Shown here in pieces: positions 1 to 64,000 of a DNA stretch of 64,000 nucleotides. This DNA comes from a virus (lineage: Duplodnaviria; Caudoviricetes), in IMG/VR virus record IMGVR_UViG_3300047576_000104, positions 36,989 through 100,988 of that record. One strand, written 5' to 3'. The translations under genes and the position numbers were made by a program. Position 1 is the stretch's first letter; each line of letters begins with the position of its first letter. Under the pieces are notes generated by a model that saw only the letters and a list, made by a program, of their open reading frames with translations, had not been told where the DNA came from and made no database searches.

Positions 1-30
1 GCTACACCGCAGGCATACCGGCAGGCTCTG

Positions 31-402
31 ATGGATGTGCGTACGATACAGGATTCTCTTGAGGAATATGTCTCTCTGGCGATCGTGGTCAAGGGTACGT
101 TCAGCAGGGCCGCGTCGGCCGCGCAGACAGACTACGATGCGGCGTGGGCCATCGAGTCAGACCGGGACGGCAAGACGGCTGCCCGCCGGGACATGGAAGG
201 TCCGCGTGAGCGGTACGCACGGCATGATGTGAAGGTGTTCAGCCAGCTCCGTGAGTGGAGACAGGCTGAACAGCGCCTCTCTACGGCGCAGGAAGTGCTG
301 GATACTGTGTGGCTCAGGTACCGAGCCGTCAATGCGACCAGGGAAGACCTGCTGGCCATTCTCCGGACATATGCCCTAGAGAGTTCCCTGGACCGGACAT
401 GA
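31..402 (+). CDS. Hypothetical helical phage protein (probably 5'-truncated by window edge)
   Basis: ORF with phage-like codon usage; stop overlaps next start (ATGA at 399-402). Confidence 0.55.
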   Translation: MDVRTIQDSLEEYVSLAIVVKGTFSRAASAAQTDYDAAWAIESDRDGKTAARRDMEGPRERYARHDVKVFSQLREWRQAEQRLSTAQEVLDTVWLRYRAVNATREDLLAILRTYALESSLDRT

Positions 403-662
403 AATGCGCGACGTGCAAGCGCCAGATCCGCCGGGGCGTGGAGGAGCAGAAGCGGGTGGAGTACCGGCAGACTCCTGACGGGATCAAGATTTTCGGATAT
501 CAGATGCCGGCCGGCCCTTTGAACGAGGCGTACGGTCCGCTGGTTAAGGTCATTCACAGTGTTCACTACTGGGCTGAGGTCAAGGCGGAGCGGCGCGGCG
601 GGCCACATGCGGGCGGGGCCATTACTGCCCTGGAGCAGGACACGATAGAGGAAGAACTATGA
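399..662 (+). CDS. Hypothetical protein with N-terminal CxxC
   Basis: MKCATCKRQIRR...; ATGA coupling on both sides. Confidence 0.55.
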   Translation: MKCATCKRQIRRGVEEQKRVEYRQTPDGIKIFGYQMPAGPLNEAYGPLVKVIHSVHYWAEVKAERRGGPHAGGAITALEQDTIEEEL

Positions 663-823
663 AGATTTCACTGATCATTGCTGACATGCAGCGGATGTAC
701 GACGAGTACGGCGACGTTGAGGGGGAGATGGCTGACACGCTGGACATGGACATGTTCCAGACGATCACGGATGTCAAGTTTGATCAGGATCGCGGCCGGG
801 TCCAGGTCATCTCTGAGCGGTAG
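659..823 (+). CDS. Small acidic hypothetical protein (54 aa)
   Basis: Read by eye: MKISLIIADMQRMYDEYGDV...ISER*; coupled to upstream stop, GAGGA upstream. Confidence 0.5.
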   Translation: MKISLIIADMQRMYDEYGDVEGEMADTLDMDMFQTITDVKFDQDRGRVQVISER

Positions 824-913
824 CTCAGCGGCTGAATGTCAGCTCCGCGCGGTAGCATACTCATACGTGCCTACCCAACCCGGCACCCAGAAAATTAAGA
901 AATCAGGTAGATC

Positions 914-2428
914 ATGCCTCAGGCAGATTTCACAGGCGAGTACAGCTCCAACGGCAACCGCAGCACCTACCCGAAGCTGAAGCTTCAGACCAATGAGCGC
1001 GCCCGCGTGTGCGTCATCACCAAGCCTCACGTTGAGTACCTTCACTGGCTCGAAGCCCCCAAGATCGTCAACATGTCACCGGTCTACAAGAAAATCACGG
1101 ATCGCGATCAGAACGTGCAGTGGGTGCCGGAGACGCGGATGGTGGACCGGGCCATCTGCCCAGGCACGTTTGAGACCTTGCGTGAGCGCGGGGTGGATGA
1201 GGCGCACTGTGATGCGTGCCGTATGGCACGCGAGCGTCCGGACATCTTCAGGCCGCCTAACACCAGGTACGCGTCAACTATCATCCGGTACAGCCTGCGG
1301 CCCAACGGCGGGTGGAACGATCTCACTGTCCCGTTCAGCATGGGTGCCCTGGTGTGGGCTTTCAGCGGCAAGGTCTTCGACAAGCTGAGGAACATCCAGA
1401 CCATGGGTCCGGGGTACGAGGACATCCGCGCGGTGGACCTGTGCCTTGAGTGCACGGACCAGAACTTCCAGAAGCCGTACAGCCAGGGAGAATTCCAGGC
1501 CCTGACTCCGGCCGTCTGGATGCTGAACGATCAGATGCGCGATTACACGGTCAAGTTCCTGGAGCAAAACCAGGCTGCTGAGGCAGACCTTCTTGACGCG
1601 ATCGGGAAGAGGCTCAAGCCTGACTGGATGGCCGATGATCTCCTTCGGATCACCCAGGCGTGGGATGTGGTGCGTGCTCACGAGGCACGGCAGCAGGGCG
1701 GTGCTCCCCAGCTCGGGCAGGGCTTCGGTGCTGAGTCCTTCGGTCAGGGCATGCAGAATCTCCAGCAGCAGTTCGGCCAGGGTGGTGGTCAGCCTAACCC
1801 CACTCCGCCTGGTGGCGGCTGGCAGCCACAGCAGGCACAGGGGTCAAACGGTGCTCCTCAGCCTGGTATGGGCGGAGGCGGTGGCGGCTGGCAGCCCGGT
1901 CCCGCCCAGTCCGCTGGCGTGGACATGAGCTTGCTCAACGGGCAGCGGCTTCAGCAGTCGGTTCCCCCGCCTCCGGCTCCTACAGGGCTTGAAGGCATTG
2001 AGCAGTTCCGGCAGCCGAATCCCACGCCTCCGGGGCCTATCACCAATATGCCAGCTGAAGCCTCGCAGAGGGCAGATGCCCTGTACGAGGCAGCTCAGCA
2101 GGCTCCTCCTCAGAGAGAGCAGACACCGTTCACGCAGCTTGCCGCCGCTGAGCTGGCACAGAATCCGATCCCGAACCCGGTGGCTGATGCCTTTACGCAG
2201 TTCCAGGCCCAGCAGGCCGCTCCGGCTCCGCAGCCTAGTCAGCAGGGGCAGGGCCCTGTGCCTGATGGCCTGAGCGGGCTCACGGAGTTCATGGCCAGTC
2301 AGACAAGTAATCCGACGCTGACCCCGCTGCCCGCTGCCACGCCATCGTCAGGAGCAGCTCAGGCAGCTCCTGCGGAGGCCAAGCGTTACTCGTTCGAGGA
2401 TCTCAAGCAGCTGGCAGACGGTAAATAG
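914..2428 (+). CDS. Putative single-stranded DNA-binding protein (gp32-like) with long Q/G/P-rich tail
   Basis: ~255-aa globular N-domain with H/C...CxxC Zn ligands (HW...CPG...CDAC), then ~250 aa low-complexity; neighbour of recA. Confidence 0.55.
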   Translation: MPQADFTGEYSSNGNRSTYPKLKLQTNERARVCVITKPHVEYLHWLEAPKIVNMSPVYKKITDRDQNVQWVPETRMVDRAICPGTFETLRERGVDEAHCDACRMARERPDIFRPPNTRYASTIIRYSLRPNGGWNDLTVPFSMGALVWAFSGKVFDKLRNIQTMGPGYEDIRAVDLCLECTDQNFQKPYSQGEFQALTPAVWMLNDQMRDYTVKFLEQNQAAEADLLDAIGKRLKPDWMADDLLRITQAWDVVRAHEARQQGGAPQLGQGFGAESFGQGMQNLQQQFGQGGGQPNPTPPGGGWQPQQAQGSNGAPQPGMGGGGGGWQPGPAQSAGVDMSLLNGQRLQQSVPPPPAPTGLEGIEQFRQPNPTPPGPITNMPAEASQRADALYEAAQQAPPQREQTPFTQLAAAELAQNPIPNPVADAFTQFQAQQAAPAPQPSQQGQGPVPDGLSGLTEFMASQTSNPTLTPLPAATPSSGAAQAAPAEAKRYSFEDLKQLADGK

Positions 2429-2432
2429 TCCG

Positions 2433-3002
2433 ATGCCTCAGTATGATGCTGCCCAGATGCAGCACATGCATGCGGCTCAGGCAGAGAAGCTGGCGGCCAC
2501 TGTGCTTGTGTGCCCACAGTGCAAGAAGGAGTTTTCACCACGAGGCACAAGGCAGAAGTTCTGTACTACTCTCTGTGGTCAGACGTTTCGCACGAAGGAT
2601 AGGCAAGCGTATAAAAAGGATTATTATCGAGCGCATCGCAAGGAGTTGCTGGTAGCTGCTCGCGATTCTGCTATTCGAGCAAAGGGAATTACACCTGAGT
2701 TTTATCGTGCGCAGGTAAAACAGTTGGGTCATCGGTGTATGATTTGTGGTCGTAAGACGAGGAAAGATCCGGCTATCGATCATGATCATTCGTGCTGTCC
2801 TGGTAAGAAGAGCTGTGGTCGGTGTGTTCGTGGACTTCTGTGCAGTGACTGTAACAGGCGTATCTTGGGCGGTGTTTGCCAGGAGACGACGAAGGGCACG
2901 GAGCACGCCATCATTGTCTTGTTGCGGGCAGTGGATTATCTTCGGCGTGAGCTACCTGAACAGCAGGTATGGAAGGAGCAAGGTGGGACATCAGATCATT
3001 AA
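2433..3002 (+). CDS. Endonuclease VII-family (HNH) endonuclease
   Basis: CMICG...IDHDHSCC...CVRGLLCSDCN motif; T-rich codon usage unlike neighbours. Confidence 0.85.
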   Translation: MPQYDAAQMQHMHAAQAEKLAATVLVCPQCKKEFSPRGTRQKFCTTLCGQTFRTKDRQAYKKDYYRAHRKELLVAARDSAIRAKGITPEFYRAQVKQLGHRCMICGRKTRKDPAIDHDHSCCPGKKSCGRCVRGLLCSDCNRRILGGVCQETTKGTEHAIIVLLRAVDYLRRELPEQQVWKEQGGTSDH

Positions 3003-3375
3003 GCAGCCTGATGGCCGGTTGGCCATCTACAGTGACGGCGTGGATAACGGCTGTTGGCTCCGCTGGGACATGAGCGAGGAAGACGTGGTGGAGTATTACG
3101 CCGAGCGGGCGGCTAAGAGCGCCAGGGAGAGCGCACGGAGGACCGTGAGGCATGTTGTGCAGGATGAGCCACGCAAAGCGTACTACCAGTTCACCATGAC
3201 GTTCGCGGAGGCCAATGCGCACAACAAGGTCTGGCATGGAGATCAAGGTCCGGAAGGTCCGGTGGATGAGAAGACATACTGGGAGGAGACTCATCCAGAG
3301 CCAGGGGTCGTGCTGGGCAGGGACAGGATGGACAATCACCTGATCTTTGGGGCAGGGGAAGACGATGCCAGCTAA
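2983..3375 (+). CDS. Hypothetical protein
   Basis: GTG start after AAGGAG; [17 protein letters not shown]... Confidence 0.6.
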
Positions 3376-4495
3376 GGCCAAGCAGTCACTTCCCGAAGAT
3401 CCTGTACAGGCCCTGCTTGCTGAGGTCAACACGAAGTTCGGTGCCGGCACCCTGATGGAGATGGGCTCGGCTCCAATCGTCCCGGTGGAGGTGATCCCAT
3501 CAGGATCGATCGCCTTGGACAACGCACTTGGCATCAGCGGATTGCCGCGAGGCCGCGTGGTGGAAATCTTCGGGCCGGAGGGTACAGGTAAGACCACTCT
3601 GGCTCTTCATGCCATCGCCAGTGTGCAGCGCAACGGCGGTCACGCGGTGATGATCGACGCTGAGCACGCGCTTGATCTTGAGTACGCACATAACCTGGGC
3701 GTGGACACGGAGCATCTGCTACTGGACCAGCCGGACACAGGGGAGCAGGCCCTGGAAGTAGCGGACATGGTGATCCGGTCAGGGGTCATTGACCTCGTGG
3801 TGATCGACTCCGTGTCAGCACTGGTGCCTAAGGCTGAGATCGAGGGGATGATGGGGGATTTCCAGATCGGTGCCCAGGCCCGGCTTATGTCACAGGCGCT
3901 GCGCAAGATCACCCCGGCACTCAGCGGCACTCGGACCACAGTCATCTTCATCAACCAGCTGCGCGAGAAAGTTGGTATCGTCTTCGGCAACCCGGAGGTC
4001 ACGAGCGGTGGCAAGGCCCTTAAGTTCTACGCTTCGGTACGACTGGATATTCGCAAGAAGGACACCCTCAAAGAGGGCGTTACTGCAGTCGGGCATACCA
4101 TCAAGATTAAGGTAGTGAAGAACAAGCTAGCCCCTCCATTCCGCGAGTGCTTCGCGGACATCATCTACGGTAAGGGGATCAGCCGGGAGGCTGAGATCGT
4201 GTCTCTTGGCGTGGATTACGGGGTCATCGCGAAGTCCGGTGCCTGGTATACCTTCGGTGGAGAGCAGCTGGGGCAAGGCAAGGAAAAGTGCCGGCTAAGG
4301 CTGGAGGCTGAGCCGGAGCTGGCCAGTTCGCTGGAGAAGCTGGTCAGGGAACGGATGAGGGCAGCTCCGGCGACTGCCCGCCCTGTGCTAGTGCCGTCTT
4401 CGACGCTTGACCCGGCATCACTACTAGGCCCAGGATCTCTCGCAGACCTGGCATCACAAGAACCACTAGGAGGGAACGATCCAGATGTCCAATGA
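3365..4495 (+). CDS. recA: Recombinase RecA
   Basis: [65 protein letters not shown]. Confidence 0.97.
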
Positions 4496-5630
4496 CATTC
4501 TTGACCCGTCGATCGAGGAGATGCGGCCACGGCTGCTGACACTGGATCAGGCACGGGAGAAGCTGGCCAAGACCGAGCCGCTGAACGAGATGAAGTTCGA
4601 GGCGGGGGAGGCCGTTAACTTCATCTTGCCTGAGGATTGGGTCGATCGCGCAGATGAGCTGGACGGCATGGCCGATACGGGCGGCATCGTGACTCTGGCC
4701 AGCGGGCAGGAGTACCGGCTCACTAAGGATGCCCTGCTGGAGGCGGGAGCTAAGGTCGGCATTCCGCGCAAGCTGCAGGAGCGTACGCCGGCACCTCTGC
4801 TGGAGTCGTGGCTCAACTGGTGGTTCAAGGGCAACAGCGGCTGGGAGGGCAAGTCATTCAAGTCGTTCGTCAGCGGCGCGGACGGCTCGTCAGTGGCACC
4901 GCTGGTCATCGCGTTCGGATCCGGCACCATCCAGCCGTTCTCCAACCTGCAGATCCTGGATCAGCTCGTCGCCGGGGTCAAGCGGTTCTACAAGGCAGAT
5001 GAGCAGGATCTGCTGGTGGACTACAAGTTCGTGCACTCGCTGGAGCTGACCCAGGCCAGGATCGTTGTTCCCGGTGTCGTCCGGAACATCACCGGCCCCG
5101 GTACGGCACAGCCATCCGATCTGTGGAGCACGGGCATCACGTTCCGCAATAGCCAGCTCGGGCTCAAGCCGACCAGCCTGGACGGCTACCTGTTCCGGTG
5201 GCGCTGTTCCAACGGCATGACCGACTCCCTGGTCACCAGCGGGAAGTACAGTCGCAGGGACGGGGCTGACGGGGACGTGTACTCGTGGGCCAGGGATTCG
5301 GTGGATGAGATCCTTGGTGGCCTGGAGCATGCCCTTGACGGCGTGAGCGCCACTACGCAGATCCCGGTGGAGCAGGATGTCGGCCTGGTGCTGGATGACC
5401 TGTTCCGGCAGCACAAGGTCCCTGGCAGCCTGCAGCGGTCGGTGGTCCGGAACATGGCCGAGGTCGGCGGGGACCTGTCCATGTACACGATCCTGAACGC
5501 CATTACGCAGGTCGCCAACGACCCGGAACTTAGCCCGGATTCGGTGGGCAAGCTGATGCAGACCGGTGGCCACGTGGCGCATAGCGCCGAGATGCGCTGC
5601 GAGGCGTGCAGGAGGATCAAGCCAGAATGA
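4485..5630 (+). CDS. DUF932-like protein
   Basis: ITFRNSQLG...LFRWRCSNG motif and C-terminal '[13 protein letters not shown]' typical of DUF932/DUF945 proteins. Confidence 0.6.
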
Positions 5631-5806
5631 CGAGAAATCGGATAGCCCTGCGTAAGGCTGCACGGAAGCTCAGGGTACGGCGGATGTTCAGTCCCTTTAC
5701 CGGCTCAGTGTGCTCTCGGTGCGGGAGTTATGCGCGCATGGTCAGGCTCGGAGGCCATCGAGAAACTCAGGTCATCTGCAACAATGACAACCGGCACCGG
5801 AGATAG
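5627..5806 (+). CDS. Small basic protein with CxxC
   Basis: ATGA coupling; CSRCG. Confidence 0.45.
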   Translation: MTRNRIALRKAARKLRVRRMFSPFTGSVCSRCGSYARMVRLGGHRETQVICNNDNRHRR

Positions 5807-5808
5807 AT

Positions 5809-6081
5809 ATGAGCCTAACTCCTCCTGATATGCAGTACTTTGATCACGATGACATTTGGACTAAGCCACTTGGTCTTGTGGCTGCTGATGTGGTGTCGTG
5901 TGGCGGAGGTGCTGGCGGAATCGGCGCTGCCGGGGAGGATGGTGCCCTGGCCGTGCGACGGTATCTGGCTGATGAGCTGCCTGACAAAGTGCAGGTCACT
6001 ATTGGCAAGGGAGGCAGGCCAGGCGGCCGGAACGGCTATGTGCTGATTGTCTCTCACAGGGCAGGGGAGGAAGTTTCGTAG
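5809..6081 (+). CDS. Hypothetical Gly-rich protein
   Basis: ORF with GGAG RBS, GGGAGG/GKGG motifs. Confidence 0.45.
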   Translation: MSLTPPDMQYFDHDDIWTKPLGLVAADVVSCGGGAGGIGAAGEDGALAVRRYLADELPDKVQVTIGKGGRPGGRNGYVLIVSHRAGEEVS

Positions 6082-6243
6082 TGGGCGCGCTCCACTCCAC
6101 TCGTTTCTGGACGAAGATGTCTGACTCCCCTGTTGGGTTCCTGCTGGGCGAGAGTGACGACGGCATGCCGACGGTGACCATTCGGGTAGGACGAGTGTGC
6201 GTGCGAGTCGGGGCTGAGGCGTGGATCGGGAAGGAGCAGGGGC

Positions 6244-6429
6244 TTGATCCTTCCTGGGCTAGTCGACTGCCTGAAGTGTGGCACCACGTTCGAGGCAGTG
6301 TGGGAAGACGATGCGGATACGTTGCAAGACATGGATGAGGCTCCGGTACAGGAGCAGGTCTGCCCGGCCTGCGGTACTACTCAGCAGGAGATCTATCCTG
6401 GTTGGTGTAATCGCACGGAAGCTGGCTAG
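6244..6429 (+). CDS. Zn-ribbon protein
   Basis: CLKC...CPAC, AAGGAG upstream; abuts sbcC-N. Confidence 0.5.
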   Translation: MILPGLVDCLKCGTTFEAVWEDDADTLQDMDEAPVQEQVCPACGTTQQEIYPGWCNRTEAG

Positions 6430-7462
6430 ATGATACGTGAGATAGAAGTTACTAATTTCCAGTCACTAAAGCATCTTCAGGTCAAGCTCGGCAGGTTCAC
6501 GGTGATTACCGGTCGCACTGGGGCTGGCAAGTCAGGGCTCATCCGGGCCCTCAAGGCTTTGGTGTTCAACGCTCGTGGAACGAGCTATATTACGCGCGGT
6601 GAGAAGCAGTGCTCTATCTCCATGACCGGAGGGAGCGAGACAGCTAAGCATGAGTGCGATGTTGACGGCTCATGCGATGTATGCAAGGTCTATGGCCTGT
6701 GCTCGCGGTGCGGATGTCCTGAGCACAGCATGTGGCAGGCCACCATTCAGCGTGGCACCAAAGATCAGTACCAGCTCGCGGTGGGGATAGCTCAGAAGAC
6801 GTACACCAAGCTGGCCGGCAAGGTCCCGGAGGCTGTTTCCGATACGCTTCGTCTCGGTGAGATCAATTTCGCTGCGCAGTTCGACAAGCCGTACCTGCTG
6901 GACTCCACGGGCGGGGACGTGGCCAGGGTACTCGGCAAGCTCACCAACGTCACCGTGCTGTTCCGAGCAGCGCAGGAGGCGAACCGGCGTAGGCTCCAGG
7001 TGTCTGGCGAGTTGAAGACCCGGCAGGCTGACCTGGCTTCTCTGGTGGAGCAGATCCAGCAGTACGCTACGCTGCCGGCCGAGCAGGCTGCCGTGGAGGA
7101 TGCTGAGACGAGGATGACTCACCTGCATCTCTTGTACGGGAAGCAGGAGAGACTAAGTTCTCTGACCACTGCCCTGGAGCTGGCGCAGGCAAGGCTGGGC
7201 CTCATCAGACCGGTGCCCGAGCCTCCGTCGCTGGACCGGCTGGCGGATGCTGATCGAGCAGCATATCTGGATATCGCAACTGATGAGATCTCTTCAGCAG
7301 AGGGAGGCGGACCTGGTTAACGCTCGCTGGCGTGAAGATGGCTGCGTACGAGAGGTATCAGATGCTGAGCAGGAGCTAGCCGGGTATGTTAGCCAGTGGG
7401 GTATCTGCGAGACTTGCGGGCAGCCAGTTCAGAAGAAGCATGCGCATCAGGGAGAGAAATGA
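6430..7462 (+). CDS. sbcC: Rad50/SbcC N-terminal half (Walker A, Q-loop, coiled coil, zinc hook); one frameshift near 7246
   Basis: MIREIEVTNFQS...GRTGAGKS; AAQFD; coiled coil continues in ORF 7247-7462 ending CETCGQPV (Zn hook). Confidence 0.85.
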
Positions 7463-8484
7463 CAACCTACCAGGCCCAGAATGGCCGATCACCAAGCGGT
7501 TATTATGACGAGAACATTCTAAACATGGCTAGGTTCCTTATGGCCAACGGCTATTCGCGGATAGGCGCGTCCGGTATCGCCGGTTGTGTTGCCGGTGAGT
7601 CTGGCGGCGACCCAGAGAGTATGGAGATACCAGAAGATGCTCCAGGCACCGGCAGTGGTGGTGGAGGACTCATCCAGTGGACGCCCATCAGCGCGTACCC
7701 TGGCCTCGTCACCGGGAACCCCACAGCGGACCTGAACAACCAGTTCGAGGCGATCCTCCGGTTCAACAACAACAGCGGCAGCTCGATCTCCCAGCTGAAT
7801 GCTCAGCCTAGCCCGGTTGCTGCGGCCGACTTCTACTCCCAGTTCTTCGAGAGGCCGCTCAACACCAACTCTGACGTGCGAGCGTCGGTTGCCAATAGCG
7901 TGTACGCAGCACTTGGAGGCCCGCCCCCACCCCCTCCGAACCCGTGGCCGCTGAAGCAGGGCGATAGCGGTTCGGACGTTGTGACGCTTCAGGAAAACCT
8001 GAACAAGTGGAAGTGCGCTACCCCGCCGCTGACTAAGCCATATGACGGGTCGTTCGGACCGCTGACGAAGGCCGCTGTTCAGACGGCGCTCAGGTACTGG
8101 GGCTACAATGCAGCGGATGTGGCAGGTGCTGTTGTAGGTGAGTCGCTGTGGAATCACCTGAAAGGCACGCCTCCTCCGCCAGTGGCTAAGGGCACGTATC
8201 CGACGCCTATCGGACTGAAGGCCGTTACAGGTGCCACTACCGTAGATCTTTCCTGGTACGCCGTGCCCAAGGCTTCCGGTTATCAGGTCGTTGTCTACAA
8301 TGACCCGCCAGTCCTGGACGCGGAGAAGCACTGGACGCCTATCCGGAATGACAAGGTGCTTGGAGCCAAGGCGGATATCACTGGCCTGGCGAGAGGAAAG
8401 AGTTACCAGGCTCATGTTTGGGCGCTCGGGTCGCCGGTCAGCAGTGAGCACAACTACGCTACCGTGAAGTTCAGGACCGGGTGA
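7459..8484 (+). CDS. Endolysin: phage-tail-lysozyme-like catalytic domain + PG-binding domain + FN3 domain
   Basis: GIAGCVAGESG...GGGLIQWT; LKQGDSGSDVVTLQ...DGSFGPLTKAAV; C-terminal FN3-like LSWYAVPKASGYQV. Confidence 0.8.
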   Translation: MTTYQAQNGRSPSGYYDENILNMARFLMANGYSRIGASGIAGCVAGESGGDPESMEIPEDAPGTGSGGGGLIQWTPISAYPGLVTGNPTADLNNQFEAILRFNNNSGSSISQLNAQPSPVAAADFYSQFFERPLNTNSDVRASVANSVYAALGGPPPPPPNPWPLKQGDSGSDVVTLQENLNKWKCATPPLTKPYDGSFGPLTKAAVQTALRYWGYNAADVAGAVVGESLWNHLKGTPPPPVAKGTYPTPIGLKAVTGATTVDLSWYAVPKASGYQVVVYNDPPVLDAEKHWTPIRNDKVLGAKADITGLARGKSYQAHVWALGSPVSSEHNYATVKFRTG

Positions 8485-8485
8485 C

Positions 8486-8617
8486 ATGGAAGAGGTTCCT
8501 GTAGTGGACGGTGGTGATGAAGTTCCTGTACGGATACTTGTGTGCGAGCCTTACGCAAATGGCCAGGGTTGGTGGCACGTACCGTTCTGTGTCCATATCA
8601 ATTGGAGCGATTGGTGA
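8486..8617 (+). CDS. Small hypothetical protein (43 aa)
   Basis: MEEVPVVDGG...WSDW*, GTGA coupling to sbcD. Confidence 0.35.
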   Translation: MEEVPVVDGGDEVPVRILVCEPYANGQGWWHVPFCVHINWSDW

Positions 8618-9576
8618 AGGCGCTACTGCTCAGTGATATCCATCTGTCGGACAGGCCACCATCCAGTTGCACTGAGTCCTACATGGAGGATCTGCTCAAG
8701 CTGCTAGGCGAGACGGTGGCCGTGGCGGAGGAGTACAAGGTAGATGCCGTGGTGTGGGCCGGGGACGTCTTCAACAGCAAGGCTCCGGCCCGGAACAGTC
8801 ACTGGCTGGTACAGCAGGTCACCGGGGTTCTTCTCGCCTATCAGCGGCCTTGCTACATCGTGCCGGGCAATCATGACGTTCAGCACGATGACCTCTCCAG
8901 CATCTGGAAGACGCAGCCGCTCGGCGTGCTGTTCCGGACTGGCGTGGCTAAGCCGCTGATCGGGCAGTGCCGGGAGTTCGCTCAGTTGTACGGAGTCCCA
9001 TGGCAGCAGGAGTGGTCTAACGAGAGCGTGGGCGAGGCACTGCGCGTCTGGCGGGAGGAGTGGACTCAGACGAGGCGCGGTGGCCTGGTTGTGGCGCACG
9101 CTCCGCTCTATCCTCCGGGCTTGGAGCTGCCGTATGAGTACTATGACACGGTGATGTGGGCGGCTGCCATGGGGCATCAGGGTTCCTGTTTCTACGGACA
9201 TGTGCACGAGTATCACGGCTCTTACGACGTTGCCGGAGTCAAGTTCTGCAACAACGGTGCGCTGAGCCGTGGATCGTTGCACGAGCATAACTTGACCCGG
9301 CAGGTGATGTGCACTATCTGGGATAGCGCTGATGCTAGCTTCACCGAGGTACCGCTGCACGCCAAGCCGGCGTCGGAGGTGTTCCGGCTCCGTGAGAAAC
9401 AGGAGGTTGTCGACTCCGCACTCAAGCTGGACGAGTTCCTGTCCGGGGTCGGGAGCACGCAGTTCGATGTGCTGTCGGTGGAGTCTGTGCTCGCGCATGT
9501 CCGTGGGCTTGGTGTTGGCAAGGACGTTGAGGATGAAGTAGCCGAGCTGCTGGACTGGAGCAGTCACCAGACATGA
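8614..9576 (+). CDS. sbcD: Mre11/SbcD metallophosphoesterase nuclease
   Basis: SDIHL, AGDVF, PGNHD, AHAP, GHVH, NNGALSRGS motifs. Confidence 0.9.
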   Translation: MKALLLSDIHLSDRPPSSCTESYMEDLLKLLGETVAVAEEYKVDAVVWAGDVFNSKAPARNSHWLVQQVTGVLLAYQRPCYIVPGNHDVQHDDLSSIWKTQPLGVLFRTGVAKPLIGQCREFAQLYGVPWQQEWSNESVGEALRVWREEWTQTRRGGLVVAHAPLYPPGLELPYEYYDTVMWAAAMGHQGSCFYGHVHEYHGSYDVAGVKFCNNGALSRGSLHEHNLTRQVMCTIWDSADASFTEVPLHAKPASEVFRLREKQEVVDSALKLDEFLSGVGSTQFDVLSVESVLAHVRGLGVGKDVEDEVAELLDWSSHQT

Positions 9577-9866
9577 GCTGGCGGCGGAGAAGAGATGGTT
9601 ATGACCCTCCTCGGGACGTGCGTATAATACGGCCAGGTCTGCCTGACGTTAAGTGCGGTGTTTTGCGTGATCTGAGTGGGGATAAGAAGGGCGACGCTGC
9701 TTGGGTTGCAGTACCTATTGAGCCTGTTATGTTCAGGGTAGGCATAGATAAGATAGAGATAGGATATGTCCCTGCTCACTCTATAATTTCTCTAGAGATG
9801 CCTGTGGATTCTGATGAGTCATTACGGCAAAGAGACTGGACTGGTCGGCGCATCAAACATGACTGA
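9573..9866 (+). CDS. Hypothetical protein
   Basis: Coupled ORF. Confidence 0.5.
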   Translation: MSWRRRRDGYDPPRDVRIIRPGLPDVKCGVLRDLSGDKKGDAAWVAVPIEPVMFRVGIDKIEIGYVPAHSIISLEMPVDSDESLRQRDWTGRRIKHD

Positions 9867-10350
9867 TGTAATCGGGTTTGATCTGGATTCCACTATCTGC
9901 AATACGGAGCAGCGTCAGTGGATGGTGCCTAAGATCAAGGCAGGGGAGGCTTCCTGGGCTGACTATAGTATGGCTAGCGCGGATGATGTTCCAGTAGATG
10001 GCGTGGTTAGGCTGCTTCTGGCTCTCCACGATCACTATCTGATCTTTATCATGTCTGGTCGTTCGGAGAAGGCGCGTCAGATTTCTGAGCACTGGCTGGA
10101 GAAGCATGGAATTCCGTATGACAGACTGCTACTGAAGCCAGAGGGGGAGGACACAGAGAACGGCCTTCTTAAGGTCCAGTGGATTAAGCAACTGGAGGCC
10201 GAAGGGTTTCATTTTCGGCTGTATGTTGAGGATTGGCCGGCGACTGCTGATGTTATTCGCGGCGGGGCTCATATTCCGGTGCTTGTCGTTAATCCATGTT
10301 ACGAGGCGGAGCTGGCGGCGGCTAAGGCTATACGGGCAGGTAATGTCTGA
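9859..10350 (+). CDS. HAD-family phosphatase (polynucleotide kinase 3'-phosphatase-like)
   Basis: FDLDSTI (DxD), MSGR, K, YVEDW. Confidence 0.8.
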   Translation: MTDVIGFDLDSTICNTEQRQWMVPKIKAGEASWADYSMASADDVPVDGVVRLLLALHDHYLIFIMSGRSEKARQISEHWLEKHGIPYDRLLLKPEGEDTENGLLKVQWIKQLEAEGFHFRLYVEDWPATADVIRGGAHIPVLVVNPCYEAELAAAKAIRAGNV

Positions 10351-10385
10351 TGATCGACATGCTTTTCCGGAGGAGGTGATGCTAC

Positions 10386-11278
10386 GTGAGTCACTATGAT
10401 AGGGAAACTGGCCTGATTAAGATCTCATGGTCTTTAAGATACGAACCGCCGAGGAGTGCAAGCAGAAGGCGTTTTTGATAGCCGAGGGTAAAAAGGCAAA
10501 GGCTTCTGATGTTCGGATCTTCTTCCAGGGGAATGTCGTTGACCAGGCTATGCGCAGGCGGTTGTCCATGGATCACCCGCCTATGCACTGGATGGCGCAG
10601 TACATTGACCAGATCATGGATGAGACCGAGGCGAAGGTCAAAGAAGAAGATGGGGTGCTCCGGTGGAAGCACCGCGATGATCGTAAAGAGGTCAGGCAGT
10701 TCTGCTATGAGTGCGTGATGCGCCTTGAACCGATTTTGGGGCAGCTGATCCTCCCGTACGAGTACCAGCCCGCTCTCCGGTTCAGTACGAAGATGAACAT
10801 CCCTGGTCTGGATGACCAGCCGACGCCCATCCTGCTGGTGGGCGAGATGGACGTTCTGACCTGCTACAAGCCGCCGCTGCCGGACATCGAATTTGATCAG
10901 GATCCTATCGTTCGGGCACTGTGGCGTCCGGAGTACCGGGTGTGGGACCTGAAGGTCACCAAGGATGCCAGTTACTGGCGCAAGACAGCCGCGCAGCTAG
11001 TGTTCTACGATATCGTCTGCTCGTGCATGTTCGGCGTGCCGACCGTGGAGGTCGGGCTGATCCAGCCCATGGTGGAGGGGTATCCGTGGATCTCGTTCCG
11101 GCCGTCTGAGGAGGACCGGACGCAGATGTACACCCGGATTGTCAGCGTGGCGCAGGCCATCATGCGGGCTGACCACTCCCCAAAAGCTGATAGCACAGGC
11201 TGCAGCTACTGCGAAACCAGGAACGCCTGCGTCAAGTACGCGCCCGAGCCAGGTACCAAGACAATGCCACTATTTTAG
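10386..11278 (+). CDS. Cas4/RecB-like PD-(D/E)xK exonuclease; probable frameshift near 10432
   Basis: ISWS/KIRTAEECKQK N-motif across frames; GEMDVL...VWDLKVT...QLVFY; C-terminal CSYC...C. Confidence 0.8.
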
Positions 11279-11292
11279 GAAGAAGCTACGCT

Positions 11293-11727
11293 ATGGCTAG
11301 ACTACCGAGCACGATGTACCTCATGCAGCAGATCGGCGGGGAGGTAATTCTCTTCGAGGACTACACCGAGCGGGAGATCGTCCGGTTCGATCCGGGCGAC
11401 GGCAACGCGGCGGCGGATGCCCTGAATGTCATCCGCGACTCGGAACTTGGTGACGAGGACAAGTGCTTCGCCTGCTTCTGGGCAGGCTACTTTGCCGCGT
11501 ATGCGGGCGCGGACCCCGTACAGCGTCCAGGCTACGTCTATGAGACACTGGACAATCAGGTGGTTGTGATGTGCACGGGGAACGATGCTGTCGTCTTCGA
11601 TCCGCGTGACGCTAACGCATCCGCTATGGCGCAGAAGCCGATCCACGACTCCGGTCTGAGTCAGGACGAGAAGAACCGTGCGCACTTCTGGTGCGGATAC
11701 TTCTACGCGCACGCGAGTGGTGCTTGA
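11293..11727 (+). CDS. Hypothetical protein made of two ~65-aa repeats
   Basis: FDPxDxNA...IxDSxLxxxxK..AxFWxGYFxAxA occurs twice. Confidence 0.7.
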   Translation: MARLPSTMYLMQQIGGEVILFEDYTEREIVRFDPGDGNAAADALNVIRDSELGDEDKCFACFWAGYFAAYAGADPVQRPGYVYETLDNQVVVMCTGNDAVVFDPRDANASAMAQKPIHDSGLSQDEKNRAHFWCGYFYAHASGA

Positions 11728-11969
11728 TGGAAGACGTGACCGCTCACGTGGCCAGCCTGCGCGCTCGCGTGGATGCTGCGGTTCGTGCCAGGACCGGGGC
11801 TGAGTATGCCCGTCAGCAGGCCGAGCAGGCTGTGCAGACGGCCACTGCTGCGCTGAAGCAGGAGTTCGGTGTGGAGACGCCGGAGCAGGCGCAGGCTCTG
11901 CGAGCTGATCTCGATAGCAAGATCGCTGCTGAGATCCAGAAGATCGAGCAGGCGCTAGGAGGAACATGA
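11727..11969 (+). CDS. Small coiled-coil protein (possible third piece of split Rad50)
   Basis: 80 aa heptad-rich, LKQEFGVETPEQA; coupled to neighbours. Confidence 0.65.
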   Translation: MEDVTAHVASLRARVDAAVRARTGAEYARQQAEQAVQTATAALKQEFGVETPEQAQALRADLDSKIAAEIQKIEQALGGT

Positions 11970-13111
11970 CTGACGAGCAGATCCTCGGGTTTACTGCAAA
12001 GCGGTTTCATCTGCTTCAACTGGTCAAGCGCGCAGTCGTGGCCATCCCAGGCAAGAACATCTATCCGCTGCTGGCAAACTTCCAGGTCGTGGTAGGGGAC
12101 GGCAGGCTCCAGGTGACGGCTACGGATATGGAGCTGAGTGTCGTCAGTGAGTCTGAGCTGGTGGTATGCAGCGGCTCTGGCACTCTGCTGCTTCCGGCTA
12201 AGCGCTTCCTGGAGATCCTGACTTCGGCTGCCGAGGGAGATGTGAGCGTCAAGGTCTCTGCCGGTACTGCCTCCATCACGGCCGGCACTGCTTCATGGTC
12301 GCTGGTGCTTCAGTCTTCAGAGGACTACCCTCTTCGTCCGGCTGTGAAGGACATCGCTTTCACGGAGGTCAGCAGGGCGAAGTTCCTGGCTGCTCTCGTC
12401 CTGGCCAGGAGTGCTGCCAGCCGGGACGGCACCAACCCCCGCCTGATGGCGATCAGCATTTCGGGCGGGAAGGTGATCGCAGGCTCGCACGTGCGCCTTC
12501 ACCGGGTCATCCTGTCTGGCATAGTGCTTCCAGATATTCAGATCCCGATCGGCGCTGTTGATGATCTGGTGCGCCTGCTGAAGGACAGCAGCCTTGAAGA
12601 GATCGGCATAGGCGAGGCGGAACATGACCTGGCCTTCCGGATCGGGTCAGACGTGTTCATGTCCGGCAAGCTGGCCAGCGAGTATCCAGATATGGAGAAG
12701 CGGCTGCTGACTCCTCCGCTCCTGTCTAACAAGGACGAGCTTCGGGTAGACAAGAGCGACCTTGTGGCAGCTATCAAACGGGTCAGGATTACGGCTGACG
12801 CAGGTTCGGCAGCTATTGGCCTGCGGATAGTGCCCGGCGCGATCAGGGTTATCAGTCAGGATCAGAACCATAACACTGCCTGCGAAGAGATCCCTGCCCA
12901 GTGGAGTCATAGGCAGCGTCTGCTGGTAGTTAATCATGAGCACCTGGCAGACCTGCTAGGGCTTGCTGAAGGTCCGCAAGTGCTTTTCGTGCTAGGCGAG
13001 GACTCAGGCAAGCGCCGGAGTCCTCTGGTACTGAAAGATGATAAGGCCGGCACTGCCGGTGTTATAGGCCAGTTGGCCGTAGTTCTGATCGAGTTAGCGA
13101 GAGTAGAAGCT
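11966..13111 (+). CDS. dnaN: DNA polymerase III beta sliding clamp (in frame with the downstream cold-shock domain)
   Basis: LQVTATDMELSV, LLLPAKRFLEI, EDYP, EYPD..LL, three-domain ~375-aa length. Confidence 0.88.
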
Positions 13112-13486
13112 ATGTCAGCAGGTGTTGTAAAGACCTGGATGGAAGACCGTGGTTTCGGGTTCATCACCGAGGATGGCGGTTCGGATGTGTTCGTGCATGT
13201 TAAGCAGCTGCCTCAGGGCGTCAAGCAGCTTCAGCCGGATACCAGGGTGATGTTCGAGAAGAAGCAAACGAATCGCGGGGTGCAGGCGTTCGGCGTTATG
13301 CTCGATGCAGATAGCGGTCCTGATGATCCTCCTGACTTTCTCACTGAGAGGGAGTTCCTCAGGGATCTGAACGGACTTCTCCCTCCGCTCAGGGAGGTCC
13401 ACAAGCAGGCTCTCATGGACATCGCCAGAGATCACGGGTGGGTGGTTGATTTATGCCTGAGCTGCGTGACTTGGAAACTCGCGTGA
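13112..13486 (+). CDS. Cold-shock domain protein (actinobacterial long type)
   Basis: GVVKTWMEDRGFGFI...DVFVH (RNP1/RNP2); C-terminal ARDHGWV. Confidence 0.85.
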   Translation: MSAGVVKTWMEDRGFGFITEDGGSDVFVHVKQLPQGVKQLQPDTRVMFEKKQTNRGVQAFGVMLDADSGPDDPPDFLTEREFLRDLNGLLPPLREVHKQALMDIARDHGWVVDLCLSCVTWKLA

Positions 13487-14091
13487 GTGCTGCTAGACAT
13501 GCGTATGAGCGCAGGGTCGGTGCTGCCCAGCAGCTAGGAGAGGCCGGCCTGAGGATGCAGGCTGAGGTGACCAGGCTGCAAGATCTTCAGGAGAGGCACG
13601 CTAAGGTCTCTGCCCTGCTGACATCGTTGGGCGAGAAGGCTCAGCAGCAGGCGCAGGAGCGACTGGAGGAGCTGGTCACCCGTGGCCTTCAGGTCATCTT
13701 CGGCACAGAACTCTCATTCCATGTCATCCAGTCGGTGAAGGCCAATCAGGCAGTCACCGAGTTCATGATCCGGTCGGAGTACGACGGGATGACAGTGGAC
13801 ACTTCGGTCATGGATGCCCGAGGCGGAGGGATGGCCGCTGTCACAGGTTTCATGATCCGGCTGGTGGTACTGCTGCTTACTCCGCGAGCCCGGCGTGTTC
13901 TCTTCCTGGATGAGACGTTCAGGTTTGTGTCCAGCGAGTACGAGGGACGACTGGCGGAGTTCCTGGCTGAGGTGGCAGAGCGAGCTGGCGTACAGATCGT
14001 GCTAGTTACCCACTCGTCAGCGTATGACGATGTGGCCGATGCACGGTACCGATTGGAGCTGGGGAGCAATGGAATCGCTACCATCGTCTGA
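13453..14091 (+). CDS. sbcC: Rad50/SbcC C-terminal half (signature, Walker B, H-loop)
   Basis: Coiled coil, then DARGGGMAAV, LFLDETF, IVLVTHS. Confidence 0.85.
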   Translation: MPELRDLETRVSAARHAYERRVGAAQQLGEAGLRMQAEVTRLQDLQERHAKVSALLTSLGEKAQQQAQERLEELVTRGLQVIFGTELSFHVIQSVKANQAVTEFMIRSEYDGMTVDTSVMDARGGGMAAVTGFMIRLVVLLLTPRARRVLFLDETFRFVSSEYEGRLAEFLAEVAERAGVQIVLVTHSSAYDDVADARYRLELGSNGIATIV

Positions 14092-14140
14092 GCTGGAGCT
14101 GGTAGTTCTTGATCGAGCTGGGTGAGTAGCAGGTATAGTA

Positions 14141-14250
14141 CAGGTAAGGGCAGGCAGCCAGCAGCGTGTCCTTACCTGGTTCCTGCCGTGAAACCTAGGG
14201 TGGCGTGCCCCACCTCGTCATTACGGCTCTAGCAGAGTAGCGGCAGGAAC
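14141..14250 (+). ncRNA. Candidate structured RNA / 5' leader of radical SAM gene
   Basis: 12-bp hairpin 14141-14178, then 10-bp helix 14179-14188/14241-14250 closing three small hairpins. Confidence 0.4.
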
Positions 14251-14277
14251 TCGTATTACTGGTGGGAGGTGGGAATT

Positions 14278-17150
14278 ATGTCTGACTGGAGCCCGGAAGC
14301 TATCAGCAAGTTCATCAACACACATGCCTATAAGCTAGATGGCCCGGCCCAGTGGGCAGGAACAGAGCCTAACTCCCGGCATAAGGATTGGGATTCAGCA
14401 TCGTTCCGGATGCTCATGGCTGCGTCCTGGCCTTACGATCAGGCGGCTGGTAATCAGTCGATCCCTGCTGTGTGGAAGGCAATCAATGATCGACGAGCCG
14501 ATTACCTATGCGATCGGTACTACCTTCCAGCTACTCCCAGGGATATGCGCATATTCGAGCGGTCAGGTGTTCCTGTTTTTGGCATCGAGTCAAGGCACCC
14601 TCTCCGCGATTTCGATGTGGTGGGGACCAGCATCTCTTACGTTGTTTTGCTAGTTAATTTCACGAAATACCTGTCCATGTCAGGTGTGCCGCTGCGCTGG
14701 CGTGACCGTGTGCCGGAGGAGCACCCCATGATCATGATCGGCGGGCAGGCGTTCTGCAATCCGGAGGCCATGGCCCCGGTAGCCGACTGCATCTTCGTCG
14801 GTGAGGCTGAGGATGAGCCGGGTAATGGCGGCATTGGGCAGGTCTGCCGGATGATCGAGATGTTCAAGAAGGAAGGTATCTGGAATGAAGATCGTGTCGC
14901 TTGCTATCAACGGCTTGCCCGTACCTTCAACTACCTCTACTTCCCGCGTTTCGTGGATGTGCGATACTCCGTGGGGTCCGGCCTGGACGGAGCCCCTACC
15001 AAGGCCGTATCCGGATATTCCAGCCAGCTAGACGGGATGCGGATGCCGTTCCGCAAGCGGCACGTCATCGACCTGGACAAGATCAAGCCGCTGGACGATC
15101 CGCCGCTGCTGTACGTCGATCCGTCACTGGGCTCGGGTGATTTGGAAGCTCAGCGGGGTTGTCCGGCTTGGTGCAGCTTCTGCAGACTTTCTTTCGCGCA
15201 GAAGCCCCCCCGGCAACGCTCGGTGGGGTTCCTGACAGAGTTTGCGCAGCGGCTACAGCGCAATGTTGGTGGTGTGGAGATTAGCCCGTTCGGTCCAGAT
15301 TGGCCATTTGTTACCAACAAGAACCAGGTTCTTAAGTCGTTGCTAGAGAATGTCACTGACAAGACAGATACCGTGGCTCAGCGAGTTGACGACTTTATCA
15401 GTGATGAAACATATCTAGTCCTTCAGGCAGTTGGAGGTGCACGCTCTATTACCCTCGGGCTTGAGGGCGTTAGTCAGCGGATGCGTGACTTGGTTGGCAA
15501 GGCCACGTCTGACGCTGAGGTGCGCGAAGCTGTCACTCGTGGCATCCGCGCAGGGTTCAAGAAGTTCAAGCTGTTCATGATCGTCGGCCTGCCGGGGGAG
15601 GACACCGGGGACGTGGCCAGGATCATGCAGTTGGCCCGTGACCTGGCAGACATTCGTGATTCGCTGGCTACTGACAAGGTGCAGATCCAGTTCAGCTTCA
15701 CGCCGCTGCTATATGAGGCGCAGACTCCTTTCCAGTGGTTCCCTACGTGGCCGGTGCCGGACCATGACCTGATTGACGTGGCCAATGAGCTGAAAGAGCT
15801 GAAGATCTTGTTCAAGATTGGCACTAAGGCCGAGACGAATAAGGTTCACTTCTTCCAACTCTGCCAGAGGGCCAGCCGGGACGCGGGCGAGGCCATTATC
15901 GATGTTCTGGAAGAGATGGACATGGGCTGCTGGGGAGGCGTGCCCAAGGACATGCAGGCAAGGCTGGATGCTGCCCTGAAGAAGCGACGGCTTTGTTAAT
16001 GGGTTCGGTGATCTGTTCGGGGAGCGTGACCGTGGGGACATGCTCGGCTGGGAGTTCATCGATACGGGCATCAGCCGGGACCTGTTGTGGAACACGTTCG
16101 TCAAGATGCGCGAGTTTGCTGAGCGCACTGATAGCGCTACCTACGATACGAAGTTTGATGAGAGGTACCATGGGCAAGAGTGGATCGACCGATGTGACGA
16201 ACGCTGTATGGGCCAGTCATGCGGCGTATGCACGGGAGAAGATCTGCGACTGCGGAAGTCATATCTTGGAGCGGCAACTGCCGACCGGGCTGTATCGGTG
16301 CGGGATGTGCAAGCCGGTCGATCAGACCACCGTTGCCGTACGTGTCCGCGCTAGGCTGGCACGTCCTGCCGAGTTCCGCTACGCCGACAACGGATTCAGG
16401 CGACACCTGCTGCGGCGTGCCGGATACCGGGCTCAGGAACTGCTCGGCGGGCCGTGTGTGTCCAAGAATGCCATCTGGTTCGCTTCCGATGCCCATGGTT
16501 ACCGGGACTGGACCTTCGGCACTGATTACGTGGACTTCGGCCTGACGCGGCGCATCCGCAGGCTGAACAATGCCGAGCATGACTGGATGATGAAGCTCCG
16601 GACTGAGCTGGCACCGTGGCTGGAGCTGAAGGAGTGGCAGGTCTATCCGGCTACGGTGTCCATGCGGTCAGCGTCGGGGGCCAGCCTGCACGAGCTGGAG
16701 ATCAATGACGCTCCCGATACGGTTCGCGCCCGGCTTCGTGACTGGGAGATGTCCGAGCACGTGAAGCTCCTGATAAGGCAGGAGGGGTCCTACTTCGCGG
16801 CGGCCACCGAGGAGGTCAACGCGAAGGACTACGTGGATGACCTCTGGCTGGTGCGGGACGGCACCCGGCTGCTGCTGAAGATGCTCGCCAGGCACCGGGC
16901 AGGTCCGTACCAGGTGTACCAGGCGCTCATGAGCAAGCCGAGCTGGATCGAGGCGGCCCAGTTCCCGGCCCGCACCCTGGACGTGTTCTCGTGCCGTGAT
17001 GAGTTGGAAGGGAGAGTGTGCCCGCGCTGCGGCAACTCTCTCCCGGAATCACTGATAGGCATCCAGTGGGATGGTGTCTACTGCGCACGGTGCAAGGATG
17101 AGCGGGCCAGGATCGTCCTGGCCGGCCTGACGAGGGAGACAGTCGGATGA
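14278..17150 (+). CDS. TIGR03960-like radical SAM protein fused to a TIGR03936/DUF2344-like domain (~950 aa; frameshifts near 15986 and 16310)
   Basis: GTEPNS, FGIESRHPLRDFDVVG, IGGQAFCNPEAMAP, QRGCPAWCSFC (CxxxCxxC), WEFIDTG, CxxxCxxxxCGVC, then RHLLRRAGY; C-terminal Zn ribbon. Confidence 0.8.
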
Positions 17151-17458
17151 TCGCAGTAGTAGGACCGCAGGAGCTCCGGGCGGCAGCGGAGTTGATCCGT
17201 ACCAAGGGCCATTGCAAGCACGAGCTGCACGATGATGAAGGACGGTACTGTGCGGTAGGAGCCATTTTTGCTGTGACTGCTGGCCTTGATTCGCTGCCGC
17301 CGTTTCTGAATAGCATTTCCGGTGAGCTGTTTCCTGGACAGTTTGAGTACGGGCAGGAAAATCTCGTGTGCTTCAACAATCACCCGGACACCACGGCAGA
17401 GGATGTCATATCCGTGCTGGAGAAGGCAGCGGCTCGGCTGGAGGAGGCAGTCCTGTGA
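17147..17458 (+). CDS. DUF6197-like protein
   Basis: AAELIRTKGHCK...YCAVGAI...FNNHPDTTAEDVISVLEKAA. Confidence 0.6.
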   Translation: MIAVVGPQELRAAAELIRTKGHCKHELHDDEGRYCAVGAIFAVTAGLDSLPPFLNSISGELFPGQFEYGQENLVCFNNHPDTTAEDVISVLEKAAARLEEAVL

Positions 17459-18603
17459 CGGACCGGGAGACTCTCGGGAAGCTGCTGGCCAAGCGCGCTC
17501 GTGTCCGGGTGCAGAATCCGGTGATCGAGTCTGCTGTGTGGGAAGGCACCATCATCGCGCTGGCTGACACACCGGGCATCATCATAGAGTGCGATGACGG
17601 TCTCCGGATCGATCTCCCGCAGTCGTTCAAGGTTACCGAGGTGATTCGTGTGACAGAGTATGGCAGCTGGCTTGAGATGCGCCAGCGGCAGGCGGAACTA
17701 GCTATGGAGAGCAACGTGAGTTTCAGCGGCAGGCCACAGGCGTGGACAACATCATGTGGGACGCCGAGCCCTGGTGGCACGTTGTGCTCGTTCCCGCCGC
17801 ATAGTGCGCCGGGAGGTAGCGCATTGCATTCGTGGTCGGTTCCGGAGGTCTATGGCACGGACGCAGAGGTGCAGGCGGCGTTCGCGCAGCCAGCTCCGAA
17901 GCACAACGACGGCCCGTCCATGCATGATCTGGTGATCAAGGACATCCTGTCGCGTGACCTGCAGTGGGACTTGTCGGTTGGTTCAGCCAGGCACATCAGG
18001 GATCAGGTGGCTGAAGATCTGCTGGCCCGCAAGGCGTTCGGCCTGGACAAGTACAAGACGATCCTTCAGACCGGTAATGGCCGGAGCTTTCTCCTTGACC
18101 TGTACCAGGAGCTGATGGATGCTGTGTGCTACGCACGGGGCAGGCTCCTGGAAGTGCCAGAGGACGGCTTGGAGTGGCTGATCTTGTTCGAGATCTACGA
18201 TCACGTGGCGACAGACCTGGTGACGCTTCGGAGGCTGCTGAACGCGGCGGAGGCTAGCACCGAAAGCTTATCCGTGCGCTCGGTGTCGCTAGGTGGGAGG
18301 CAGGCCGTGGCAGACAGCGACTTCTCGAAGACGTGGCAGGAGATGCCTGGAGGCCAGGACATCGGTGACCAGTACATCATGGAGCCTGGCGCAGACACTG
18401 CGTTTGAGTGCTTCATGGAGACGGCGAGAGATGCCTTTGACCGGCTGCAGGCGCGTCGACACGAGGGCAGGTTCGCTCACCTCACTGGCCAGGTCGGCCG
18501 TGGGTTCGAGCGTCCGGTTGATGACGGAGAGCCGACCTGCTACCGGAGTGGCATAGGAGTCATGGTTCATGGTCCTGGCTGTCATTGCGAGAGCACTTCG
18601 TGA
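17455..18603 (+). CDS. Multidomain hypothetical protein with possible all-alpha NTP-pyrophosphatase-like segment
   Basis: RKAFGLDKYKTILQTGNGRSFLLDLYQELMDAVCY. Confidence 0.5.
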   Translation: MTDRETLGKLLAKRARVRVQNPVIESAVWEGTIIALADTPGIIIECDDGLRIDLPQSFKVTEVIRVTEYGSWLEMRQRQAELAMESNVSFSGRPQAWTTSCGTPSPGGTLCSFPPHSAPGGSALHSWSVPEVYGTDAEVQAAFAQPAPKHNDGPSMHDLVIKDILSRDLQWDLSVGSARHIRDQVAEDLLARKAFGLDKYKTILQTGNGRSFLLDLYQELMDAVCYARGRLLEVPEDGLEWLILFEIYDHVATDLVTLRRLLNAAEASTESLSVRSVSLGGRQAVADSDFSKTWQEMPGGQDIGDQYIMEPGADTAFECFMETARDAFDRLQARRHEGRFAHLTGQVGRGFERPVDDGEPTCYRSGIGVMVHGPGCHCESTS

Positions 18604-18833
18604 ACATTAGTGATTCTGCCAAGTGCCCTGCCTGTGAGGCGATGGTTGAGCCTGAGCAGGACGGGGACCTGATCTACTACCCGTGCGGCTGTGGTTTCGA
18701 GTTTAACTACACGCGCATACCGCAGCAGGATGAGGCCTGCCAGGCAGGCATACCGGAAGACATTCGCAGGGCGGCGCAGCCTGCGCCTGAGGCTACTAGC
18801 CTGCCCCTTCTACAGATAGGCAGGCGTCCGTAG
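18600..18833 (+). CDS. Zn-ribbon protein
   Basis: CPAC...CGCG; GTGA coupling. Confidence 0.5.
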   Translation: MNISDSAKCPACEAMVEPEQDGDLIYYPCGCGFEFNYTRIPQQDEACQAGIPEDIRRAAQPAPEATSLPLLQIGRRP

Positions 18834-19033
18834 TGAGTCTCAGACAATCTATAACTACTCCGCACGGGGTGCTGACTGTTGTTCAGCCCTACGCTTACGT
18901 CGCAGACGAATGGCCGGATGCTTCTCCGGATGTCATGGTGTCTGAGCCGCCGTACGCCCTGCTGAACGACAAGCCCATCACTGCAAAGCGTGCTCGTGAG
19001 ATCCTACGAGGGATGCAAAGGAGCGCCAAATGA
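18833..19033 (+). CDS. Hypothetical protein
   Basis: Coupled ORF. Confidence 0.45.
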   Translation: MSLRQSITTPHGVLTVVQPYAYVADEWPDASPDVMVSEPPYALLNDKPITAKRAREILRGMQRSAK

Positions 19034-20163
19034 ATCTTGCGCTCGAATTCCGTCCCCGCAAGTTTTCTGACATAGCAGGCCAGCCATGGGTCAGCCTGGT
19101 GCTGGACATGATGGTGCGCGAAAATGAGGTGCCAGAAGCTCTGATCTTCCACGGTGTCCGTGGCACAGGTAAGACATCAACCGCGCGAATCCTCGGATCG
19201 GCGCTCAACTGCGAGGAAGCAGGAGAGCGTCCTTGCCTGGAGTGCGGTTCGTGCAAGTCGGTGCGCAGCGGCAATTCGGTTGACGTGATCGAGGTGGACG
19301 CGGCTACCAATGGCCTGGCAGAGGATATTCGTCATTTGTGCGACATGGTGACTTATGACGTCGGAAGTCGCAATCGCGTGGTAGTGCTGGACGAGGCACA
19401 CGGTGTGACGAAGAAGGGTTTTGATGTCCTGCTCAAGACATTCGAGGAGCCTCCCCCTCGTGTGACGTTCGTGCTCGTCACCACTGAGCCAGCGCAGATT
19501 CCAGAGACGATCCACAGCAGGGCCACCAGCTTCGGATTCAGGCGAATTGGGTTGAGGCACATCATCGAGCGGCTCGTGATGATCCGTGATGCCAAGGGCC
19601 TGATAGTTGAAGATGACGTGCTCGCTGCTATCGCTGACCGCGCGGATGGCGGGATGCGCGATGCGATCATGCTGCTCGATCAGGCGTCCCGGGCAGGTGC
19701 AGGGACGCTGGAGCGCTTCTACGCGCAGACTGGAGAGGGTGACTTCGCTCCCGGTCTCTTGTCCATCATGGCGTCAGGCCGCCTGGGTGACTTGTACGAG
19801 CACCTGGAGCATCTTGTCTGCGAAGTAGGCGACTGCCGATTGATTGCAGCCAGGATTGTCCGTTGCTTGCGGGATATCCTGGTGCTGCACGCGGGAGGCA
19901 GTACTGTCATTGCTCAGGGTGAGGCGCTGGCAGCTCGGATGAGCCTCGCGTCCCGTCTTACGGATGTGCAGGTGGTCGGAGCGATGCGCGTTTTCTGGGA
20001 CCTGCAAAAAGTGCAGTCTGGTAATGATCCGCGCATGGTTCTTGATCTTGCCTGCGTGATGGCCAGTGAGGCGTTCGCTCCTCAGCGCCAGGCGGTATCA
20101 GTGCCTAGCAACGGTCATCGGAAGGCGACCATGAACGACATCACGGCGCTTATCGGATCCTGA
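19030..20163 (+). CDS. dnaX: DNA polymerase III gamma/tau-like clamp loader
   Basis: FRPRKFSDIAGQ, GVRGTGKTSTAR, PCLECGSC, IEVDAA, LDEAH, LLKTFEEPP, DGGMRDA. Confidence 0.92.
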   Translation: MNLALEFRPRKFSDIAGQPWVSLVLDMMVRENEVPEALIFHGVRGTGKTSTARILGSALNCEEAGERPCLECGSCKSVRSGNSVDVIEVDAATNGLAEDIRHLCDMVTYDVGSRNRVVVLDEAHGVTKKGFDVLLKTFEEPPPRVTFVLVTTEPAQIPETIHSRATSFGFRRIGLRHIIERLVMIRDAKGLIVEDDVLAAIADRADGGMRDAIMLLDQASRAGAGTLERFYAQTGEGDFAPGLLSIMASGRLGDLYEHLEHLVCEVGDCRLIAARIVRCLRDILVLHAGGSTVIAQGEALAARMSLASRLTDVQVVGAMRVFWDLQKVQSGNDPRMVLDLACVMASEAFAPQRQAVSVPSNGHRKATMNDITALIGS

Positions 20164-20179
20164 GAACCTCGGAGGCCAA

Positions 20180-20332
20180 GTGGATCCCCTCAGAATACTT
20201 TTGGTTAGGTGCAAGCAGCACGGCAACTGTCCTCTTAAGTTTGTTGTGTTTGCTACGTCAGTTGGTTCAGATCTTCGTAGGGAGAGCTGTTCTGGATGTG
20301 GCTGTGCCATGCTAGAGGTTGTTCGTGCCTAG
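20180..20332 (+). CDS. Small Cys-containing protein (50 aa)
   Basis: GGAGG RBS, then VDPLRILLVRCKQHGNC...CSGCGCAM... Confidence 0.4.
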   Translation: MDPLRILLVRCKQHGNCPLKFVVFATSVGSDLRRESCSGCGCAMLEVVRA

Positions 20333-21335
20333 TGGTGAGAACAATCGCAAGCTGTCTGACGCTCAGGTGGATGAGCTGGTTCAGCAGTACCTAACTAGGT
20401 TGCCAGATGGCACTTGGAAGGGCGCTACTTTGCTGGCTCGTGAATTTGGTGTTAGTCAGCCTGTTGTCTCCAGGTGGCTTCGTATTCGCGGAGTCAGTAT
20501 TCGCTCAGCGCAGGAATCACATTCTGGAGGCAAAGCATGCAAGCCAGTTAAGAACCTGCCTGTTGGCGAGCCTCCAGTTTGTAAGTGTGCTTGTGGTCAG
20601 TTGACTGCGTGGAATCGTCGTAAGAATAGGTGGAATGTCTATGTGCCAGGGCACTATGTAGGGTCTCAGCGTGTAAATAAAGGGAATACTGGCGGCGTTG
20701 GCCGTGGGGCAAATAAGGGTCGGGCCGACGATCTTCTTTACAAGGATAGGGTTTGGCTAGACAGAGAGTATACTATCCTCTGTCGGAGTTCGGCTGATAT
20801 AGCTAGGCAGTTCGGTGTTTCTTCTGGTTCCGTGCGTAGGTATCTAGATAAGTTTTCTATTCCCAGGATCGTGGATAATTCCAGGAAGGGCAGGAGCGGT
20901 CCCGATAACGCTGCTTGGCGTGGTGGCGTGTCTGAGTTTGAGTACTGCTCTGACTGGAAGGCACTAGCAAGGTCTATCAGGCAGCGAGATAAGTACACGT
21001 GTCAGGACTGCGGTGAGTGCCGTAAGAACTGGGGCATTGCTCTGCACGTACATCACATCGATTGGGACAAGCAGAACAACGATCGTAGCAATCTGGTATC
21101 ACTCTGTACGGTGTGTCACAGGGTCCGGCACGGCGGGAAGCGTCTCCCCAAGACACAGCTAGGTAAGGTGCCGTACGCCGTAGACAAGACTTGTCATCAG
21201 TGCGGTAGTACATTCATGTCCAATCGATACGACAAGACCAGGCACTGTTCTCAGTCGTGTGCGGCTACGTGCCAGCACGCAGGGCTTTGTCCGGCTAAGG
21301 GGGTGGTTAACGGTGCGTATACTTCTAGTCTCTAA
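20319..21335 (+). CDS. HNH homing endonuclease with HTH repeats
   Basis: Two HTH-like segments; [10 protein letters not shown]...[26 protein letters not shown]. Confidence 0.85.
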
Positions 21336-22570
21336 TGCCCCATGGGCATGCACTGGTTATTTATGGCACTCAGATTAGCCAGTTGGCTATCAGGCTGAAA
21401 GCTGCCGGTCATAAGGTGGCCCTGTTCGCCAATCATGGACTCAGTGGCGGAAAGACCGAGTGGAACGGCATACCTGTTTACCCCTCTGCCATTGATCCCT
21501 CTGGCAGCGATGTCCTTCACGGTCATGCCAATGACTGGAAGGCTGACGTGGTGATCATCTTGTACGATGCGTTCGCCATGAACGGTCAGGTCATTGGGCG
21601 GCTGTCACAGCATGTCTGCTTCTGGCAGCCAGTGGACTGTGAGCCGCTCGGTCGGGGAGACAGGGAACAGCTTAACGCTTCGGGTGCTCGGACCATCGCC
21701 ATGAGCAGGTTCGGTGCGCGGATGCTGAAGGAAGGCCGGGAAGGTGTTGGGCTGGATCCTATGTACGCGCCGCACGGGATCGACACGGAGAACTTGTTCG
21801 TGCCAGCGGAGCAGCAAGTGACGAGCAACTTCGTTGTTTCAAGGGAGAGGGCTAAGAACATTCTGCGTGAGCAGGAGAACATCCCGGAGGATGCTTTCGT
21901 GATCGGGATGAACTTCCACAACAAGGACTCCGAGCGCAAAGCAGCCTGGGAGCAGATGAGCGCGTTCGCTCTCTTCCATCACAGGCATCCCGACACCCTG
22001 CTGGTGCTGCATACCATGCCGCATCCGGTGATGAGTGGCCAGGATCTGATCGGCATGGCTGACTTCCTGGGCCTTGGGTCCTGCACCCGGTGGGCGGATC
22101 CGTACAGCCTCCTCGCTGGCAACTACACGCAGGAGGACATGGCAAAGTGGTATGCCCGGCTGAACCTGTACTCCGGGGCGTCTCGCGCTGAAGGATTCGG
22201 CCTGCCATTGATCGAGGCGCAGGCGTGCGGTGTTCCGGTGGTGACGACCAATGCTTCCGCCATGACAGAGCTGGTTGGCTCTGGCTGGCTGGTGAGCGGT
22301 CAGCCTTACTGGCACAAGGGGCAGCAGGCGACCTGGATTACCCCGGACATAGGGGACCTGGTAGTCGCTTACGAGGAGGCGTACGGCGGTCAGGCTGAGG
22401 CCAGGTCGGATGCCGCCCGTACGTTCAGCAAGAGGTTTAATGCCAACGTGGTGTTTGATATCTACTGGAAGCCGATCCTTACTCAGCTAGCAGAGATGCT
22501 TGAAGAGGGCGTTCTCCGAGACGCTGACCAGCAGCGAATCGTGCGGAGCGCAGCAGGGCAGTCAGGGTGA
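21313..22570 (+). CDS. Glycosyltransferase family 4 (GT-B); 4-nt duplication near 21357 breaks the N-terminus
   Basis: [19 protein letters not shown]; PHGID; ERKA; [21 protein letters not shown]. Confidence 0.9.
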
Positions 22571-22598
22571 TCAGCAGTAAGATGGCAGAAAGCCTATC

Positions 22599-22605
22599 TC
22601 GATAG
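22599..22605 (+). promoter_or_regulatory. Candidate late-promoter motif (T)CGATAG
   Basis: 8 nt before GTG 22614. Confidence 0.5.
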
Positions 22606-22613
22606 GAGTTGCT

Positions 22614-22799
22614 GTGACAGATACGCCTGAGCCGGAGGTTATGTGCCCAGAGGGCTGCGGGTGTCGTCTTGGCACTGAGGACGCTGACGCTCGTGAGTGT
22701 GGCTGTGACGGCCCCTGTACTGGTGAGACTGAGCCGCAGCCTGAGGTCAGGCATGTCTCTGATGGGGACTTCGGCTTCGGGGTGGCTGGACTACAATGA
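22614..22799 (+). CDS. Small Cys-rich protein
   Basis: CPEGCGC...CGCDGPC. Confidence 0.5.
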   Translation: MTDTPEPEVMCPEGCGCRLGTEDADARECGCDGPCTGETEPQPEVRHVSDGDFGFGVAGLQ

Positions 22800-23233
22800 C
22801 AGGCGCGGCGGTTACTTCCGGTGCCGGCAAGGATCTGGTCTTCAGCCAGAGGCCGCAGGATCTTCCTGATGCCAAGTACGCCATGTGGGATGCCCTGATC
22901 ACGGACATGCGCCGGGAGTCCGCCGCACTGCCCATGAACACCATGATGACGCTGCTGATCGAGCGCATCGCCACCATGTACGTGATGGTCAGGTTCCGTG
23001 AGGATGCCGGGGAGACGGACTGGGATCAGCTGCGCGGGATGCAGAAGCTCTGGCTCAACTACATGACGGAGTTCGCCTCTCAGTTGCAGCGGAACAGCCA
23101 GACCCCTGAGGAGCGGTTCCTTGCCAGGTTCAAGGCCAGCGTGACTGCTGCGGTGCGCAAGGTAGGCCCGGAAGCCACGGTGCGCGAGCTGCTGCCCGTC
23201 CTTGCGGAGGAGCTGAGTGAGTACGGTGTATGA
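22796..23233 (+). CDS. Helical hypothetical protein (terminase small subunit candidate)
   Basis: 145-aa helical ORF in late operon upstream of terL; no diagnostic motif. Confidence 0.4.
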   Translation: MTGAAVTSGAGKDLVFSQRPQDLPDAKYAMWDALITDMRRESAALPMNTMMTLLIERIATMYVMVRFREDAGETDWDQLRGMQKLWLNYMTEFASQLQRNSQTPEERFLARFKASVTAAVRKVGPEATVRELLPVLAEELSEYGV

Positions 23234-23986
23234 TGCGTAAGAAGTGCAAAGCTTACTGGTGGAGGGGTACCCCGAACTTCGGAGATCTTCTGGCTCCCCT
23301 GCTGCTCGATCGCTACGCCGGCATCAAGGCTGAGTGGGCCCCGATCTGCGGTGCCAGTATTGTATCTGTCGGTTCCATTTTGGAACATGTCGCTCCATTG
23401 TGGCCCGGGTACATCATCGGCAGCGGCAAGCTGTACGAAGACAGCCGACTCCACCTGCACACGGGCACTGCGACGATCCTGGGCGTACGCGGGCCGCTCA
23501 CCGCGAGGCAGTGCCCGCCCGGTACCCAGATGCTCGGCGATCCCGGTCTCCTGGCGGCCGAGCTGATCGACGACCCGGAGCCAGAAAAAACCTACGACCT
23601 CGGCATCGTGCCGCACTGGTCGGACGCGCATCTCGCCACGGACAAGCGCTTCTTCAGCGATAACTGGCACACCCAGGTTATTGATCCGACTCAGGACCCG
23701 ATGACGGTCATCTGCCAGATCAGCCGCTGCCAGAAAATCGTCACGTCCAGCCTGCACGGGATGATCATCGCGGACAGCTTCGGCATCCCGCGCCGGTTCG
23801 AGCCCGCCAAGAACTGGGATCAACAGTCAGGGCGGCATGTTCAAGTTCCGTGACTACCTGGCGTCGATCGGTGCCCCCTGGGTGGTGGGTGAGCAGACTA
23901 CGGTCAGTCGTCTTGCGGTGGCCGACAGATGTTACGAACTCCTGGACGCGTACGACGAGCTGGGCAGGCTGGTGCGCAAGAGATGA
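23230..23986 (+). CDS. Polysaccharide pyruvyltransferase; frameshift near 23830
   Basis: NFGDLL, VGSIL, GVRGPLT, GDPGLL, GIVPHW, SSLHGMIIADSFGIP; continues FKFRDY in another frame. Confidence 0.88.
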
Positions 23987-25435
23987 AACGTTTCTTGGCG
24001 TGGATGAAAGGACTTTTCTTGAGTCTCACAGGTCTGTTCAACCGGCAGTTTCGGCGTGGGCAGGGTATATCTCTCCTGGTACCGTTCAGGTCAGACGGCG
24101 CGCACCGGAACCCGGGTCTGGGAGTGGCTGCATGCCTACTGGGAGAACGAGCTACCAGGCGCCGAGATCGTCATGGGGCCAGTGACGAGCACAGACCCTT
24201 CTGCAAAACAGCTGCAGTCAACCGGGCATTCCGGGACTCGCATGGTGATGTTGTCGTGATTCTGGATGCTGACTGCTATCTGCCAGGCAGCGTCATCCTC
24301 GACTGCGCCAGGCGCATCCGGAGTGCGCGGCGGCGCGGCAGGAAGCTGTGGTTCATCCCGTATCGTCTGCCGAAAATAAAACACACTCATCACTGACTAC
24401 TCTCAACCACAGATGGCCAGTGATCACGCGTTACGGAAAGAGGGTCTGGCGCACATCAGCTACGCTCGATTCACATGACCGAATCCCTGTCGCAGCTGAA
24501 TGCGCAGACTTGCCAACCACAGCTAAGTACAGCGATGACGTCGTCGCTCTGGCCGGGTGGTTCTGGACGGAAGGGCATATCCGACGCGATGTAAGTATTA
24601 ATATTACCCAGTCGCAGGACGTTCATCCGGAGAACTGTGCAAAAATCGAGGCATCTCTGACTCGCCTGTTTGGTCCTGAGGTCCGTGTTTCTCCCGGACG
24701 GCCTCTCGGTCATGCTTCTCCACGTTGGCAGCAAAGCGGTGACCACTTCTTGCTGAACTCCGCAGCAAGCGAGCTGCTGCTTGAGCTGGCCCCCGGAAAA
24801 GTTCCAACTCGCGAATTCTGGTCATCAAAACGTCCATGCTCGGCGACGGTTCGAAAAAAGGAACAGGTCCGCGTAGCCGCAGCGGTGCAGCTCTTGAGCA
24901 GAAGAACCCTCTTGCAGTAGAGGCGTTTGCCTTCGCTCTTATCCTGTCCGGACGAGACGTCTCCCTCACCACCAGAGGGACACCGGCTCAGCGGACAAGA
25001 TTCAACTACCACATGACTGTCGTGAAGATCCACGAACGAGTACTTCGAGGCATCGTACCGGTTAGCAGGGCAACGCCCCGCGGTATGGATGGAACGTTCG
25101 AGAGGGTCAGCTACACGGGCGACGTCTGGTGTCCAACAACACCTAACGGAACGTGGCTAGCTCGTCGGAACGGTAAGGTCTACTTCACGGGTAACAGCGA
25201 AGACGTCTCGTTCATGATCGCCGTCGACACGCTGTACACGCTGCACCGTACGACAGGCAACGGCGTGTTCCATCTCTGGCACCCGCACACTGGCACCGAG
25301 CACTTCGAGCGCATGTGGGAGGGACAGGCTGCTCCGGGTGCTAACAACAAGCTGGCTACCTACTACTCGATGGCACGCGGGCGGTCTAAGAGGATGCGCG
25401 CTCTCACTCGCGAGCCCGGTGCAGGCGAGCTTTGA
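23983..25435 (+). CDS. Glycosyltransferase family 2 with intein (several frameshifts, apparent deletion near 24368)
   Basis: ISLLVPFR, KTAAVNRA, ILDADC (DxD); C-extein SEDVSF...FHLWHP. Confidence 0.75.
24372..25195 (+). mobile_element. LAGLIDADG intein with class 3 WCT signature (N-terminal block not visible)
   Basis: TLNHRW (block B), LAGWFWTEG and MLGDG (DOD), VWCPTT (block F), YFTGN|S (block G). Confidence 0.75.
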
Positions 25436-25522
25436 TCTGTGTGGGCCTGGCATGTCATTTATGATGTGGGTGTGATTAGTGATCCAGGGAACCGGGAGAC
25501 ATGGTACCCCGATTGAATAAGC

Positions 25523-27094
25523 GTGACTGAATCCCCGCTAGACAGGCTGCTGCGGCTGGCTGCCAGTGTCAGCCTGCTAGAGCCGACTGCGCTTGGTGAG
25601 GTGGACAAGTCCGGCGATGAGGGCGATGTCCATGAGCATCTGATGCGCGAGTGTCCCTGGTATAAGGCTGTCAGTGCCGGTGAAGGCGCTACTGATCCGG
25701 GCAAGCACTGCAAGGGCGGTCATTGCGGTGAAGGACACCTCGGCGCGCTGATCAAGTTCACTCCGCACACCGGAGAGGCGTCGACCGTAGACAAGCCGAC
25801 CGTTCCGCCTGGCGGCCCTGGCCTGTTCCATGTCAAGGGGCTTCACTTGCCGCCGTACTTTCAGCACCTATATCCGCATCTGGTTGCCCGCTACGGTAAG
25901 CAAGGGGCGTATAAAGTTGCCGTTGGCGTGGTCAAGAAGTGGGCTGCCGGTGTTAATCCTGGCGGGAAGCACCCAACTAAGACGCACCCGGATGTGAAGG
26001 CTGCTGCTTCGAAGAACATAGCTCAGTGGGAAGAGGATAAGGCTAAGGCTCATAAGCAGTCTGCCTCTCATGTGAAGGCAGCGGCTCCGCAGCCGAGTCC
26101 TATGGAGGGCGGTACTGTGAAGCTCCTTCCGCTGCCGCCTCCGCCAAAGAAGACCGCAGCGATGATGACCGCGCACCGGGTCAACGATATGAGGCTGAGC
26201 CTGGCACATGCGATCGAGCGCATGGATGCGGCGTGCAAGACCAAGGATCCGGAGATCAGGAAGTACGAGGCCGTCCATATCCGGAATCATCTGGCCAGGA
26301 CGATTAACGGCGGGCACTTGCTTGCGGATAACCTGCGCCGTAATTACCCGGCAGAGGGGCGTGAGCTGGACGCTACTATGAAGACACTCGGGCTGGCTAA
26401 GGCTTTGTCTCCGGCTATGATGTCAGCTACTACAGCACACTTGCTGGAGACGATCCTTAACGAGTGCACTCATGCTTCCAGGCATGCTCAGTTCCTGAGT
26501 AAGCCTGAGCCGTTCGCTGAATGGGATTTCAACGCCCGGCATGTCTCAGACCATCTGAATGGCGCGCTGAAGCACGCTGTTAAGCTGAGTGAGCACATCA
26601 TGGACAACTATCCTGCGGAGGCCAAGCTGCTGGCTGAGCTGGAGTCGCTTGGCACGACGATCAAGGCGGCAGCTCCACTGCCTGTCACGGTAGACTTGCC
26701 GACGCCGCAGGAACTGCGTAAGTTTGCCAGCGAGATCAAGAAAATGACAGATGATGCTGATTATCATCTGCGCGGTGCTCAGTTGCATCTGGAGTCGGCA
26801 GCTGAGCAGATGGTGACTAATCCGGTGAATGCCCTGATGAGCCTGCGCTCTGCGCAGACAGCTATTCAGCAGGTGTGGCGCCGGCGAGTGCAGCTTGCCG
26901 TTCCCAGTGCTGGGCAGAGCAGTCAGCAGCAGGCGTGGGCAAAGGTGCAGGCGCAGATAGGCGAGATACAGGGAGTTGCCGCAAAGATTTCCTGGTTCAT
27001 CAATAGGGTGCGCCGTGCCTACTACGGGAGAATGGGCCTGGAGTCCAGCACTGACGGAGGCGGCCTCGCTGGTTTGCACAGTGCGCATCCGTAG
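25523..27094 (+). CDS. Late-expressed multidomain protein with His-rich helical tandem repeat
   Basis: LPPYFQH...AVGVVKKWAAG domain; two ~80-aa repeats ending NYPAE; CCGATTG 7 nt upstream. Confidence 0.65.
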   Translation: MTESPLDRLLRLAASVSLLEPTALGEVDKSGDEGDVHEHLMRECPWYKAVSAGEGATDPGKHCKGGHCGEGHLGALIKFTPHTGEASTVDKPTVPPGGPGLFHVKGLHLPPYFQHLYPHLVARYGKQGAYKVAVGVVKKWAAGVNPGGKHPTKTHPDVKAAASKNIAQWEEDKAKAHKQSASHVKAAAPQPSPMEGGTVKLLPLPPPPKKTAAMMTAHRVNDMRLSLAHAIERMDAACKTKDPEIRKYEAVHIRNHLARTINGGHLLADNLRRNYPAEGRELDATMKTLGLAKALSPAMMSATTAHLLETILNECTHASRHAQFLSKPEPFAEWDFNARHVSDHLNGALKHAVKLSEHIMDNYPAEAKLLAELESLGTTIKAAAPLPVTVDLPTPQELRKFASEIKKMTDDADYHLRGAQLHLESAAEQMVTNPVNALMSLRSAQTAIQQVWRRRVQLAVPSAGQSSQQQAWAKVQAQIGEIQGVAAKISWFINRVRRAYYGRMGLESSTDGGGLAGLHSAHP

Positions 27095-27095
27095 C

Positions 27096-27102
27096 CCGAT
27101 AG
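27096..27102 (+). promoter_or_regulatory. Late-promoter motif CCGATAG
   Basis: Intergenic, immediately after a stop. Confidence 0.55.
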
Positions 27103-27137
27103 AGGTAGTCTGAAGATCCGGTCAGGAAGGCAGAGAC

Positions 27138-27884
27138 ATGTCGTCAGCGCTTGAGAAGGTACTTCGCCTTAAGGCCTCGCCTCAGTCAGAGCGGGTTGAG
27201 GCTCCTGATGAGATCCGGGTGCTTGTTCAGGCTGCTCATGTTGCGCTGACCGGGGCGTGCGGGTCCGATGATCCGGCGGTGATGGCAGAGCTGGTGCAGG
27301 CCGCAGCCGCGCAAGTGGCTAAGCTGTCTGAAGTTCTCTACACTGTCGGCGTGCCCATGGATCTGGTGTCCGCTACCGTGACTGGCCATCCGCTGGCAGA
27401 TGACCTGGTATGCCTCTCTGTGCTGACGGCTGAGGGCCGCCAGAAGGCCAAGGCTGCCGGGTACACGATCGCCGGCAGTGACGACTACCCCATCCCTGAC
27501 AAAGTTCACCTGTCCGCTGCTGTTGCCCGGTACAAGCAAGGCAAGTTCGCCGGTCATCCGGCGTCTGTGGTCAAGTCCCATATTCTCAAGCACGCACGGC
27601 GTCTCGGAACGGAAGTGGACCTGGCTGCTCCTTCTCTCCTGAATCAGTTCCGTGATGGCGAGGCTGCAGTGTTCCTGGCAGCTCCTCCGCCCGGCGCTCA
27701 GGACATTCCCATGCATCACGCGCCGTTCACCGGCACGCATTCGCACGCGCACTCGGTGTCCATGGTCCACGGGCACGATCATTCCCATCAGGGAGATAAC
27801 ATGCATGGCGGCGGGGCGCACGGCAGCAATGCAGCCAGCCAGAAGTCGTGGGCAGCCAAGGGCCAGTCGCCTCGGGACTACTAG
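27138..27884 (+). CDS. DUF6582-like head-region protein with His-rich tail
   Basis: YPIPDKVHLSAAVARY...HILKHARRLG; HxHxH repeats. Confidence 0.6.
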   Translation: MSSALEKVLRLKASPQSERVEAPDEIRVLVQAAHVALTGACGSDDPAVMAELVQAAAAQVAKLSEVLYTVGVPMDLVSATVTGHPLADDLVCLSVLTAEGRQKAKAAGYTIAGSDDYPIPDKVHLSAAVARYKQGKFAGHPASVVKSHILKHARRLGTEVDLAAPSLLNQFRDGEAAVFLAAPPPGAQDIPMHHAPFTGTHSHAHSVSMVHGHDHSHQGDNMHGGGAHGSNAASQKSWAAKGQSPRDY

Positions 27885-27885
27885 C

Positions 27886-27892
27886 CCGATAG
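27886..27892 (+). promoter_or_regulatory. Late-promoter motif CCGATAG
   Basis: 8 nt before terL ATG 27901, no SD. Confidence 0.65.
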
Positions 27893-27900
27893 CGCTGCGC

Positions 27901-30900
27901 ATGGCAGAGATTTCCGAGCTTTTCGGTTCGTGGGACTGGACTGAGCCGGAGAAGCCGAGTGAGTCCGCAGCTCCGCTGGCTGTGCAGTGGGTGGAAGAGC
28001 CTGTCCCGCTGACCGTGTTCGTCCGGGATCAGCGTTACCTGAAGAACCCCCCGTTGTCAGATGAGCAGTTCGCGGCGGTGCAGCATGCGGAGCGGGTCTA
28101 TTTCCCGGCCACCTATGCCGAGCTTGCTGCCAGCTCTGAGCCGGCGATTCGCGAGTACTGGTCTGAGCCAGTGCATATGGTCAACTTCATCACCCTGGAG
28201 TGGGGCAAGGGCGGCGGGAAGGACCACACGTGCCGTGTCATGTCCATGCGGGTGGCGTACCTGCTATTGTGCCTGCCGTCTCCGCAGGACTATTACGGTT
28301 TTGCCCCGCAGGATGAGATCCATTTGCTGAACGTGGCGTCCTCTGCACCGCAGGCTAACCGTGCGTTCTTTGGCCCATGCGAAAGGCGGTCACTCGTAAG
28401 GGATGCTGGCTGGACTCGTATGCCGATCCGCTGGTGGGCTCTGTCAAGTACGCGAATGGCATTGAGGCGATCAGCGGGCACTCGGACGCTGAGACTCAGG
28501 AGGGCCTGAACCTGATCCTTGCCGTGGCTGACGAGGTAGACGCGTTCAAGCGTGAGGAGGAGCTGGAGGTTCACCGGTCAAGCGCATCACGTGAGTCGAC
28601 CAAGAGCGCTGAGGCCATCCTCAAGATGATGCGGACGAGTATGGTCACCAGGTTTCCCTTGGTAGGGAAGAATGTTCGTATTTCCTACCCTCGGTACAAA
28701 GGCAGCGATGATCCAGCAGCTGGTGGCAGATGGGCGCAAGGAGCAGGTACGCGGCTTGGCGAGACTAGCCGACATTATGTGTCCGGTCCTCTGGCCACCT
28801 GGGACCGTTAATCCCGCTGCGCAGCCGTAGTGACTTTGATGCTGAGTACGAGGATGACCCGGTGCTGGCCAAGGCCAGGTACGAGTGTGATCCGGCGGCG
28901 GCTATCCATCCTTACTTCTCCAATGAGGTAGCGATCGAGAGCTGCATCCTGGAGGTGGATCAGGAGCCGCTGCTGGTGAAGTACGAGCCTGAACGGCATC
29001 GGATCATTCACCCGGACGGGGACACCTCTACCGTCCATTCGTGGACGACTGTCTACGATTTCGCGGCCAGGCTGCTGCCTAAGACCGGCGCTATTTATTC
29101 GATGCACGCCGACCTTGCCGTGAATAAGGACTGTGCCGGCCTCACCATGTCACATGTGCGCAGCTGGGATGAGCAGGAGGTTGTCGGCAAGGATCTTCAG
29201 GGCGGGGACGTTCGGATGCATGAGCGCCGGCCGTTTGTTGTCGTGGATTTCATGATCAAGTACGAGGCTGACCTCGGCGCTGACCCTCCCCGTGAGATCC
29301 AGATCAGGTGGGCCAGGGAGCTGTGCCTGGAGATGCGGCGGCGCGGGTTCAACGTCCGGTGGTTCTCGTACGACCAGTTCCAGTGCGTATCAGGAGATGT
29401 GAAGGTTCCCCTGCTTAACGGCACTACTAAGACCATGCAGGAGCTGGAAGGCAGCTCTCCGTTCTGGGTGTACTCGATACGTGACGGCCGGGTGGTTCCT
29501 GGGTTGTGCACTAAGGCGTGGTGTACTGGCCAGCGAGACGACATGGTTGAGGTAGAGCTGGACAACGGCGAGAAGGTCCGGACTACGGCTGATCATCTTT
29601 GGATGATGCGAGACGGCACTTATCGGCGTGCTGATGAGCTTCGACATGATGATTCTCTTATGCCGCTGTATCGGCAGATGAAGCCGTTGTCTAAGGACAC
29701 ACCAGAGGCGTTGTATGAACAGGTCTGGCATCCTGAGCCGGATGGTTCTGGCAAGCGCTGGCGGTTCACGCACTCTATGGTCTCGCACTACTGTTACGGA
29801 AAGTTGCCGCGCGGATGGGTGACACACCACAAGAACTTGCGTAAGACGGACAATACACCTGACAACCTAGTGCAGCTGACCAATCAGGCACACACTGAGT
29901 TGCATCAGCAGATGGCAGGCAGTCATTTCGTTGACCTCTGGGGTGATCCTGAGTGGAGTGCAGCTCATCGTGCGCGCTTGTCTCGGCGCAGGTCTGAAGA
30001 GCAACTAGGTAAGACAGGTCGCGAGTCTAAGCGGTACAGGCAGGACATCACGTTTGAGTTGGTTAGACAGACGGCTGCGAGTGTGCTGGAGCATGGAGAA
30101 AAGCTGGCTTGGAGGGCCGTGGCACAGAAGCTGGGCTGTTCTCAGGGTCTTCTCTTTGCGAGGCTACGGGAGGCTGGGTTCCCATCTTGGAAGGAGTTTA
30201 AGTGGTCTGTTCAGCCTCGTAGTTATCACGCATTGGCTACGGCTAAGAGCAAAGTGAAGAAGGCGGCTATCAATCACAAGGTAGTGGCGGTGCGTCTGTC
30301 GTATCCGGAGAAGGTCTACGATCTTCAGGTGGAGGAGCATCACAACTTCGCTATAGACGCTGGGGTTTTCGTTCACAACAGCGTGGACTCCATGCAGATT
30401 CTCGAAAGCAACGGCATCGAGACGAAGCGGGTGTCTACCGACCTGACGGTGGAGCCGTACCGTGGACTGCGCGACCTGTTCAATGAGGGCCGTATCGAAT
30501 TGCCGCTGAAGTACAGGGAAGGGACAGAGCCGGCTATTCTGCGCGAGCTGTACGGGCTCAATAAGCAGTCGAGCGGCAAGCTGGACCATCCGGTGGGCGG
30601 AGCGAAAGACCTGGCGGATAGCCTGGCTTGCTCGGTGCAGGGGGCTGTCCAGCTGGGAGGCCAGGAGGACGGCGGTGTTACCGTGCTCGGCGGCCAGAAC
30701 TTCTACGGCCGCGAGCCTTGTCCCATGCTTGACATGCCGATCGGTTTTGTTCCTCCGGTAGCTTCCTCGGCTGACGGGTTCAATCCCTATGAGGTGATGC
30801 AGAGCCGGGTTGATCTCAGTTACTGGGAGGATGTGATCTTCGGAGGGGATGAGGAACGCGAGCTGGAGATGCCCAGGTTCTATGGTCCTGGCAGCCTTGA

Positions 30901-30910
30901 GCAGGACTAA
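27901..30910 (+). CDS. Terminase large subunit with intein (frameshifts ~28378-28820)
   Basis: Walker A WGKGGGKD, Walker B AVADEVDAF, ISYPR; nuclease MHADLA, YDQFQ|S, KLDHPVGGAKDLADSLAC. Confidence 0.9.
29384..30379 (+). mobile_element. Intein (332 aa) with HNH endonuclease in terL nuclease domain
   Basis: Q|CVSGDVKV...RTTADHLWM...THHKNLRKTDNTPDNL...VYDLQVEEHHNF...VHN|S. Confidence 0.92.
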
Positions 30911-30930
30911 GGCGCAGATAGATATTACAC

Positions 30931-30937
30931 CCGATAG
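30931..30937 (+). promoter_or_regulatory. Late-promoter motif CCGATAG
   Basis: 8 nt before portal ATG 30946. Confidence 0.65.
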
Positions 30938-30945
30938 CACCATGC

Positions 30946-32721
30946 ATGACGGATGGTCGTGATGACGAGGTTGTCGATGTAGTAGCACTGTCATCACGGG
31001 TCACTTCGGCCCCCGCCTTCAATCTCCCTCCGCCTGGCGGTGGCTACGGAGCCAGTCCTCCGGGCGGGATGGGCATTTCACCGCAGGGGTACGGCCAGGA
31101 GGGTTATGTCCTGGACGATGCGGCTGGGGAGGTACAGCCCAGGCCGCGTCCGGATGAGTTCTCGTTCGCTTCAGGCGTTCCGTTCTATTTCCCGTTCTCC
31201 ACGCCGTATCGGGACAGCTGGGAGATATTCCGCGATGATCCTGTCAGTTTGCGCCAGCTACAGGCCATGCGCAGGCAGGATGGCCAGGCCAGGGCGCTGT
31301 ACCGGCTTGTCACGATGCCGATCCTGGCCGCGCTCAAGACAGCTGTTATCACTCCGCCTGAGCAGTACGAGCCTGCAGGCGGTGCTGCTGTCACCCCTCC
31401 CGGCCAGCCAGGTCCCGATGACGCCAGCGAGGAGACCGAGTACGTCCATAACCTGTACTTCCTGCCGAAGTCCCAGGGGGGAATGACTCACACCTTCGAG
31501 CACTTTATCCGGCGCTGCCTGCTGGCTACGTTTGACGGGTTCAGCGGCTTCGAGATGATTGTCTGGGTGCCGAAAACCGGTCCCAATAAAGGCAAGATAA
31601 CTCTCCGGAAGATAGATAAGCGACCCACTGATACATTGACCTTCCTGCTCAATAATCAGGGTGAATTCAATGGCTTCAGGCAGCGTACGTTTTTTGAGGG
31701 CCGCACGATTGACGTTAAGATCCCCAAGGAGCGTGCGTTTTATTTCGCTAACAGCGAGGAAGAGCGTCCTTTTTACGGTGTCTCGCTATTCGAAGCGGCT
31801 TTCTACCATTACGATAAGAAGACCAAGCTTTACTTCATCACGCACCTGGCTGCGCAACGGGCTGCTGTCGGTACCAGGATCGGCACTATGCCTCCCAACC
31901 CGGCGGCAACTGACAAGAATAACTTTGTCAAGGCTGTGCGGGATCTTGGCATGACGCAGTACATTGTCGTGCCGTCCGAGGACTGGACTGTCACCTCTTT
32001 GAACGAGACGCAGGGCGCATCGTTCGATTTTCTTGGCCTGATCAATCATCATAATAGCCAGATGTCCAAGTCGGTGCTGGCTGCCTGGTTCGATGATGAT
32101 ACCGGCAAGGGCAAGAGCGAGTCGACTTTGGTTGATTTCGGGACGCAGAATGATGAGACTTTCATGATGATGGAAGTGGCCATCATGGATGACATTTCCT
32201 CTAAAATAAATAACGACATCACTCCTCGCTTCATTGACTGGAATTTTGGCACTGGGAGGTACCCGCAGTTCCGGTTCGGCACGCTGACCGAGGAGCAGCA
32301 GTCTGCGATCCAGGACATCTTCGAGAAGATCTCTGCGGCCCCTCCTGGCACCATCAGCCCTGAGTTCGTGCTGGCCTTGGAGAAGAAGATGGCCAAGATC
32401 TGCGGCTTGGAGATCGACTACGCTCCGATCGAGGCAGACGCGGCCACGGACAATGACCTGAAGCAGCAGGCCAGCCGGGCGATGCTGAAGTACCAGGCGG
32501 CACATCCAGAGGGGCCGCCTCCTGCTGCGCCGAAGCCTGCTGCGCCGACTGCCGGCAAGTCGGCCGGTTCGTCGGCAGGTAAATCATCCAGCTCGTCCTC
32601 TTCGTCGTCCGCAAAGCTGAGCGCGAGAGATACGGCCATGGTCGGGCTTGTGGGGGATGTGCTGGTGGACGTGATGCGGGAGCGGGTAGGAGAGGCGCGA
32701 GCGGAGGAGCTTGATGAGTGA
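30946..32721 (+). CDS. Portal protein (DUF935/Mu gp29-like)
   Basis: Follows terL; DGFSGFE, PFYGVSLFEAAFYH, INHHNSQMSKSVL, PRFIDWNF...YPQFRF. Confidence 0.85.
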   Translation: MTDGRDDEVVDVVALSSRVTSAPAFNLPPPGGGYGASPPGGMGISPQGYGQEGYVLDDAAGEVQPRPRPDEFSFASGVPFYFPFSTPYRDSWEIFRDDPVSLRQLQAMRRQDGQARALYRLVTMPILAALKTAVITPPEQYEPAGGAAVTPPGQPGPDDASEETEYVHNLYFLPKSQGGMTHTFEHFIRRCLLATFDGFSGFEMIVWVPKTGPNKGKITLRKIDKRPTDTLTFLLNNQGEFNGFRQRTFFEGRTIDVKIPKERAFYFANSEEERPFYGVSLFEAAFYHYDKKTKLYFITHLAAQRAAVGTRIGTMPPNPAATDKNNFVKAVRDLGMTQYIVVPSEDWTVTSLNETQGASFDFLGLINHHNSQMSKSVLAAWFDDDTGKGKSESTLVDFGTQNDETFMMMEVAIMDDISSKINNDITPRFIDWNFGTGRYPQFRFGTLTEEQQSAIQDIFEKISAAPPGTISPEFVLALEKKMAKICGLEIDYAPIEADAATDNDLKQQASRAMLKYQAAHPEGPPPAAPKPAAPTAGKSAGSSAGKSSSSSSSSSAKLSARDTAMVGLVGDVLVDVMRERVGEARAEELDE

Positions 32722-32884
32722 GTATTGCAGTTCCGGGTGCGAACGGCCGGAAGAGATTCCGTATCCACTCCTAGCTCGCATGTTCTGGTCCGCGTGGTTC
32801 TGGCTCCGCTGGCCTTATGACGCTCACCTGCTGAAGAAGGCAGGCTTCATGCGCAAGGGCTGGAAGCACTGGGAGGCATCGTGA
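32714..32884 (+). CDS. Small Trp-rich protein
   Basis: MSEYCSSGC...WKHWEAS*, GGAGG RBS. Confidence 0.4.
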   Translation: MSEYCSSGCERPEEIPYPLLARMFWSAWFWLRWPYDAHLLKKAGFMRKGWKHWEAS

Positions 32885-33042
32885 GCGAGTCGCTAGCGCA
32901 GCAGTTGTACGAGGCGCTCGGGGATTCGGTAGGCTGGCGAGATCACCAGGGATACCACATGCCTCCATGGGAATCACTGCCCCTGGAGATTCAGAACGGC
33001 TGGGGTGAGGTAGGCCGCAAGGCAGCGGAGATGCTGCTTTGA
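32881..33042 (+). CDS. Small hypothetical protein
   Basis: VSESLAQQLYEA...MPPWESLP; coupled both sides. Confidence 0.45.
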   Translation: MSESLAQQLYEALGDSVGWRDHQGYHMPPWESLPLEIQNGWGEVGRKAAEMLL

Positions 33043-33875
33043 AGCTTCAGTCTGATGTCGCTGACAAGTTCGCTCCCTGGATCGAGCTGCTGTCCGTGGC
33101 ACTCAAGGACAGTCATCCGCTCAGCGATATCTACGATATTCTTGCCAGTCCTGACTCGACACGCTTGCTTGAGAGAGCTGTGACAGAGGCACAGGGCTTG
33201 GCTGAGGCTGCTCTCGATAAAGCCTGGCCGCCTGATTCGTCTCCCTACCGTGCCAGCCTGGCAGAGGACATTGCCAGGGCGTACGCCACGGCAGCGGCTG
33301 ACCTGCGAGCGGCGGCCATCACTGGTTTCCGTCTCAAGCCCCAGCAGGCAGTTCGCAAGGTAACGCTGGCTGTCTGGAAGCTGGCTCTGCGCAATGAGCT
33401 GACCGTGGTCGTGGCGGAGACCAGGCAGCGGGGGGAGAAGATGCTTGATGAGGCTGAGCACATCGGCCCTGACTGGCTGAAGAAGTGGGTGTGCCGGAAG
33501 CTGCCCAACGGCCAGCCTGATCACCGGGTGTGCGGCTGGTGCCGGCGGCTGGATGCAGCGCCTCCCATTGAGATCTGGCAGGAGTTCTCGCTGGGAGGAT
33601 CCATCAACGGACGGAAGCCTCCCCGGATCTACCGTGACCTCAAGTGTCCCCCCGGACACCCACGTTGCAGATGCACCCTTGTTCTGGTGCGGACATGGCC
33701 TAGTGAGGGCCCTGTTCTGGTATCTTCAGAGACAGCCCCGTCTCTCTTCATCTCGGCTCAGGACATCCGGGACATGCGCGCGGGCAGGTATCGTGCTTTG
33801 ACGGATTTTCACCGGGCAGCTCTGCATGAGCTGGGTCAGGTTATTACCAAGTACCACAGAGTGGGGAAGCCATGA
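33039..33875 (+). CDS. MuF-like minor head protein
   Basis: KKWVC...RVCGWCRRLD...PPGHPRCRC. Confidence 0.7.
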   Translation: MKLQSDVADKFAPWIELLSVALKDSHPLSDIYDILASPDSTRLLERAVTEAQGLAEAALDKAWPPDSSPYRASLAEDIARAYATAAADLRAAAITGFRLKPQQAVRKVTLAVWKLALRNELTVVVAETRQRGEKMLDEAEHIGPDWLKKWVCRKLPNGQPDHRVCGWCRRLDAAPPIEIWQEFSLGGSINGRKPPRIYRDLKCPPGHPRCRCTLVLVRTWPSEGPVLVSSETAPSLFISAQDIRDMRAGRYRALTDFHRAALHELGQVITKYHRVGKP

Positions 33876-34108
33876 GTGAGAAGTTCAAGCGCCGTGAGAT
33901 CGCGATCAGGCGCGTGGAGTGGGCGGTTAAGCCTCCTGACCCTGAGGCTGAGGGCGACGATTACGATCGTTACGAGACTGATCGTCTTGCTGTGATGAAC
34001 CTGATCAAGGAGGAGTGTGGCAGTGCTACTCCGCATGACCTGCGGGTGATCGAGCAGCCTGACGAGACCATCATCAGTTATGAGATCAAGCGCGTAGTCC
34101 TGAAGTGA
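33872..34108 (+). CDS. Hypothetical protein
   Basis: Coupled ORF. Confidence 0.5.
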   Translation: MSEKFKRREIAIRRVEWAVKPPDPEAEGDDYDRYETDRLAVMNLIKEECGSATPHDLRVIEQPDETIISYEIKRVVLK

Positions 34109-35470
34109 TTAAGCCTGTTTACGCCGACGAGGACTTCGTTCTGTTTCATGAGAACTGCCGCAAGGTGCTTCCTATGCTGGCCGACGACAGCATCGACTCG
34201 ATAGTCTGTGATCCTCCGTATGAGCTGACCGCTGGAAAGAAAGGCGGAACCGGAGAGGCATCCCTTAATTTGAACTCGCCCGCAGGCCGGTCCCGTATCA
34301 GCACGGGTGGTGGCTTCATGGGTCAGCAATGGGATGCGACCGGAGTGGCGTTTGATCCTGCTACCTGGAAGGAATGCCTGCGCGTCCTGAAGCCAGGAGG
34401 TCATCTCGTAGCCTTCGGAGGCACCCGTACCTACCATCGCATGGCGTGCGCTATCGAGGACGCCGGATTCGAGGTGAGGGACTCACTCCACTGGCTGTAC
34501 GGCAGCGGATTTCCTAAAGGGCTAGATGTTAGTAAGGCTATCGACAAGGCGGCCGGGGCGGAGCGCGAGGTAGTTGGAAAAGAACATAGGGCCTCAGGTA
34601 ATGCTGTATACGATAAGCGGCCTTCTCGTCCTGATGGTTTGTATGCTTCGGATGATTACAATCTCACGGCTCCAGCTACTGATGAGGCGAAGCAGTGGTC
34701 CGGATGGAACGTAGCGCTCAAGCCAGCCCATGAGCCCATCATCCTCGCCCGCAAGCCCCTGTCGGAGAAGACCGTAGCCGCCAACGTCCTCAAGCACGGC
34801 ACCGGGGCCATGAACGTCGACGCCTGCCGGGTTGGCAGTGCAGACAAGCTGGTACGTCCTTTCATCCAGAGGGATGACAATGAGGTGTTCGGTAAGGGTC
34901 TTGGCGCGGGAGTTCAGGAAGAGCCTTCTGGCCGCTGGCCTCCTAACATCCTGCTCACCCACTCCGCTGACTGTGTTCCGATCGGCACGCAGAAGGTCCG
35001 CAACTCCAGCGGCAGCATCAAGGGCGATGAGCCAAGCGCGGTGACGGATGCTGTGTACGCGGAGCGGGAGCGGGTGCCCTGGCAGGCGCACGGGAGACGC
35101 TGACGGCATGGAGACGGTGGAGAAGTGGGAGTGTGCTGAGGACTGCCCGGTAGCGGGGATGGACGGTCAGTCTGGCATCAGCAAGAGTACGGTAGGCAAG
35201 CCTCGCAAGTCAGCTGCTCCAGGCGAGGGGTATGGGATGACGCATACTGGGGCTGAGCATGCAGACTCCGGTGGGGCGTCCAGGTTCTTTCCAACGTTCA
35301 GCTGGTCACCGGAGTACGACCTGCCTTTCTTTTACTGCGCTAAGGCTCCGAAGAAGGAACGCCCCAAGGTAGCAGCGAAGGTTATGCGATTGCGGGATGG
35401 TCTGACTGATGAGCAGCGTGTTTATGTTCTGGATGAACTTAGGAAGGCTGGCGTGAAAGACATTGTCTGA
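34105..35470 (+). CDS. N4/N6 DNA methyltransferase, N-terminal part (frameshift near 35095)
   Basis: SIDSIVCDPPY, RVLKPGGH, WLYGSGFPK, LKPAHEPIILARKP, GRWPPN, GGASRFF...FFYCAKAPKKERP. Confidence 0.88.
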
Positions 35471-36185
35471 TTCTTGCTGCGCAGCCTTCAGGGTTTGTCT
35501 TCAGGTCCGACTCCCAGATCCGTATGACCTGCCAGTCGCAGGCATGGATGTAGGCGTCTTGCGATTGGTCGAGTGCAACGCGGCGGAGGATTCGATCTTC
35601 TGCGCTGGTGCCCTTGCGGTCGTGCCAGTAGTCCCCGTCGAACTGGATGACCAGTTTGGAGGTTGGTACTGTGGCGTCAGGCGTGAACTTGCCATTGAAC
35701 AGGGTTTGACGTTCGTACGTGATGCTGAGACTGTCAAGCAGGGCGTAGCCTGTCGCTTCAAGGTTTGTCATGCGTCCTGTTTGTTGAAGGGCGTTCATAG
35801 CCAGAAGTCGGGCTTGCACTTCTGGATCGGCATCGCGGCAGGTGAGCGAGCAGTAGATGCGAGGCTGGCTTGTCGAGTGTTTGAACTCCTTGCTACAGGT
35901 CTTGCATACATCTTCGGTCTTGTTTCGGCCTTGCCAGGTGTTAGCGCAGTCTTGCGAGCAGAATCTTGTTGCAAGAAGCTCGGTACGACTCTTAATCACG
36001 TAAAACTCTGTACTGCATTGCGCACACAGGTATGTAGTTCCGGTTCGTCGCTGTGGTCGCTTGTGGTTTCGGTAGCAGTCCAGCGAGCAGTAGTGCTGGT
36101 TCGGTCTTGTGTGTTGGGTAACTGTCGTTCCGCAGCCATCGCAGATGAATGTACGTATCCTGTATCCTGCCGAACCTTTAACCAT
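35439..36185 (-). CDS. Antisense endonuclease: three Zn-finger repeats + DUF559/Vsr-like domain
   Basis: Repeated CxxC...YCSxxC; MTNLE...YERQ...FTPDA...IQFDGDYWH...QDAY...VIRIWESD. Confidence 0.85.
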   Translation of the reverse strand: MVKGSAGYRIRTFICDGCGTTVTQHTRPNQHYCSLDCYRNHKRPQRRTGTTYLCAQCSTEFYVIKSRTELLATRFCSQDCANTWQGRNKTEDVCKTCSKEFKHSTSQPRIYCSLTCRDADPEVQARLLAMNALQQTGRMTNLEATGYALLDSLSITYERQTLFNGKFTPDATVPTSKLVIQFDGDYWHDRKGTSAEDRILRRVALDQSQDAYIHACDWQVIRIWESDLKTNPEGCAARIRQCLSRQPS

Positions 36186-36232
36186 AACTCTTATCCTACT
36201 ACAACAGCAGGACCGTTTGGGGTGATAGGCTA

Positions 36233-36642
36233 GTGCGTGATCTGAAGCCAGAGGAGGTTCCAGCACATCTGCTGGAGTACTTCGAGGGGGTGAGGCCGAG
36301 TGGCGGTGGGGAAGTTTCCCACCCCACTTTAAAGCCGTGAAGCCTTTGACGCTGATGCGCTGGCTGGTGAGGCTGGTTTCTCCACCAGGTTCGGTCGTTC
36401 TGGATTTGTTTGCTGGAACAGGCACTACACTTCAGGCAGCCAGGGCGGAGGGCTTCCAGTCGATCGGCATCGACTCCTGGGCAGACGCTATCGCGCAGGC
36501 TTGCGCACGACTGGGGATTGAGGTGGAGCATGATGGAGACACTGAAGGAACCGGAGACGCAGACCCTGAGGTACCGGGCGGTGATGAGGCTGGCGTACAG
36601 CGTGGCCCTTCTGGAGCTGATGGAGTACGCGAGGGAGAGTAA
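36233..36642 (+). CDS. N4/N6 DNA methyltransferase, C-terminal part (SAM-binding); frame break at 36329-36337
   Basis: HPT/VKPLTLMRWLVRLVSPPGSVVLDLFAGTGTT...IGID. Confidence 0.85.
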
Positions 36643-36772
36643 GGCCAGTTTCGAGTTCGGGCCGATGAACCTGGATGCCCTGGAGAACCAGGGCCTGGTC
36701 ATCAGCGGGGACGTTGCCGGGGCCGCTAAGGTACTAGCAGGGGTAGAGGGTCTCTTCCTGTCGGAGGATTGA
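36532..36772 (+). CDS. Hypothetical protein
   Basis: ORF with GGAG RBS, coupled to next gene. Confidence 0.4.
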
Positions 36773-37344
36773 TGAGCAACATTCCTGCGCTTGTCCAGCC
36801 GGCCGATTACTTCTGTGTTTTCGTTGGTACTGAGATATCAAGGCTGATCGCTCTTGGCGAATGGCTGAACGGTGACAAGTTCGCGCAGACTCTCGGCAAG
36901 GAGTTCTCGCACGCGGGCATGGCTGTTGCTGTTACCAAGGGACTTGACGGTCCTCTGGTGGATATCGTGGAGGCATGGCCGAGCGGGGTGCGCCGGCTGC
37001 CATGGCACTACGACGGCCTGGCGAACGTCACTCTCTGGTCTACTGGAGTGCTGGAGCCCAAGGACAGGGCCGCTACGGTGAACAAGGCCAACGCCATGGT
37101 CGGGGAGCCGTACGGGTGGCTGAACTACCCGGCGATCGGTCTCAGGAGACTGCATGTTCCGGCACCGCTGCTCGACTGGTACGTCAGCAGAGGGAAGTCA
37201 GTGATCTGCTCTCAAGTGGTGGACCTGTCGTGGCGGGCCGGAGGCACGGTGCTCCGGCCTGATCTGGCTCCCGGGTACGTTACTCCGCAGGAAGAGGCTG
37301 ATCTGCTGATGGATGCCGGAGCTGTGCCGCTGTCTGGGCAGTAG
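36769..37344 (+). CDS. Permuted papain-like (NlpC/P60, YiiX-type) amidase
   Basis: FSHAGM...IVEAWP...MVGEPYGW...VICSQVVD (His before Cys). Confidence 0.75.
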   Translation: MMSNIPALVQPADYFCVFVGTEISRLIALGEWLNGDKFAQTLGKEFSHAGMAVAVTKGLDGPLVDIVEAWPSGVRRLPWHYDGLANVTLWSTGVLEPKDRAATVNKANAMVGEPYGWLNYPAIGLRRLHVPAPLLDWYVSRGKSVICSQVVDLSWRAGGTVLRPDLAPGYVTPQEEADLLMDAGAVPLSGQ

Positions 37345-37346
37345 GC

Positions 37347-37353
37347 CCGATAG
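37347..37353 (+). promoter_or_regulatory. Late-promoter motif CCGATAG
   Basis: 8 nt before ATG 37362. Confidence 0.65.
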
Positions 37354-37361
37354 ATTTGTGT

Positions 37362-38486
37362 ATGGATGGTACCTTCATTGTTCCCTCGCCCACTGGCTCG
37401 CGGTGGACCGAGATGGATGCTGTGTCGCTCGAACTGGCACGGCAGACTCAAGGGCGTCTTTTTGAAAAACATATCCTCTCCACGGGTGACCTTATTCACC
37501 CCAAGACCGGCGAGAAGATCCATGTTGACGATGCGTTCCTCGGCAAGATGGTCACCAACTTCAATAACAATGTCTGCGACATCGTTCAGGTGCCATTGGC
37601 GAACGATGATAACAAGCACGTGGAGAACGCTGACGTCAACAAGGGTGAGGTTACCGAGCTGCGTGCACGTGGCGGCAAGCTGTATGCCGTGGTGGATGCT
37701 CGTGAGGACGCGCACAAGTTCGGCAAGACCTACCTCGGTGCGTCTGCCTTCATGTCCACCAACTACACCGATTCCCGTGACGGCAAGAAGAAGGGTCCGA
37801 CCCTGCTGCATGTCGCCATTACCAATCGTCCGTATGTCGTGGGCCTAGAGCCCTTCAAAGAGATCATCGCAGCTACCGCCACCTCCGATAGTGATGCGGA
37901 GATAGTGGTGCTGACCCAGCAGGAGGAAATCACCGTGCCAACGAAGGAAGAGCTGCTTGCTCAGCTGAAGGCAGAGCATGGCATCGACGTGGAGGCGCTT
38001 CAGGCGTCTGCGGCGGTCCCGCCTCCGGCATTGCAGGGCATTGACCCTGCCAGCCTGACCGCAGCTCTCACCGCCGCGCTTCAGGCCAACCCTTCGCTTC
38101 AGCTGTCTGCCAGCAACCCTGAGCAGATCACCCTGGAGGATGTGGTCGGCTCGGTCGTGGAGCTGAGCCACCAGAACAAGGTGCTGTCCGAGGGCTACAA
38201 CGGCATGCGCCAGGAGCGCGCAGCTGAAGTGGTGGATGCGCTGATCGGCGAGGGCTACATTTTCCCGAAGCAGCGGGCTTTCGCCATCAGGCTGAAGCTC
38301 ACCGGTTCTGCGGAGGACTGGACGGAGTTCGTGCCGGCCGACAAGGTTGTGCCGGTGAACGAGAGCGTCGGTTTCACCGCTCCGCGCGATGAGCAGGAGG
38401 TGCAGGCACAGGACGCTGAAATCCTGCGGCTGTCCGAGGTTTACACCAAGCACGTCGCCTCGTCCAGCAACGGGCGCCGGCACTAA
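37362..38486 (+). CDS. Prohead protease/scaffold (Mu I-like)
   Basis: YLGASAF...GPTLLHVAITNRPYVVGLEP; acidic helical C-terminal scaffold. Confidence 0.85.
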   Translation: MDGTFIVPSPTGSRWTEMDAVSLELARQTQGRLFEKHILSTGDLIHPKTGEKIHVDDAFLGKMVTNFNNNVCDIVQVPLANDDNKHVENADVNKGEVTELRARGGKLYAVVDAREDAHKFGKTYLGASAFMSTNYTDSRDGKKKGPTLLHVAITNRPYVVGLEPFKEIIAATATSDSDAEIVVLTQQEEITVPTKEELLAQLKAEHGIDVEALQASAAVPPPALQGIDPASLTAALTAALQANPSLQLSASNPEQITLEDVVGSVVELSHQNKVLSEGYNGMRQERAAEVVDALIGEGYIFPKQRAFAIRLKLTGSAEDWTEFVPADKVVPVNESVGFTAPRDEQEVQAQDAEILRLSEVYTKHVASSSNGRRH

Positions 38487-38584
38487 CAAGTACGGGGGCG
38501 CAGAGGCTAGCAGCCCGCCCGAACGTTTGAGGGAGAGAAGTCAGTGCCTAGCAGGGCAGCGCAGTACGGAAGGATGGCTCTCTA

Positions 38585-39199
38585 ATGGGCGCGCAGGACA
38601 GTTACCAGTTCGATCCAGTGCCGGGCATGGTCAAGCCGACGCACCAGTTCGGCCGCAGCTTCGGCGATGAGTTCCACGCTCCATCCGATGACGAGCTGCT
38701 CGCCAGCTACGCCGCGTTCACTCAGCGGGGCGTGACACTGGCCGGCGGTCAGGGCGTCCTGCCTACTGGCTGCGCGCTGGCGAACCACACTGCCTCGAAG
38801 CAGTACTTCGTGAACGATCAGCTAGCCACGGACGGGCGGCAGACCGTTCTCGGCCTGCTGCGTGACGCCAGGGATACGGGCGGCAACGGTTCCACCGGCC
38901 TGCCAGGGTACACCTTCTCCGGGCACACGCCTGTCTTCCCGGCCTCTCCGACTGGCAAGGTGGCAGCTCCCTGCCTGGGCAACCTGGTGATCCGTGGCAT
39001 CGTGAACCTCTCCATGGTGTCCGGCGGCGACTCGTATTCGCTGTTCGGCGGCGTGACCGGGTACGGCGGCGGCCAGCCTCCGGTGAATACCGGCGGGGGC
39101 ATCGGGTCGTACGCAGCCGGTTCTGCCGGTGTCGCGGCGGGCATCATCGCCCAGCTGAACGCGAGGATTGACCCAGTTGCTTTTGAGTTCATTTTTTGA
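38585..39199 (+). CDS. Head decoration protein
   Basis: Between protease and MCP; GVTLAGGQGVLPTG...LGLL motif. Confidence 0.7.
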   Translation: MGAQDSYQFDPVPGMVKPTHQFGRSFGDEFHAPSDDELLASYAAFTQRGVTLAGGQGVLPTGCALANHTASKQYFVNDQLATDGRQTVLGLLRDARDTGGNGSTGLPGYTFSGHTPVFPASPTGKVAAPCLGNLVIRGIVNLSMVSGGDSYSLFGGVTGYGGGQPPVNTGGGIGSYAAGSAGVAAGIIAQLNARIDPVAFEFIF

Positions 39200-39222
39200 T
39201 TGACAGTTGTCAACCTAGTACG

Positions 39223-39266
39223 AAGCTCCCGGCTTGGGCGTCACACCACGCAAGCCGGGAGCTTTT
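39223..39266 (+). terminator. Intrinsic terminator
   Basis: AAGCTCCCGGCTTG...CAAGCCGGGAGCTT + TT. Confidence 0.75.
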
Positions 39267-39360
39267 ACGTTGTTCAGCAGGTCTCGGGTTGTTTGGCGTG
39301 CTATACTTCTCTTGTATCGTCTAGAAGTGGCTGACTTTTATATTATTGCAGATGGGGATC

Positions 39361-40065
39361 ATGTCAAAGGGAAGACTGTCTGGAGCAGAGCCGCGCAAGT
39401 GCGATGTCTGTGGAAATGAGTTCATTCCATCCCGTAACAAGCAGTTCTTTTGCGGTAAGGACACCGGGCGCAGGTGCAAGGATACTCCTAAGGCTGCGAT
39501 GTTGACTGCTCAGCGTCGGATGGAGCAGTACGGTAACGAGGCTGTACTGCCTGATCGTATCTGCGAGAAGTGCAGGTGTTCTTATACTCCTCGGGCAGTA
39601 GATCAGCGGCTGTGTGGCCCTGGCTGTGCGGGCAGGCCAGACTACGATTTGCTGTGCGCTAATTTGGATTGCCTCCTGCCGGATCGTGTGTTTACGATCA
39701 AGGGAAGTAGCAGGGGTAAGGGCAATCAGCAGTACTGCTCTGAGAAGTGCCGCGATCATGTAGCTCGCATACGACAGGGCCAGAGGTTTCGTCGTTATGG
39801 CAACCTCTCCCGAGAGGAGTTTGTTGCTGAGGGAGAGCAGCGCTCGTGGGAGTGCGACATCTGCGGTAGTGTTCCTGAGCCTGATCAGCGTCGTCGGATG
39901 ACGGATGAACTTCCGTACCTTCAGATCGATCACAATCATGAGACTGGCGTACGTCGTGGCTTGCTTTGCGGAGAGTGCAACAAGGGTATTGGGATGTTCA
40001 AGGACGATGTGTCTAGACTCCGCGCAGCTGTTGCTTACCTTGAACTCTGGCAGGATGCTTTGTAG
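39361..40065 (+). CDS. Endonuclease VII-family endonuclease with Zn-finger repeats
   Basis: CDICG...IDHNHETGVRRGLLCGECNKGIGMFKDD. Confidence 0.88.
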   Translation: MSKGRLSGAEPRKCDVCGNEFIPSRNKQFFCGKDTGRRCKDTPKAAMLTAQRRMEQYGNEAVLPDRICEKCRCSYTPRAVDQRLCGPGCAGRPDYDLLCANLDCLLPDRVFTIKGSSRGKGNQQYCSEKCRDHVARIRQGQRFRRYGNLSREEFVAEGEQRSWECDICGSVPEPDQRRRMTDELPYLQIDHNHETGVRRGLLCGECNKGIGMFKDDVSRLRAAVAYLELWQDAL

Positions 40066-40079
40066 TAGATAGTTTTCGG

Positions 40080-40110
40080 AGAAGCCCTCACATATGTGAG
40101 GGCTTCTTTT
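40080..40110 (+). terminator. Perfect 28-bp palindrome + T tract (terminator)
   Basis: AGAAGCCCTCACATATGTGAGGGCTTCT TTT. Confidence 0.7.
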
Positions 40111-40117
40111 GGTTAAG

Positions 40118-40124
40118 CCGATAG
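40118..40124 (+). promoter_or_regulatory. Late-promoter motif CCGATAG (major capsid)
   Basis: Directly after terminator, ~110 nt before MCP ATG. Confidence 0.6.
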
Positions 40125-40235
40125 ATACATGCAACGTAGACCAGCCATGTGGCTTCTTAATGAGGCGGTGCAGGTCGGGCATTTCGGTGTCGCTGCTGAT
40201 GAGGGTAATGTATATCTCAACGAGTAGGAGTCGAG

Positions 40236-41306
40236 ATGCCAGATATTTCACTTTTGGAGCCCGTGGTCCTTAGGGGAGTAGTTGAGAAGTGGACAACTCC
40301 TGAGTCGCTGACCATGCTGAGCCGGATGGACCAGACCCCGTGGCCTTACCCGTCTGCTGTGTGGGATGTGGTCAAAGGATCGCGCATGATCGCTGTCCCC
40401 AACGTCCCGAACTCCGAGGCGCACGTTGTCTCCCGTCTCGGCCGCCAGCAGGAATCGGCTGCCTTCATCTACCTCAGGGAGAAGAAGGTCTTTCAGCCCA
40501 CCACGCTGCACTGGCTGCGCGAGGCTGGCACCCTGGCGGGCATCAACGCCGAGCGCGCGGTGCTCCGCGAGATCAACGACCTGAACATCCGCTTCGACAA
40601 CTTCGCCGAGTGGAGTGTCTGGCAAGCTTTGACCGGCTCGCTGTCCTACAACTACCCGGACGTGCAGGGCACCGTGTCCTACGGCTTCCCCGCCTCCCAC
40701 ATCATCACGCTTGCAGTACCGTGGGCCACCGGTTCGTCCAACCTCGGCACGGTTGGAGCGGAACTGGCCGGCACGGTAGGCAACTACAAGAGCCCTCTGG
40801 CCATCATCGAGGACATCCGTTCCTGGAAGCGCATCGTGCAGGTGCACGGCCGCGTTCCGGCTCGCGAGGTGTTCGCCACGCAGGTCACCATGGCGGCGCT
40901 CTTCGAGGCGTGGGCGGCAGCCACTTCCGGGGCCACCATCTCGATCATGGGCTCGATGATGAGTGACCGGATGAAGGACCAGTACTACGGCTCCGGCATC
41001 ATCGACGGCTTCATGGGTCTCACCTGGACCCAGATCGAGCAGGTCTACGAGTCAGTCACCGGCAACCTGACCTTCTACGTGCCTGACGGCGTGCTCTACA
41101 TGGGCAACTACACCGATCAGCGTCCCATGGAGATGATGATCGGCCCGTCCGCTGACGACGAGGCTGGCAACGGCTTCACCGGCAAGTTCGCGAAGACCTG
41201 GAAGGAGAAGGACCCATCGGCCCGGCAATATCTTTTGGAATGGAGCCTGTTGCCCGTCATTACCCGCCCGGAGCAGATGTTGTTCGTGACCAACGTTGTC
41301 ACCTGA
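40236..41306 (+). CDS. Major capsid protein (phage capsid E-like)
   Basis: 356 aa, strongly biased codons, position after decoration gene; WKEKDPSARQYLLEWSLLPVITRP. Confidence 0.85.
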   Translation: MPDISLLEPVVLRGVVEKWTTPESLTMLSRMDQTPWPYPSAVWDVVKGSRMIAVPNVPNSEAHVVSRLGRQQESAAFIYLREKKVFQPTTLHWLREAGTLAGINAERAVLREINDLNIRFDNFAEWSVWQALTGSLSYNYPDVQGTVSYGFPASHIITLAVPWATGSSNLGTVGAELAGTVGNYKSPLAIIEDIRSWKRIVQVHGRVPAREVFATQVTMAALFEAWAAATSGATISIMGSMMSDRMKDQYYGSGIIDGFMGLTWTQIEQVYESVTGNLTFYVPDGVLYMGNYTDQRPMEMMIGPSADDEAGNGFTGKFAKTWKEKDPSARQYLLEWSLLPVITRPEQMLFVTNVVT

Positions 41307-41321
41307 GTCCTATTCTACCAT

Positions 41322-41363
41322 AGACAGGGAACCGTTCGCAAGGGCTGTTCCCTGTCTGTCTTT
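41322..41363 (+). terminator. Intrinsic terminator after MCP
   Basis: AGACAGGGAAC...GTTCCCTGTCT + T-rich tail. Confidence 0.65.
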
Positions 41364-41380
41364 CGTGGTAGTATCTGTAT

Positions 41381-42154
41381 ATGGACAACGACAAGGTTGA
41401 CTGGAATGACCCGGAGCAGGTGCGGGCGTACAAGAACCAGAAGTCTCGCGAGTGGTATGAGCGCAACAAGGAGACTGCCCGCAAGCAGAAGCTTGCTGCG
41501 GCCAACCTCCGCAGGGCAACCGATCCGGATCATGTACGCGAGCTTGACCGACAGGCTAAAGAGAGGGCACGCCGCAGGAAGGGTGCATCGGTCAGGGTTC
41601 CGTGCCAGATAGAGGAGCATGGCAGAGAGTGCTCACGGTGCCGACAGTTCAAGGGCTGGACTGAGTTTGATCCTGATGTAGCGGGCGTGCATGGGCATCA
41701 CTCTAGATGTAAGGCATGCCGTCGAGAGTTGGCACGTAACGCAACTAGCTTGATGTCTGATGAGCAGAAGGCTCGTCGCAGTGCACGGCAGGGAGAGTAT
41801 CAGAAGACTCCGGCAGGCAAGGAGGTCTCACGCCGTACTCGTCAGAAGAGCCGGTACGGCATTACTGACGAGGATAGGGCTGTTCTGGAGGGTATGTTCA
41901 GCGGAGCCTGCCACTTCTGCCAGAACCCTGAGTCTGTCCCTCATCACGCGACAGGCGAGATTATGCGACTGGCTATTGATCATGATCACGGTTGCGATCA
42001 GGGCCATGCAGAAACTGATGCCTGCAAGTACTGCATTCGCGGACTGCTTTGCTACAACTGCAATAGGTTCCTGGGTCGGGCAGAGCGTAGTCCTCTTGCA
42101 GCCAGTCCGACCTTTGCTGATTACCTGGCTCGTCGTCCGTTGCTAGCCCGATAG
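41381..42154 (+). CDS. Endonuclease VII-family endonuclease
   Basis: RYGITDED...CHFC...LAIDHDHGC...CIRGLLCYNCN. Confidence 0.88.
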   Translation: MDNDKVDWNDPEQVRAYKNQKSREWYERNKETARKQKLAAANLRRATDPDHVRELDRQAKERARRRKGASVRVPCQIEEHGRECSRCRQFKGWTEFDPDVAGVHGHHSRCKACRRELARNATSLMSDEQKARRSARQGEYQKTPAGKEVSRRTRQKSRYGITDEDRAVLEGMFSGACHFCQNPESVPHHATGEIMRLAIDHDHGCDQGHAETDACKYCIRGLLCYNCNRFLGRAERSPLAASPTFADYLARRPLLAR

Positions 42155-42162
42155 TTACTGTT

Positions 42163-42393
42163 ATGCAGGTACTGGATACTGGCAAGCCAATCACCATCGA
42201 GCTGCTGCGCAAGGGAACAGCCAAGCCCGAGACGGTCATCGTTGCCGCTGATGACAGGATTGTCCTGGACATGGCCGGCGTGGAGTTCGAGCACCGGGCA
42301 TCCGGCCGCCGCCGGTTCATCCCCTGGCCGTCGATCGCGGAGATGTACCAGTCTTTGTTACCGGCGGTCCCCGATATATCAGGGGTAAGTTAG
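42163..42393 (+). CDS. Hypothetical late protein
   Basis: CCGATAG (42148-42154) 8 nt upstream. Confidence 0.6.
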   Translation: MQVLDTGKPITIELLRKGTAKPETVIVAADDRIVLDMAGVEFEHRASGRRRFIPWPSIAEMYQSLLPAVPDISGVS

Positions 42394-42414
42394 TTCCTCT
42401 GAAAGGGGACTGCC

Positions 42415-42615
42415 GTGAACCTGAACCGTGGCTTTTTCTCCACCCTGTTCATGCTGCTGGCGTTCGTGTTCTTTGTGTGGTTCGCGCTCATCGAAGGAGC
42501 GGTTGTCACCTCGTCCGACACGTGGCAGCTCGGCGGCGGGCTGGCGTCGATGGTCCTGTCGTTCCTGCTCGGGGACTACTGGTACAACCGTGAACACCGG
42601 TCCCTGACGGCCTGA
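42415..42615 (+). CDS. Small 2-TM membrane protein (holin candidate)
   Basis: Two hydrophobic segments; CCGATAT upstream. Confidence 0.5.
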   Translation: MNLNRGFFSTLFMLLAFVFFVWFALIEGAVVTSSDTWQLGGGLASMVLSFLLGDYWYNREHRSLTA

Positions 42616-42663
42616 GCACAGCGTCTACAGTGTAGACTGTGCTTAGCAGAAGGAGGTGGGCTG

Positions 42664-42735
42664 ATGTTTATCGGCGGAGGAGTTATCGTCTTCATTCTCG
42701 TTGTCGTGCTCATCGTCTGGCTTGTCAGGCGGTAA
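42664..42735 (+). CDS. 23-aa single-TM peptide
   Basis: AGGAGGT RBS; MFIGGGVIVFILVVVLIVWLVRR. Confidence 0.6.
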   Translation: MFIGGGVIVFILVVVLIVWLVRR

Positions 42736-42751
42736 GTAGTAGGGTGAAGGC

Positions 42752-43603
42752 ATGCCTGAAGATAATGTGGTAGATCCGCTCCAGTCACAGCCGAAGCTGA
42801 ATTCCGGCGAGGAGATCCTCCTTGAGCCAGACCCTAACCAGGTTCCGGCCAGGGCTGTGCTGGAGCGGAAGCCAGGCCAGGAGCCGAAGGTGACTCCGGT
42901 GAAGGCCACACGGCGCAAGCGCGTGACAGCTAAGGCGCGTCCGTGCTGCCCTAGAGGGCATTCGGTTACGCCAGGCATGAAGTTCTGCCCGGAGTGCGGG
43001 TCGGAGTGCGTCCAGGCAGGGCCGCTCAGGTGCCGGAATATGCACGAGGTTCCGCAGGGCGCGAAGTTCTGCCCGGCTTGCGGAGCGGAGATGGACCTTG
43101 TGCTCGTGCACACGCCGGACGGAGGCGTGGCGCAAGCTTCTTCAGTGCTGACTCCGGAAGAGCAGGTGCGCAAGGCACAGGAGCATAAGCTTGCCCTGGA
43201 GATGGGCCAGCAGAGCCCGGTGATGGCGTACGCACCAGGGCATGCTCCTCCTGGGGCACAGGTCACGCTTATCCACTTCCTCATTGACGGCTGCTCGGCG
43301 TTCGGGAACGTCTGGTACCGGGGCCAGGAGATCGAGCTATGGCCCGGTCATCCTCGCTGGCGTGAGGCGCAGCCGTGGATCACCCTGGACGTTGCAGGCC
43401 AGTATGCCCGGTGGGGCCGGCAGGTTTTCGGGTACGGCCCTTGGCCTGGCGCTCGGTCGTACACCGCAGGCGCAGGGCGGTTCGAACGGCTGAAGCAGAT
43501 CGGCGGGGAGGGTGTTGTCCCCGGTCCCTCTGAGGAGGAGCTGGCAGCGGCTGACCGCAAAGAGCAGCAGCGCGGGCGGCGGGTGCCGGCACCGATCGGC
43601 TAG
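42752..43603 (+). CDS. Double zinc-ribbon protein
   Basis: CPRGH...KFCPECG and CRNMH...KFCPACG. Confidence 0.7.
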   Translation: MPEDNVVDPLQSQPKLNSGEEILLEPDPNQVPARAVLERKPGQEPKVTPVKATRRKRVTAKARPCCPRGHSVTPGMKFCPECGSECVQAGPLRCRNMHEVPQGAKFCPACGAEMDLVLVHTPDGGVAQASSVLTPEEQVRKAQEHKLALEMGQQSPVMAYAPGHAPPGAQVTLIHFLIDGCSAFGNVWYRGQEIELWPGHPRWREAQPWITLDVAGQYARWGRQVFGYGPWPGARSYTAGAGRFERLKQIGGEGVVPGPSEEELAAADRKEQQRGRRVPAPIG

Positions 43604-43623
43604 GCGTTCCCGATATTTAAGGC

Positions 43624-44085
43624 ATGACGGAAAGTGTGCTCGCCCATGTGGCATTGCAGGGCCATCATTACGTCGTCCATTTCCCCCCGCACCCGGCTCG
43701 GGTCAGCGATCCGCATTACACTGATTTCAATGCTTACCACCGCAAGACCAGGGCGACTGCCCGGTGCTACGTCGGTGAGCGTGTAGGATTCGGTGACTGC
43801 CTGGATGAGTTCGGTGCGCCGTGCCCGCCTCCTGCCGGCGGAGGAGAGCAGCCTGGCCTTGAGCTGCATCATGCCCACATCGAGTTCTCTCTGCAAAACG
43901 GGATAAGCCTGACTGCGCTTGAGGTTGACTATCCAGGTATTTCTGATCCGGCTCAGGTTGGAGCATGGGTGGAGTCGGGAGCTAACTTCCGGTGGCTCTG
44001 CGTGTTCCATCATCGCGGAGCCGGCGGGGCCCACACTGCTACGCACAGTGACTGGGAAGCGTTCAGCAGTACGTGTTTGGCCTGA
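43624..44085 (+). CDS. Hypothetical late protein, His/Cys-rich (HNH-like fold possible)
   Basis: LELHHAHIE...NFRWLCVFHHRG; CCGATAT 7 nt upstream. Confidence 0.55.
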   Translation: MTESVLAHVALQGHHYVVHFPPHPARVSDPHYTDFNAYHRKTRATARCYVGERVGFGDCLDEFGAPCPPPAGGGEQPGLELHHAHIEFSLQNGISLTALEVDYPGISDPAQVGAWVESGANFRWLCVFHHRGAGGAHTATHSDWEAFSSTCLA

Positions 44086-44103
44086 TCACGAAGGGAGCTT
44101 GAC

Positions 44104-44721
44104 ATGTACCCGGTTCCGGCGGTCAGTGATCTGGCAGCTTTCAGCGGCCGGGATGAGTCTACGTATACCAGCTACGCCAACGCTGCTCTTCTGCAAGCTA
44201 CGATACGATTCACCTTCCTGACAGAGGTTACCGACCCGGCCTCGTTCACCGGCTACAACGCCCTGTCCGCGTCAGATCAGCAAGTGCTCGCCCTGAATGG
44301 CATCTGCGCCCTGGCAGACAGCATCTACCTTCAGTTCCCTTATCAGGGCGTGAACGCCAGCCCCCTGAACTCTGAGACAGTGGGCGCCTGGACTTATACG
44401 AAGAATCCGATGACCGGGGCCGGTGCCCGTGCCCTTCAGGCCAATGCCATGGAGCTGTCCCTGGCTTCCACAGGCGTTACGCTGTTCGACATGGCTGTTC
44501 AGCTGCTGGCCTTGCGCACCATCGCTTCCGGTGTCTTCCACGGCAGCATGGATGTGTTCAATGGAGGCGATCGGCGCGGTGTGCTTGATGAGGTCATGAT
44601 TTACGAGCACGGGGACGGCCGTCGCTCTGTCATGGGGCCGGCGGACAGGAACCTGATCGACTTCCCGTTCGGCGGCGATGTCAATGGCATGGCCTATCCT
44701 GGGGACCCTGGTGTCTTATGA
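44104..44721 (+). CDS. Putative head-tail adaptor
   Basis: Position; SETVGAWTYTK adaptor-like motif. Confidence 0.6.
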   Translation: MYPVPAVSDLAAFSGRDESTYTSYANAALLQATIRFTFLTEVTDPASFTGYNALSASDQQVLALNGICALADSIYLQFPYQGVNASPLNSETVGAWTYTKNPMTGAGARALQANAMELSLASTGVTLFDMAVQLLALRTIASGVFHGSMDVFNGGDRRGVLDEVMIYEHGDGRRSVMGPADRNLIDFPFGGDVNGMAYPGDPGVL

Positions 44722-44951
44722 TCCTCGGAACATGTATCTGGTGCGGGCACGCTCTGTGCTTCACGGAACCAGGCAGTCCGCCAGGTGACTGCCTGGTGGG
44801 AGACCTTGGGGACTTCTACCACCGTAGTGACACATGGCGGGACTTCACGCTGATCGATACGCCACTGGTGTACGGTAAGGTCTGTCCGCTCGCTCAAGGT
44901 CAGCCTGGGCAGGCTGTCGGTCAGTTCGGCATACATGAAGTGCGGGCGTAG
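44718..44951 (+). CDS. Hypothetical protein
   Basis: Coupled ORF. Confidence 0.4.
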   Translation: MILGTCIWCGHALCFTEPGSPPGDCLVGDLGDFYHRSDTWRDFTLIDTPLVYGKVCPLAQGQPGQAVGQFGIHEVRA

Positions 44952-45083
44952 TAACAGTAGAATAAGGTGTGGGCACAGAGGATAGCAGGAGGATCAGATG
45001 GTGATCGTGTGGGGTCTGTCAGGTGTCGTTGTCGGCATCTCCGTGTACATATTCGTGCGGCACCTGTTTGACAGGCTGTCAGA

Positions 45084-45268
45084 TGAGTAAGTGGCAGGTG
45101 CATATCACATGCACCAGGATTATCCGGCAGCACCCTGACTGGACTGATGAGCAGGTGCTGGCAGAGGCCAGGCTCCATGCCTTGGAGATCGATCTTGTCA
45201 GAGAGGCCCGGCGCGAGGTGGACGGCGAGATTCAGGCCAGCGAAGTGCAGTCCGAGCGGAGCTTCTGA
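45084..45268 (+). CDS. Hypothetical protein
   Basis: MSKWQVH...; coupled to next gene. Confidence 0.45.
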
Positions 45269-45480
45269 TGAGCAGGGCCCGGGTAGATGAGTCAGCTCGC
45301 ATTGTTACCGCCCTCATGTTCGGTTACGAGGCAGCAGCTATCTTCTCCGGGCACAGGCTGCCCACCATCTCGGATCTGTGCAGCAGGCACCGCTGGCTTG
45401 CCGCCGCTGCCGTTCTCGGGCTCGCTGCTCATCTGATCATGAGTGACCTTTCAGCCCAGGCAGCGATAGTAAGTGCGTGA
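45268..45480 (+). CDS. Small membrane protein
   Basis: YEAAAI...LPTISDLCSRHRW + hydrophobic segment. Confidence 0.55.
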   Translation: MSRARVDESARIVTALMFGYEAAAIFSGHRLPTISDLCSRHRWLAAAAVLGLAAHLIMSDLSAQAAIVSA

Positions 45481-45989
45481 CCTATCCTGCCCGGCCGCCG
45501 GTCCCGTCCCAGCCGTTCGCCATTTCGAGTCCGCTGCGGGTTCATTACCTGTCGCTGGTGCAGGTCGTGCGGCTGCGGAAGAAAGTCGTTCAGGGAGCTG
45601 TCACGCTCACCTGGTCAGAGCTGCCGTCTGTGATCGATCCGTTCGTTAATATTCCCGGCCAGATGATGTGCTGTCTTCAGCTCGGGTTCATTCGCCGTAC
45701 TGACATGCCCATGCCGATTACGGCCGGCGCTGCACCTCAGCGGCAGGGCATAGTGCTTTTTGACGCAGCTCTTGATCCCGATACGGGAGCCCCTTACGTT
45801 CTTGCCGGCGACCGCCTGTTCTGCATCGGCGGCCCGATCATGGGGACGTTCGAGATCAGGTCGGTGCCGCAGGCGGCGGTCAGCTTCGGCGGGGTGCATC
45901 ACATCGAAACTCTGTGCTGGGAAGTGGCAAAATCTATCGCTGCGGGCAGCCAGCAGCCGTTCCCGGGATCGGATCCGGCGGAGACCTGA
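45477..45989 (+). CDS. Putative head closure/stopper protein
   Basis: Beta-rich, LAGDRL...HHIE; GCGATAG 7 nt upstream. Confidence 0.5.
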   Translation: MTYPARPPVPSQPFAISSPLRVHYLSLVQVVRLRKKVVQGAVTLTWSELPSVIDPFVNIPGQMMCCLQLGFIRRTDMPMPITAGAAPQRQGIVLFDAALDPDTGAPYVLAGDRLFCIGGPIMGTFEIRSVPQAAVSFGGVHHIETLCWEVAKSIAAGSQQPFPGSDPAET

Positions 45990-46134
45990 TGCCGTCAGAC
46001 GGGAGCCGTCCCTGGCTAGGCTGGCTGTCTCCGCTTTATCCAGTGGTTCTGTGGCACATGCTGTTTGATGGTACCTGGTTGTGTCGATGCAAGCACAGCC
46101 AGGAGTATCGAGAGGCCCTGCGGAGGTACTCCTG

Positions 46135-46530
46135 ATGTCCTACATCCGGTTTGAAGTAGACCTGAATGGCGCGGGCGCTGAGCTAGAGCGCTTGCAGCAT
46201 CCGCCTGTCAGGGAGCTGGAGGCTGTGCTGGCAGCTACGTTCGTCAGGACCGAGGCCCGCGTGCACGTGGACACCGGGGAACTGAAGGCGAGCGGTCATC
46301 CAAGCTCTGAGTTCGCGGCTGATGTGTGGAGCGGCACCATCTCGTTCGACCGGTATCCGGGTATCTTCGAGCTGGCACGCGGTCCTCACCCGACGCCTCA
46401 TCAGGGCGGACCTGGCAGCCATTTCTTCATGGACAGCACGCAAGCTCCAGGATACGGGGATTACGACGTTGAACACGGAGATGCTTACAGGATGTATTCG
46501 CAGGTCATCGAAGACTTCTTGATGGGCTGA
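46135..46530 (+). CDS. Putative neck protein (HK97 gp10-like)
   Basis: VHVDTGELKASG motif. Confidence 0.6.
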   Translation: MSYIRFEVDLNGAGAELERLQHPPVRELEAVLAATFVRTEARVHVDTGELKASGHPSSEFAADVWSGTISFDRYPGIFELARGPHPTPHQGGPGSHFFMDSTQAPGYGDYDVEHGDAYRMYSQVIEDFLMG

Positions 46531-46550
46531 CGACGTGCTAGTCTTTGAAT

Positions 46551-47087
46551 ATGAAAGAAGTAGTGATCGGCGAGCGGTACGAGATGCTGGTCATGCTAGG
46601 TGAAGTTGAGCGCGTGCAAGATGCCGCTGGCCGGTCTTGGCGGATGGTGGCTGTGCGGTGTGATTGCGGCACGGAGAAGGCGATTCGGTTTGCTAACTGG
46701 CAGCAGAAGACTATCTCGTGCGGTTGTTTTAAGCGCGAGTCGATGCGGGAAATTGCACGGGAGCGGTTCTCTCTCCAGGACGGGCTGGCTGTTGCAAATC
46801 GTATGATTTACGGGATGTGGGGCCGCATGTTGTCTCGCTGTGAGAGCCCTGCTGACAAGTCCTACTGCAACTACGGCGCTCGCGGTATCAAGGTATGTGA
46901 GAGCTGGCATGACTTCAAGGTGTTCCTTGCTGACATCCAGCAGGAGCTAGGTCCGCGCCCGGCACGGTATGTGTTTGACAGGACTAACAACGACGGCAAC
47001 TACGAGCCGGGTAACGTCGGGTGGGTATCTCATCATGAGTCGAACATGAACCGGCGGCCTAGAGAGCGGTGGGGTGAGCATACCTGA
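46551..47087 (+). CDS. HNH homing endonuclease
   Basis: RCDCG...SCGC...YGARGIKVCESW...DRTNNDGNYEPGNV. Confidence 0.85.
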   Translation: MKEVVIGERYEMLVMLGEVERVQDAAGRSWRMVAVRCDCGTEKAIRFANWQQKTISCGCFKRESMREIARERFSLQDGLAVANRMIYGMWGRMLSRCESPADKSYCNYGARGIKVCESWHDFKVFLADIQQELGPRPARYVFDRTNNDGNYEPGNVGWVSHHESNMNRRPRERWGEHT

Positions 47088-47290
47088 TGTGCACGGTCAT
47101 CTGGAATGGTGAAGAGTATCCGGTGGAAGGCTTGACTGCCCGCAGGGTGCTGGACAGGTTTCTCATGGACCACCAGGGGCTTGGAAGGCAGCAGCTGCGC
47201 CTGTTCTCTGCCGGCGGGATCGAGCTAGACCCGCAAGATAGCGTCTGGGACGACGATGAACTGATCCTGCGTCCGAGGGTGATTCACTGA
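47087..47290 (+). CDS. Ubiquitin-like (beta-grasp) small protein candidate
   Basis: QQLRLFSAGGIELD...ELILRPRVIH pattern. Confidence 0.45.
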   Translation: MCTVIWNGEEYPVEGLTARRVLDRFLMDHQGLGRQQLRLFSAGGIELDPQDSVWDDDELILRPRVIH

Positions 47291-47425
47291 TGCCTGAGGC
47301 TGAGTTGCACTACTTCGTCGCTATCGAGGGCGAGGAAGAGCGGGAAATCACTCGGCTGGAGTGGCTTAAGTTCTGGCTTCCTCCTACGGATACTCGCGAG
47401 TGGCAGCTTTCTGCACGGAGGTCAG

Positions 47426-47671
47426 ATGCCTGATAGGCCATCCATCCTCGGAATGTCGTTGGATGTTGAGGATGATGATGAGATCGTCACCTGCCAGCCG
47501 GTAGTCGGGTTCGTTGTCGTCAAGGCCCTGGATGGGGAAGGCAAGATCGTGTACCTCGCTGCGGCTACGGAGGGTCTGAAGTCCGTGGAGTGCCTGGGCA
47601 TGGCCAGGTTCGCGGTACTTAAGCTGGAGCACGGGCTGACGCAGGCCATGGAGGAGGAAGACGATGCCTGA
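47426..47671 (+). CDS. Hypothetical protein
   Basis: GGAGGT RBS. Confidence 0.55.
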   Translation: MPDRPSILGMSLDVEDDDEIVTCQPVVGFVVVKALDGEGKIVYLAAATEGLKSVECLGMARFAVLKLEHGLTQAMEEEDDA

Positions 47672-48125
47672 CGACGTTGGAAGCGGCAGCTACTGGTACG
47701 TAAGCTCTTTGCCTGATGTACTGGCACTTGTTGGTTCGTTTCCTGCGGACGATCCAGACAATGCAGGCATCCCGTGGGTGTTCACAAGGAATCTTTATAC
47801 CAGGATGGAAGCGCAGTCGATCGTCAAGGGCAGCCAGGCGGTTGCGCTCGTGTGCATCAACGCCGGCCAGAGTTCGTCCCCGCTGGACTACAGCACCGTG
47901 CGGTGGCAGCGCCTGGAGATCGATTTGTGGATCGACCCGCTGCGTGATCAGTACGGCAACATCACCTCGCCGTCAGAGACCGAGGGGCGTGGCGATGACG
48001 TGTTCAAGGCTCTCGACAGTCACCTGCACCGGGCATCGTCAGGTGATAAAACTGAAGTTTGGGGCGATTTGATTACTGTTAACAGCATCCGGATGACTGC
48101 CCCTGACGTGGTATCCTGTTCCTAG
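47664..48125 (+). CDS. Putative tail terminator (C-terminus probably frameshifted)
   Basis: Position; RLEIDLWIDP...LDSHLH. Confidence 0.5.
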   Translation: MPDDVGSGSYWYVSSLPDVLALVGSFPADDPDNAGIPWVFTRNLYTRMEAQSIVKGSQAVALVCINAGQSSSPLDYSTVRWQRLEIDLWIDPLRDQYGNITSPSETEGRGDDVFKALDSHLHRASSGDKTEVWGDLITVNSIRMTAPDVVSCS

Positions 48126-48247
48126 CGGAGATGGTCTGATCCGTGGCGTCTGCTTCTATGACGTCGGTACATTCGGTAATGTGGATGTTACTGTTAGTGT
48201 TGGTGACACAGACACAGGTTCGGGCGCAGACACTAGTACTTGAGGGC

Positions 48248-48805
48248 ATGGCTATGGAACGTTGGCTGCCAGTGGTGGGGTATGAAGGCCTATATGAGGT
48301 TTCCGATCGCGGGCAGGTTCGGTCGTTGGATCGTACTGAGGAGTACGTCGGTCGATGGGGCCATTCAGTTATACGACAGCGACGTGCCCGTATGATGCGT
48401 ATCAGCTTCGATGCTAAGGGATATCACAAGGTAACTTTTTGCCAGGATGGGAAAGAGGAGACCTGTAGGGTAAGTAGATTGGTGTTGACGGCGTTTGATC
48501 AACCTTGCCCTCCTGAAATGGAAGCGTGTCATGGTACGCTCGGTAAGCTGATTGATTGGTGGCCTGAGAATATCTATTGGGGAACCAAAGAGACAAACAG
48601 TGGGGCAGATAAGCGTCGTGATGGTACTGATAATGGAGGCAGTCGTAATAGTCAGGCAAGATTGACGGAGGATGAAGTTCGTGAGATCCGCAGGCGTTAC
48701 ATTGCGGGAGGAGTAACTCAGTTGGAGCTGGCTTATGCGGCTGGTGTTAGTGAACCTGCTATATGGAAGATTGTGACTTACAGGACATGGAAGCATGTCC
48801 AATAG
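48248..48805 (+). CDS. NUMOD4-HNH homing endonuclease
   Basis: ERWLPVVGYEGLYEVSDRGQVRSLDR; RLVLTAF...EACH...WGTKETN; C-terminal HTH. Confidence 0.88.
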   Translation: MAMERWLPVVGYEGLYEVSDRGQVRSLDRTEEYVGRWGHSVIRQRRARMMRISFDAKGYHKVTFCQDGKEETCRVSRLVLTAFDQPCPPEMEACHGTLGKLIDWWPENIYWGTKETNSGADKRRDGTDNGGSRNSQARLTEDEVREIRRRYIAGGVTQLELAYAAGVSEPAIWKIVTYRTWKHVQ

Positions 48806-48818
48806 GAGGTGGGTTAAT

Positions 48819-51136
48819 ATGATCGCTTCACCACTTAAATGCCTTATCAGGGGGCCACTTGGCGAGTACGGCGGTTACGCAAAGGACACTTGCGGCCTTG
48901 CCAGAGCTTTGAGCAGGGCTGGAATTGATGTCTATCTGGAGCCGACTTACTGCTCCCCCCCGCTGACGCAGGACATCGCTAATCTGCTGACCAAGCATTT
49001 GCAGGCTCCGTTCGACCTTCTCATCCACCATTCTGACCCGGACAACATCGGCATCACCAAGGCTGCCGCAGCGTGCAGCGATGTCGTGGTCGGCTGGAGC
49101 ATGTGGGAAATGAGCAAACCCAAGCCCCTGGCGCAGCGTTCAGGATCCTTTGCCAGGCGGCTTGGCCCGTTCGATCTCTTCCTGATGTATGACCAGGTGG
49201 GGCTGGATGCCTGGAAGCCGTACGGGCCGAAGACTCAGGCATGGGGCGTACTTCAGGGCGGGTACGAGTCAGCCGAGTGGAAGTACTTCCCTGACAGGGA
49301 CTGGTTCGGGGACCGGTTCATGTTCATCCAGCACGGGCAGCTCCACGGCAGAAAGTCTCAGCCTCTGTACTCCAAGCTTCTGACTCCTGATGGGTGGAAG
49401 CAGATGGGTGATATCGAGGTCGGGGATGTGCTTGTTGATCCGGACGGTGGAGATCAGCATGTGACTCAGATCAAGCCACGCTGGGCAGGCATGGTGTATG
49501 AAGTGGAATTTAGTGACGGTGCGAAGACCAGGTGCACTGGAGACCATCTTTGGTTGACTGACCGCAAGCATTGGCGAGGCTATTGGCCAGGAGAGTGGAA
49601 GGCTCGTACTCTGGATGAAATAGTTCAAGATGGTCTGAAGAATAGTGGAGGTGGGGCAGGAGGCAATTGGAGATACCGAGTTCCTCTGCCTGCTGTGGAG
49701 TTCAGTGCGAAGTACCTACCCGTAGACCCGTACTTGATTGGTGCGTTGTGCGGGGATGGTTGTCTGAGCCAAAGTTCTCCTTGTTTTACTAATGTGGACG
49801 AGGATTGTCTTGATGAAGTTCGGGCCGTTCTTCCGGATGGTGTGCGCCTAGTTCCTCAGCGCACTGGCGGTAAGGACTGGGTACTGGTCGGACAGACTCA
49901 TTCTGTCGTGGCATGCCGTAAGTGCAGCCAGGATCGGCGTCAAGCAGGGCGAGGGCTTTGTGGTACGTGCTTTACTCAGGAGCGGCGTGCTGGGACTCTG
50001 GAGATGTGGCCTAGAAAGGTTCGTTCTGGTCGAAGGTCAGTCCTCTGGCAGCTCCTTGACGCTTCCGGACTCTCTAGCGAGATAGCCCCACACAAGTTTG
50101 TTCCTGAAGTGTACTTGTATGGCTCGCTGGAGCAGAGACTCGCGCTTCTTCAGGGACTCATGGACACAGACGGCTGCTGTACTGGGCCAGCCTCTAGTTT
50201 TAGTTCGTCTAGTCCTCGTTTGATAGAGGCTGTGGTGTGGCTTGCTCGCAGTCTTGGCGGTACGGCTAGCGTACAGACGTCGCGCCTGGTTGGTTACCAG
50301 TATGCCGGAGAGAGGCGGGTGTCTACGTTGCCGAATCAGGAAGTGTCTATTGTTCTTCCTCCCGGCATGAGTCCATTCCGTATGGCGCGTAAGCGTTCAC
50401 TGATGCGTCCTCCACAGCAGGACTGGCTGTCCAGGCGAATTAAGGCCATTCGTGAAGTAGGTCAGGAAGAGGTGCAGTGCATTAGCGTGTCTGGTCTATC
50501 CGGTACGTACGTGACAGATGATTTTGCTGTTACGCACAACTCGCCTTACGTCACCATCCAGGCGTTCAATGAACTAAAGCACGAGCATCCGGATAGTTTT
50601 GCCGGGGCACGGCTTGGGCTGCACACTACGATCGGTGACCCGCTGGTGATCTTCGGGGATCTCATTCCGGCATGAAGGTCTGGCACGAGATGTGGGAGAA
50701 GCCTGTCCTGGAGGAGTTCTATCACGCGGCGCATGTCCTGGTGGCTCCGAGTCGCGGCGAAGGGAAGAACCTGCCGGCGCTGGAGATGATGACGACGGGC
50801 GGAGCGGTCGCAGTAACGGCGTGGGGAGGGCATCAGCAATGGTTGAACGAGGAGTACGCCTACGGGCTCGACTACACCCTGACTCCGACTGAGGCACGCT
50901 ATCCCGATCAGTCACACGATGCCAAGGTCAGCACGGAGACCATGAAGCAGTTTATGTATCATGCGTTTACGCATAGAGAAGAGGTGAAGCAAAAAGCAGA
51001 GATCGCGGCGCGTACGATACCTCTCATGTGTGACTGGTCTGTGGTTGTCGAGAGCTTCTTCAGGCGAGTACGGGATCTTGTGCCGGGAAAGGGGGAAGTC
51101 TTGTATAATAAAGCTATGCAGTGCCGAAAGGAGTAG
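48819..51136 (+). CDS. Glycosyltransferase family 4 with intein (frameshift near 50670)
   Basis: YGGYAKD; HGQLHGRK|...|SPYVTIQAF; PSRGEGKNLPALEMM. Confidence 0.85.
49356..50540 (+). mobile_element. LAGLIDADG intein (395 aa) with class 3 WCT signature
   Basis: SQPLYSKLLTPDGW; CTGDHLW; IGALCGDG, LQGLMDTDG; VQCISV; FAVTHN|S. Confidence 0.9.
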
Positions 51137-51139
51137 GGA

Positions 51140-51637
51140 TTGAGACTTGTTCCGGTTGGCAGAGATCATTTCTCTCAGGTGGATGATGCTGACTATGGTC
51201 TAGTCAGTCAGTATAAGTGGCACGTTATACGCACTAGGAATGGTGTACTGTATGCCGGGCATACCATTAACTTTTATCTTCCTGATGGAAGGCGTACGTG
51301 CAAGATATTGCAGATGCATAGGCTACTTACTGGTTGGCCGATGACTGACCATGTAGATCGTGATGGGCTGAATAATCAGCGGTGCAATTTGCGTCCTACA
51401 GGCTCTGCCGGTAATAGAGCCAACGCTCGGGAGCGTCGTGAGATAGGGCTCAGTTCTAAGTTCAAGGGCGTGTCGGCTCATCAAGGTCGGTGGAGGGCTC
51501 GCATCCGTCATGAAGGCCACGAGATTTTGCTAGGAGTCTTTGCTGATGAGCGGGACGCTGCTCGTGCGTATGACGTAGCAGCGCTCCATATCTTCGGAGA
51601 GTTCGCCTGCACCAACGCAGACCTCGGTCTGCTGTAA
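51140..51637 (+). CDS. HNH-AP2 endonuclease
   Basis: MHRLL...TDHVDRDGLNNQRCNLR; SSKFKGV...WRARI...AARAYD...FGEFACTN. Confidence 0.88.
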   Translation: MRLVPVGRDHFSQVDDADYGLVSQYKWHVIRTRNGVLYAGHTINFYLPDGRRTCKILQMHRLLTGWPMTDHVDRDGLNNQRCNLRPTGSAGNRANARERREIGLSSKFKGVSAHQGRWRARIRHEGHEILLGVFADERDAARAYDVAALHIFGEFACTNADLGLL

Positions 51638-51737
51638 CAGCTAGCTAGAGGTGGGGATCATGAGTGATGAATCGTGCCTGGACAAGGTGACAGGCAGGCA
51701 GCGCTTGCTGTCTGAGCAGTGCTCGATAGTACTGTGC

Positions 51738-51977
51738 GTGGAACTGGATGCCGGAGGCGTGATTACTGAGGTTCGCTGTCCGTCCGGCCCCGGGCGACTG
51801 TTCATGCGGATGAAGCAGGCCGGAGAGAAGCCAACCTATATCCAGCCTGAGAACTGGCTGGAGTTTTCTTGCTACGATTGCCGGCGTGAGATGGCCAGGC
51901 ACGGCAGGCATGTTTCACGGGTACTTCACCGGTATAATTTCGCAGGTGAGCTGATGGAGACGGTGGTAGCGGAGTAG
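51738..51977 (+). CDS. Small Zn-binding late protein
   Basis: TCGATAG 8 nt before GTG 51738; EVRCP...CYDCR. Confidence 0.55.
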   Translation: MELDAGGVITEVRCPSGPGRLFMRMKQAGEKPTYIQPENWLEFSCYDCRREMARHGRHVSRVLHRYNFAGELMETVVAE

Positions 51978-51979
51978 TA

Positions 51980-52456
51980 ATGTCACGTGAGGATGGGCAC
52001 AGGGACCGGCCTGCTTCCGGGGCTGTCAAGTGGAAGGACAGCCAGGGAGAGGCCGGGGCTCCGCACGGGTATTACCTGCCGTCCGACGACCTGAAGTGGA
52101 AGTGCCTGACTGCTGACCATCACGAGGTGTACCTTCTGCGCAAGTCCAAGCCGTGGCATGAGCGGCGCAAGCACATCCTCATCGGAGAGCTGCGCAGGCT
52201 CACGGGGACAGGACACAAGGATCAGCGGTTCTGGCGGGCCTTTCCTGTGAGCGGGACAGAGTTCCCCGAGGTGCTGGACAATCACATGCTGGCCCTGGAG
52301 TACCTGAAGAGCCGGTGGGAGGCAGCGTCGGTGACGCCTGAGGTTCCGCGTCCCAAGAGCAATCATGCCCGCCCCCGGGTAGTGCTCCGTGGTCCTGAGA
52401 AGCCTGCCGAGCCGGCGGCATGGATCAAGTTCTTCGGCGAGGATCCTTTTGCATGA
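51980..52456 (+). CDS. Hypothetical protein
   Basis: ORF, GGAG RBS. Confidence 0.5.
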   Translation: MSREDGHRDRPASGAVKWKDSQGEAGAPHGYYLPSDDLKWKCLTADHHEVYLLRKSKPWHERRKHILIGELRRLTGTGHKDQRFWRAFPVSGTEFPEVLDNHMLALEYLKSRWEAASVTPEVPRPKSNHARPRVVLRGPEKPAEPAAWIKFFGEDPFA

Positions 52457-52565
52457 GCTGCACCAGCTGATCCGCTGCTGCGGAATCTTCAGGTGCTCGT
52501 GCCAGTCATGTGATCCTTGCCGGGTTCGCGTAGGCCTGGCGTCGCTTTGCGATCCTCGGATAGAG

Positions 52566-52595
52566 TTGACAACTGTTAAATCGCAGGTATACCCT
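52566..52595 (+). promoter_or_regulatory. Host sigma-70-type promoter
   Basis: TTGACA at 52566-52571, TATACCCT downstream. Confidence 0.55.
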
Positions 52596-52617
52596 GACAG
52601 GGAAAGAGGTGGGGATC

Positions 52618-53010
52618 ATGGACGTGTCAGTAGACGAGCGTGAGCCGAAGCTGCCTGCGTGGGTACAGGAGAAGCTTAGGGTCCTGCGTGAAAGACTTCG
52701 GCAGGAGGCAGCGGGCGCAGAGCTTGCGGAAGAGGAGAACGCACGTCTTCGCACGCTGATCGAGGGGAAGTTCGCTGGCGAGACTGACGCGGATACCTTC
52801 CTGGTCAATGAGGAGACCGGTAAGGAGGTGCCGATTGGCAAGGGGTGTGATATCCGCTTCGCTGACTTCTACTCAGCTCGGTACGGCAGGCTGGATCAGG
52901 GGGGCATCAGCACGGGAGGTGCCCGCGTGCTGATTATCGAGACCGACAAGCCCATGCAGATCCGTCCGACTTTGGACCCGTGCGTCATCATCGTTGCGAG
53001 GGCAGGATGA
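52618..53010 (+). CDS. Hypothetical protein
   Basis: REPKLPAWVQ...; GAGGT RBS. Confidence 0.6.
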   Translation: MDVSVDEREPKLPAWVQEKLRVLRERLRQEAAGAELAEEENARLRTLIEGKFAGETDADTFLVNEETGKEVPIGKGCDIRFADFYSARYGRLDQGGISTGGARVLIIETDKPMQIRPTLDPCVIIVARAG

Positions 53011-53249
53011 ACATCGAGCCTGGGTTCTACACGGAGCTTGAGTTTTCTGATCACGTACACAAGTGCTGTGTTGGTGGTGTGCCTGTCGTGATCGGCCGTC
53101 TCACCCAGGAGAGTAACCTCGGTCCGGTGGTCTACGCCGCTGCCCTGAACGAGTGGGACCTGCGCCACTGGAAATGCGGCTTCGGTGCGAGAGAAGCCGA
53201 GGCTGTGGCGTCTCTGTTTAGCAAGATGCACTTATCGCGGTACCATTAG
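53007..53249 (+). CDS. Hypothetical protein
   Basis: ATGA coupling. Confidence 0.4.
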   Translation: MNIEPGFYTELEFSDHVHKCCVGGVPVVIGRLTQESNLGPVVYAAALNEWDLRHWKCGFGAREAEAVASLFSKMHLSRYH

Positions 53250-53251
53250 TC

Positions 53252-53452
53252 ATGAGTGCAGCGAGCATCGTCTTGCTAGCCGTGGTTGGCGGAGAGCTGG
53301 CCACGACAGATGCGACTGATGCTGTCCTTGTGCAGATGGCTCCTAGCAGGCATCACGATCCGACCTGGACAGAGCTGACTGATGCCCTGCTGGACCAGCG
53401 GAACAGCATCAGGGTGAGTACCTGGAAGCGCGTCCCTGCCCTGTCCCGATAG
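53252..53452 (+). CDS. Hypothetical protein
   Basis: ORF. Confidence 0.4.
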   Translation: MSAASIVLLAVVGGELATTDATDAVLVQMAPSRHHDPTWTELTDALLDQRNSIRVSTWKRVPALSR

Positions 53453-53460
53453 ATATTGCT

Positions 53461-53592
53461 GTGCCTACTATCTTCCGGCGTGCCCTGCTCCGGTTCCGGA
53501 GCTGGTTTCACTACCAGCTCCACCCGAGCGCGATACGCGGGGTGCACGGGCGTGACCGCCGGCTCCGTGACAGGCCTCCGGAGTTAGCGTGA
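53461..53592 (+). CDS. Small basic leaderless ORF (43 aa)
   Basis: CCGATAG 8 nt upstream; GTGA coupling to 53589. Confidence 0.45.
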   Translation: MPTIFRRALLRFRSWFHYQLHPSAIRGVHGRDRRLRDRPPELA

Positions 53593-54464
53593 GCACTCCC
53601 GAGCAGCAGGACTGGCTGCCCCGGCCTGACCCTACGCATCTGACTGATGCGGCAATCGCGCGGGCGACGGAACAGCTCCGTCGTGACCTGGCTGCTTTGC
53701 GAGAGCTTTTCGAGGCTCGCCTGCGGGCGATGGATAAGGCGACGGAGCTGCTAGCTGCCACGGTTGGCAAGGTTCCGTCAGATACAGATAAAGCGGTTAG
53801 CGCACTGAGAGATTTGCTGGGTGCCAGGATTGACGGCATGGACGTGGCGACGAAACTGCTAGCTGATAGTGTGCTCCAGTTTCCTTCAGCCACAGATAAG
53901 GCCATCGCCGGACTGCATACGCTGCTTAGTGTCCGGTTTTCCAGCGTGGAAGAGGCTATGGCCCTGCTGTCTTCTGGACTGGACAGGGTTCTGGTGGAAA
54001 CGGCTAGAAGCATGCTTGGGCAGCGGGAAATCCTAGTCGGGGAGATCAGGAATGTTCAGGATGTGGCGACGCAGAAGTTCGAGGCTATCGAGGGTACGTT
54101 CGCATCCAACGCCCTGGCCCTGACTGCCGCCCTCGCGGCGCAGAAGGAAGCGGCGGCCGAGCAGAATAAGTCCAACACCCTGGCAATCACCAAGTCCGAG
54201 CAGGCCACCAAGGAAACCATCGCGGCCAATGCGGCGCAGACGACCAACAGCCTGGCTTCCCAGGCGGCCACCATCGCGGACCTGAAGGACCGGGTAGTGC
54301 GAATTGAATCCGGGGGCCTGGCCTCGGCTACCGCTCGTACCGAAAGTCGTGCAGAAAAGGACGTAGGCCAGAACGCCAGTTACTATCGGATAGCCTTGGT
54401 CATCGCTGGGCTTACTACCCTGATCGCTATCATTTCCCTGGTAGCTTTTGTTGTGAAGAAGTAG
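53589..54464 (+). CDS. Coiled-coil protein with 35-aa repeats and C-terminal TM anchor
   Basis: ARxxxMDxATxLLAxxVxxxPSxTDKA twice; hydrophobic C-terminus + KK. Confidence 0.7.
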   Translation: MSTPEQQDWLPRPDPTHLTDAAIARATEQLRRDLAALRELFEARLRAMDKATELLAATVGKVPSDTDKAVSALRDLLGARIDGMDVATKLLADSVLQFPSATDKAIAGLHTLLSVRFSSVEEAMALLSSGLDRVLVETARSMLGQREILVGEIRNVQDVATQKFEAIEGTFASNALALTAALAAQKEAAAEQNKSNTLAITKSEQATKETIAANAAQTTNSLASQAATIADLKDRVVRIESGGLASATARTESRAEKDVGQNASYYRIALVIAGLTTLIAIISLVAFVVKK

Positions 54465-54698
54465 ATGATGGGCCTCCCGTACGTACCTGCGATAGAAGAT
54501 CCCACGGCTGAGCACCAGATCGTGATCCGGAAGGACGGTGCGGGCATCACGGTGAGCTGCAACTGCTTGCGCCGGGCAGCACAGGCTGAGGATCGGGAGA
54601 TCATTGAGGAGCAGTCTCGGTGGACCACGCCGGAGGCGCTGAACTCCTACCGCGAGTGGCACTGGGTACACGGTATCGATCTGTATGGACCTGACTAG
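54465..54698 (+). CDS. Hypothetical protein
   Basis: ORF. Confidence 0.45.
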   Translation: MMGLPYVPAIEDPTAEHQIVIRKDGAGITVSCNCLRRAAQAEDREIIEEQSRWTTPEALNSYREWHWVHGIDLYGPD

Positions 54699-54746
54699 CA
54701 CGACCACGCATACCTTGACCTTCAAGTGAAGCGCGATGTCACAAGG

Positions 54747-54775
54747 TTGACAACAGTAACAACACAGGATAGCTT
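54747..54775 (+). promoter_or_regulatory. Host sigma-70-type promoter
   Basis: TTGACA-17 nt-TAGCTT. Confidence 0.65.
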
Positions 54776-54821
54776 CACAGGTCACAGCAGTCATCACAGC
54801 ATCACTCATGAGTGGGGAAGA

Positions 54822-56039
54822 ATGAAGAATCGATTCATTAAAACAGTTGTGGCCGCAGGCAGCTTGGCGCTGATGTCGTTCGCGGCAACAGGTGCGGCTC
54901 AGGCTGCTCCCGCAGTCCACGGCGTGGCACCGCCCGCTATCAAGGTCTTTCCGACAGCAGGAAAGCACATTGCTCTCTCGGGCGAGGGCAGCGGCAACCT
55001 GACCTACCTGGGCGGACCGGTTCAGACCCATCCCCGCGTCTACCTGGTCTTCTGGGGCAAGTGGTGGAAGTCCTCCTGTGCCGGGCAGCAAGGTCACGGC
55101 GCGGCTGACGAGAGCTACCTGACCAGCTTCTTCAACGCCAGGGGTCTCAGTTCGGACATGCTGTCGGCCGTCATGACCCAGTATCACGGGACAGCCGGCC
55201 AGCGCTCTGAGTTCGGCAGCAAGGTGCTTTACGGCACGGCGTTCGACTGTTCGAACCCGCCGCAGGCCGCGACGCAGACCCAGCTGGGCAACGTCGCTGT
55301 CACGTATGCCAACTACTTCAAGTCGAAGGGGCAGCCGATCAATGTCAATACGCAGATCGTTATCGTCAGCCCGTCCGGTACCAACCCCGGCGGCGGCTTC
55401 GGCACTGAGTACTGCGCATGGCACAGCTGGGCCCCGGACGGTTCGCTGGAACTGTCTTACACCAACGACCCGTACATGCCCGACCAGGGCTACAACTGCA
55501 GCCTCAGCAACGATCCCCACCCGCTGCAAGGGTGGTCGATCGTCGCCGGTCATGAGTTCGCGGAGTCGGTGAACGACCCGCAGCTTAATGCCTGGCTGGA
55601 TAATGCCGGGTACGAGATCGCCGATAAGTGCGCCTGGGAAGGACTCTTCACCCAGAGCATCGGCAGTAAGAAGTTCGAGGAGCAGCCGCTGTGGAGCGAT
55701 GCGAGCAGCGCATGTGCTTTGTCTGATCATGTTTTCGTGGCAAATCCAGGAAACAAGAGCATTCACGTGAATCATGTGGCAATCTTGCAGATCCACGCGC
55801 AAGCTTCTACTGTTTACTGCCCGACTGGCTTCGGCCAGTTCTGCTCCTCTCCCAATACCGTTCACCGTCCGGTGAGCTTCACGGCTACTGGCCTGCCGAA
55901 CGGCCTTCATATCAGCAGCAGCGGCGAGATCACCGGCAGGGCCACCAAGAAGGGGTCCTTCACCGTCCACGTCACCGGAACCGAAGCGGTGACCACGGTG
56001 CATTCCTCTGCAACCTTCATCTGGAAGATCACATCATGA
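54822..56039 (+). CDS. Secreted PHI-1/EXORDIUM-like protein with C-terminal He_PIG Ig domain
   Basis: Signal peptide; LTYLGGPV...VYLVFWG, YCAWHS, GHEFAESVNDP, EIADKCAW; FTATGLPNGLHISSSGEITG. Confidence 0.75.
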   Translation: MKNRFIKTVVAAGSLALMSFAATGAAQAAPAVHGVAPPAIKVFPTAGKHIALSGEGSGNLTYLGGPVQTHPRVYLVFWGKWWKSSCAGQQGHGAADESYLTSFFNARGLSSDMLSAVMTQYHGTAGQRSEFGSKVLYGTAFDCSNPPQAATQTQLGNVAVTYANYFKSKGQPINVNTQIVIVSPSGTNPGGGFGTEYCAWHSWAPDGSLELSYTNDPYMPDQGYNCSLSNDPHPLQGWSIVAGHEFAESVNDPQLNAWLDNAGYEIADKCAWEGLFTQSIGSKKFEEQPLWSDASSACALSDHVFVANPGNKSIHVNHVAILQIHAQASTVYCPTGFGQFCSSPNTVHRPVSFTATGLPNGLHISSSGEITGRATKKGSFTVHVTGTEAVTTVHSSATFIWKITS

Positions 56040-56599
56040 AAAAGCTCATTCCTATCGCCTTCCTGGCAGTTGCCAGCGCGCTGCCCATGACCATCGTTGC
56101 CTGCTCTAGCTCGTCCAGCAGCACGAGTACTCCTCCTGCTACGCACTCCGCCACGCCTACGCCCCGGACCGGTGCGGAGGTCATCGTCGGAGACACCGCA
56201 TCTGAGGCGAACAACCCGAAGATCCCGCTGCACGCTACCGGCTTGTTTGCCGATACCGGCAGCATTGTCCTCACCGGCAACGGCAGCAGCGGGACCGGAA
56301 AGCTGACCCTCAGCAAGGGCGTGCTCAAGGTCCATCACTCCACTACCCGCAGCCCTGGCACGATCTTCGACTCCAAGACCTGCGCGGTCAAGGTCACCGA
56401 GGCAGGGACGTTCCAGATAGTGCCAGGCAGTACCGGGGCGTACAAGAAGCTCACCGGCAGCGGTACCTTCCTCGTCACCTTCACCGGAACGATGCCGCGA
56501 TTGAAGAGCGGCAAGTGCAACAACTCGCAGAACGCCAACCCGGTCGCCGGTTCCTCCCTGACCGTCTTCAAGCTCACCGGTACGTTCACTGAGCACTAG
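56036..56599 (+). CDS. Lipoprotein
   Basis: IVAC lipobox, S/T linker, beta domain with GTFQIVPGSTGAYKKLTGSGTF. Confidence 0.7.
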   Translation: MKKLIPIAFLAVASALPMTIVACSSSSSSTSTPPATHSATPTPRTGAEVIVGDTASEANNPKIPLHATGLFADTGSIVLTGNGSSGTGKLTLSKGVLKVHHSTTRSPGTIFDSKTCAVKVTEAGTFQIVPGSTGAYKKLTGSGTFLVTFTGTMPRLKSGKCNNSQNANPVAGSSLTVFKLTGTFTEH

Positions 56600-56612
56600 G
56601 CACGGCTTCTAC

Positions 56613-56648
56613 ATCACCAGGTCCGGGAGCGCTCCCGGACCTGGTGAT
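56613..56648. repeat. Perfect 36-bp palindrome (terminator-like)
   Basis: ATCACCAGGTCCGGGAGC|GCTCCCGGACCTGGTGAT. Confidence 0.8.
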
Positions 56649-56800
56649 AGTGCTGTGCCGCATGATGCCATAGAGGCACAAATAAATCTGAGGGGTTTAT
56701 GAGGGAACGTATAGACAGTTGACAGTTGAGGCAGTAAGGTACGAAGAGAACGGCCGGGGAAGTGGGAACTGGCCAGCTAAAGTCTCGGAAAGGGACAAGA

Positions 56801-57736
56801 ATGCTACGCAGGAAAATCTTCACCACAGCAGTCGCCGCCGCTTCACTCTGCGGCCTCGCTCTGGCCGGTACTGGGGCAGCGAACGCCTCAGTCCACCCCA
56901 AGATCGTGGCGAGTCAGTATCAGGTCGTCAAGGACGGGACCGCCGGCTACTACGACGTGGCCGGCCTGAGCGTGCACAACATCGGTGCGTCAGTCACTCC
57001 GCAGCTGGCCGCCGAGAACATCGGCGGTGTTGGACAGGGCGGGATCGGGACGCAGCTCTGCGACCCGAACAACGGCTGGGGCATGCAGGAAGGCCTGGTT
57101 TCCAACGGCTCAACGTTCTCGGTCGACTACGCGGTCGGAACCCTGGCCGGGGCGAGTGCTGACGGCTGCGTCGGGAACGGCGTGCTGGCCAACCCGCATG
57201 TGCTCAACGCGAACCTGACCGGCCTGATGCCCGGTGACACGGTGCAGCTCTACATGAGCTACGGTACCTACAAGAAGACCAACGGGACCAAGGCTCAGGG
57301 CAAGGGCAAGACGTTCGGCGCGGCGACGTTCCAGGCGTTCGACGCGACGACCGGCTTCGAGGTCTACACGGACATCGTGTGGAAGCTGCCGGTTGACGGA
57401 AGCCTCAACTCGGCCGGGGCCGGCATCCAGCAGGACACGACCGGGCTCAGTGCCAACACGCCGCTCAACTGCTCCTACTACGACGCCGCCGGGGAAGGCT
57501 GCTCCGGAGCCAGCAACGACGTGGCCGACTTCAGCGGGGTCTTCGTGAACGGCAGCCACGGCATCTTCGGCGGCGGGCACGGCCTTGCCACCTTTGGTGA
57601 CGCGGTTCAGGTCATCACGACCGGCGGCGGGCTGAAGATCAACGCCGCAACCGTCGCGCCCAACGACTCGCTGACCCCGACCTCGGGGTTCGGCGAGTCG
57701 GACTTCAGTGTTTACGCGGGGCAGGTGCTTTCGTAG
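56801..57736 (+). CDS. Secreted Gly/Thr/Asn-rich beta protein
   Basis: Signal peptide ending ANA; host-like codon usage. Confidence 0.7.
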   Translation: MLRRKIFTTAVAAASLCGLALAGTGAANASVHPKIVASQYQVVKDGTAGYYDVAGLSVHNIGASVTPQLAAENIGGVGQGGIGTQLCDPNNGWGMQEGLVSNGSTFSVDYAVGTLAGASADGCVGNGVLANPHVLNANLTGLMPGDTVQLYMSYGTYKKTNGTKAQGKGKTFGAATFQAFDATTGFEVYTDIVWKLPVDGSLNSAGAGIQQDTTGLSANTPLNCSYYDAAGEGCSGASNDVADFSGVFVNGSHGIFGGGHGLATFGDAVQVITTGGGLKINAATVAPNDSLTPTSGFGESDFSVYAGQVLS

Positions 57737-57756
57737 ACACTGGCGGTTAGTGCGGA

Positions 57757-57799
57757 GGAGCCCTGGAGCGGGGCCGGAACAACCTGCTCCAGGGCTTCT
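57757..57799 (+). terminator. Hairpin terminator
   Basis: GGAGCCCTGGAGCGGG...CCTGCTCCAGGGCTTC. Confidence 0.6.
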
Positions 57800-57962
57800 C
57801 ACTTCCCAGTCAGAAAGAAACGAACATGAAGAATCTAATGCGCAGGGCCTGGGGCTTCATTGTCTCAGTCACCCGAGGGCACATCACGAATGCTGAGGCT
57901 AGCCGACTGGCGAACGGGACCGGACCACGTTCCCGGGATGACAAAGACTGGCGCTTCAGGGG

Positions 57963-57990
57963 TTGACAGTAGTCAAAGTTCTGTTAGTGT
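57963..57990 (+). promoter_or_regulatory. Host sigma-70-type promoter
   Basis: TTGACA-16 nt-TAGTGT. Confidence 0.5.
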
Positions 57991-58030
57991 CTGGGTACAG
58001 GAATACATCAGCGTTATGAGCGGGGAATTT

Positions 58031-58393
58031 ATGATCAGGCATGGCATTGCCGCAATAGCAGTCGGGGTCGCACTCGCAGGCATCATTACCGCTTGCGGGG
58101 GTGGCGGCTCATCCGCTCCCCCGAACGCCCAGTCCGTTCTCAAGGCGGACGGCTACACGTTCAGCCAAACCCTCACCACGGCAGCGCAGGCCGCTTCTAT
58201 GCCTGCCGGGGCAACTTCAACCGCAATCGGAACGAATGGCGGTAATATCCAGGCCGTGATCGTGTTCAGCAGCTCGGCTCTGGCGTCCGCAGGAGCAAGC
58301 GGGTCGGCGGGGGCCGGGCTCACGACGGCACAGAACGGCGATGTCGTTACGGTCACCGGCAGCTCTGCCGCATTCGCCGCCCAGGGTTCGTGA
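58031..58393 (+). CDS. Lipoprotein
   Basis: ITAC lipobox. Confidence 0.7.
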   Translation: MIRHGIAAIAVGVALAGIITACGGGGSSAPPNAQSVLKADGYTFSQTLTTAAQAASMPAGATSTAIGTNGGNIQAVIVFSSSALASAGASGSAGAGLTTAQNGDVVTVTGSSAAFAAQGS

Positions 58394-58599
58394 TGATAGT
58401 CGCAGCAGTGGCTGGCGGATTCATCCTGGTCGTCTTCCTCTTGACGCTAGCCGCAAAGGCCGGCAGCAGGAGCAGGGACCGTGCGGTCATCGAGAGGATG
58501 AACTCAAAGGCGTTCCGGAAGCAGCAGCTTCGTGCCCGTGAGGTAAGAGACAGCATCGACGCCGAGTACCGGCGGCGTACGAACGGGGAGCAGTCATGA
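58390..58599 (+). CDS. Single-TM membrane protein
   Basis: N-terminal hydrophobic helix. Confidence 0.6.
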   Translation: MMIVAAVAGGFILVVFLLTLAAKAGSRSRDRAVIERMNSKAFRKQQLRAREVRDSIDAEYRRRTNGEQS

Positions 58600-59084
58600 G
58601 ATTCAAGATCACTCGCGGCCCTACGATCACCAAGGCCGTCATCCTCACGGTCGTGTTCGGGGTCATTTTCCTGGCATCGGCCAGCAACCTGCCCTCGTGC
58701 AGCGATCCTAATTTTCAGGCCAATGCCCTGACTAGCGGGTTGCTCGGAGGCAACGGCGGCGGTCAGTGCATCGAGAGGCAGAGCTACCTTCACACGTGGT
58801 CCGGCTGGCTGGCGGTGCTCTTCCTGATTACTGCCGTGGCTCTCTGGGTCATCAGGTACGGGGCCAGCGCCTTGAAGTCAGTCAGGGCATACGGGCAGGA
58901 GCCGGCGAAGACGTCCGGCGGGGATCCTTCAGCGGTTTCTTCCTGGTCCTCGCCTTCTCCGCCTTCTCCGGCATCCCAGGCTGTCCCTTCTTGGCCGCCG
59001 GCTGCTGAGACCATGCCGGAGATGGGGAGGATTCAGCCGTGGCAGCCTCCGGAGGATGTTCCCACTCGCCCTGACACGCTTTAA
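58596..59084 (+). CDS. 2-TM membrane protein with Pro-rich tail
   Basis: Two TM helices around a Cys pair. Confidence 0.6.
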   Translation: MRFKITRGPTITKAVILTVVFGVIFLASASNLPSCSDPNFQANALTSGLLGGNGGGQCIERQSYLHTWSGWLAVLFLITAVALWVIRYGASALKSVRAYGQEPAKTSGGDPSAVSSWSSPSPPSPASQAVPSWPPAAETMPEMGRIQPWQPPEDVPTRPDTL

Positions 59085-59098
59085 CTGAAGGAGCAGAA

Positions 59099-59272
59099 AT
59101 GGTTGTCGCCATCATTCTCGTGGTGATCGTGGTCCTTGCGCCCATCGCGTTCTACCGGAAGTTCATCAGCAGGAAGACCCGAGGTCCGGTGTGCCCGGCC
59201 TGTCATGGATTCGGGCAGTTCTCGGGCGGCCGTCCATGCAACGTCTGCGGGGGCGGGCAAGTTCAGCGGTAA
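59099..59272 (+). CDS. Small membrane protein with DnaJ-type Zn motif
   Basis: AAGGAG RBS; TM, then CPACHGFG...CNVCGGG. Confidence 0.55.
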   Translation: MVVAIILVVIVVLAPIAFYRKFISRKTRGPVCPACHGFGQFSGGRPCNVCGGGQVQR

Positions 59273-59353
59273 GGGCATCATGCAGGGGGGCCGGAATCTC
59301 TTCCGGCCCCCCGGAACCAGGCAAGCAATCATTCTCAAGAGAAGAGCAAGGCC

Positions 59354-60031
59354 GTGAAGAGATACATTCCTGTACTGCTCGGCATTCCGTTCGTCGGCCT
59401 TATCCTGGCGAGCATCCTCGTGATGAACAACGCTCCTGGCACGGACAAGAGCGGAGCCGTCATTCTGGCGTGGTACAACACCCACCAGCATGTCACTGAC
59501 GTCAGCGCCCTGCTCGGAACCATCGGTATCGTCTTCGGCATCGCGTTTTTCGCGCTCGTCGTGAACCGCATGCGCGAGCTGTCTCCGGGACTAGCGATCG
59601 CGGCGTTCGGCGGGGCTCTTGTCTTCGCTGTCGGCGGGGCTCTCTCGTACGGTGTGGACTTCGCGTACACCGACACCCCGGCGCACGGGGGCATCGCCTC
59701 GATCATGGCTCCGGCTACCGCGCAGATGCTCAACTACGTGAACAGCGACCTGTCGTACCCGTTCACCTGCACCGGGCTCGGCGTGTTCCTCCTGGCGGCC
59801 GGCATCTGGTTGTGGATGTCTGGGACAGGCCCGCTCGCCTACATCTGGGCCATCCTCACCATCATCGTCGGCCTTGCCGCTGTCTCTGTCTTCCTGGGCT
59901 TCATCGCGTTCATCGGGATCGGCGTCTGGGTCCTGGTTATGGCTATCGCGATGACTATCAGGCCGGGCAAGGAGGATAAGCCGCCGGTAACCGTGAAGGA
60001 TCCGGTGACTGATTCGTGGAGTGCGCTCTGA
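59354..60031 (+). CDS. Multi-TM membrane protein (DUF4386-like)
   Basis: ~6 hydrophobic helices. Confidence 0.65.
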   Translation: MKRYIPVLLGIPFVGLILASILVMNNAPGTDKSGAVILAWYNTHQHVTDVSALLGTIGIVFGIAFFALVVNRMRELSPGLAIAAFGGALVFAVGGALSYGVDFAYTDTPAHGGIASIMAPATAQMLNYVNSDLSYPFTCTGLGVFLLAAGIWLWMSGTGPLAYIWAILTIIVGLAAVSVFLGFIAFIGIGVWVLVMAIAMTIRPGKEDKPPVTVKDPVTDSWSAL

Positions 60032-60093
60032 TCCCACCAGGCTTCCCCTGCTGTAGCCTGTAACTGACTGTTAACCTAGAACATCGGAGCATC

Positions 60094-60330
60094 ATGTCCA
60101 TCGAATCAGACGTAGAGAAGTTCCTTCAGCCCATCGAGGGCGCAGTCACTGCCGCTATCGCAGACCTCAATACCAAGGCCGAAGCCGAGAAGACCGCCAT
60201 CGCGTCGGACGTGAAGGCCGTGGCCGCTGATGCGGTCGCCGCCGTGAAGGGCAGCGCCCCGGAGGTTGAGGCTGCGGCAAAGGCTGTCTTCGATGCCGTG
60301 ATCGCCTCGCTCAAGGCTCACGGCCTCTAG
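60094..60330 (+). CDS. Ala-rich helical small protein
   Basis: GGAG RBS; biased codons. Confidence 0.6.
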   Translation: MSIESDVEKFLQPIEGAVTAAIADLNTKAEAEKTAIASDVKAVAADAVAAVKGSAPEVEAAAKAVFDAVIASLKAHGL

Positions 60331-60346
60331 CGCGGACGGCTTTAGC

Positions 60347-60380
60347 GGAGGCCGGCTGGGAGAGATCCTGGCCGGCCTTC
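60347..60380 (+). terminator. Hairpin terminator
   Basis: GGAGGCCGGCTGGG...CCTGGCCGGCCTTC. Confidence 0.55.
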
Positions 60381-60399
60381 TGTGTTATATCCTGTAGGT

Positions 60400-61026
60400 A
60401 TGAGAAAGATTGTCGTTGCGGCTGTCATCGCTGGGGCAGCAGTAGTTACGGCTTGCAGCAGCACTTCGAGTACCACCAGTCTTGCCCCTAGTCTGACACC
60501 CAGCTCTTCGTCATCGTCTGCTACCCCGGCACCGACTACCCCGGCACCGACCACCCCGGCACCGACCACCCCGGCACCGACCACCCCGGCACCGACCACC
60601 GCTCCTGCTGTTCCGGAGTGCACTACGGCAGATCTGTCAGCGAGTATCAGCTTCAGGGATGGCTCGGCAGGCAGCGTCTACTACAACCTGACGCTCACGA
60701 ACGTCAGCAATGGCTCCTGCGAGACGGCCGGGTATCCCGGGGTGATCGCGGCTAGCAGTATCGGTGCTCTCGGTGCGTCGGCTGTGCGCGAGCCTATGCT
60801 CTACGACCGGATTACGCTCGCACGTGGCGGCGCGGCGGTCGCGCAGCTCCGGTATGAGGAGGCTGCGACTACTACCCCTGGCTGTGACATGACGATGGCC
60901 ACGGTGCTGCGGATCATCCCGCCTAACCAGTACAGCTCGCTTACTGTTCCGTTCGCGAACCAGGTATGCGCGGGTGTCTCTGTTGCTATCTTCCAGGTCT
61001 GGCCTGTTACGCCTCGCAGGCTGTAG
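60400..61026 (+). CDS. DUF4232-domain lipoprotein
   Basis: VTAC lipobox; CTTADL...AGSVYYNLTLTN...CETAGYPGV...LRIIPP. Confidence 0.8.
   Translation: MRKIVVAAVIAGAAVVTACSSTSSTTSLAPSLTPSSSSSSATPAPTTPAPTTPAPTTPAPTTPAPTTAPAVPECTTADLSASISFRDGSAGSVYYNLTLTNVSNGSCETAGYPGVIAASSIGALGASAVREPMLYDRITLARGGAAVAQLRYEEAATTTPGCDMTMATVLRIIPPNQYSSLTVPFANQVCAGVSVAIFQVWPVTPRRL
60523..60600 (+). repeat. Tandem repeat, 5 x 15 bp (TPAPT)
   Basis: ACCCCGGCACCGAC(C/T) x5. Confidence 0.9.
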
Positions 61027-61619
61027 ATGCTGTTCTCAGAATCACCTATCCCGCTCCGCATCGCCGAGCCGACCGGCCTGCTACCGCCGGTCATTGCGCC
61101 GCTACCACTCCAGCGTGGCGCCCTTGACGGACTGCCCGTCCGGCGGCTACCACAACGCCAGCACCGACATCGGGGACGTGGGCGAGGCCTGAACGGGCGG
61201 AAGCGTCCGGGCGACAACTGGCCACACGACGACCACCGCTGGCCGGAGGCGTGCGCCTGCGGCTACGAGTTCACCCCGGATGACCGGTGGCAGCGGAACG
61301 ACAGCGGAATCTACCGGCTGCCCGACGGCGCCGAGTTCACCTTCCGGGGCTCGTTCGGGAAGGGCTGCGCCCCGCCGGGGCGATGATCCGCGCCGCCTGG
61401 TACGACGAGTACGCCGGCCAGCCCGGCGAGTCGTGGATCATCGCACTCCCCGACGGCGGCGAGTGGATCACCACGCAGAAAGCCAAGGGCGGCGGCTTCT
61501 GGACGGTCGCCGGCACGCCGCCGGACATCACCGCGAACCCGTCGATCTGGCACAACGCGCCGTCCGGCTGGCACGGCTGGGTCCGAGACGGCAGCCTCGT
61601 GGAGCTGGTGGGCGCATGA
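61027..61619 (+). CDS. DUF6527-like protein (frameshifted)
   Basis: WPEACACGY...GAMIRA...WTVAGTPPDITANPSIW...WHGWVRDG. Confidence 0.55.
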
Positions 61620-62047
61620 GACAGGAAGCACCCGACCCGGAGCCGCTGGCGTACCTAGTCGAGCGGCTGGGATACCGGCCCGGATGGACATTCGAACTGG
61701 CCGACATCGACCGGGGGCAGGGCAGTGCGGGCCTGACGCTGATCATCACCACGCGCGGCTACGACAGCTACCACCCGGCGCGGCGAGAACTACCGCGTCA
61801 ACCACTACATGCCCGTTCCCGCCCGCCGCATTCGACGTCCGGTCATGGCAGCGGTGGCTATTCGATCAGCTTCTGCTCGTCGAGCGGCACGAGGCGATGG
61901 AGTTCTTCGCCATCCATGACTCTCCGGGCAGCGAGCACGCCGTCAGGCCCTACGCGCCGAGCCACGGCTTCTGGCCAGGATCCTTACATCGTGCGCGAGA
62001 TCGGCACTCGCGGAGGATCAGCGGACGTCGTTTCGGAACGAGCGTAA
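61616..62047 (+). CDS. Hypothetical protein (frameshifted)
   Basis: YRPGWTF...WQRWLFDQLLLVERHEAMEFF...PYAP across frames. Confidence 0.5.
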   Translation: MRQEAPDPEPLAYLVERLGYRPGWTFELADIDRGQGSAGLTLIITTRGYDSYHPARRELPRQPLHARSRPPHSTSGHGSGGYSISFCSSSGTRRWSSSPSMTLRAASTPSGPTRRATASGQDPYIVREIGTRGGSADVVSERA

Positions 62048-62317
62048 TCCTGCCTGACCGACCACCTAAGGAGCTCTCATGTATCCCAGGAATCGCCGGC
62101 CGTCGCCGCCGTCCTCGCCTTCGCCGTAGCTCTCTGATCCTCGACCTCGCCGACATCGACCAAGGGCCGCGTCAACGACACCGCGTTCCTCATCGTCGGG
62201 CTGCTGTGCCTCGCCATCGCGCTGGTGACCGGCTGGGGGAGATCCTGGCTGGCCTTCAGTGTTCTCAGTACAAGTCCGTTGTTTGGTAGATTCTATATTT
62301 AATGCTATCATTAACGT

Positions 62318-62996
62318 ATGACAGAGATGAGAGCATTCGGTATGGCAGGGCAGCGCTTCGGACGCCTTGTGGTAGTCCGCGAGGGTCCGGGTAAGCCAAT
62401 CAAGAACAAGACCTACCGTCGCCGGACGATGATCTGCCCGCTGTGACTGCGGCTCTCCGGACAAAGAAATACTGCTGGAGCTGCTCACCGCTGGGGGGAC
62501 TAAGCGGGGGCGCGGTACGAGGTCATGTGGGTGCCTTCGTAGGGAGGTTGTCTCCTGGCAGAACTCGCAGATCAAGAAGACGCACGGGATGCGCAAGCAT
62601 GAGCTGTACGCCACGTGGACAGGAGAGCGTGCTAGGTGCGGCACTCCTACTAACCCTCAGTACAAGGGGTATGGAGGGCGTGGGATCACGTTCTATGAGC
62701 CGTGGCAGGACTTCGCCGTGTTCGTGCATGATGTGGAGGCAGAGATCGGTCCACGCCCGGAGGGCAGGCACCCGAACGGTAAGCCGAAGTACTCGCTGGA
62801 CCGTAAGAACAATGACGGGAACTACGAGCCAGGCAACATCCGGTGGGTGACAGACCATGAGTCAATGTTGAACCGCCGGTCAGTTCACGTGCTGACAGCC
62901 AGGATCATGGAGCTAGAAGAGGAAAACCGCAGGTTGCTGGCGGAGTTGGGTGCTATGACGGCGGAACTGGATGTGGAGCGTGAGCGCTACCGATAG
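62318..62996 (+). CDS. HNH homing endonuclease (frameshifted)
   Basis: GQRFGRLVV...CDCG...SCGC; YGGRGITF...SLDRKNNDGNYEPGNIRW. Confidence 0.8.
62990..62996 (+). promoter_or_regulatory. Late-promoter motif CCGATAG
   Basis: Upstream of putative major tail gene. Confidence 0.55.
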
Positions 62997-63064
62997 ATAG
63001 TAGCGACAAGAAGAGGCCACGGAGCCTGTACTTCTGTAGCAAGAAGGGACAAGTGGTTTCCCTC

Positions 63065-63716
63065 ATGTCGACTACGCCGACCTTCGAGGGCTTTTTAGCC
63101 TCAGTCACGCAGCCGTGCTTGGACGCGTCTAAGTACGACCGTCTCTGGCGCACTGGCACTGGTGCCGAGTCCCAGACCTCTCTACGGCGTGCCGCAACGG
63201 CACTCTGGCCACCGACTCGCGGCACGTTCGAGAACACGGGCGACGACTTCGTCCTCTGAGTGAGTGGTTCTGGTTCAACTTCGCGAACCTGACCATTGAG
63301 TCCGGCTTCGTCACCTTCTCCACGCTCGCCCAGGTCACCGGCCAGACCGTGATCAGCTCGTCCGGCACCAGCCCGAACGACTACTACGGCCTGCCCCTGT
63401 GGGTGTACAGTCGTCCCTCAACCAGATCACCCGCCCGGTGGCGCTGCGCGTCCCGGCCCGTGACTCCGCAGGGCGCGGTGCAGGACGCATGGACTTCATC
63501 CTCTACCGCGTGCAGTTCATGCCCTTCAACTTCACCGGTCCAAGTCCTACAAGAACGGCCTCACCGTCTCGCCTCGCAGGACGCGCGCTGATGTCGCTTT
63601 ACGATGAGCGCGGGAATGCTCTTCCTTCTAGCTATCCCCGCTCCCTCGGGCGTATCGTGAACTCCCCTGGTGCGCTCAGCGGTGCCTTCGTAAGCGAGCC
63701 TTTCCAGGGAATATAG
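63065..63716 (+). CDS. Putative major tail protein (multiple frameshifts)
   Basis: Reconstructed FEGFSLSHAAVL...LYGVRNG...FENTGDDFVL...WFWFNFANLTIESGF...DFILYRVQFMPF; biased codons. Confidence 0.55.
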
Positions 63717-63746
63717 TATTTGTAGCGGTCCAAGGCTTGTGGTAGA

Positions 63747-64000
63747 GTGGAGACACTTCATCACAAGCCTTGGAGGCTGTCGTGCGTACTATCCCTCTCG
63801 TCAACACTGATCTTGTTGCTCGTGTGTCTGACTGGAAATACACGCTGGTCATGGAACACGGTCCTTGGTACCGGCATCTCTCCAAGAGCAAGTACTCCGA
63901 GCGCATGTATGCTGCCCGGCACTGGACAGATGCCAGCGGTGGGCACACTCAGCTCATGCACAACCTGGTGACAGGACAGCTTCGTAGTACTCTGCGTTGA
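63747..64000 (+). CDS. Probable HNH(-AP2) endonuclease, truncated by window
   Basis: IPL...ARVSDWKYTLV...YAAR...QLMHNLVTG resembles N-terminus of 51140 ORF. Confidence 0.5.

Follow-up and report, generated by a model that had tools for sequence, protein, structure and literature searches.

A DNA methylase gene that is cut in two by a gene on the opposite strand raises the question of what has been inserted there, and of whether, and by which route, a complete enzyme could still be made from the pieces. Such a locus exists in the 64,000-nt stretch of viral DNA that was analysed as a whole (henceforth the window), and a first-pass annotation had described it as a methylase split by an antisense endonuclease, with peptide tags on both halves that would bring these together again without splicing. 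The split is real: according to open reading frames (ORFs) and Pfam, a plus-strand methylase of family PF01555 has its DPPY part from 34105 on and its FAGTG part ending at 36642, one on either side of a minus-strand gene (Table 1). The two halves match different sections of the family profile (positions 1-88 upstream and 166-216 downstream), and the motifs are those of a beta-class N6/N4 methylase, with motif IV (DPPY) upstream and motifs X (HPTxKP) and I (FxGxG) downstream.

Table 1. Features of the split methylase locus, in window coordinates.
Feature	Position	Strand	Description and basis
N-half, beta-class N6/N4 DNA methylase	34105..35470	+	DPPY motif, target-recognition part, ..AKAxKKERP, then the cassette-borne tail; ORFs, PF01555, alignment to P0001 and other homologues
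Mobile cassette, inferred extent (about 971 nt)	35366..36336		Tail coding, antisense nuclease, promoter spacer, head with HomR, hairpin, gap; compared with intact P0003, P0005 and P0010
Tail (C-terminal extension, about 30 aa)	35375..35467	+	Motif LRxDLTxEQxxYVxxELxxxGV, then stop 35468-35470; alignment A6
Free-standing predicted endonuclease gene, 248 aa	35439..36185	-	Four CxxC...CxxC modules and a C-terminal Vsr/DUF559 (PD-(D/E)XK-type) domain with FDGDYWH; alignment A1
-10-like hexamer TAGGAT	36193..36198	-	7 nt before the nuclease ATG; putative leaderless-type promoter
Head (N-terminal extension, 32 codons from GTG)	36233..36328	+	Unique part with (I/V)PxHLxxYFE, then HomR replacement segment (36287-36328) ending in HPT
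GC-rich hairpin, 13 bp with one bulge, loop 3 nt	36299..36328	+	3' arm formed by the His-Pro-Thr codons, including the putative take-off codon ACT (36326-36328)
Coding gap, 8 nt, TTAAAGCC	36329..36336	+	Begins with TTA where relatives have a stop; ends with GCC, the putative landing triplet; identical in runs X1 and X2
Rest of C-half	36337..36642	+	VKPLxLMRWL..FAGTGTT (motif X and SAM-binding motif I), in another frame than the head; PF01555 profile positions 166-216; alignment A4, 29 lineages

Each half has a frame break of its own, and the two breaks differ in kind. The upstream half ends at the stop codon that was claimed for it; in this record it is read in two frames (34105-35103 and about 35091-35470) owing to one extra A at 35095, overlooked in the first reading. 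This base is missing in an independent contig (peat metagenome run X1) and is therefore probably an assembly error or a polymorphism. Unlike this one-base break, the frame break at 36329-36336 is real: eight extra bases lie between the HPT and the VKP codons, and contigs of two runs (X1 and X2) have the same junction. The frame that was proposed to run from the GTG at 36233 to FAGTG exists as the ORF of the head, but it ends at a TGA (36338-36340), and FAGTG follows in another frame, from 36337. The C-part downstream of the gap is still open and is conserved across the 29 aligned lineages, with a dN/dS of 0.48, a rough value with dS near saturation. The RNA run X4 contributes a single 167-nt contig over 35369-35503, a share too small to count as transcription.

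The minus-strand product had been read as a zinc-finger protein with a DUF559/Vsr-like nuclease domain, and the profile comparisons bear this out. Its Pfam matches are DUF559 (PF04480; 23.2 bits against a cut-off of 20.6), MTES_1575 and Vsr, the gene matches PHROG 1271, and the protein profile matches the Vsr structures 1cw0 (E 5.6e-6) and 1vsr, as well as 1odg and 3hrl. In the nuclease alignment FDGDYWH does not vary, nor do R, D, Q, D and W-E downstream of it. On these sequence criteria the protein is a member of the Vsr/DUF559 (PD-(D/E)XK-type) family and a predicted endonuclease. Two smaller details of the first description were also confirmed, namely the 32 bp that the 3' end of the nuclease gene shares with the upstream methylase half and the hexamer in front of its ATG; a TANNNT hexamer recurs 6-7 nt before the nuclease start codon in nearly all relatives, and is to be read as a conserved motif rather than as a mapped transcription start. 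The first-pass annotation called this the only convincing minus-strand gene in the 64 kb, which may be so: six other minus-strand ORFs of the window gave no match in Pfam, and real minus-strand genes and shadow ORFs are not separable in the window by codon-position GC.

The first reading had excluded an intron and an intein, and Rfam and Pfam agree with it in giving no match. Specifically, a group I or group II intron was rejected for want of a ribozyme core in an Rfam scan of both strands of 34900-36800 with E up to 1. A gene fractured by a split intein was rejected as well: neither the tail-bearing ORF nor the head has a Pfam family, there is no Cys or Ser at the junction and no HN followed by C, S or T, and tail and head measure 30 and 20 aa. 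It seems very improbable that the gap or the whole insert is repaired at the RNA level, by editing or by splicing of an intron or of a core-less mini-intron with some other ribozyme; the hairpin beside the gap could in principle be a processing signal, but the Rfam scan is empty, gaps of 2-13 nt in the relatives are far below any known intron, no second intron lies nearby and the antisense ORF fills the insert.

The nature of the insertion becomes clear from relatives that lack it. In the cultured mycobacteriophage Seagreen, 970 nt occupy the place that 21 nt take up in Girafales and Xeno; the empty-site genes of these two (Girafales gp82 and Xeno gp59) are intact, and their DNA is 87-96% identical to the flanks in Seagreen. 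The same architecture is common to the mycobacteriophages Seagreen, Malithi and Willsammy and to dozens of metagenomic or genomic loci. The full cassette occurs in at least 11 named mycobacteriophages growing on M. smegmatis mc2 155 (Fishburne, Malithi, Seagreen and Donovan among them), and at least eight more carry it without the nuclease; the site is empty in close relatives. Forms of apparent decay include (i) loss of the nuclease with retention of tail, head, hairpin and gap (lineage L022 and the Daenerys group), (ii) loss of the gap with retention of the split (L052, L063) and (iii) a gap that is in frame and without a stop (L083). Finally, five lineages (L009, L010, L045, L051, L056) have the nuclease gene behind an intact methylase with uninterrupted HPTVKP.

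The last of these arrangements, together with L015 and L020, where the nuclease likewise lies just downstream of an intact methylase gene, could also be taken to mean that the Vsr-like nuclease works with the methylase in a restriction-like or mismatch-repair-like pair, the split being regulatory. Nucleases of this family often adjoin DNA methylase genes, and classical Vsr is the partner of Dcm. A functional partnership is nonetheless a slim prospect: the presence of the nuclease is patchy among near-identical phages with clean empty sites, it can be lost while the remainder is kept, and unrelated HNH nucleases use the same pair of adaptor peptides (see below). Vsr-related nucleases are, moreover, an accepted homing family (PMC2677866).

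The peptides at the two ends of the insertion are additions to the methylase, as the first-pass annotation had proposed. In alignments to intact methylases, both tail and head are missing from the intact homologues, in which neither occurs as an ordinary linker; the HomR segment that closes the head resembles the short linker of these homologues. P, F and HPT are invariant among the 38 lineages of the head alignment (A2), and dN/dS is 0.35 for the tail and 0.40 for the head, both rough, with dS near saturation. The tail profile collects 222 clusters, almost always at the very C-terminus of a protein. The same tail/head pair also brackets HNH nuclease genes that lie antisense in a different family of methylases, with split sites of their own (L194, L204, L229, L259), and the tags are therefore portable. 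These comparisons support a view of the tail and head as extra, cassette-borne and conserved peptides that can be shared between cassettes.

Structure models speak neither for nor against a binding of tail and head to each other. The complex predicted from the N-half, head and C-part of L103 with alignments scored 0.22 against a mark of 0.32, and an AlphaFold2 model of the natural tail-head fusion of L022 (P0121) had a mean pLDDT of 55, with the head region under 50. Fused tail-head proteins besides that of L022 were not found using the L022 segment, in a word-based search that is weak evidence of absence. MAFFT had aligned tails onto heads, and an origin of the pair by duplication was considered; it was dropped after hhalign of the two profiles gave no similarity (probability 0.4%).

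Conservation of the pieces may be deceptive if the insertion inactivates the methylase and its remains hitch-hike with a fast-spreading cassette. Actinophage methylases are sporadic and often dispensable (PMC9957025), flanks near the cassette are co-converted in homing, and the window record itself has the frameshift at 35095. We regard a dead gene as improbable, given that this frameshift is missing in the independent contig, that all pieces are open and the catalytic motifs intact in lineages whose nucleases are only 40-58% identical, that dN/dS is below 0.5 even with saturated dS, and that split, tail, head and gap outlast the loss of the nuclease in Daenerys, in about eight other cultured phages and in L022.

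One claim of the first-pass annotation does not hold, namely that the two halves need nothing else than each other. In nearly all relatives HPT is followed at once by a stop, and in the window by a rare TTA and a frame break, so that the C-half needs either recoding or a third piece. More specifically, the stop follows straight after the Thr codon of HPT in 36 of 38 diverged lineages, which are not independent of each other, and the other two have TTA, which in the window is the rarest sense codon (0.86 per 1000 codons). The gaps are 2, 5, 6, 7, 8, 9, 10 or 13 nt long and cover all three frames among the 38 lineages, and near-identical heads differ in their gaps. All 38 gap-bearing lineages have the upstream hairpin (mean MFE -24 kcal/mol; z below -2 in 37), with compensatory pair changes at positions -10, -9, -7, -1 and +2, and no such hairpin was found in four intact and two gapless genes. 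The window, without a stop after HPT, also has a slippery site (U_UUA_AAG), an overlap of stop and start (GTGA) and a potential hop of the form CCG-TGA...CCT. A -1 programmed frameshift was rejected, as U_UUA_AAG exists in the window only; in the relatives a stop occupies its place, and shifts of +1, -1 or 0 would be required.

The far side of the gap is also patterned. The triplet before the Val codon is [AG][CT]N in 37 of the 38 lineages, against a background of 0.25, and its third base is the same as that of the putative take-off codon in 30/32 and 6/6 cases. It is a true Thr codon in 12 lineages; 19 triplets begin with G and six have U in the middle, so re-pairing there would involve G.U at the first or second codon position. 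Empty-site mapping places the putative landing triplet where the recipient has a Thr codon of its own. Descent and shared codon bias hence account in part for the resemblance of the triplet to ACN and for the matching third base, and this match counts as weak support. Five further lineages fit the junction pattern, including L048, in which take-off and landing triplets would both be GCC.

These junctions could alternatively be explained by restart. Translation would end after HPT and free a head peptide of roughly 30 aa, the FAGTG part would come from reinitiation or from its own start, and three pieces would assemble into the enzyme. The stop behind HPT is where such a model would place it, GenBank annotators call three genes, the GTGA of the window (36337-36340) is a possible overlap of stop and start, and several lineages have an upstream GTG or ATG in the frame of the C-part. 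Restart is possible in some lineages, since an ATG directly precedes Val in L070 and L103 (TGA-ATG-Val) and the Val codon is GTG in eight. In the other 30 of 38, however, it is GTC, GTT, GTA, ATA or ATC and not a start codon; in 12 of 38 the frame of the C-part lacks any ATG, GTG or TTG up to and including Val, and two (L075 and L087) have no start codon within 15 codons after Val either. A Shine-Dalgarno sequence at conserved spacing was not seen, the most conserved motif of the SAM pocket would be cut through, and restart leaves without a role both the co-varying hairpin and the conserved triplet before Val in cases where it follows an in-frame stop (TGA-ACC and similar). On these grounds a three-piece enzyme is unlikely.

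On comparative evidence we give slightly better than even credence to a homing-endonuclease cassette of the T4 MobA/gene 60 type, built from different parts and using a short translational bypass. In this proposal, an antisense Vsr/DUF559 nuclease gene with its own putative leaderless-type promoter has entered the linker between the target-recognition part and motif X (HPTVKP), in a cassette of about 970 nt replacing about 20 nt of the host methylase gene. The cassette gives the upstream half its tail of roughly 30 aa and a stop, and the downstream half a new start and a head of roughly 20 aa. It further brings (i) a copy of the displaced linker, ending in HPT, (ii) the hairpin, the 3' arm of which consists of the His-Pro-Thr codons, and (iii) a stop codon (in the window, the very rare TTA) with 0-10 more bases. 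In translation, the ribosome would stall while its P site holds Thr-tRNA; the 5' hairpin, on refolding, would draw the mRNA forward, and the peptidyl-tRNA would re-pair on the triplet that immediately precedes the Val codon, (A/G)(C/U)N, after which decoding may resume with HPT-VKP restored. The N-half with its tail and the head with the C-half would then reassemble, helped by the tail/head pair, to form an active methylase. By interrupting the HPT|VKP coding DNA, conserved and probably the target of the nuclease, the gap would shield the carrier from its own nuclease. The five lineages with the nuclease next to an intact HPTVKP do not fit a simple story in which HPTVKP is the target.

The features by which a cassette of the MobA/gene 60 kind may be recognized are found here: an empty site in relatives, C- and N-terminal extensions with a copy of the linker, and a gap of any length led by a stop or rare codon. 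The parts of the MobA element have been listed as a C-terminal extension (CTE), a homing endonuclease gene (HEG), an N-terminal extension (NTE) with HomR, a gap whose first codon is a stop or a hungry one, take-off and landing codons that match, and a stem-loop on the 5' side (Manning and Atkins, bioRxiv 10.1101/2022.08.31.505936). As in T4 gene 39-gene 60, the split is made by a free-standing endonuclease, always at the same site of a conserved enzyme gene; ORF1 and ORF2 receive a C-terminal and an N-terminal extension from the cassette, the second closing with a duplicate of the host segment that was displaced; the gap that follows is non-coding and opens, right behind the take-off codon, with a stop or hungry codon; a stem-loop lies on the 5' side; and the decay series (nuclease lost, gap lost, secondary fusion) matches. 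The differences are equally plain. The nuclease here is antisense and of Vsr/DUF559 type with zinc fingers, whereas MobA is an HNH enzyme; the host gene encodes a DNA methylase instead of a topoisomerase; gaps of 2-13 nt stand against one of 50 nt; the hairpin lies upstream and contains the take-off codon in its 3' arm, whereas in T4 that codon belongs to the 5' arm of a take-off stem-loop; the landing triplets are mostly near-cognate only; and bypass is proven in T4 while here it is inferred. Judged from sequence, the cassette is an analogue of the MobA element and not a member of its family.

Other systems share fewer parts. In the case of MobE in nrdA of Aeromonas phage Aeh1, as summarised in the same preprint (bioRxiv 10.1101/2022.08.31.505936), a free-standing endonuclease also splits an enzyme gene with neither intron nor intein, and the enzyme, once reassembled, is active only with the tails added at its termini; there is no coding gap, and the tails are specific to the element, in contrast to the pair found here, which is common to cassettes with different nucleases and sites. 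The tag idea, put forward in the first-pass annotation as undescribed, is thus not new in kind, endonuclease-borne add-on tails (CTE/NTE) having already been published for MobA and MobE. In the fractured genes of Dassa et al. a Vsr-related homing endonuclease, sometimes with its own control elements, likewise lies between the two parts of a phage gene, but these are joined by trans-splicing split inteins, while here Pfam finds no intein blocks and a recoding gap is present. Within actinophage methylases, the Gogarten group has described an intein, an in-frame LAGLIDADG domain and the ShiLan domain, a hidden out-of-frame HNH (PMC9957025, PMC11855218). Their set concerns the same methylase family (Willsammy and KilKor are in it) and has several selfish elements at fixed insertion sites; the words Vsr and frameshift are absent from both papers, as are Seagreen and Malithi from PMC9957025 and antisense, DUF559 and bypass from PMC11855218. 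For the hop itself, synthetic 'stop-hops' in E. coli, in which 9 nt specify one amino acid at low efficiency, are cited in the introduction of the above preprint. The 6-nt class of junctions here (Thr codon, TGA, Thr codon, Val) has the same succession of take-off, slow codon and synonymous landing; the arrangement here differs in being natural, conserved and paired with a hairpin.

To our knowledge, programmed bypass outside yeast mitochondria has for over 35 years been confined to a single family, that of T4 gene 60 and its homologues, and the most recent survey still terms the gene 60 bypass cassette unique. We propose, tentatively and with somewhat less than even confidence, that the present locus represents both a second, independent natural family of bypass-decoded homing cassettes (a stop-hop of 2-13 nt with a co-varying 5' hairpin, in cultured mycobacteriophages) and a universal portable adaptor pair (LRxDLTxEQ..., IPxHLxxYFE), used by Vsr-type and HNH nucleases at several methylase sites and holding the halves together without splicing. 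If true, this second family, whose gaps are very short and whose stimulatory structure differs, would show hop-protected homing cassettes to be a general strategy and would offer a minimal system for studies of take-off and landing, while the tail/head pair could serve as a natural, compact tool for reassembling split proteins. Carriers, nuclease-free forms and empty-site relatives all exist among cultured mycobacteriophages, so that direct tests are open for bypass, for homing and immunity, and for what the tags do. There is also a consequence for annotation, in that split loci of this type are misfiled: GenBank entries present them as two or three unrelated small genes, with the nuclease often on the wrong strand.

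The first-pass annotation had described a DNA methylase gene interrupted by an antisense endonuclease, its halves carrying peptide tags proposed to rejoin them without splicing. The methylase is indeed in pieces, as borne out by the ORF listing and by matches to Pfam PF01555 at both ends (profile positions 1-88 and 166-216). The N-half ends where it had been placed, but not in a single frame, as a frame switch near 35095 (ORFs 34105-35103 and 35048-35470) had been missed. Compared with its closest homologue (protein P0001), the window carries one extra A here (..CACGGG-A-GAC..), and because an independent peat metagenome contig spanning 34837-35354 has exactly one base fewer at 35095, this break in the provirus record is probably an assembly error or a polymorphism/minority allele.

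Coordinates of the methylase locus in the window
Feature	Position	Strand	Source
Methylase DPPY part	start 34105	+	ORF listing; reading of 34000-36800
ORF with end of target-recognition region and ..AKAxKKERP segment	end 35470	+	ORF listing
Nuclease ORF	35439-36185	-	ORF listing
Short head ORF	start GTG 36233	+	ORF listing
Hairpin	36299-36328		
Methylase FAGTG part	end 36642	+	ORF listing

The window (59% G+C) represents bases 36989-100988 of the 100,988-base IMG/VR provirus record (CheckV 72% complete), and its DNA is present in peat metagenome runs. Genes flanking the locus have weak matches to head-maturation protease families, and no tRNA genes were found in the window. An ORF in another frame (36410-36772, +), for which PHROG gave no match, overlaps the low-complexity 3′ end of the methylase C-part from about 36530.

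The minus-strand product has four CxxC...CxxC modules. Its C-terminal domain scores above the Pfam cut-off for DUF559 and below those for MTES_1575 and Vsr, and a profile of eight of its relatives matches the E. coli Vsr structures 1cw0, 1vsr and 1odg (E 6e-6 to 8e-5). The DUF559/Vsr-like domain that had been proposed for this antisense nuclease is borne out by Pfam and structure-profile matches, and both the 32-bp overlap of its gene with the N-half and the TAGGAT 7 nt before its ATG are as originally stated. The opposite strand is also open (35463-36233, +, 256 aa), as it is at two related loci (L002 3387-4175 and L003 3874-4662). In the GenBank entries for Malithi, Willsammy, Fishburne, Donovan and others, this shadow ORF is called a ‘hypothetical protein’ in place of the nuclease; in Seagreen the nuclease is annotated as ‘DNA endonuclease (vsr)’, and the wrong strand is called in several other phages. 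In some lineages the nuclease lies on the methylase's own strand (L039 38-1078 (+), L052, L063). Elsewhere its relatives are convergent and directly behind intact methylase genes (L009, L010, L015, L020, L045, L051, L056), some of these nuclease relatives having a ParB-like N-terminus; they may represent a free-standing precursor state, or have another target.

Nuclease-based scans of viral, metagenome and genome collections returned about 110 loci, one of them in a Rarobacter prophage and others in MAGs from several phyla. The mycobacteriophages Seagreen, Malithi and Willsammy share one gene order: N-half with tail (a C-terminal extension of about 30 aa), antisense nuclease, head ORF (the N-terminal extension of the downstream half) ending HPT-stop, and C-part. 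Intact close homologues, which have neither tail nor head, run from ..AKAxxxERP through 5-8 residues to HPTVKP. Two of these, Girafales gp82 and Xeno gp59, share 87-96% DNA identity with the Seagreen flanks; 21 nt of the intact gene are swapped for 970 nt in Seagreen, and homology restarts 2 nt before the Val codon. By the same empty-site logic, the window cassette would extend from about 35366 to 36336 (971 nt). That this is a homing cassette is very probable.

A second frame break, at 36329-36336, is real, and the junction containing it is identical in contigs of two runs. The C-half had been taken for one ORF from GTG 36233, which did not hold: this ORF reads ..HPT, then Leu-Lys-Pro and a TGA at 36338-36340, while the conserved VKPLxLMRWL..FAGTG resumes in a different frame from 36337, leaving eight extra bases between the HPT and VKP codons. 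Comparable gaps were compiled from 38 distinct lineages, which are not independent. TGA, TAG or TAA directly follows the Thr codon of HPT in 36 of them, with TTA in the window and in L083. Gap sizes are 2, 5, 6, 7, 8, 9, 10 or 13 bases, and therefore all three frames are represented. The Val codon is GTC, GTT, GTA, ATA or ATC in 30/38 lineages, and in 12/38 the C-part frame offers neither ATG nor GTG nor TTG at Val or further upstream. Across lineages the C-part is open and conserved (K, G and R invariant, FxGSG region kept), with a dN/dS of about 0.48 at saturated dS. Near-identical heads are followed by differing gaps (TAGCACC, TAAGGCC, TAGGCG, TGAATG, TAAGACC, TAGAACC). The gap is conserved and has the appearance of design.

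In 37/38 lineages the triplet before Val has the form [AG][CT]N, against a background of 0.25, and its third base matches that of the Thr (take-off) codon in 30/32 lineages with ACY and 6/6 with ACR, again not independent; five further lineages are consistent, and in L048 the take-off codon, now GCC, equals its landing GCC. The empty-site comparison identifies this landing triplet as a Thr codon that the recipient gene already had, and therefore part of the likeness is by descent. A GC-rich hairpin of 8-16 bp, ending at or including the take-off codon, is present in all 38 gap-bearing lineages (51-nt stretch, mean MFE -24 kcal/mol; z < -2 in 37/38), and four intact and two split gapless methylases showed no comparable hairpin (MFE -2 to -14, z about 0). 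Compensatory changes in the pair tables affect synonymous positions -10, -9, -7 and -1 as well as the take-off codon's wobble base. A short translational bypass of the gap is, on balance, slightly favoured.

The window's own junction keeps the hairpin and an ACT take-off codon, with TTA, the rarest sense codon of its likely genes (10/11,581 codons), in place of the stop. TTA might serve as a slowly decoded ‘hungry’ codon; landing would then be on GCC, and reading would resume at GTG 36337. Alternative routes, confined to this copy, would use a U_UUA_AAG slippery site, a GTGA stop/start overlap, or a CCG-TGA...CCT hop yielding HPTLKP|LTL...

The evidence best supports a MobA-like homing cassette whose adaptor tails are portable and whose gap is probably crossed by a short translational bypass. 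The T4 MobA homing endonuclease splits a topoisomerase gene, with (i) a conserved C-terminal extension on ORF1, (ii) an N-terminal extension on ORF2 that combines a unique part with a copy of the host segment it displaced, (iii) a bypass cassette whose first codon, next to the take-off codon, is a stop or hungry one, (iv) take-off and landing codons that match, the landing codon closing the insert, and (v) a 5′ stem-loop, the proposed driver of forward movement; decay forms have lost nuclease, bypass or both, the MobA/MobE tails may be a general means of keeping split ORFs functional, and the bypass cassette is stated to remain unique (Manning and Atkins, bioRxiv 10.1101/2022.08.31.505936). 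Each of these parts has a counterpart, a putative one for the matched take-off and landing codons, in the methylase cassette, which differs in its Vsr-type antisense nuclease, its methylase host gene and its gap of 2-13 nt. It is an analogue of MobA and not a member, the parts not being homologous.

Decay is likewise MobA-like: nuclease lost and the rest kept (L022, Daenerys group), gap lost and split kept (L052, L063), or the gap in frame without a stop (L083). In L022 (2888-4480, -) the nuclease is a 16-codon remnant fused with tail and head in one 526-aa ORF, still ending HPT-stop and followed by an 8-nt gap. Daenerys (L296 295-2200) has lost the nuclease, with 75 nt between tail stop and head start, and keeps the tail, a 29-codon head ORF, the hairpin and the gap TAGAGCC; this form recurs in at least seven further cultured phages (JoeyJr, Polka14, RitaG, PHappiness, Leperchaun, Harley, ShroomBoi). 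In L052 and L063, both AT-rich, a head-like start goes with an uninterrupted HPTVK(S/P) and no hairpin. The MobA-like reading is directly testable in cultured mycobacteriophages, for which the nuclease-less phages are useful natural controls.

Tail and head are conserved at the protein level (alignments A6 and A2) and missing from intact genes. Searched against 1.84 billion representatives, the tail profile matched 222 clusters; among the 150 best-scoring, about four fifths have a match whose end lies 14-16 residues short of the C-terminus, about two thirds are at the HPT|VKP methylase site, and about 40 are at other DNA methylase split sites (right after (S/D)PPY, or after CGAWxGxxGxEP, WxNxGDSY or RxxxDVWxI). 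Four such loci (L194, L204, L229, L259) pair this tail with a downstream half opening with the same head motif, around antisense HNH endonucleases of several architectures; none of the four has a gap. The pair is therefore a portable putative adaptor, tied neither to one nuclease family nor to one insertion site, and the hairpin and gap go with the Vsr-type cassette of the HPT|VKP site. The first-pass annotation had proposed checking whether the tags co-occur around different nuclease genes, and the outcome is in its favour; all host genes so far are DNA methylases. A role as putative assembly adaptors is moderately probable. Overall, the first-pass observation is partly confirmed and its interpretation partly supported.

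For this actinophage methylase family, the Gogarten group has described an intein, an in-frame LAGLIDADG domain and, in ShiLan, an insertion with a hidden same-strand HNH (PMC9957025, PMC11855218). The words Vsr and frameshift occur in neither text; PMC9957025 names neither Seagreen nor Malithi, and PMC11855218 contains no antisense, DUF559 or bypass. Fractured genes with Vsr-related homing endonucleases were reported by Dassa et al. 2009 (PMC2677866), but those are rejoined by split inteins, which the methylase cassette lacks.

The SPPY-family methylase gene of L229, already carrying a tail/HNH/head cassette, contains, further inside, a second antisense Zn-finger HNH gene (4111-4746, -). In several carriers of the nuclease cassette (L003 1701-3881, L004, L008, protein P0001) the N-half is additionally interrupted by an intein at the ..WxYG|..|SGFPK motif, already known from PMC9957025, so that two selfish elements can occupy a single methylase gene at once.
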